Assembly: GCA_964453345.1 (NCBI GenBank) | Contig: CAYVOC010000010.1 | Location: 8,752 to 44,860 of the forward strand | DNA: 36,109 bases | DNA from: an uncultured Aquificales bacterium | GTDB taxonomy: Bacteria > Thermosulfidibacterota > Thermosulfidibacteria > Thermosulfidibacterales > Thermosulfidibacteraceae | Reading direction: 5' to 3' | Position numbers and translations under genes: made by a program | In this document: in pieces, positions 1-36,109 of the stretch | Numbering within the stretch: position 1 is the stretch's first letter | How the letters are laid out: each line of letters opens with the position of its first letter | Notes under the pieces: generated by a model | Told to the model about the DNA's origin: nothing | What the model saw: the letters and a program-made list of their open reading frames with translations, nothing else | The model's database searches: none

Positions 1-96
1 AATGAGCTTGCTGAGGCGCAAAAGAAGACAGAGCAGAGGCTGGATGAGCTCGCCCAGCGGGTCAATGAGCTGGCTGAGGCCCAGAAGAAGACTGAA
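1..96 (+). repeat. 63-bp (21-aa) period coding repeat
   Basis: aatgagcttgctgaggcgcaaaagaagacagag (from 1) vs aatgagctggctgaggcccagaagaagactgaa (from 64); identical peptide NELAEAQKKTE. Confidence 0.8.
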
Positions 97-531
97 CTGA
101 TGGTGGCCAAGCTTATAGGGGAGCAAAAGAAAATAAAGGAGCAGGTTGGGGGCCTGAGCCACACGGTTGGATATGTTCTGGAGGACAGGGCCTACAGGGG
201 ACTTCCGCCCCTTCTTGAGAGGGACTTCGGGCTGAAGGTGGAAACGCTCAAAAGGGATTATGTGGAGGTTTTGCCTGGAAGGTATGAGGAGATAAATATC
301 ATAGGCTACGGCTTCAGGGGATCTGAAAGGGTATGGATTCTTGGCGATTGCAAGACTCAGCTTAAAAAGAGGGATGTGGATAACTTCCTGAAGCTTTTGA
401 AAAGAGTAGAGCACATGTTTGTGGGTGAGAAAATCGTGGTCTTTGCCACCTATCAGGCTTCCCCTCAGGTCAGAAGATACGTTGAACAGAAGGGGTGCAA
501 GATATACTTCTCCTACGAGTTTCCCCTTTAA
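1..531 (+). CDS. Partial (5'-truncated) coiled-coil repeat protein with C-terminal PD-(D/E)XK-like domain (DUF3782/'chordopoxvirus fusion-like' type, common in thermophiles)
   Basis: Frame +1 is open from base 1: NELAEAQKKTEQRLDELAQRV-NELAEAQKKTEL... continuing into the 100..531 ORF, which has motifs VGYVLED, EINIIG and ILGDCK. Confidence 0.7.
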   Translation, partial: NELAEAQKKTEQRLDELAQRVNELAEAQKKTELMVAKLIGEQKKIKEQVGGLSHTVGYVLEDRAYRGLPPLLERDFGLKVETLKRDYVEVLPGRYEEINIIGYGFRGSERVWILGDCKTQLKKRDVDNFLKLLKRVEHMFVGEKIVVFATYQASPQVRRYVEQKGCKIYFSYEFPL

Positions 532-554
532 GTTTCGCCGGCCTTTGACGATGT
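528..554 (+). promoter_or_regulatory. Putative sigma28 (FliA) promoter of the flagellin gene
   Basis: TTAAGTTT-N11-GACGATGT vs consensus TAAAGTTT-N11-GCCGATAA, about 60 bp upstream of the flagellin ATG. Confidence 0.7.
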
Positions 555-574
555 AATACAGCGCACGGAGGCCA

Positions 575-611
575 AATCCCCCTACAGGGAGGTAGGAGAT
601 GTAGGGGGATT
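575..611 (+). promoter_or_regulatory. 5'-UTR hairpin sequestering the flagellin Shine-Dalgarno sequence
   Basis: AATCCCCCTACA (575-586) is the exact reverse complement of TGTAGGGGGATT (600-611); 13-nt loop GGGAGGTAGGAGA; ATG at 615. Confidence 0.65.
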
Positions 612-614
612 GAG

Positions 615-2648
615 ATGTTTTCCATAAAGAGCAACCTCCCTGCGGTTTACACCGCCGATGTTCTCGGGAATATCTCCGAGCAGATAAACAGGTCCATAAG
701 GAAGCTGGCAACGGGAAAGCGTATAGTTACGGCATCAGACGATCCGGGCAGCGTGCACTACCTGTCCCGTCTGAAGGCCCTGAACATCGGCTGGAAAACC
801 GCTTCCCGCAACTTAGAGCAGGCCAGCGATCTTCTCAACACCGCCCAGTATGCCCTCTCTGGCTTAAACGGAATTAAGGTTGCCGTTTTCAGGATGAGGG
901 AGCTTGTCCTTGAGGCGGCCAACACATCAACCCTGACCAGCGAGGATCTTGAAGCCATACAGCAGGAAATTGAGCAGATGGTGGAGGAGGTGGACAGAAT
1001 CGGGAGGATCACCGAATACAACACCAAAAAACTCCTTGACGGCTCCATGGCGGGAGCAATAACCAGCTCCTCCCCCTATGTGGAGGGGTTTGTCCTCGGC
1101 AGGGTTGAGGAGTCCGTTTTTGAGTTCAGCTCCGCCAGGGCGGCGACGAGGGCGGTTGTGAATGCTTCCCTCCCTATCCCCGAGGATCAGCGCATGCCCA
1201 CCTCCTTGGGGGACGCCTACGATTACACAAGGACCTTGGGAGAGGCTGTCTTCAGTCCGGATACCACCCAGGCTGCAGCCTACGATGCCGACTACGATAT
1301 AATCTTCACCCCGGGGAATCCGGATCACGATTTCGAGGTGTATGATGCCTCAACGGGAACCTCCGTCGGCACGGGCACCTTTGGCACGGCCTTTGTTGTG
1401 GCCTCAAACAACAATGTGAAGATCACCATCTACAGCGGGAGCCAGACCATACAGGAGGGCTACAAGGGAATCTGGCATGTTGACACCGATCCCTCGAAGA
1501 ATGTGGCCCAGGAAGGCAACATGGCGGTCAGCGGTAGCATAACCATAGGAAAACTTTCGGACAGATCCCTCTTGAACGGAACCCTTTTCATACAGTTTGA
1601 TTGGGTGAACGGAAGGCTTTCCTACAGGGTTGTGGATGCTGATGGTGTTCCCCAGGGGAGCTGGGTCTCTGTGGGAGCCACCTTCTACGCCTATCAGGAC
1701 TCAAAACTTCAGGGGTCCTACTTTACGCTGAACATAGCCACCATAAGAGATGGTTATCAGAGCATGGCCGGTAAAGGAGACACCTGGAAGATAACCTTTA
1801 GGGAATACGATGGCTTGGCTGGTGAAGGAAGCTTCACGGTGGAGATAGGCGGGGAGGTTTCGAGCGTTTACTGGAGCGGTGAGGACACCGTGGAGGATTT
1901 GAGAAACAGATTGAACAACGCCCTTTCTCCCTACGCCCATGCCTTTTACGCCACCTCCTCCGGCACAGAATACATATCTATAAGGTCTTCCTATCCCGGC
2001 AGCCTGTATGTTCCCCAGCTCAGGGATGTGGAGGGGAACCTGGTTTCGGTGGTTGGTTTTTCTCTTGTTTCGGGAACCGGAACCGATGCCCTCATCACCG
2101 TGGAGGGCAGAACCTACGGTCCCCAGAGTTCAAACCTCTTCTACGGGATAGTGGAGAACGGGGTGATCGTGCTCAAAGAGGGAGCGGTTGCCGAAAGCGG
2201 GATCATCACCGTTAAGGACTACAGCCAGAAGGTGGCTGCAGGACCGGGATCCGGACAGGATATAGTATTTTACATTCCGCCTGTGAACAGCCTCGTTTTG
2301 GGATTCAGGGATCCCGAGGGCAATATGCTTGTGGATGTCACCAGGCCAAAGGGGGCGGAGAGGGCGCTTGATATTGTTGATAACGCTATAGAGACGCTAT
2401 CCCGCTATGAAGCCCTCATAGGCTCTTTCATGAACAGACTTGATAGAGCCAGAGGGCTTGCGGAGGATGAGGCCTTTGCCATAACCCAGGCTGTTTCAAA
2501 CATTGAGGATGCCGATGTGGCGGAGGAGCTTGTGAAGCTCACAACCCTTGAGATGCAGCAGAACACGGCGGCCATGATGCTTGCCCATGCGAACCTGCAG
2601 CCGGAAAGAATCTGGAAACTGCTCTTTGGGCTTGCTCAGAAAGAGTAG
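615..2648 (+). CDS. Flagellin (divergent, with large central variable region)
   Basis: N-terminal KLATGKRIVTASDDP, RMRELVLEAAN and TEYNTKKLLDGS; C-terminal IGSFMNRL...SNIEDADVAEE...AAMMLAHAN. Confidence 0.9.
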   Translation: MFSIKSNLPAVYTADVLGNISEQINRSIRKLATGKRIVTASDDPGSVHYLSRLKALNIGWKTASRNLEQASDLLNTAQYALSGLNGIKVAVFRMRELVLEAANTSTLTSEDLEAIQQEIEQMVEEVDRIGRITEYNTKKLLDGSMAGAITSSSPYVEGFVLGRVEESVFEFSSARAATRAVVNASLPIPEDQRMPTSLGDAYDYTRTLGEAVFSPDTTQAAAYDADYDIIFTPGNPDHDFEVYDASTGTSVGTGTFGTAFVVASNNNVKITIYSGSQTIQEGYKGIWHVDTDPSKNVAQEGNMAVSGSITIGKLSDRSLLNGTLFIQFDWVNGRLSYRVVDADGVPQGSWVSVGATFYAYQDSKLQGSYFTLNIATIRDGYQSMAGKGDTWKITFREYDGLAGEGSFTVEIGGEVSSVYWSGEDTVEDLRNRLNNALSPYAHAFYATSSGTEYISIRSSYPGSLYVPQLRDVEGNLVSVVGFSLVSGTGTDALITVEGRTYGPQSSNLFYGIVENGVIVLKEGAVAESGIITVKDYSQKVAAGPGSGQDIVFYIPPVNSLVLGFRDPEGNMLVDVTRPKGAERALDIVDNAIETLSRYEALIGSFMNRLDRARGLAEDEAFAITQAVSNIEDADVAEELVKLTTLEMQQNTAAMMLAHANLQPERIWKLLFGLAQKE

Positions 2649-3251
2649 CTATTTTTTGGAGGAGCGCCTTTTGAAGGTTACATAAAGGGCTGTGATGGCA
2701 AGAGAAAGAATCACCATGGCGATGGTTGCCATGTGAAGGTGCCTTTTTAGAAGTTCTTCGTTGTTGCCCACAAGATAACCTATGATGGCCAGGGTGCTCA
2801 CCCATGCACCTGCGCCGATGGTGGTGTATACGCCAAAGGTGAGCACCTCCATCTTGGATAGGCCCGCCGGCAGGGATATGTATTGTCTGATCCCGGGCAG
2901 GAGGCGTCCCACGAGCGTGCTTATGGCGCCGTGTCTGTCAAAGAACACCTCAAGTTTCTCCAGCTTTTCCCCGCTGAGCAGAAGGTATCTGCCGTATCTT
3001 TCCAAAAAGGGTCTGCCAAGCTTAAGCGCCACGTAGTAGTTGAAGAGCGCCCCTGCCAGACTGCCCGCCGTTCCGGCCAGTATGGCCAGTGGCAGCGACA
3101 TTTTGCCCTTGGCCGCCAAATAACCTGCAGGTGGCATGACAACCTCGCTCGGGAAGGGGAAGAAGGAGGATTCCAGAAACATGAGGAAGAATATCCCGGC
3201 GTATCCCAAGCTCCATACCGCATTTACTATCCAGAGGGCTATTTGCTTCAT
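2649..3251 (-). CDS. dedA: DedA family membrane protein
   Basis: [25 protein letters not shown] and [16 protein letters not shown] motifs. Confidence 0.92.
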
Positions 3252-3315
3252 GGATGCTTTGGGATATAATCAAGCCAAAGGAAAATCAACAGGTCTGGAT
3301 CGCTGGCGCAGAGGG

Positions 3316-4137
3316 ATGGATAGGTTTCTGATAAAGCTGGTTTTTGTTTTATACGCCTTTGCAACTGTTCACTACCTCGTGTTTATCGTGAAAAGAAGCG
3401 ATCTTGTTCGCAAAATTTCCGGTTTAAGCTTTGCCGGGGCCGTTTTTCTGCATGCTCTCTCTATAGTTCTGCGGTGGATCAGGGCGGGGCACTTTCCGGT
3501 CACAACCCTGCACGAGTCCCTCTGTTTTTACTCCTTTCTTGTGGCCCTGGGTTATCTTATCCTTGAGCGCAAATACGATCTCCCCGTGGTGGGGGCCTTT
3601 CTTGCTCCCCTGAATCTTATCTTCCTTCTGCCGGTGGTTGGGGGTATGGGAGCACCAAAGCCTTTGTCCCCGCCCCTTCAGAGCCCCTGGTTGAAGATCC
3701 ATGCGGTAACCTCCTTCGCCGGGGAGGCGGCCTTTGCTCTTTCCTTCGTGCTGAGCGTGGTCTATCTGCTACAGGAGAGGGAGATAAAAAGGAAAAAGAT
3801 GGGCTTCTTCTTCAAGCGCCTTCCCCCCTTAGGCAGGCTTGATGATTTGAACTACAGGATATTGACCGTAGGTTTTCCCCTTCTCACAATCGGCATAATA
3901 ACCGGAGCCGTTTGGGCCAATCAGGCCTGGGGTTCCTACTGGAGCTGGGATCCCAAGGAGACCTGGTCCCTCATAACCTGGCTTGTCTATGCGGGTATTC
4001 TGCACAGCAGGTTGACTGCCGGATGGAGGGGGAGAAGGGCTGCGATTCTGTGCATAGTGGGCTTTGGATGTGTTCTATTCACCTTCCTGGGGGTGAACCT
4101 GTTGCTACCGGGACTCCATTCCTATAGCAGTATGTAG
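3316..4137 (+). CDS. ccsA: Cytochrome c biogenesis protein CcsA/CcsB (system II heme lyase component)
   Basis: WWD motif [19 protein letters not shown] and C-terminal GLHSY. Start re-assigned to the ATG at 3316 (after GAGGG) to avoid overlap with dedA. Confidence 0.9.
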
Positions 4138-4139
4138 CC

Positions 4140-5423
4140 ATGGATGTGTATGTTGTCGGAATAAATCACAGAACGGGACCGGTTGAGATAAGGGAGAAGC
4201 TCGCCCTCTCACCGGATGATGCCGAAGGTTTCAAATCCCTTTTGGGGCTTTCCATCAGGGAGATCGCCTACCTTTCCACCTGCAACAGGGTTGAGATCTA
4301 CTTCTGGGGGGATGAGGAGGGGGTTGAGCAGGTAAAGGACTTTTGGGAGCAGACCAAGGGTGTTTCTAAGGGGGAGTTTGACAGGCATCTGTATGTTTAC
4401 AGGGGCAGGGATGCGGTTGTCCATGTCTTCAGGGTTGCATCGAGCCTGGATTCCATGGTTCTCGGGGAACCCCAGATAGTGGGGCAGTTCAAGGACGCCT
4501 TTGATCTGTGCTCCAGAGCGGGGCTTACGGGTCCCATTTTGAACAACCTCATGTCCAAGGCCCTCGCCGCATCCAAGAAGGTGAGGACCAAGACCGGCAT
4601 AGGCGAGTCCGCTGTATCGGTGAGCTATGCTGCCGTGGAGCTTGCTTCCAAGATCTTTGATGATCTTGGCAGATGCGCCGTCACCCTTGTGGGTGCCGGT
4701 GAAATGGCCGAGCTTGCGGCCCTGCACTTGAAGGAGGCGGGCGCCGGCAGGATGCTGGTGGTGAACAGAACCTTTGAGAGAGCCGTGGATCTCGCCAAGA
4801 GGCTGGACGGGGAGCCTTTAAGCTTTGACGCCTTTGACAGGGCTCTCATTGAAAGCGATATAGTCATAACTTCAACCGCATCCCAGGAACCCATCCTGAG
4901 ATATGAAAAGATGAAGGAGGTGATGAGGGCGAGAAAGCACAGGCCCATATTCATCATAGATATCGCCGTTCCCAGGGATGTGGAGGAGCGGGTTCAGGAG
5001 ATTGACAACGTTTACCTATACAACATAGACGATCTCGAGGCGGTGGTTGAGGAAAACAGAAGGAAGAGGGAGAGGGAGGCCGTCAAGGCGGAGGTCATTG
5101 TGGCCGAGCAGGCCGATAAATTTATGGAGTGGCTGCGCAGCCAGGAGATAGTTCCCCTTATAGTTGGGTTGAGAAACTGGGTTGAAAGCATAAGAAAAAG
5201 TGAGCTTGAAAAGACGATTTCTCGCATAAAGCCCGATCCAAAGACGGAGAAGGCCCTCAATGCCATGACAAGCGCCATTGTTAACAAGATCATGCACCCG
5301 GTTTTCACCTATCTGAAGCAGGAGTCGGCCAAGGGCAATGCGGGAAATTTAAAGGAGACGGTAAAAGCTCTATTTGCTCTGGAGGATCTGGATGAAGGTA
5401 AGGATAGGAACCAGGGGAAGTAA
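4140..5423 (+). CDS. hemA: Glutamyl-tRNA reductase
   Basis: [31 protein letters not shown] and DIAVPRDVE motifs. Confidence 0.97.
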
Positions 5424-6303
5424 GCTTGCCCTGTGGCAGGCCAACTTTGTGAAGAAAAAGATAGAGGAGTCTCTGGGCTGGGAGGTGGAGCTGGTTATCA
5501 TAAAGACCAAGGGCGATAAGATAACCGATGTGCCCCTGGCAAAGGTGGGGGGCAAGGGGCTTTTCGTGAAGGAGATAGAGGAGGCCCTGTTGAGGGAGGA
5601 GGTGGATCTTGCGGTTCACAGCCTTAAGGATATGCCGGCGGAGCTTCCGGAGGGGCTTGAGATCATAGCCTATACTGAAAGGGAAACCCCATGGGATGCC
5701 ATCGTTTCCAGAGAGCCGATAAAGGAGCTTTCCGATCTTTCGGGCAAGGTTGTGGGAACCTCCTCTCTTAGAAGGACTGCCCAGATAAAGCACTACGTTA
5801 TGGATGCGGAGATCCAACCGCTGAGGGGCAACCTTGACACAAGACTCAGAAAGCTTGCAGAGGGCCAGTATGATGCCATCGTTGTGGCCCTTGCAGGATT
5901 GAAGAGGCTCGGCTTGAAGCCTGAAAATATCTATGTGGCGAAGGACCTGATCCCGGCCATAGGGCAGGGGATACTTGCCGTTGAGGCCAGAGAGGGTAGC
6001 TTCCGGGAGGTGGCGGAGGTCCTGGATGATCCCACCTCCAGGATTGAGGCCACAGCAGAAAGGGCCTTCTTAAAGGTCATAGGCGGCACCTGCCAGATAC
6101 CCGTTGGGGCGCATGCTCAGGTTGACGGTAATCAGCTTGATATGAGGGCCTTCATAGGCCGTCCGGATGGTGAGTATCTCTATGTTGGAAAGATTGGCGG
6201 CGATCCCAACGACGCTGCAGATCTGGGAAGGCGCCTGGCCGAGGAACTGCTCGAGATCGGGGGCAAAAAAATCCTAAATCAGATCCTTGGAGGTGAGGCA
6301 TGA
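5392..6303 (+). CDS. hemC: Hydroxymethylbilane synthase (porphobilinogen deaminase)
   Basis: [44 protein letters not shown] and GGTCQIP. ATG at 5392 follows GGAGG. Confidence 0.97.
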
Positions 6304-7880
6304 TACCTCTCTACACTGCCCAGGAGATGAGGGAGCTTGATAGAATCACCATACAGGAGATAGGCGTTCCCGGGGTTGTTCTTATGGAGCACGCGGGATA
6401 CAAGTCCGCCCTCATTCTTGCAGACATAATAGAGGATGAGGATGCCGAGATTGCCGTTGTGTGCGGTAAGGGGAACAACGGTGGGGATGGCTATGTTATA
6501 GCCAGGTGGCTTTCCCACTGGGGATGGAGGGTAAACGTCTTTTCCCTGTGCCCCAAGGAGGAGCTGAAGGGGGATGCTAAGGTAAATGCGGAGATTTTTA
6601 CCAGCCTGTATCCTGACAGGTTTGAGGTGGTGGAGCCGGATGAAGAATTTGAGATGCTTTTGAGCCAGCATCAGGTGGTTGTTGATGCCATCTTTGGAAC
6701 GGGACTGACAAGACCGGCTGAGGGCAAGTATAAGGCGGCCATAGAGGCCATAAACCACAGCACCGCCTTTGTCTTTTCCGTCGATATCCCCTCGGGCCTT
6801 CCCTCGGATTCCGGAAGGGTTATAGGCCCAACGGTTTATGCCGATGTCACTGCCACCTACGGGGGATTGAAGCGAGCGCACATGATCTATCCAGCCAAGG
6901 AATATGTGGGCGATGTCTATCTTGTGGATATAGGCATACCTTTTGCCGCCACAGACGAGGTGTATCCCGGCTGTTTCCTTGTTGAGGAAGAGGATGCCAT
7001 GCTCGCCGCCCCGCTTTTTAGACTGCCAACCGCCCACAAGGGCGACTTCGGGCATGTGGCCATCATCTGTGGTTCCCCCGGCAAGACCGGGGCGGGCATC
7101 ATGGCGGGGCAGGCCGCACTGAAGATGGGGGTGGGACTCGTCACCCTCTTTGTCCCGGAGGAGTTGAATCCCATATATGAGTCCTCAACCCTTGAGGTTA
7201 TGAGCCTGCCGCTTCCGTCCGTCGATGGACACCTTTCCTCCAAGGCCCTTGACACGATACTTGCGGAGCTTGAAAACAAGGACGCTGTCGCCATAGGGCC
7301 GGGATTGGGACAGCATCCTGAAACCCTCAAGCTCCTAAAGAAGCTTATAAAGGAGATAGACCTTCCTATGGTCATTGACGCCGACGGAATAAACCTTATA
7401 GCCAAGGATCTAAAGATGCTGGAGAAGGCCAAGGCACCCATAATTCTCACGCCCCATCCAGGTGAGTTCTCCAGACTGACAGGCGTTCCGACGGAAGAGA
7501 TTAACGCCAAAAGACTGGAGGTCGCCGTTGAATGGGCCAAAAAGCTGGGGGTTATAATAGTTCTGAAGGGCGCATCCACCATCACGGCCCTTCCCACCGG
7601 CACGGCCTTCGTCAATCCCACGGGCAACCCGGGTATGGCCACCGGCGGCTCTGGTGATGTGCTGACCGGTATTATAGCCGCTCTTATGGGCGTGGGGAGG
7701 GATCCGGCGAAGGCGGCCGCCTGCGGCGCCTTTATTCACGGGCTTGCAGGCGATCTGATGGCCGAGAAGGTGGGACAGGCTCCCCTTGTGGCAGGCGATA
7801 TCATAAGGGGAGTAGCAGAGTTGCTGAAGGCCTGGGAGAAGGGAGAGAGGGTATGGGAGAGATGCTACGAAGCCTTGTAG
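6300..7880 (+). CDS. nnr: Bifunctional NAD(P)H-hydrate epimerase/dehydratase (YjeF)
   Basis: [47 protein letters not shown] and [11 protein letters not shown]. Confidence 0.95.
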
Positions 7881-8746
7881 AAAAGGCGCACATACTTCTC
7901 GAGGCGCTTCCCTATATACGGGAGTTCTACGGGAAGACCGTTGTTGTCAAATACGGCGGACACGCCATGGTGGATCAGGCCCTCAAGGAGAGCTTCGCCA
8001 AGGATATCGTTCTCATGAAGTATATCGGGATCAACCCCATAGTGGTTCACGGAGGCGGCCCCCAGATAGGTGAAACCATGAAAAAGATGGGGAAAAAGCC
8101 AAAGTTCATCGATGGGCTGAGGGTTACGGACAGCGAAACCATGGACATAGTGGAGATGGTTCTGGGAGGCAAGGTTAACAAGGAGATAGTGGCTCTGATA
8201 AACAAGCACGGGGGTGCCGCAGTAGGGCTTACCGGCAAGGATGGGCTGCTCTTTTTTGCTAAGAAGCTTTACCTTGAAAGGAACGCTCCCCAGACCCAGG
8301 CGCCGGAGGTGATAGATCTGGGGCATGTGGGGGAGGTGGTGAGGGTTGATCCATCAATACTGGATATTCTCGCAAGGGAGCGCTTCATCCCGGTCATAGC
8401 CCCCATAGGCGTTGATGAGAATGGTATAACCTACAACATAAACGCCGACTGGGTGGCGGCAAAAATAGCCGGTGCGGCAAAGGCCGAAAGACTCATCTAC
8501 ATGACCGATGTTGATGGCGTTAAGGACAGCCAGGGCAGTCTTATATCCTCTCTGAAGGCGGAGCTTGCAGAGAAGATGATAGAGAACGGAACGGTGTCCG
8601 GGGGGATGATTCCGAAGATCCGGGCGGGTATCAGCGCCCTGGAAGAGGGGGTTAGAAAGGTCCACATAGTCAACGGAACCATCCCCCATTGCATAATCCT
8701 CGAGCTCTTCACCGACAGCGGCATAGGAACGGAGATCGTTCTCTAA
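7853..8746 (+). CDS. argB: Acetylglutamate kinase (start may be 7862)
   Basis: [35 protein letters not shown] and GGMIPKI. Confidence 0.96.
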
Positions 8747-9363
8747 TGGGACTTTACGTGGCCTTTGAGGGAATAGAGGGCTGTGGGAAGACCACCCTGG
8801 CAAATCTCTTTTGCAACTGGTTAAAGCAAAAGGGAGAGAGGGTCGTTCTCACAAGGGAACCCGGTGGAACGGATCTCGGCAGGAGATTGAGGGAGCTGCT
8901 CCTCTTCTCCGACCCCTCCCCCATGGCGGAGCTCTTCATATTCCTTGCCGACAGGGCAGAGCACATAAAAAAGCTGGTCAAGCCTTCCCTGGATGCGGGA
9001 TTGTGGGTGGTATCCGACAGGTGCTTCCTTTCAACCCTCGCCTATCAGGGATACGGCAGGGGTATTCTTGATCTGGACAGATTGAGGGATCTCTGCCGCC
9101 TTTCCGCAGGTGGCCTTGTGCCGGATTTGATCTTCCTCATAGACGTGGATCCTGAAGTGTCCCTTGCCCGCATAGGAGAAGCCGACAGAATAGAGTCCGA
9201 ACCCATAGAGTTTCACAAAAGGGTGAGAAGGGGCTACCTCAAAGAGGCAAAGCGCTTGAAGGCGGTTGTCCTTGACGGCAGAAACAGTCCTTCAGTGTTG
9301 CTGAATCAGGTTATCGATTCTGTGAACCAGATGCTTGCCGCATCAAGCGGTAAAACCACTTGA
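8746..9363 (+). CDS. tmk: Thymidylate kinase
   Basis: FEGIEGCGKTT, TREPGGT, ADRAEH, SDR and LAYQG. ATG overlaps the argB TAA (TAATG). Confidence 0.95.
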   Translation: MGLYVAFEGIEGCGKTTLANLFCNWLKQKGERVVLTREPGGTDLGRRLRELLLFSDPSPMAELFIFLADRAEHIKKLVKPSLDAGLWVVSDRCFLSTLAYQGYGRGILDLDRLRDLCRLSAGGLVPDLIFLIDVDPEVSLARIGEADRIESEPIEFHKRVRRGYLKEAKRLKAVVLDGRNSPSVLLNQVIDSVNQMLAASSGKTT

Positions 9364-9788
9364 TGCGATAGATCCCTAAGATCGGCTTCCTTTACCGTCC
9401 TGTCTCCCAGATCCATGAGGGGTAAGAGCACAAACAGCCTTTTGTTCCATTCAGGGTGAGGGATCTGGAGCCTTTCCGATTTATAACTACCCCCTGACCA
9501 GAAGATAATATCAAGATCAATAACCCTTGGCCCCCATCTGGGGCCCGTTCTCCGTCCCATGCGCTTTTCGATACTCTTACAGAGATCCAGCATCCCCTCC
9601 GGATCTATATGGCATCTGCACAGAACCGCTGCGTTCAAGAACCAGGGCTGGGGAGGGCCTACAGGTTCTGTAAGATAGACCCGCGAGGCCTTCAAGATGC
9701 GAACCTTGCTCTGCAAAAGCTTAGCGGCCTCTATCAGGTTTCTGAGCCTGCCGTTCAGGTTCGATCCTAAGCCGATCACGTAATCCAT
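9306..9788 (-). CDS. folK: 2-amino-4-hydroxy-6-hydroxymethyldihydropteridine diphosphokinase
   Basis: IGLGSNL, FLNAAV, RWGPRVIDLDI, IPHP and FVLLPL. Confidence 0.95.
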   Translation of the reverse strand: MDYVIGLGSNLNGRLRNLIEAAKLLQSKVRILKASRVYLTEPVGPPQPWFLNAAVLCRCHIDPEGMLDLCKSIEKRMGRRTGPRWGPRVIDLDIIFWSGGSYKSERLQIPHPEWNKRLFVLLPLMDLGDRTVKEADLRDLSHQVVLPLDAASIWFTESIT

Positions 9789-9806
9789 TGTGCGAATAGT
9801 AAAGGC

Positions 9807-9867
9807 TGGCGGAAGGGCATGGGAATCGAACCCACCGAGCCGCCCTCTCCGACGGCTCCACTGGATT
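9807..9867 (-). repeat. Exact 61-bp duplicate of the 3' portion of tRNA-Sec (att-like direct repeat)
   Basis: tggcggaagggcatgggaatcgaacccaccgagccgccctctccgacggctccactggatt is identical at 9807-9867 and 10546-10606. Identity runs from the CCA end into the anticodon loop. Confidence 0.95.
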
Positions 9868-9915
9868 CAAAATTCAATTCCAGCCAGCACACTTTTACCA
9901 GCAGAGACCACCAAT

Positions 9916-10314
9916 TCAATTAGAACCACATATTTTCCTCAGGCGCTCATCAAAGGTAAAAAGTTTCCCTTTTTGCCTTTTAGCTTTAACACACAAGAAA
10001 CAGTCAAGCAGACTGAGGCCAGAACTTTCGAGAAATAGATCGAAAGCCTCAATCAACACCTTCTTATCTCTGTTGACCGTGCCCTTGTAAAGAACGAGTT
10101 TTTTAAGAACCTCAGCGGCTTCCTTGGGCGGAACGCTGTAGGTTTTCGTAAGCACATAGAAGGTTTCCAGCAGAACCTCAGCAAGGAGAATAACCTTCTC
10201 TCGTCCCTCCCTTACAGCTTCAAACAGAAGCCGGGCCTTCTCGTAATGCTCCTTGTTGTCTGCCAAAAGGTAACGCAGAATAACGTTGGTATCAGGAAAG
10301 GTCACGGTATTCAT
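9916..10314 (-). CDS. vapC: PIN-domain toxin (VapC family ribonuclease)
   Basis: Acidic catalytic motifs are intact: PDTNVILRYL, EVLLE, SLLDC and TFD. 132 aa. Confidence 0.9.
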   Translation of the reverse strand: MNTVTFPDTNVILRYLLADNKEHYEKARLLFEAVREGREKVILLAEVLLETFYVLTKTYSVPPKEAAEVLKKLVLYKGTVNRDKKVLIEAFDLFLESSGLSLLDCFLCVKAKRQKGKLFTFDERLRKICGSN

Positions 10315-10528
10315 CGGCTACCTTCTGCCAGGCTTCCCCTCTCTCTTCCTCGTAAGACAGGCCCTTTTTGGCGTAGTTCCTGAAGACCCCGCCCAGATCC
10401 TCCACAGGTTCTATCACAATCTTATCCCCAACCAGGCGAAACCGCACCACATTTGTTTTTAGAAGATTGCGAAACCTTTTGGGAATGGTTACCTGTCCTT
10501 TGGGAGAGATCTTTACCACTGCATCCAT
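10292..10528 (-). CDS. vapB: AbrB/MazE/SpoVT-family antitoxin (VapB)
   Basis: VKISPKGQVTIPK...GDKIVIEP swapped-hairpin motif; overlaps the PIN gene by 23 bp; SD GAGGT upstream. Confidence 0.88.
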   Translation of the reverse strand: MDAVVKISPKGQVTIPKRFRNLLKTNVVRFRLVGDKIVIEPVEDLGGVFRNYAKKGLSYEEERGEAWQKVADEYRDLS

Positions 10529-10545
10529 GACTTACCTCGGAATAT

Positions 10546-10643
10546 TGGCGGAAGGGCATGGGAATCGAACCCACCGAGCCGCCCTCTCCGACGGCTCCAC
10601 TGGATTTGAAGTCCAGGGGGGGCACCAGCCCCCTCGCCCTTCC
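10546..10643 (-). tRNA. selC: tRNA-Sec (anticodon UCA)
   Basis: GGAAGGGC...CTGGA-CTTCAAA-TCCAG, long variable arm GAGCCGTC/GGCGGCTC, T-loop GGTTCGATTCC, 8-bp acceptor stem, G discriminator plus CCA; 98 nt. Confidence 0.96.
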
Positions 10644-10652
10644 GGGTTCTGT

Positions 10653-10681
10653 TAATTACATCTCAGTTCTGGCTTTTTCAA
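10653..10681 (-). promoter_or_regulatory. Putative sigma70 promoter for selC
   Basis: Minus strand TTGAAA-N17-TAATTA, 9 nt upstream of the tRNA 5' end. Confidence 0.5.
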
Positions 10682-10992
10682 GGTCTGTGGCGTTTGGGGA
10701 TCATGCGGTGGTATTTTTCTTTGAGATTCTGGATCTGTCTTTTCTCTTTTTTGAGGCACTTTAACAGCTCTTCTCTTGTGTCAGCGTCTTTTATGCAGTC
10801 GATGGCTTCCTGCACGATTTCGATCTTCTCTTGTAGAATCTTCTCTCGTATCATGTGTCGCTTTAGGATCATCTGCTTGCGCTCCGCAAAGGGCATGGCT
10901 TTTTTGTTGTGACCCATGGCGCTGCTGTAGGCTATGCTGCCTGAAAGTATGATTGCTGCTGTTGCAAAGGCCGCTATGACTTTTGAACGCAT
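10678..10992 (-). CDS. Small exported helical hypothetical protein
   Basis: Signal-peptide-like N-terminus (MRSKVIAAFATAAIILSGSIAYS), charged helix with two Cys; SD AGGAGG. Confidence 0.7.
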   Translation of the reverse strand: MRSKVIAAFATAAIILSGSIAYSSAMGHNKKAMPFAERKQMILKRHMIREKILQEKIEIVQEAIDCIKDADTREELLKCLKKEKRQIQNLKEKYHRMIPKRHRP

Positions 10993-11001
10993 CTTCGCCT
11001 C

Positions 11002-11724
11002 CTATTGCAGGGGTATGTTTACCACGATCAGTTTTTTGCTGTTGTCGAATCTCAAGGCCAATCTTAACAGTTTGGCGCTTTTTGCCTCTTGGTCTCTTCC
11101 CGGGAAGAAGAGAAAGCCGTGGACCAACTCTCCTGGTTCTATCACCCTGTTGTGCATGGTTTTGTTCATTATGTCGCTTTTGACCTTTTCCTCTACCGAT
11201 GCGTATCCCCTGGCGCCTCCCACAAGGGCGCCCGCCGCTGCTCCTGCCACCGCACCCTTGCCTGCCGAATTGCCCACGTTTTCTCCGGATACGATGGCTA
11301 TGGCTGCACCCACGATGGCTCCCGCTGCTGCTCCAAGGATTGAGGGCTTTAGCGTTCCCTTTGCGGTTTCCCCGATTTCCACCTTGCTCTTTATTCTTGC
11401 GTAAACCTGATCCAGTTTTAGAAGGGGCCAGCCGTTTCCCTTCTCATCTATCAGCAGGGTCTGGGTTGCGTCTATCAGTATGGTGTGATTCCCCTCGTTC
11501 TGTATGATTACCTGAACGGGCAGTATCCCGGCTCCCCTTATGTCAAAGCCGAACTTTTCCTTAGCCAGATCCCTGTCCACGTAGGCAATGGCGGTTATGT
11601 ATGCTCCCTTTATGTTGATTTTGTTTTCTTGGTATGCGGGTAGCTTCACCGGTTGGACGTTGCTTTTGTAGGTTGCGCATCCCATGGCGATCAGTATCAG
11701 TAAAAGGGCTGCTGCCTTTTTCAT
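11002..11724 (-). CDS. Putative lipoprotein with glycine-zipper motif
   Basis: Lipobox [16 protein letters not shown]...[14 protein letters not shown]. Confidence 0.8.
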
Positions 11725-13415
11725 GCTTCTTCCCTCAGCCGGGATTTTGTGCGTCTTTTGTCCTCATACATCCTTCTGTCTGCGAGGTTTATGAGGGTGT
11801 GTATGGCGTGGCGGGTGCTTCTGTTCAGCTCTTCCTCTTCGAGTTCGGATACGCTTGCACATCCCGTTGATATGCTCAGCTTTATGTCGGGATGCCCCTC
11901 AAGGGAGGTCCCGTTTATTCGGTCCTTTATCCTGTTCGCCAGCTCTTCGCAGTTATCCTTTTCTGTTTCCGGCAGAAGTATTAAGAATTCGTCTCCTCCG
12001 TATCTTGCAACCACATCGGTTTTCCTGACCAGCTCCTTGAGCTGGTTTGCAATATGTATGAGGACTGCATCGCCCACATTGTGCCCGTAGGTGTCGTTTA
12101 TCTGTTTGAACCAGTTTACATCTATCATTATGAGGGAGAAGGGGTTCCCGTATCTTTTGTAGGCTTCCAGGGACTTTTCAATGACTTCAATCAGGAATCT
12201 TCTGTTGTAGAGCTTGGTCATGGGATCCTGGGTGCCCATCTGATACAGCTGTTCCCTGGACTTTTCCAGCTCGTGCAGGTGCCTTCTGAGCCTTATGAGG
12301 TTGTGCATCCTCACGTAGAGATCACACAGGGTGAAGGGTGCCCTTAAGAAATCGTCCGCCCCGGAGAAGATGGCTTCAAAGGCGACGATGGGGTTTTCTG
12401 AGGAGGTGTAGGTCATGGCGAGTTTCTCGTAGTCCTTTCGCGGCAGATCCTTCAGTTCCTCAACCAGCTTCAGGCCGTTCTTCCCCGGCAGGTTCAGGTT
12501 GATTACGGATAGAAGCATCTTGTTAAGCTTCAGAATCCTTAGGGCGTCCTCTGCCGATTCAACCGCTGCCACAGGGTATCCCTGATTGAATATTCCGATG
12601 GTCAGGATTTCTCTCATGAGGGGGCTGTCCTCAACCAGCAGAATGAACAGCCGCTCCTCGTGGGATTCTGCCCTTCTGGTTTCGAGAAGCCTTTCTATCA
12701 GGCTTGTTTTCTGGAGTTCCTCCAAGGGGATGTATAGGGTTATGCCCTTCATAAAGGCCTCTTCTGCCACATCTGCGAAGCTTCTTTTTCCTATTACGAA
12801 GATGGGATGGATGAAGCCCTCTTCCCTCGCCCTCTTGGCGGTTTCGAAGGCGTCTTCCCCTTCCAGAAAGACCGCCTTTGTTCTGTGGTGAAGCTCCCTG
12901 ATACCCTCCAGGATCTTTGCAGGGTTATCGGTCTTCAGGATCTTTGCCCCCGTTTTTGATGCGAGTTTCTCAAGGATGCCTGCGATCTCAGGGGATGCTG
13001 ATACCAGAAAAAGATCCCTTCTCAGTTCCCTCTCCTTGCTGAGGAGTATGAGCTGGCTTGCGATCTCTACGAGGAGATTTCCGGGGATGGGCTTGGGCAG
13101 CACAAAATCCGGTGGCGTGTCCTGGAGTTCCCAGTCGAGCCACTCGTTTGAGGTTACTATGATGGTGGGAAGAAAAGGGACCCTTTCCTTCACAAGTCTT
13201 ACGAGATCCTCGGCCTTGCGGTTGTTGGGAAGGAATCTGTCTGTCACTATGAGGTCGAGTTGATCGAGGTTTGCGGATTCAAAATCTTCCAGGCTGTTGT
13301 AGGTGTATGTGTTGCAAAGAAAATCTATCTGGTTTTTTAGCATACCGGCGGAGACCTTGCTGCCAACCACTATAGCCACATTGGCTCCGCGAATAAATTT
13401 CTGTATCTGCCTCAC
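11721..13415 (-). CDS. Diguanylate cyclase with N-terminal receiver-like domains
   Basis: [33 protein letters not shown]-site and RYGGDEF; receiver-like LLVEDS...GADDFL. Confidence 0.92.
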
Positions 13416-13750
13416 TCGCTCTCTCCCTCCGGAGGTATATACTGATCATCCCCGAAGCCCAGAAGGGGATAGAAGATAAAGGGCAACAGCAGCAACCCTA
13501 TGCCAAACACGGGAGGTTTGCCGAATCTTTTGGCGAGGTTGATGGAGACAATAATGGCCACAATGAGGTTTATTATGGGGATTATCAGCAGAATCACCCA
13601 CCATCCGGGCTTTCCGGCCACCTTTATGAGGGTGTAGGCGTTGTAGATGGGGATCAGACTCGCCCATCCCGGCTCACCGGCCTTTTCAAAGATCTTCCAC
13701 ATGCCGGCTATAATGGCGATGGTAAATATTAAGGACAGCAAAGAAGACAT
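13412..13750 (-). CDS. DUF5684-like small membrane protein
   Basis: WKIFEKAGEPGWASLIPIYN...KPGWW...LAKRFGK...FYPLLGFG pattern. Confidence 0.8.
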   Translation of the reverse strand: MSSLLSLIFTIAIIAGMWKIFEKAGEPGWASLIPIYNAYTLIKVAGKPGWWVILLIIPIINLIVAIIVSINLAKRFGKPPVFGIGLLLLPFIFYPLLGFGDDQYIPPEGESE

Positions 13751-13778
13751 GGTAACACCTCCCCCATTTTTAACTTAA

Positions 13779-13807
13779 ACTATAAGGCATATTCCGCGCT
13801 TTGTCCA
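13779..13807 (-). promoter_or_regulatory. Putative sigma70 promoter for the DUF5684-GGDEF-lipoprotein operon
   Basis: Minus strand TGGACA-N17-TATAGT, followed by SD GGAGGT before ATG 13750. Confidence 0.5.
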
Positions 13808-13832
13808 TGCAACCTTTTTTCTTGAAAAAGTA

Positions 13833-13865
13833 TTGACAGAAAACCTGAGCCATATATTTATATAT
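13833..13865 (+). promoter_or_regulatory. Putative sigma70 promoter of groESL
   Basis: TTGACA at 13833-13838 followed by AT-rich TATATTTATATAT; the exact -10 register is uncertain. Confidence 0.55.
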
Positions 13866-13872
13866 CCCGGAA

Positions 13873-13899
13873 TTAGCGCTCGGTTGAGGTGAGTGCTAA
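13873..13899 (+). promoter_or_regulatory. CIRCE element (HrcA operator)
   Basis: TTAGCGCTC-N9-GAGTGCTAA, one mismatch from consensus TTAGCACTC-N9-GAGTGCTAA; upstream of groES; hrcA is present in the window. Confidence 0.92.
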
Positions 13900-13927
13900 C
13901 AAAAAACTGGGCAAGGAGGTGGGAGCG

Positions 13928-14221
13928 ATGAAGATCCAGCCGCTTTACGACAGGGTTCTGGTTGAGCCTTATGAGGAGGAGGAGAAGAGGACCAAAGGTG
14001 GTATAATCATCCCCGATACCGCCAAGGAGAAGCCCCAGAGGGGCAAGGTTGTTGCTGTGGGTGAGGGAAGGATCCTTGAGAACGGTCAGAGGGTTCCTCT
14101 CACCGTGAAGGTGGGAGATGAGGTTATATTCGGTAAGTATGCGGGAACCGAAATAGAGGTTGATGACAAGAAGTATCTGGTGATGAGGGAAGAGGATATT
14201 TACGCCATAATCAAGGAATAA
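13928..14221 (+). CDS. groES: Co-chaperonin GroES
   Basis: [12 protein letters not shown]...[15 protein letters not shown]...KYAGTEI; SD AGGAGG upstream of ATG 13928. Confidence 0.98.
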
Positions 14222-14230
14222 AATTTTTAA

Positions 14231-15862
<1,632 letters not shown>

Positions 15863-15871
15863 GGGCGGCTG

Positions 15872-15920
15872 AAAAAGAGAAGGCCGGGAGGGCGATCAAC
15901 CCTCCCGGCTTTTTTATTTT
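15872..15920 (+). terminator. Rho-independent terminator after groEL (probably bidirectional)
   Basis: Stem GCCGGGAGGG/CCCTCCCGGC (15883-15909) followed by TTTTTTATTTT, with an A-rich run on the other side. Confidence 0.88.
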
Positions 15921-15932
15921 GAAACTTGAAGG

Positions 15933-16145
15933 CTAATTGTTGCTGGTGAAGAGCTTTATGAAAAACTGTATGGAGCGGTCGTAGGTTCTTTCTGCATCTG
16001 CGTTGAAGTAGCAGGCGGGCAGCTCGCCCCTTTCCCTGTGGTAGGCTATGCATTCGCAGCAGTAGCCCTTCTTTGAGCAGGGTTCATAGGTGCAGTTGCA
16101 GTTTTTCAGGTTCTTTTCGAAGTTTTTGCAGCCCTGATGCTTCAT
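15933..16145 (-). CDS. Small Cys-rich protein (DUF6485-like)
   Basis: [32 protein letters not shown]...YDRSI; starts 3 nt after the rpsT stop. Confidence 0.75.
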
Positions 16146-16148
16146 TTT

Positions 16149-16436
16149 CTAACCTATCGCCTCCTTCTGAGCCAGGTATTTGTTGACCTTGGCCATCAGG
16201 CGGGATTTTTTGCGGGCCGCCTCGTTTTTGTGAAAGACTCCCTTGGACCAGGCCTTGTCTATGGCCTTCTGGGCGATTCTCACCTTTGCCATGAGGCTCT
16301 CTCTGTCTTCACCCGCCTCCATTGCGGCAAGGACCTTCTTTATGCAGGTTTTGACATAGCTTCTTATGGACTTGTTGCGGAGCCTCCTCTTTTCCGCCTG
16401 TCTCAGCCTCTTTTTTGCAGACCTTGTGTTGGGCAA
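16149..16436 (-). CDS. rpsT: 30S ribosomal protein S20
   Basis: (M)[22 protein letters not shown]...[25 protein letters not shown] start at 16436 after GGAGG. Confidence 0.95.
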
Positions 16437-16545
16437 TTCCACACCCCTCCCTTCAATTTTTGAAGTGTGCCAATGAATGCCACACTTGCCTTGGAGTGTC
16501 AATATGTTTATAGCCTAAGTTAGCCTCTCTTTTGGAGGGTGTGCC

Positions 16546-17121
16546 ATTCGGAATGTTGGTGAGAAGCTTTTAGCCCTTGTTATAGGGTTTCTGCTGTGGA
16601 ACTATGTGGTTTCCCAGGGAAATGTGGAGATTGCGCTGAAGGTTCCTGTTGAGTTCGTCAATCTCCCGGAGAATGTGAAGGTGGAGGGCGCTCCTTCCTA
16701 TGTGGAGGTGAAGCTTGAGGGTGCCCCGTGGGTGGTGAGGAAGATAGGGGTTGGGGATGTTAAGGTTCAGGTCCTTTTAAGAGAGTTTTCCCCGGGCGAA
16801 AGGGTTGTCAGCCTTTCGAGCGTGAGGGTTCCTGAGGGCGTCAGGGTGGTTTCTGTGAAGCCTGATAGGGCCAAAATAAGAATAGTCCTTCTTGCGGAAA
16901 AGAGGGTTCCCGTTGTGGTTAAGTGGAAGGGAAGGATGCCGGATTCCTATAGGGTGGAGCCTATTGAGGTTAAGATTGTGGGCAAAAGGAGTGTGGTTTC
17001 CAGGATAAAGTTTGTGAAAACAGAACCCGTTGATCCGTCAAAATCTCCGCAAGAAGTTTTTGTGATTGTTCCGAAGGGGGTTAGGGCGATCCCGGCAAAG
17101 GTCAGGGTGGAGGTGGAGTGA
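16546..17121 (+). CDS. YbbR/CdaR-like membrane-anchored protein (probable ATT start)
   Basis: In-frame upstream extension (I)[20 protein letters not shown], then YbbR-like VPVEFVNLP...VEVKLEG and EPIEVKIVG...VKTEPVD; lies upstream of glmM. Confidence 0.75.
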
Positions 17122-18464
17122 TGGGCAAGCTTTTCGGAACGGACGGGGTGAGGGGAAGGGCCAATGTGTATCCCATGGTTCCTGAGATAGCCCTGAAGCT
17201 GGGCAGGGCCATCGGATACGTTTTCAGCAACAACAGCAGTCGCAAGATGATTGTTATCGGCAAGGACACCAGGGTTTCGGGATACATGTTTGAGGGTGCG
17301 CTTGTTGCCGGGATCTGTTCCGCCGGCGCCGATGCCTATCTTCTCGGTCCCATGCCCACGCCCGGCATAAGCTTTATAACCCAGAACATGAGGGCGGATG
17401 CCGGCGTGGTTATATCCGCATCCCACAATCCCTACTACGACAACGGCATAAAGGTCTTCAACAGAGAGGGGATGAAGCTGGATGATGAGCTCGAGAGGAG
17501 GATAGAGGAGCTGGTGCTTGGCGGGGATATACCGGTTGATCCCGATAGGGTGGGCAAGGCCCACAGGGTTGAGGATGCCATTGGAAGATACATCGTCCAT
17601 CTTAAGCTTTCCTTCCCGAGGGGGGAAACCCTTAAGGGGATGAAGATTGTTGTGGATTGCGCCAATGGCGCCACCTACAGGGTTGCTCCCTTGGTCTTTG
17701 AGGAGCTTGGGGCGCAGGTGGTTGCCATGAACTGCGAACCGGACGGATACAACATAAACGAGGGTTGCGGTGCGGTTCATCCTGAGTCCATGGCCAAGAA
17801 GGTGGTGGAGGTGGGAGCGGATCTGGGGGTGGCCTTTGACGGGGACGGGGATAGGGCCATCTTTGCGGATGAGACGGGCCGCATACTGGATGGGGACGAT
17901 GTGCTTGCCATATGTGGCCTTGAGATGAAGAAGAAGGACATGCTTGCCGGCAACGTGGTGGTTTCCACCATAATGGCCGGCAAGGGGCTTGAGACGGTGC
18001 TGGAGGAGAACGGCATAAGGCTTCTTAGAACGAAGGTGGGGGATAGATACGTTTACGAGGGGATGCTTCTTTCAGGGGCCATCTTAGGCGGCGAACCTTC
18101 TGGTCATGTGATCTTCAGGGAGTTTACCAATACCGGTGATGGCATCATAACGGCTCTAAGGCTCATGTGGGCCATGAAGTCCTCCGGACAATCGCTGTCG
18201 GCTCTTTTTGACGCCAGGGTGAGGCGTTTTCCCAAGGTGGAGACATCGGTTGTCGTCTCTTCAAAGCCCCCCTTGGAGGAGACGCCTCTCTGGGAGGTTA
18301 TCAAGAGGGCTGAGAGGGAGGCGGAGTCCTTCAGGGGGAGGGTTGTGGTCAGATACTCCGGAACGGAGCCGAAGTTGCGCATAATGGTTGAGGGGGAGAG
18401 GGAAGATAGGGTAAAATACTTGGCCGAGCTTTTGAGGGAAGAGGCCGAGAAGTGTCTGGGTTAA
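17121..18464 (+). CDS. glmM: Phosphoglucosamine mutase
   Basis: [40 protein letters not shown] and RYSGTEP. Confidence 0.97.
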
Positions 18465-18477
18465 GGAGGTTGTAACC

Positions 18478-19197
18478 ATGGGATACATCAGGCTGGGAGT
18501 CAACGTGGATCATGTGGCTACTCTGAGGGAGGCGAGGAAGTCTGTGGTCCCGGATCCCGTTGAGGCCGCCTTTGTGGCGGAAAGGGCGGGGGCAGACGGT
18601 ATAACCGTTCACCTTAGGATGGACAGACGCCACATAAAGGAGAGGGATCTCAGGCTGCTGAAGGAGACGGTGAAGACCCGGTTGAACCTTGAGATGGCCG
18701 TTACCGAGGAGATGCTGAGGATAGCCCTGGAGGTGAAGCCCCACCAGGTCACCCTTGTTCCCGAAAGACCCGGGGAGGTGACCACCGAGGGGGGGCTGGA
18801 TGTTGCCTCAAGAATTGATCTTGTGGCCTCCGCCGTGAAGAGGCTGAAGGATGCCGGGATAGAGGTGAGCGTCTTTGTGGATCCGGAGACGGCACAGGTG
18901 AAGGCGGTGAAGGAGACTGGAGCGGATGCCATAGAGATCCACACGGGCATCTATGCCGCCGCCGACGATAAGGAGGCGGAGCTTGAGCGCATCTTTGAGG
19001 CTGCAAGGGTTGCGAAGAACTTAGGGTTGAGGGTCCACGCGGGCCACGATCTCAACTACAAGAACATTATACCTGTTCTTGAAACCCCCGGTCTTGAGGA
19101 GGTCAACATAGGGCATGCCATCATAGCCAGGGCCGTTATAGTGGGCCTTGAGAGGGCGGTAAAAGAGATGAGGGAGATTATAGATGCGCACAGCTAA
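18478..19197 (+). CDS. pdxJ: Pyridoxine 5'-phosphate synthase
   Basis: [40 protein letters not shown] and AGHDL. Confidence 0.97.
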
Positions 19198-19627
19198 GGT
19201 CCTCTTTTTAACCCTTCTGGGCTGTGGCCTTTCCCCGTGGGCTCCCGGAACTGTTGGGAGCCTGGGAGCCCTTGTTCTCTATCTCCTTCTGGTTTCAAAG
19301 TTCTCCGCCTTTGTGAGGTTTCTTTTCCTTGTGCTGGTCTTCTCTTTAGGTGTTGTTTGGGGAGCGGAGTCGGCTAAGCTTTTTGGTGAAGAGGACAGCC
19401 CCAGGATAGTGATAGACGAGGCCGTCGGCATGTGGGTTTCCCTTTTAGGCCTTCCCTTGGGTTTCTGGAGCGTGGTGAATGCCTTTCTGCTCTTTCGCTT
19501 CTTTGACATATACAAGCCCGGTTATATGAGGGAGCTGGAGAAGCTGCCCGGTGGATGGGGGGTGATGGTTGACGATCTGGTTGCGGGCGTCATTGTAAAT
19601 ATCCTTCTGAGGGCGATCTTTGGATGA
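19184..19627 (+). CDS. pgpA: Phosphatidylglycerophosphatase A
   Basis: [24 protein letters not shown] and [10 protein letters not shown]. Confidence 0.93.
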
Positions 19628-21687
19628 GGTGGCTTTTAACGGTTTTCGCCTTTTTCTTTTTGTGTTTTCCCCTTTTTGCTGCAGATAAGCTGATCATAAA
19701 TGCGGACAGGCTTAAACGCATACCCTCTTTGAATCTTGTTGTGGCGGAGGGGCACGTCAGAATAGTCTATAAGGATATACGGCTTGAGGCGGATGAGGTG
19801 AGGCTCAACGCCAAAACCCGGGATGTGGTTGCGGAAGGCAACGTGGTTCTCTGGCAGAAAAACAGCTTTCTCTCCTGCAAAAGGCTTGAGTTTAACTTGG
19901 ATACTAAGGAGGGTGTGGCCTACCGGGCGACGGGCTTTCTGCCGCCCTATTATTACTTCGCAGGCGAAAGGATAAAGAGGCTCTCCGGTGGCATCTACAA
20001 CATAAGGAAGGGAATGCTCACTACATGTGAGACCGATTGGAGGGCCTGCTCCAAGTATCCTGACTGGAGTTTTAAGGGAAGCAGGGTGATTATAAAGGAG
20101 AACAGATACGCCCGCATATACAACCTTTCCGGGTGGATCAAGAAGATCCCGGTGCTCTATCTTCCCTTTGTGAGTTTTCCCGTTACCAAGGAGAGGAAAA
20201 CCGGCTTTCTCTTCCCCAGATTCGGCTGGAAGCAGGATCACGGGCTTTTTGTGAACATTCCCTTCTTCTGGGCCATCTCCCGGGACAAGGACGCCACCTT
20301 CTGGTTCAAGCCCTATTCAGGTGGGGATTACAAGGTCGCAGCTGAATACAGGCAGAGGTTTTCCAAGGATGAAAAGCTGTGGTTATACGGTGATTACTTT
20401 GACGAGACCGAGAGCGTTGGAAAGAACAGGTGGAACCTGAAGGGAAATGCCTTCAAGCGTTTCCCCTGGGGATTTGAGTTCACAGGAAAACTGGATATGA
20501 CCAGCACCACCAAATACAGGAAGGAGTTCAGCGGCAGCTTCTCGTCCTACACCAAAAGGCACAACGACAGCTACGGTGTTTTCGTCAGGAGGTTTTCCAG
20601 CTCAAGGCTCAGTCTTCTTGCCAGATACCAGGACGACGTGGAGGAGGACTACGAGGAGAAGATATACAAGTTTCCACAGGTCGATTGGGAGCTGTATCCC
20701 GTTAAACTCCTGAACACCCCCTTCTACCTCGAGGGAAAGGCCCAGTATCTCAAATACAGGAACAAGAATGACACCGCCCGCTTCGACTACAAGGTCTCCC
20801 GATGGGACTTTTATCCTAAGTTGTCCCTTCCCATAACCCCTGCGCCCTGGTTTTCGGTGACCCCCAGGTATGGGCTGAGATACACGGTCTGGAGCAAGAG
20901 GCTGGATCGCCACGGTGGGGAGGTGGAGAATCCCACAAGCAGATTGATATACACCTTTGATGTGAGAGAAAGGGGGCCTCTGCTCTATAAGCTGTTCCGG
21001 TTTGGCAACTCTACCATAAGACACGATGTTATCCCCGAGGTCAAATACGAATACGTGCCGGATGAGACCAAGGCTCAGAGGGATACAATCAGGTTTGACG
21101 AGGTGGACTTCCTGTCCCCCAAGAACCTCGTCACCTATTCTCTCACCAATAGATTTGTTGATGAGGATTCAAGAAGGGAGATTCTGAAGCTGAAGCTGGA
21201 ACAGAGCTACGATATACTGAAGGACAGAAGGGGGGAACCCTACAAGTTCTCCGATCTCATGTTCGAGGCCGATGCCTATCCCGGTGATGATTTGAGCCTT
21301 CAGTATAGGATGTATCAGAGCGTGTATGGCTTCGGGATCACCCGCTGGAGCTTCAAGGGCAGGGTGAAAAGAAGGGTCAAAAACTTCCTCCCCTCTTTGG
21401 CTGTGACCTACTACTACGAAAAGTTTTCCGGAAACAGGTATATCGAGTATAACCCCGCTGTATCCTACAAGGATGTTCTGAGCTTTGCCGCATACTGGCG
21501 CAGAGATATCTACAACAGCTACTGGGTTGAGAGGCGGTGGGAGCTGAGGATCAAGGGGAAGTGCTGGTCCATAGCTGTGGGCTACAGGGTGCTGGACAAC
21601 AGGCTCAGCTCCTCAAGAAACGACAAGATGATAACCTTCTTAGTGATACTCAGGGGCCTGGGTGAGTTTGGCGTCGGAGGGAAGTGA
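19624..21687 (+). CDS. lptD: LPS-assembly outer-membrane protein LptD
   Basis: Signal peptide; OstA-like N-domain (AEGHVRI, AEGNVVL); TTC...PDW, PVLYLP and RKTGFLFP; C-terminal CW in a beta-barrel region. Confidence 0.88.
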
Positions 21688-22572
21688 TTGCTCTCCTTTG
21701 TGGTGAGCCTTGGCTCTGAGATTGTTTTGAAATCCCCCGGCACAAGGGCCTTCTTCTGCGAAAGGTTAAGGGAACACTTCTTGAGCAGGTGTGCTTCTTT
21801 CGGAGTGGATGCCTTCGTGGAGGAGCAGGGCGCCAAGTGGCACATTGTGGCCGGGCAGGAGGCTGAACATCTGATACTGAGCCAGTTTGGTTTTTCAAGG
21901 CTTGTTGAGCCAAAGGAGAGGAGGCTGCTGGGCGGTTTTCCCGTCGGGGTTGGGGGAAAGGTTGTGGTTCTCTTCTCCGGAGGACCGGATTCTGTTCTTG
22001 CGAGCCTGCTTGTTGCAAGAAGGGGCAATGACGTGGTGCTGCTCTTTCTGGACGACGGGGTGGAGGGCAGGTGGGAGAGGGCTAAGGAGGCGGCGAAGAG
22101 GGTCGCCTACTTTCTGCCGGAGGCTAAGGTCTGCCTTTACAGGGCCGGGTTTTCGGACGGGTTGCGTATGCTTCAGGATTCCGTTCGCAAAAGGTTCATG
22201 TGTTTCTTTTGCAGGGCTACCATGCTGAGGGTTGCAGAAGTGGTTGCCAAGAGGGAGGGCTGTCTGGCGGTTGCGACGGGGGAGATAATGGGCGAGCAGG
22301 CGAGCCAGACCTATGCGGCTCTCGGACTTCTGAGCAGGGTTGTGGAGATCCCTCTATACAGGCCTCTGATCTGCTTTAACAAGGAAGAGGTCTTTGAGTG
22401 GCTTGATAGGTTTGGGGCCAAGGACGATCGGAATTTTTCCATGCCTGCCTGTCCCTTCGTCCCGAAAAGGGTGGCTACAAGACCTGAGGTTTCCCTGAGC
22501 AGGCTTGTGAGAACCGCTAAGGCTGTTGCTTCTCAGATCACCCTTGAGAGGGTTCTTCTGCAAGCTTCTTGA
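21688..22572 (+). CDS. ThiI/TtuI-like tRNA sulfurtransferase homolog lacking the THUMP domain
   Basis: N-terminal EIVLKS..TR; GGFPVG; PP-loop [34 protein letters not shown]; distal C(PFVP). Confidence 0.75.
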
Positions 22573-25000
22573 GTTCTTCAAGAACCATCAGGGCCTCAAG
22601 GGGTGAGAGCTTTTTGAGATTCAGCATCCTGAGCTTCACAAGGGCCGGGTGCTCGTAGAGGGGCAGGGGGGTGCTGTTCTTTGACTCAAGCTCGCTAAGA
22701 ATCCTTTTGGCCCTCTCGATCACCTCCAGGGGCATACCCGCTATCTGCGCCACGTATATCCCGTAGCTTTTGTCGGCGCTTCCGGGTATCAGTCTGTGGG
22801 TGAAGATGATTCTGTCCTCCCACTCCTTTACGTCAACCCTGTAGTTCTTCACCTCGGGATATCTGTGTCCGAGTTCGGTCAGCTCGTGGTAGTGGGTGGC
22901 GAAGAGGGTCTTTGCCCTTATTCTCTCCCTTATGTATTCCACCGTCGCCCAAGCTATGGCCAATCCATCGTAGGTGCTGGTTCCCCTGCCTATCTCATCG
23001 AGTATTACGAGGGAGTTTTCGGTGGCGTTGTTCAGTATGTTGGCGGTCTCCGTCATCTCAACCATGAAGGTGGACTGTCCTCCTGCCAGGTTGTCGGCGG
23101 ATCCTATCCTGCTCATGATTCTGTCCACCGGGCTTATAATGGCCTTTTTTGCGGGGACGAAGGAGCCTATCTGGGCCATGAGGACTATGAGGGCAACCTG
23201 CCTTATGTAGGTGGACTTCCCGCTCATGTTGGGGCCGGTGATGATGTGTATCTCCCCGGGCCGGATGACGGTATCGTTGGGGACAAAGTCGCCTTTCAGG
23301 GCGCCTTCCACCACCGGATGCCTTCCGTCCTTTACGATTATTTCGCCGGTTTTTGTTATCTTCGGCTTTGTGTAGTCCCTCTCCCTTGCAACGGTTGCGA
23401 GGCTGTTCAGAAAGTCAAGCTCTCCCAGCGCCTGGGCCACCTCCCTCAGTTCAGGGGCGTGGGAGGCGATCTTCTGCAACACCTGCATATACAGCTGCTT
23501 CTCCAGCTCGTCTATCCTTTCGGAGGCGCTGGCGATCTTCTCCTCCACCTCTTTTAGCTCTTCGGTTATGAACCTTTCCGCTCCCACAAGGGTCTGCTTC
23601 CTTATGTAGTCTTCGGGGACCTTGCTCAGATGCGCCTTGGTCACCTCAATGTAGTATCCGAAGACCTTGTTGTATCTTACCTTGAGGGAGGGGATGCCCG
23701 TTCTCGCCCTCTCCTTCTCCTCGTAGGCCCTTATCCAGCTTTCCGAATCCTCAACTATTCTTCTCAGCTCGTCCAGCTCCGGACTGTAGCCGTCCCTTAT
23801 GAGCCTTCCCTCCTCCTGTGCCACTGCGGCCTCTATGGTTTCCGCCACCTCATCAAGGGGGTGGAGCCTTTCGGCTATGTCGGATACAAGCTTTGAGTCG
23901 GAATCCTCTATCTGTGCTCTTATGTGGGGTATGCGCCACAGGGTGTTCTTTACCGCGTGGAGTTCCTTGGGCCTTGCCATGAGGCTTTCTATCCTCGATA
24001 TCATGCGCTCGATGTCTCCTATCCCCTTTAGATACGCCGACAGATCCCTATCCGTGAGGTAGTGGACGGCGTTGAGCCTCTCCTCAATGGCCTCGGCGTC
24101 GTATAGCGGGTTTAAAAGGGCGTCCTTCAGTCTTCTGTATCCCATGGGGGTGCAGGTTCTGTCCAGCACCTCCAGGAGGGTGTTCTCCCTGCCGCCGTCT
24201 CGCAGGTTCGCCACGACCTCCAGATGCTTGGCCGTGGAAGGATCCAGCTGCGCCTTGCCCTCCGGAATGTAGATCTCAACCCTTTTGAGGTGCTCGGTTG
24301 GGGCCATGAGGATCCTTTTGAGGTAATGGATGAGGGCTCCCAGGGCCCTCAGCGCCTCCTCCCTGTGGCCGAGTCCCAAGGATTCCGGTTCGCCTTTGAA
24401 GTGCTCCTTTATGGTGTCCCTGCACCCGTCCGGATCAAAGAGCCAGTCGTCAACCTCCTCGCAGAAGATCCCTTCAAGCGGAGGCTTTATTCCCGGGGGA
24501 TGGATGAGGGTTTTGATGTTGAGCTTTTCGATAAGCTCCAGGACTCCCTTACATTGATCCTGATGGATGAGGATCCTTCCGGTGTTTACGCTTGCGGCGG
24601 CAAGGCCGGTGCTTTTTCTGCCTTTGTATAGCGCCGCCACAAACTCGTCCTCGCCGCTTCCCTCCTCGGTTTCCAGGTATGTTCCCGGGGTTATGACCCT
24701 CACCACCTCCCTTTTTACAATGCCCTTTGCGGTTGAGGGGTCCTCCACCTGCTCGCATATGGCCACCTTGTATCCCGCATCCAGGAGCCTTTTGATGTAT
24801 CCTTCGGCTGCGTGATAGGGGACTCCGCACATGGGCATGTTGTTCCTTGAAGTGAGGGCTATGTTGAGAACCCTTGAGGCTATCTCTGCATCCTCGTTGA
24901 ACATTTCGTAAAAGTCTCCGAGCCTGAACAGCAAAATGGCGTCCCTGTAGGATTCCTTGATGGAGAGATACTGTTTGATCATGGGGGTGAGCTTTTTCAT
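22538..25000 (-). CDS. mutS: DNA mismatch repair protein MutS
   Basis: [51 protein letters not shown] and SYGIYVA. The true start is ATG 25000; the ORF-track extension runs over tRNA-Glu. Confidence 0.97.
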
Positions 25001-25029
25001 GGTTGCAAACCGGCAAAAACAAAAAAGAG

Positions 25030-25104
25030 TGTCCCCGGGGGGATTTGAACCCCCGTTACCGGCGTGAAAGGCCGGTGTCCTGGACCGGGCTAGACGACGG
25101 GGAC
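25030..25104 (-). tRNA. tRNA-Glu (TTC), CCA not encoded
   Basis: GTCCCCG...CCGGC-CTTTCAC-GCCGG...GGTTCAAATCC...CGGGGAC-A. Confidence 0.95.
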
Positions 25105-25112
25105 ACAAAAAG

Positions 25113-25185
25113 TGAGCCGGCCAGGGGTCGAACCTGGGACCAACGGCTTAAAAGGCCGTTGCTCTACCAGCTGAGCTACCGGCCC
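25113..25185 (-). tRNA. tRNA-Lys (TTT), CCA not encoded
   Basis: GGGCCGGTAGCTCAG...ACGGC-CTTTTAA-GCCGT...GGTTCGACCCC...CCGGCTC-A. Confidence 0.95.
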
Positions 25186-25263
25186 ACATGTTGCCAACAT
25201 CCATTAGCAAACAGACCCATCCTCGTCAATACATAATAGGCAGTTTGCTTCTCGTGTCCAGCC

Positions 25264-26079
25264 TCAAATTTCAAACTCTATGAGCCTGCCCTCGCCGTCC
25301 TCAAGGGTGGCAACGGCCGTTATTCTCTCCCGGCTGCAGAAGGCATCAAGGTGCTTGACGGCCTTTTCCATCTCTATCCGTTTGAACAGCTTCTCCTGCC
25401 TGTATAGGTTGATATACTTTTCGTTGCTGCACATGATGAAAAGCTCATCCTTCACCACTAAGGGGATGCTGTTTGCCCCGATGATCCCTGCGAATCTGGG
25501 TTTGCTCCAGCTCTCGCCGTCTCTGCTACGGGTGATGTGGACGGTTCTAAGGGGAAGGGTCTCCACAAGCCCTATAAGCTCATCGCCCTTGCGGGCTATC
25601 CTGAAGTTCACCACCGGATAGCCGAAGTCCTCCGCTATCAGCACGAGGCTCAGAAGATACCAGCTGTTGCCCGCATCCTCCGATGCGAAGACCACCGCGG
25701 ATGAGAACTTGCAGCCGTAGGGAACGCCGAGGGCGGGGACCAGGGCCCTTCCCTTGAACTCCAGTGCCCTGCCGCTGACCCTTGCCCTTTTCAGATAGGG
25801 ACTTCTCAGAATGATGCCGCCCTTTTCCCCTATGGGTCTGAGGACGGGGGTGTTGCCCTTTGCGGCAAAGACCGCAATTCTGTCTCCCACCCTGCTTATG
25901 AAGGGGGCGAAGGCGTCCCTGTAGTTGTTCCAGAGGTTGCTTTTGATCATCTGCCCGTTCTCCTTGGTTATCAGGGAGACGCGGCTGCCGTTTTTGGCCA
26001 GAATGAAAGCCCTCTTTCCGTCCACCTCAAGGGTGGCGGCTGACACATCCCTTTCAGGTAAGGCCATCTGCCTGAGCAT
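25264..26079 (-). CDS. Hypothetical protein with Asp-box (BNR) motifs, sialidase-like propeller
   Basis: SEDAGNSW and SRDGESW match S-x-D-x-G-x-(T/S)-W loosely; ATG 26079 after GGAGGGG; no signal peptide seen. Confidence 0.6.
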   Translation of the reverse strand: MLRQMALPERDVSAATLEVDGKRAFILAKNGSRVSLITKENGQMIKSNLWNNYRDAFAPFISRVGDRIAVFAAKGNTPVLRPIGEKGGIILRSPYLKRARVSGRALEFKGRALVPALGVPYGCKFSSAVVFASEDAGNSWYLLSLVLIAEDFGYPVVNFRIARKGDELIGLVETLPLRTVHITRSRDGESWSKPRFAGIIGANSIPLVVKDELFIMCSNEKYINLYRQEKLFKRIEMEKAVKHLDAFCSRERITAVATLEDGEGRLIEFEI

Positions 26080-26120
26080 CTTTCCCCTCCCTTTTGTCCT
26101 TTTCTTCACCCCGTTCATAT

Positions 26121-26136
26121 AGCAAAGGGTGTGCCA
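26121..26136 (-). promoter_or_regulatory. sigma54 (-24/-12) promoter
   Basis: Minus strand TGGCAC-ACCCT-TTGCT, an exact match to TGGCAC-N5-TTGCW, about 40 bp upstream of ATG 26079. Confidence 0.75.
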
Positions 26137-26155
26137 CATCTTTGGAAGGTGGCAA

Positions 26156-26184
26156 TTGACAGTGCTCGGGAGGGGCTATACTCT
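26156..26184 (+). promoter_or_regulatory. Putative sigma70 promoter of the hrcA operon
   Basis: TTGACA-N17-TACTCT, then SD GGAGG before ATG 26202. Confidence 0.55.
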
Positions 26185-26201
26185 TATATCGGAGGTTTCC
26201 C

Positions 26202-27227
26202 ATGAACGAGCGGGCAAGCGAGATACTGAGGGCCGTTGTGCAGCTGCATATAGATACGGGCGAACCGGTTGGATCAAGGACCATTGCAAAGCATCTGGGC
26301 ATGAGGCTTTCGCCGGCCACCATAAGAAATGTTATGGCCGATCTTGAGGACGAGGGCTACTTGATGCAGCCCCATACATCGGCGGGCAGGGTCCCCACAG
26401 ATCTGGGCTACAGGTATTACGTGGATCACCTCATAGAGAAGAAGCCGGTTGAGGGGCTTCTGAGGGAGTTCGAGAGGGAGATGGATCTTGCCATGGAGAC
26501 GGCTAAGGATGTGAGGGATGTGCTGAAGGCGGCCTCCCGCTTTCTTTCCAGGCACTCCAGACAGGTGGGGCTTCTCTTCATTCCCAAGCTCAGGGTCCTC
26601 AAGGTCAAGAATGTGGAGTTTATAAGGGTGGCCGAAAGAACGGTGCTTGTGATATTCGCCTCTGAGTCCGGCATAGTGCAGCACAGGCTTATAAACACCG
26701 AGGAGGATTACACCCAGAGGCAGCTTGAGGGGTTCGCCTCCTACCTTAACAGGCGCTTTTCCGGAAAGAGCCTCGCTGAGATCAGGCGGATACTGATGAG
26801 GGAGATGGAGGAGGATAGGGAAAGGTATGACGCCGTATACCGCAGGGCTGTGGAGCTTTCCAGAAGGGCTTTGACTCCGGGGGATGAGTTCGAGGTCCAC
26901 TTTGAGGGCACATCTCACATCTTTGAGCATAAGGAGTTCATAGAGAATGTGGAGAGGCTCAGAAGCATCTTCAAGGCCTTTGAGGAGAAGAGCAAGATAG
27001 TCAGAATACTGGATAAGTGCCTTGATCAGGAGGGGCCCACGGTAATAATAGGCGCCGAGTCCGGTATAGCCGACTTCAGCGATCTCTCTCTGGTGATTTC
27101 GGGATGCTCCTTCAGGGACAGGAGCTTCGGGGTGCTGGGGGTGGTTTCTTCCAAGAGGGTGGATTACGCCTTTTTGATACCGCTGGTTGAAAGAACGACC
27201 CGGTATATAGAGGAAATCCTCAACTGA
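26202..27227 (+). CDS. hrcA: Heat-inducible transcription repressor HrcA
   Basis: GEPVGSRTI...SPATIRNVMADLEDEGYLMQPHTSAGRVPTDLGYRYYVD. Confidence 0.97.
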   Translation: MNERASEILRAVVQLHIDTGEPVGSRTIAKHLGMRLSPATIRNVMADLEDEGYLMQPHTSAGRVPTDLGYRYYVDHLIEKKPVEGLLREFEREMDLAMETAKDVRDVLKAASRFLSRHSRQVGLLFIPKLRVLKVKNVEFIRVAERTVLVIFASESGIVQHRLINTEEDYTQRQLEGFASYLNRRFSGKSLAEIRRILMREMEEDRERYDAVYRRAVELSRRALTPGDEFEVHFEGTSHIFEHKEFIENVERLRSIFKAFEEKSKIVRILDKCLDQEGPTVIIGAESGIADFSDLSLVISGCSFRDRSFGVLGVVSSKRVDYAFLIPLVERTTRYIEEILN

Positions 27228-27237
27228 GGAGGTATCC

Positions 27238-27801
27238 ATGGAGGAGGTGAAGAAGGAACAGACGGAGGCTGTTGAGGAGCAGAAGGCTTCTGAAGAGGGA
27301 CAGCGGACCGAGGAGCGTGAGGACAGGCCCAGTTACGAGGAGCTTGAGCAGCGCGTGAAGGAGCTGGAGAGGGAGAAGGAGGAGCTTTACGATAAACTCC
27401 TGAGGCTTCATGCCGAGTTTGAGAATTTTAGAAAGAGGATCCAGAGGGAGCTTGAGCTTCACAAGGAGCTTGCCAACGAGAGCATAATAAAGGAGCTTCT
27501 CGTTGTGGTGGATAACTTTGAGAGGGCCCTTGAGTCCCTTGAGAAGGATGGCCAGACGGACAGCTTTGCCGAAGGGGTGAAGCTCATCTACAAGCAGCTT
27601 AAGGAGCTGCTCAGGCGCTTCGGGGTTGAGGAGATAGAGGCCGAAGGGAAGAAGTTCGATCCCAACCTGCACGAAGCGGTGATGCAGGTGGAGCATGAGG
27701 AGGACAACATAGTTGTTCAGGAGGTCCAGAAGGGTTACAGGCTCAAGGGCAAGCTGATAAGGCCCAGCAAGGTGATAGTCAGCAAGAAGAAGACGGCATG
27801 A
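27238..27801 (+). CDS. grpE: Nucleotide exchange factor GrpE
   Basis: [29 protein letters not shown] and [13 protein letters not shown]. Confidence 0.97.
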
Positions 27802-28931
27802 AGGACTACTACGAGATACTCGGGGTTTCGCCTGATGCCAGCCAGGAAGAGATAAAGGCTGCATACAGGAGGCTTGCAAGGAAATACCATCCCGATGTGA
27901 ATCCCGGCAACAAGGAGGCGGAGGAGAAGTTCAAGGAGATTTCCGAGGCCTACCAGGTCCTCTCCGATCCCGCCAAAAGGGCCGAATACGATCGCATGAG
28001 GAGATACGGTGCCTACTCCGGAGGGGGCTTTGACGCTTCCTACGGTTCCCATACAGGTTTCGGCATAGAGGATATCTTTGAGGAGTTTGACCGCTTTTTC
28101 GGGGATTTCTTCGGCTTTGGAACGAGGACGAGGCGGCGCAGAAGGACAAAGGCCCAGAGGGGAGAGGACCTAAGATTTGTTCTTGATATAGAGTTTGAGG
28201 AGGCCCTCAAGGGAACCAGCGCTAAGCTGAGAATCCCCAGGCTTGAGGTGTGTCCGGAGTGCAAGGGTCTTGGCGCCGTAAATCCCTCCGACTATGCTCC
28301 CTGTCCCTCCTGCAGGGGAACGGGGCAGATATCCTACACCCACGGCTTCTTCACGGTTTCCAAGACCTGTCCCAACTGCGGCGGTGACGGCTACATACTC
28401 AGGAACCCCTGCCCGAGATGCGGGGGCAGAGGAAGGGTGGAGGTGGAAAGAACCGTTACCGTTAACATCCCCCCCGGTGTCAAGTCCGGTGATAGAATAA
28501 GGCTCAGGGGTGAGGGAAACGCGGGGCTCTTCGGCGGAGAGCCGGGAGACCTGTATATAGATGTGGTGGTCAAGGATCACCCGGTCTTCAAAAGGGTGGG
28601 CAACGATGTGGTCTGCCAGATGCCCGTGAGCTTTGTCGATGCTATACTGGGTAAGAAGGTGAAGCTTCCCTACTTCGGCGAGGAGGTTGAGGTAAACATA
28701 AAGCCGGGAACCCAGCCGGGTGAGAAGATAAGGGTGAAGGGCAAGGGCTTCCCCTCCAGAAAGGGAGGCAGAGGGGATCTTGTGGTGGAGGTGCAGGTTG
28801 CCATCCCCAAAAAGATTACGCCGAGGCAGAGGGAGCTGCTTGAGGAGTTTGCAAAGGAGTGGGAGAAGACGGAGAAGAAAAGATCCTTCATTGAGGATTT
28901 TATTGATAAACTGAAAAGGAAACTTGCCTGA
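27798..28931 (+). CDS. dnaJ: Chaperone DnaJ
   Basis: J-domain with HPD, G/F-rich region, four CxxCxGxG motifs and C-terminal domain. Confidence 0.97.
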
Positions 28932-29272
28932 TGGTATGGTGTCTTATGCTGATGGTTATAGGTATAGGGGCCGGGGCGTTTATTACGGGATGGCATCTCG
29001 TGAAGGCTCAAGAGAGGTTGTCCCGCAAGGTTGAGCAGAAACTGGAAGAACTCAAGAGGGAAAAGCAGCTTCTCGAGGAGCAGATAACCCGGCTTGAGGA
29101 GATAATAGAAAAGGAGAAGAGTGAGAAGGAGCAGCTCAAGGAGAAGATAAAGGAGCTTGAATACGAGCTGGAGACCAGGGAAGAGGAGATAACCCGCCTC
29201 AGACTTATCCTCGCCGAAAAGAGCCAGGGTGCCAAAGGGCGCAGACCTCGTAGAACAAGACTTCTTGAGTGA
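28931..29272 (+). CDS. Membrane-anchored coiled-coil hypothetical protein
   Basis: Hydrophobic N-terminus followed by E/K-rich heptads; ATG overlaps the dnaJ TGA. Confidence 0.7.
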   Translation: MVWCLMLMVIGIGAGAFITGWHLVKAQERLSRKVEQKLEELKREKQLLEEQITRLEEIIEKEKSEKEQLKEKIKELEYELETREEEITRLRLILAEKSQGAKGRRPRRTRLLE

Positions 29273-29280
29273 GGTAGATC

Positions 29281-30240
29281 ATGGACCTGAAAAGGGTTTT
29301 TCTTTTGCTCAGAGACGAAAACACAAGGGTCGTGCAGACCCACATATCTGTGGTCTTTATAAAGCGGGATGTGGTCTATAAGGTGAAAAAGCCTGTCAAC
29401 TTCGGTTTTCTGGACTTTTCCACCCTTGAGAAAAGGCGCTTCTACTGCGAGGAGGAGGTGAGGCTTAACAGGAGGTTGTGTCCTGAGGCCTATATAGGGG
29501 TGGAGCCCCTTGTCTGGCAGGAGAAAGTGATAGAGTATGCCGTGGTTATGAGGCCTTTGCCCATGGAGAGGTGCCTAAAAAAGCTCATTTTAAACGGAGA
29601 GGCGACCAAACAAGATCTGGAAAGGGTTGTGAAAAAGATTGCGGATTTCCACAAAAGCTGTGAAACAAATCAGCGCATCAGCGAGTTTGGGAAGTGTGAG
29701 AATTTCAGGAAAAACACGGACGAGAACTTCCAGCAGACAGAGGCCTTTGTTGGCAAAACCATAGATTCCGAAACCTATAACTTTCTCAAGGGTAAGACGG
29801 AGGAGTTCTACAAAAAATACGGGGATCTGCTGGATGAGAGGGCTGCAAAGGGCTTTGTGAGGGACTGCCATGGAGATCTGCATACAGAGCACATAGTTCT
29901 TACCGATAACATCTGCATCTTTGATTGCATAGAGTTCAACGAAAGATTCAGGTTTATAGATGTGGTCTGTGACTTCGCCTTTCTCCTCATGGATCTGGAC
30001 TATTTGGGCGCCGAAGATCTCTCCAGATACGCCGAGGATCTATACTTTTCCCTGACCCGGGACGATACAGGAAGGAGTCTTCTTCCCCTCTTCAAATCCT
30101 ACAGGGCCTATGTGAGGGGCAAGGTCAACAGCTTCATGAGCGTGGATGAGGCTATTCCCCCTCAGGAGAGGGCGAAAAGGGTTGAGGAGGCTAAGCGCTA
30201 CTTCGCCCTTGCCAGAAGCTACATGGAGCAGGCATGGTAA
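29281..30240 (+). CDS. Aminoglycoside-phosphotransferase-like kinase (COG2187 type)
   Basis: QTHIS, YKVKKPVNFGFLDFSTLEKRR, EVRLNRRL, RDCHGDLH and IFDCIEFN. Confidence 0.85.
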   Translation: MDLKRVFLLLRDENTRVVQTHISVVFIKRDVVYKVKKPVNFGFLDFSTLEKRRFYCEEEVRLNRRLCPEAYIGVEPLVWQEKVIEYAVVMRPLPMERCLKKLILNGEATKQDLERVVKKIADFHKSCETNQRISEFGKCENFRKNTDENFQQTEAFVGKTIDSETYNFLKGKTEEFYKKYGDLLDERAAKGFVRDCHGDLHTEHIVLTDNICIFDCIEFNERFRFIDVVCDFAFLLMDLDYLGAEDLSRYAEDLYFSLTRDDTGRSLLPLFKSYRAYVRGKVNSFMSVDEAIPPQERAKRVEEAKRYFALARSYMEQAW

Positions 30241-30782
30241 TAGTGATCTTTGGACTTGTGGGAAGCGGTAAAAGCACCGTAGCAAAAGCCTTGGCGGAGA
30301 GGCTTAACGCTGAGGTTTTGAATTCCGATGTTATCAGAAAGCGACTTGCGGGCATCGACCCCTATGAGAGCGCAAGGGATAGCTTCAGCGGCGGCATATA
30401 TTCTAAGGATTTTACCGATAGAGTTTACAGAACCATGATAGATGAGGCTGTGAACATTGCCTCTGAAGGGAAAAGACCTGTGATACTGGATGCAACCTTT
30501 CGAGAGAAAAAATACAGAAAGCTTTTAGAAAAAAGGGCTGGAGAGAGGGGAGTAAAGGTTCTCTTCTTTTTTCTCGATGCAAGCGAAGATAAAATAAGGG
30601 AAAGACTGGAAAAGAGATCCAGGGAAAGAACCGTTTCCGATGCGGACTGGGATATCTATTTGAAGATGAGGGAAAGCTTCGATCCACCGGAAAACGCCCA
30701 TATCATTGATGCCGACGGATCTGTTGAAGAGGTGGTTGGAGAAATAATAAAGGTGCTGGAGGGAACAGATGGCTTACGGTAG
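30234..30782 (+). CDS. P-loop kinase, AAA_33/gluconate-kinase-like (COG0645 type)
   Basis: GLVGSGKST, SDVIRKRL, ILDATF and SDAD. Confidence 0.85.
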   Translation: MVIVIFGLVGSGKSTVAKALAERLNAEVLNSDVIRKRLAGIDPYESARDSFSGGIYSKDFTDRVYRTMIDEAVNIASEGKRPVILDATFREKKYRKLLEKRAGERGVKVLFFFLDASEDKIRERLEKRSRERTVSDADWDIYLKMRESFDPPENAHIIDADGSVEEVVGEIIKVLEGTDGLR

Positions 30783-31239
30783 GATCCTTGTGGCCATAGA
30801 CTTCTCTGAGCCTGTAAGCTCTCTGGTTATTGAGAAGGCGGCAGGTCTTGCAAAGTGCATGGGGGCGGAAGTCTGCTTGCTCAACGTGGTTGAGAAGGAG
30901 ATACCCATACTGATGGCGAAGGGATTTCTGGTCCCATCACCCGATCGCAGGGTCATAGAGAAGGCCTTTAACAAGGTCAAGGAGGAGTCCGTCAAAAGGC
31001 TGGAGGAGATGGCAAGGGAGGTCGCCGGCAAGTGGGGTATAAAGGTTTTGCCCCTTGTTGAGGTGGGCGTTCCCACGGAGGTTATCCTAAATACAGCGCA
31101 GAAGATAGAAGCTGATCTTATAGTGGTTGGATCCCACGGCAAGGGCGGGATAGAAAAATTTTTCTTGGGGAGTGTTTCCGAAAGGGTGGCTATGAAAGCA
31201 AAAGTAGATGTGCTTATAGTCAGAGCACAGCATGAATAA
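30769..31239 (+). CDS. Universal stress protein (UspA family)
   Basis: ILVAIDFS; ADLIVVGSHGKGGIEKFFLGSVSERV...VLIVR. Confidence 0.93.
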   Translation: MAYGRILVAIDFSEPVSSLVIEKAAGLAKCMGAEVCLLNVVEKEIPILMAKGFLVPSPDRRVIEKAFNKVKEESVKRLEEMAREVAGKWGIKVLPLVEVGVPTEVILNTAQKIEADLIVVGSHGKGGIEKFFLGSVSERVAMKAKVDVLIVRAQHE

Positions 31240-31261
31240 CTCTAATACCGGGGAGGTGCAG

Positions 31262-32287
31262 ATGAATCTCAGGATAAGAAACCAGATACTTAGGGCCTTG
31301 AAAAAGGAACCCATGACCTTCTGGCAGCTCATCAACAGGCAGGACGCCCACATAGTGGAATTCCTACAGACCATAAAGGAACTTCTGGCTGAGGGGTTGA
31401 TAGCCTATCAGAACCACAGATTTTACCTTGCCAAGGATGTGAACATAACCGAAGAGAAGGAGACCAAATGTTCCCTGTGCGAGGTTGGTGTGGAGATAAA
31501 GGGCTATTTCAGGGAGTTGTTTGAGGAATTTCTTGCTGTCACCAAAAACAGGCCCCTTCCCACCAGCAAATACGACCAGGGATTCATAAGGCCCATAGAC
31601 ACCATTAAGCGTCTGGCCTTCATGTATGCCAGGGGCGACATAGAGGGCATGGACATATTCATACTGGGGGATGACGATCTTCTCAGCGTCGCCATAGCCC
31701 TCACGGGAATGGCGAAGAGCATAACCGTTGTGGAGATAGACGAAAGAATAAACAGATTCATAATAGATTTCTGCGAGAAAAGGGGCATAAACAACGTCTA
31801 TGTTAAAAGATACAACGTGATAGAGGAGCTTCCCGCAGAGGCTAAGAAAAAATTTGATGTGTTCGTTACCGATCCGGTTGAGACCTACACGGGACTCTTT
31901 CTCTTTGTGGCCCGCTGCATGGAGGCCCTTAAAGGGAAGGGAAGTGCCGGCTACATGGGCTTCACCCATCTTGAGGCGTCCCTTACCAAGTGGTGGAAGT
32001 TTGAAAGATTCGTTGTGGATGCGAACATGGTCATAACCGACATCATAAGGGATTACACCTACTACCCAGAAAACGAGAACCAGTGGCGCCACTTCTACGA
32101 ATCCTACGAGATCATGAAGCAGTTTGACCTGCCCATACCGGAGGTTGACTGGTATAGATCATCCTTTGTCAGATTCGAGGCGATAGACGAAATAAAGGTT
32201 CCGGAAGTCAAGGTCCCCAGGGATCTTAACGAACTCTACTTCGACGAAGAATCCTGGGCAACCCCAGAGCCGAGGGAGGATAGGTGA
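31262..32287 (+). CDS. bpsA: Branched-chain polyamine synthase (N4-bis(aminopropyl)spermidine synthase, DUF43)
   Basis: RPLP...YDQG, GDIEG, LGDDDLLS, VVEIDER and FVTDPVET; ATG 31262 after GGAGGT. Confidence 0.88.
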   Translation: MNLRIRNQILRALKKEPMTFWQLINRQDAHIVEFLQTIKELLAEGLIAYQNHRFYLAKDVNITEEKETKCSLCEVGVEIKGYFRELFEEFLAVTKNRPLPTSKYDQGFIRPIDTIKRLAFMYARGDIEGMDIFILGDDDLLSVAIALTGMAKSITVVEIDERINRFIIDFCEKRGINNVYVKRYNVIEELPAEAKKKFDVFVTDPVETYTGLFLFVARCMEALKGKGSAGYMGFTHLEASLTKWWKFERFVVDANMVITDIIRDYTYYPENENQWRHFYESYEIMKQFDLPIPEVDWYRSSFVRFEAIDEIKVPEVKVPRDLNELYFDEESWATPEPREDR

Positions 32288-32294
32288 GTGGCAC

Positions 32295-32717
32295 ATGAGT
32301 AGGCCTGCAAATAATAGGGCCGATGGCTCGGTGTTGCTTTTTGCTTTGATAGTATCTTTAGTTTTACTTGTTGTAGCCAAGTATATGGCAGATATGATGA
32401 GTCTGCAGTTTAGGAGCAGCTATTTCTCTAAAAAAGAGTTCCAATTCTTTTCAGAAGTGGACAGTGGTATTCACGCTGTAGCGGGCTGGATGGCCTACTA
32501 TAAAAGAGACGATGTCCCGAGGGAGGTGACTGATACTGATTATTATCAGGTTGAAGTGCGTTATATAGCTGATAGGGTTCGAAGATTGCCAGGCTTTTCC
32601 GGTAACTGGCTGGGTAAAGACGAATACTTGAGGAGTGAGGGAAAGGGAAACAATCATCTTGAAATAGAAAGCATAATTTTTGTGGCTTATTCCCATGAGG
32701 GATATGGGAATGAGTAG
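32295..32717 (+). CDS. PilX-like type IV minor pilin
   Basis: Class III-like leader ...RADG|SVLLFALIVSLVLLVV with no Glu5 (as in PilX), followed by FSEVDSGI. Confidence 0.65.
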   Translation: MSRPANNRADGSVLLFALIVSLVLLVVAKYMADMMSLQFRSSYFSKKEFQFFSEVDSGIHAVAGWMAYYKRDDVPREVTDTDYYQVEVRYIADRVRRLPGFSGNWLGKDEYLRSEGKGNNHLEIESIIFVAYSHEGYGNE

Positions 32718-35700
32718 GTTTTTTAAAGTCTTTGGTTTGTTTTTTGTGGTGTTTGCTCTTGTGGGGCAGTCTTTTGCTGAGCATGTTATAAGGATAAAAA
32801 TATATAATCCCAATACAGAAAATAACTGTGATAACAAATGGTGTCAGGTTTACGTGGAAATACCGGCGAAGCTTTACATGGATAAAGGATGGTTGAGAGA
32901 GGATTTGAGAAATTTGAAATTTGTGGATCCTGATCACGGATTGGGTGATTATAAAACTCATAACGACGCTGTAGGGAGTTTCGATACGTGTTATCCCGAC
33001 AGCTCGGAACGGAATGCACTGAGCTGGTGGGTGGGACCTACTAAAAATGGTGAATTTCGGATAAATCGCCTTCCAGTCTGGTTGTTGGTCTATGATTTGG
33101 ATCCCGGTGAAACCAAGTTCATTAACATGGTTATCGGTGACCTAGATGACGAATACCATGCTAATCCCAGAGCTTTGGAGGACTTTAGAAGTGATAGTGG
33201 ATGGGATCCGGATGGTGATTGTGATGATCCCGATGAGGACATGAGGAAGTATCCGGCGAGGTTCGGTGATGATAAAGGTGATTGGGAAATTATAGGAAAG
33301 ACTGTGTTTCACTTTTTTGCGCACGGACTTTGGGGGGATTTTATTGGATGGAACAACAGTGGGGAGGCTAATTGGTCTGGATATGGAGTGCCTCAGTATG
33401 GCATAGACAATAGCGGAACCGGAAGTTTCGGTAACCCTGGTTTTTGCAATAGATGGACAGAGCACGCTCATTGTATTCCGAATCTGAAGGTTCTAATGGA
33501 CATACGCCACCATCTCGACAAATACGGAGAGTCCAGAACGGGATGGGACAATACCAATGGTGTGAATGGTGGAATAGCCGTTGATGTTCCCTTCACCCTT
33601 AGCTTCATCCTCTATTATAAGTCAACGGATGTGATAAAAAGCTGGAATCCGACTTATGCTGACTGGTATCATCACAGCGATACAGGGGATATTTTTTATG
33701 TTTATTTTTTAACACAGCTTGAAGGAAATTCTAACTGCTGGGAATGTAAATGTAATAGTACTATAAATTGTTGTGGTATAGACTGGCATACTCAGGATGG
33801 ATGGCGCTGCAGTCCAAATAGTGAAAACATTGAGTCTTTCCCTGGTTATAGATTGCGAATAGAGAAGCCCAGTCTTTGGAGAAATTATACAGATGACCAT
33901 CATTATCATAGATACTATTTGAAATTGCATCTTGAGTTTCAAAATAGCAAAAATGGAGGGTGGCAGGAGCTTGCTGAACTTGATTATCCTATAAGAGAAG
34001 AAGATGTTGATAACATAAATGGGTGGTTTCTTTACGATGCTACTAAACATTTTTTTGACATAAAGGTAGGACCGCAGAAAATATATGTGTATATCAACGG
34101 GGAAAAAATTGGAGAGGTTTCAAGAAGAGAGAATTGGAAAAAAGGCATTTTTGGGTTTGACAGAAGATACTGGGTCACTGCGGATTGGAATGACATAAAT
34201 GAAATTATGGTCAGGTCTTTCTTTAAAGAAGAACCTCGTTTTGAAGTTTATAACTACGTGGATGCTATGGTTGATGTGGACGGTAATGGAAGCTGGGTGG
34301 GTGAGGATTTGATAGAGCTTGTTCCGCAGGTGCAGGTTTCTCAATTTTTTATTGGAGGGAACACTTTAGATGATTACATTTTTGCTAAATATTCTATGGC
34401 AAAAGCTAATCAACGGGCGGAGTTTAAGATAAAAATCAGAAACAGAAATGAAAATAAGCCGGATATTGTTTTAATAAAAAGTGAGGTAGAAGCTGAACCA
34501 TCTGCGGATGATTGGTTGATTTACTGGTGTGATAAAAATGGAAATGATTGCCATCTCAATCCTCCTGCAAGTGAGACTGTTGCTGCTAATTCTGCAATTG
34601 TAAGGAGGATAAAAGTTGTTCCGTCTCCTTCGGCCCTGTTTTCAGGTGGTTATTTAAGAATAAAGCTCAAATTTACTTCTTCAAGGGATTTGATGGAGGA
34701 CAATATACAGCTTGAAGCAAAGGTCAATACAAACCTTGGTTGTTGGTGGAAATACAAGATGCCCGTAGCCATTCATTGGGGAGGCAGGGAGGGATATGAG
34801 ACTCTTTTTGATTATCAGGTGAAAATTGAGGCTATGCATGAGAAATTAAAGGAAGCTGTAGAAAATGGAGCTGATATTGTTGTTACAGACTGGTCTGGCA
34901 ATAAGATACCTTTTTATCTTAAGTCTTTTGATAAAACTAATGGAAAACTGGTTTTGTGGGCAAGAGTTCCAAAGATTGAAGAGGGGTCTAACAATAACAC
35001 AGTTTACATATGGTGGGGAAATCCTGATTTCAAAAGTTCCCTTTCCGATCCCGAAGCCACCTTTGATCTGTGGGAAACTTGGGACGATTACCCTTTAAGA
35101 GAGCGTTTTAGAGATAATAATGTGGGCTGCAACGATGGTAGTCCGGATTGCACCCCAGAAGATTTTTCCGTAAGGGATTGGAAAAATATCACAGCTTCTG
35201 GGCAAAACTACAATTGGTGGTTTGTCTCAAATAAAATGCTTTCTGTTAATCAAGATGGTTACTCAAGATCGCAGTATAACTTTGAGGATCCGGTTCTTTT
35301 GGCAGATATATATCAGCTCACGCCGCCTACTGGAGGAAGTTATCCCTATTCTGATCAATGGCCGTGTAAAGCTCCCAGGACAGTATCTGGTAGAAGCGGC
35401 TGGCATTCTTGTGAATGGGGACCCATGCTTAGGGGAGGAAGCAAAGCATGGACCCATTATGAAGTGTCCTATAGGCTAAAGATTCTGGATTCTCAATATC
35501 TGGGTGGTTCTTATCCCAATCCCATTTTCAATTCTGTGTTTGTTGAGGATTTTGGAAATGTTATGGGAATGGAGATTTTTCGAGAGCTTGGTGCTACCAA
35601 ATTTATATTTCGTCCGGTTTCTTCTGGAATTGACTGGGTATGGCAAAAGCAGGCAAAAATGGATACTGATTTGACATTAAACAGGTGGTTTACCGTGAAA

Positions 35701-36109
35701 CAGCGCGCCTTTAGACTTTCCTCCGGTCAGTTGAGGCTCTCTATGCTGATAACAGATGGAGCAGATGTTGATATTGACAATGATGCTGACTTTGAAAAAG
35801 TAGTGGATTTTGTTACCCCAAAAATATTTTCTGCTAAGCATGGTGCTATTGGTTTTTCTGGATGGGATGGAGGCTTTGTTTTTGACGACATTCGTGTGAG
35901 AAAGTATGTAACAGATGAAAACGGGAAAGAACCCCGATGCATACCAGGTGCTCCTGAAGAGTTGAATCCCAGAGGGACAATATCTCTTTCCCAACCTCAA
36001 ATTACACCCCCCTTGTTTGAGGGTAGAAGTGGTTATCTGGTTTCTGAAGCTGTTCCCTTTTCCTGGCTTGGTGATGTGAAGCTTTATTATGCAGATTGTT
36101 ATCTTGGAG
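32710..36109 (+). CDS. Large secreted adhesin, PilY1/PilC-like, with tandem DUF2341 + lectin-like modules (3'-truncated, absent from ORF track)
   Basis: Frame +1 translated by hand from ATG 32710 to the window end without a stop (1133 codons). Signal peptide MSRFFKVFGLFFVVFALVGQSFA; DUF2341-like WKYKMPV...DYQV...GADIVVTD...LWARVP...YIWWGNP; lectin-like end FDDIRVRKY. Confidence 0.8.
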   Translation, partial: MSRFFKVFGLFFVVFALVGQSFAEHVIRIKIYNPNTENNCDNKWCQVYVEIPAKLYMDKGWLREDLRNLKFVDPDHGLGDYKTHNDAVGSFDTCYPDSSERNALSWWVGPTKNGEFRINRLPVWLLVYDLDPGETKFINMVIGDLDDEYHANPRALEDFRSDSGWDPDGDCDDPDEDMRKYPARFGDDKGDWEIIGKTVFHFFAHGLWGDFIGWNNSGEANWSGYGVPQYGIDNSGTGSFGNPGFCNRWTEHAHCIPNLKVLMDIRHHLDKYGESRTGWDNTNGVNGGIAVDVPFTLSFILYYKSTDVIKSWNPTYADWYHHSDTGDIFYVYFLTQLEGNSNCWECKCNSTINCCGIDWHTQDGWRCSPNSENIESFPGYRLRIEKPSLWRNYTDDHHYHRYYLKLHLEFQNSKNGGWQELAELDYPIREEDVDNINGWFLYDATKHFFDIKVGPQKIYVYINGEKIGEVSRRENWKKGIFGFDRRYWVTADWNDINEIMVRSFFKEEPRFEVYNYVDAMVDVDGNGSWVGEDLIELVPQVQVSQFFIGGNTLDDYIFAKYSMAKANQRAEFKIKIRNRNENKPDIVLIKSEVEAEPSADDWLIYWCDKNGNDCHLNPPASETVAANSAIVRRIKVVPSPSALFSGGYLRIKLKFTSSRDLMEDNIQLEAKVNTNLGCWWKYKMPVAIHWGGREGYETLFDYQVKIEAMHEKLKEAVENGADIVVTDWSGNKIPFYLKSFDKTNGKLVLWARVPKIEEGSNNNTVYIWWGNPDFKSSLSDPEATFDLWETWDDYPLRERFRDNNVGCNDGSPDCTPEDFSVRDWKNITASGQNYNWWFVSNKMLSVNQDGYSRSQYNFEDPVLLADIYQLTPPTGGSYPYSDQWPCKAPRTVSGRSGWHSCEWGPMLRGGSKAWTHYEVSYRLKILDSQYLGGSYPNPIFNSVFVEDFGNVMGMEIFRELGATKFIFRPVSSGIDWVWQKQAKMDTDLTLNRWFTVKQRAFRLSSGQLRLSMLITDGADVDIDNDADFEKVVDFVTPKIFSAKHGAIGFSGWDGGFVFDDIRVRKYVTDENGKEPRCIPGAPEELNPRGTISLSQPQITPPLFEGRSGYLVSEAVPFSWLGDVKLYYADCYLG

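Follow-up and report, generated by a model that had tools for sequence, protein, structure and literature searches.

The DNA analysed here, hereafter called the window, is a stretch of 36,109 nucleotides (G000:C10) from a 1.5-Mb genome assembly, G000, which comprises 64 contigs and is 99.9% complete. Comparison of the window sequence with itself revealed an exact direct repeat of 61 nt (9807-9867 and 10546-10606), one copy of which forms part of an intact tRNA-Sec gene, while the other lies in front of folK, with a vapBC toxin-antitoxin (TA) operon between the two. The features of the locus are, in order of position:

9306-9788, minus strand: folK (HPPK; PF01288, 120.4 bits), the chromosomal flank past the partial tRNA copy
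9807-9867, minus strand: repeat copy 1, an orphan tRNA-Sec 3' part recognized by exact identity, the attR-like end, 18 nt ahead of the start of folK
9868-9915, no strand assigned: non-coding arm of 48 nt from the vapC stop to repeat copy 1 (sequence reading)
9916-10314, minus strand: vapC toxin, a PIN-domain ribonuclease of 132 aa (PF01850, 64.3 bits)
10292-10528, minus strand: vapB antitoxin of 78 aa with an AbrB/MazE fold (PF04014, 28.9 bits)
10529-10545, minus strand: spacer of 17 nt from the tRNA CCA end to the vapB ATG, too short for a promoter and with a GAGG motif for ribosome binding (sequence reading)
10546-10606, minus strand: repeat copy 2, the part of the functional tRNA from A37 to CCA (61-nt identity with 9807-9867)
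10546-10643, minus strand: intact tRNA-Sec gene (selC) with anticodon TCA and encoded CCA, the attL-like end (ARAGORN; Rfam RF01852, 82.7 bits against a gathering threshold of 47)
10678-10992, minus strand: ORF of 104 aa without Pfam or NCBIfam match, the chromosomal flank upstream of selC

The repeat and the genes it encloses

Beyond the 61 nt there is no extra identity on the CCA side (0 nt) and an abrupt stop on the anticodon side; a repeat search returned the pair at 94% over 70 nt, with a start-to-start distance of 739 nt. An exact 61-mer occurring twice within 36 kb excludes chance. Read on the tRNA strand, the first base of the repeat is A37, directly after the anticodon, and the last is the final A of CCA. 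The limits of the repeat thus coincide with landmarks of the tRNA, which makes the duplicated segment the part that an element has to bring along if the tRNA is to be restored after a crossover in the anticodon loop. An earlier reading of the window, made from the sequence only, had described a perfect 61-bp repeat from the anticodon loop of tRNA-Sec to CCA, which sequence identity, ARAGORN and Rfam bear out, and had seen in its limits the tRNA att signature of tyrosine-integrase islands, a claim supported by the A37 and CCA boundaries. As in such islands, a 3'-part tRNA direct repeat is found together with an intact tRNA gene at one end of the insert.

The orphan copy alone reaches 29.7 bits with RF01852, below the gathering threshold (47), and selC is the only one of the 40 tRNA genes of G000 with an internal partial copy. 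SelA is encoded in the host genome (521.9 bits in a profile search); tRNA-Sec is therefore needed and selC must stay functional. On the other side of folK, the plus-strand tmk gene (end at 9363) and folK (end at 9306) are convergent, with a 3' overlap of 58 nt.

Between the repeat copies lie 678 nt made up of vapB, vapC and 65 non-coding nt (48 at 9868-9915 and 17 at 10529-10545), and ORF and Pfam analyses thereby confirm the content first read from the letters. The GC content of the cassette is 46.3%, compared with 51.7% for the window. VapB scores slightly below the cut-off of the TIGR01439 AbrB domain (27.5 against 28.3 bits). The VapC acidic residues D8, E46, D104 and D122, which we take to be the catalytic set, are invariant in an alignment of 6 sequences, and the two genes overlap by 23 nt (10292-10314). 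With a PIN toxin that carries its acidic residues, and the gene for a small DNA-binding antitoxin ahead of it in one operon, the pair is predicted to be a VapBC system of type II.

In the 48-nt arm, TCCAG (9879-9883) can pair with CTGGA of the repeat (9861-9865) across 13 nt, mimicking the anticodon stem, which in the genuine tRNA-Sec reads CTGGA-7 nt-TCCAG. This stem mimic may be a feature of a core-type site, albeit as a weak hint, the chance of such a 5-mer within about 20 nt being roughly 1-2%. The arm also contains the 11-mer TTCCAGCCAGC (9878-9888), which has a single occurrence in the 1.5-Mb genome. A cmscan full-length alignment suggested that the arm might be a decayed tRNA 5' half, an idea rejected because many shuffles (448 of 2000) and window tiles (852 of 1950) score as high. 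Likewise, 16 nt of the arm recur exactly in L030/L006, but within a coding region and in the other orientation, and this match is ascribed to chance.

The genes selC, vapB, vapC and folK, and the orphan copy, all have the same orientation. A scan for sigma-70 promoters and terminators between selC, vapBC and folK gave none, with counts not above those of shuffled sequences, albeit the promoters of this phylum may differ. From the common orientation and the lack of a predicted promoter or terminator we infer that vapBC is probably transcribed from the selC promoter; folK would retain its old leader after the insertion.

Occupied and empty forms in independent assemblies

The stretch is present in eight public runs from five studies, which are hydrothermal-vent metagenomes where labelled. 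Contig layout covered the runs X1, X2, X6 and X7 (not X3, X4, X5 and X8), and stretches uncovered in X6 and X7 were excluded as evidence. Run contigs break inside the repeat, and no joints were obtained, because k=31 cannot bridge 61 nt; in X1 and X2 the cassette forms a single 738-nt unitig (9838-10575). Two JGI metagenome contigs, L031 and L032, were retrieved with a 24-mer over the folK-leader/repeat junction.

Over its 1073 nt, L031 is colinear with window 9534-10606 and 99.44% identical to it; of the 6 mismatches, one falls in repeat copy 2. The contig spans copy 1 and extends as far as the end of copy 2, and thus represents the occupied form. Since a separate assembly gives the same order, the repeat is not an artefact of the G000 assembly, a danger that the earlier reading had itself pointed out. 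An artefact, whether a graph loop read once or a free 739-nt circle together with an empty site, could draw on the ambiguity of a k=31 graph at a 61-nt repeat, where the contigs of all four runs break save where low cover removes a branch. It is nevertheless very improbable: G000 and L031 agree on the order while 6 SNPs apart, one X6 contig (10401-10632) connects vapB with the tRNA 5' half by way of the repeat, and a replicon of 739 nt that lacks any gene for replication is hardly plausible.

In L032 (1977 nt), a stretch of 1963 nt is 99.24% identical to window 7905-9867 (argB, tmk, folK and the repeat), with 15 mismatches. Where the cassette arm would follow folK and the 61 nt, the contig has TGAAGTCCAGGGGG, the anticodon and the beginning of the tRNA 5' half. 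The terminal 75 nt are identical (100%) to window 10546-10620, and the contig stops within a G run, 14 nt beyond the repeat. Judged by this sequence, L032 is the empty selC-folK junction, with folK directly preceded by the tRNA, the contig reaching 14 nt past the repeat. The earlier reading had predicted such a junction, and a precise empty site in a close relative is thus found, followed for 14 nt beyond the repeat. Because the empty junction occurs in a strain of more than 99% identity, gain or loss is recent; the earlier reading had taken the identity of the copies to point to recent insertion or active maintenance. L031 and L032 have no shared flank variants in their overlap, so that gain and loss are not distinguished by SNPs.

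The unitig depths of the four runs were:

X1: cassette unitig 7.4; folK-side flank 14.1; selC-side flank 17.6
X2: cassette unitig 36; folK-side flank 61.6; selC-side flank 72.1
X6: cassette about 5; folK-side flank 5.4; selC-side flank 4.6-4.8
X7: cassette 2.4-3.3; folK-side flank 4.0; selC-side flank 5.5

By unitig depth, a coarse and indirect figure that is unsuited to ranking, the cassette has about half the depth of its flanks in two of the four runs (X1 and X2), about the same depth in X6 and about 0.6 of it in X7. The half depth in two of four runs fits a mixture of occupied and empty cells. Vent populations would accordingly hold both alleles, the empty one being either ancestral or the product of recombination between the 61-nt copies.

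Recombinases, relatives and other junctions at selC

ORF and Pfam analyses detected no recombinase gene within the element; an integrase gene, as found inside classical islands, is lacking. Two PF00589 matches were obtained in G000, both on contig C37 and both of Xer type: one gene matches the XerD model (321 bits), and the other, which precedes hslV-hslU, the XerC model (324.8 bits). Both proteins pass the 'tyrosine recombinase' subfamily cut-off but stay below that of the integron-integrase model (265 bits), with 150.8 and 154.4 bits. Serine recombinases (PF00239) gave 0 matches in this 99.9% complete genome. With no recombinase in the element, and only XerC- and XerD-like proteins in the genome, the unit is non-autonomous and has no resident helper in the assembly. 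The genome-wide search for recombinases thus sustains the description of the island as integrase-less. More than two PF00589 matches, some of them fragments, were found in 12 of the 17 other genomes of the phylum, which indicates that integrases circulate in it.

The phylum was represented by 18 species genomes, in which partial selC copies were sought by DNA search, the list obtained with the Rfam model being swamped by other tRNAs. A tRNA-Sec DNA match was found in 14 of the 18, and a full plus a partial selC only in G000. The arrangement is consequently not fixed across the phylum; fixation, with no empty site or larger variants, would have counted against the earlier reading. In the genomes G001-G003 selC has other neighbours, with neither folK nor the 104-aa ORF nearby, and this difference in neighbours precluded an empty-site alignment at genus level. 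The downstream neighbours of selC in the loci of 6 relatives are ordinary genes, with no cassette hotspot. In another genus, contig C118 of G008 (L023) starts with the last 31 nt of tRNA-Sec (1-31) followed by a GGDEF-type gene, the assembly breaking inside selC.

VapC relatives were found at 6 loci of the genome collection, with 55-67% identity, the best in Thermodesulfobacterium hydrogeniphilum, and none among viral contigs. VapB homologues of 52-57% identity adjoin the VapC homologues. One of the 6 loci adjoins a tRNA gene (Arg-CCT), and at none of them (0 of 6) is there a tRNA-derived flanking repeat; the TA-only cassettes flanked by tRNA 3' repeats that the earlier reading proposed to look for elsewhere are thus not among the VapC-relative loci. 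The locus next to tRNA-Arg(CCT) is G011:C70 (L005/L029, 514-1850), where a vapBC homologue (59% and 57%) lies against the tRNA. There, the 3' ends of vapC and of the tRNA gene, which lie on opposite strands, share about 20 nt, no tRNA repeat was seen, and the next ORF (155 aa) resembles, by eye, the C-terminal part only of a CapD-type sugar epimerase. The 23-nt vapB/vapC overlap is also kept in this 57-59% identical homologue (L005 945-967).

Searches of the viral and genome contig collections with a 28-mer over the attR junction and a repeat-specific 31-mer gave 0 other matches. In the same collections there was no larger element with the same att arm or vapBC, no second copy, no sister cassette and no tandem array; the larger islands with the same att that had been anticipated did not appear among them (0 matches). 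An apparent second case in G000, a 48-nt copy of tRNA-Arg(TCT) at the start of contig C59, proved to be merely an overlap with the end of contig C32. The end of C32 (14342-14418) is the exact 3' end of tRNA-Arg(TCT), and C59 1-48 are the last 48 nt of that tRNA; the assembly is therefore interrupted at this tRNA, possibly because of strain variation.

On the other hand, the selC 5' half was also found joined to other DNA. In X1, X2 and X6, which belong to three studies, there is a contig in which the selC 5' half passes into unrelated DNA at 10603. The X1 contig with this junction apparently shares the upstream flank of G000, since it feeds a unitig continuing to 11208. The 10603 junction may represent a different insertion at the same crossover point. 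Its loose-end sequence is absent from G000, from the relatives' loci examined and from the genome contigs (30-mer, 0 matches).

A further junction was seen in G005, a genome of a sister genus, in which contig C57 (L021; 1-320) carries only the 5' 40 nt of tRNA-Sec (280-319, minus strand). After CUUCAAAU, past the anticodon loop, this 5' half gives way to foreign DNA, in which a convergent DUF2283 gene (62.4 bits) stands at the contig start. The foreign DNA carries TTCCAGCCAGC, the 11-mer of the cassette arm, found this once more beside the selC junction. An intact tRNA-Sec was not found in G005 (88% complete), despite the presence of SelA. A search for junctions of the G005 type in genome contigs returned 5 matches, namely that of G005 itself and 4 without a tRNA, which are put down to chance.

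Origin and present state of the insert

The best reading of the unit is that of a non-autonomous integrated islet with the vapBC operon as its only cargo, of the kind represented by CIMEs and decayed islands. It would have entered selC by site-specific recombination of the tyrosine-integrase type, with the crossover on the 3' side of the anticodon loop. The tRNA copy that now completes the working tRNA, from position 37 to CCA, would have come in with the element itself, and the original tRNA 3' part would have been displaced by 739 nt, to the front of folK. Without a recombinase, and in a host with XerC and XerD only, the unit cannot move by itself today.

As to how the 739-nt form arose, a leftover of a larger element after deletion appears most likely, and we lean towards regarding the present unit as such a remnant. 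Decay is a common fate of islands and the unit matches the definition of CIMEs (PMC5704250), while tRNA-integrated remnants, some listed with vapBC, occur in Sulfolobus (PMC3718332). The addiction module would be the one part that could not be lost without killing the cell, and selection would forbid deletion of the TA pair. On the other hand, the collections searched contained no larger relative that shares its arm or its vapBC, and the unit is free of pseudogene debris. Decay to exactly a TA pair and 65 nt needs a well-placed deletion, which must moreover fit within a time that has left the repeat copies identical.

Alternatively, the 739-nt unit could be a purpose-built minimal cassette moved in trans by the integrase of another element that visits selC, a possibility that we regard as real but unlikely. 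Such a cassette would consist of a promoterless TA operon and a 126-nt attachment region (the 48-nt arm, the tRNA 3' part and the 17-nt arm), and would be excised as a circle, inserted into selC and expressed from the selC promoter, as integron cassettes are from Pc. The extreme compactness of the unit, which is free of debris, has its genes close to both ends and has vapB beginning 17 nt past CCA, speaks for it, as do the identical repeats, the strain polymorphism at more than 99% identity and the CTGGA-13 nt-TCCAG mimic of the anticodon stem in the arm. The same crossover is also used in other insertions, namely the 10603 contig in three of four runs and the G005 junction with its shared 11-mer and DUF2283 gene, and most of the 17 other genomes of the phylum have additional integrases of phage type (12 with more than two PF00589 matches, some of them fragments). 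Against these points, there is a single example, with no second copy, other cassette with this arm or tandem array in the collections searched; no helper integrase was identified and none is present in G000; and the link through the 11-mer is post hoc.

A bolder proposal, which we put forward with still greater reserve, is that selC in this vent lineage is a live cassette dock, receiving a TA mini-cassette that uses the back half of tRNA-Sec as its recombination site and is expressed from the tRNA promoter. With equal reserve, the helper integrase would be carried by the element seen as the selC 5'-half junctions at 10603 and in G005, at the same crossover.

It is improbable that no site-specific recombinase was involved, and that vapBC arrived by illegitimate or homology-driven recombination, for example upon uptake of DNA from another lineage, with a piece of selC duplicated by accident. 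This would suit a genome without any integrase, and spread from strain to strain by homologous recombination in the flanks requires none. However, accidental duplication leaves unexplained why the limits are the tRNA landmarks (position 37 and the CCA end) with 0 nt of extra identity, and the layout is that of a classic anticodon-loop att. Such sites were reportedly classified by sublocation within the tRNA, the anticodon loop included, by Williams in 2002.

That the host XerC and XerD move the unit, as in IMEX elements, which exploit Xer recombination at dif-like sites, is highly improbable: the XerC- and XerD-like proteins are indeed the sole tyrosine recombinases in G000, but known IMEX use dif-like sites, whereas the site here is a tRNA anticodon stem-loop in which no dif-like 11-6-11 layout was noticed by eye.

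To return to the integrated islet, arguments on whether TA pairs persist as selfish addiction modules usually draw on plasmids and large islands; here the module makes up the element by itself. Occupied and empty alleles coexist in near-identical wild strains, with limits known to the base, and this base-precise polymorphism makes three ideas testable: that the TA pair blocks loss between the 61-nt repeats, that an integrase in trans moves a 739-nt att-flanked unit, and that a tRNA promoter drives a TA operon. The case also carries a warning for annotation, as island finders that require an integrase miss such islets.

Comparison with known systems

CIMEs, represented by the Streptococcus ICESt1 family, are defined as elements that keep attL and attR and have lost their integration and transfer genes (PMC5704250). 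The same combination, both att ends kept and integration and transfer genes gone, is found here. As in CIMEs and decayed tRNA islands, the insert lies between attL- and attR-like copies of the 3' part of its target, is non-autonomous and has a tRNA regenerated at one end. Unlike CIMEs, it measures 739 nt and holds a TA pair only, no parent ICE, IME or phage is known, no accretion partner adjoins it, and its host belongs to a small phylum of thermophiles from vents.

In E. coli, selC harbours LEE, PAI-I, SHI-2 and retronphage R73. The insert shares with such selC islands and prophages the target, the direct repeat of the tRNA 3' part and the restored tRNA. In contrast, selC islands range from kilobases to tens of kilobases and have, or once had, a P4-type integrase next to the tRNA, of which the insert has neither gene nor trace. 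The role of selC as an integration site of LEE is stated in PMC6174562.

Islands stabilised by TA systems are exemplified by HipAB on CGI48 in Shewanella (PMC8978831), and degenerate tRNA-integrated remnants in Sulfolobus are in some cases listed with vapBC (PMC3718332). Both resemble the insert in that a TA pair lies inside a tRNA-integrated element, where it is expected to oppose loss. However, in CGI48 and Sulfolobus the TA is one pair among many genes, whereas here it is the whole element. A TA-only, sub-kilobase, att-flanked unit in selC was not found in the literature covered (that is, outside supplements and subscription journals).

Chromosomal integrons include TA cassettes, and their cassettes use the integron integrase and an outside promoter, Pc. 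By analogy, the insert may be likened to these cassettes, being of similar size and consisting of one promoterless operon with one recombination site that would depend on an outside integrase and promoter. Unlike them, it has as its site the 3' part of a tRNA, not an attC hairpin, and is without IntI, attI and an array; neither attC nor an integron integrase with attI nearby was found. Should selC nevertheless prove to be a live dock, the insert would represent a tRNA-anchored counterpart of integron cassettes, caught as a natural occupied/empty polymorphism.
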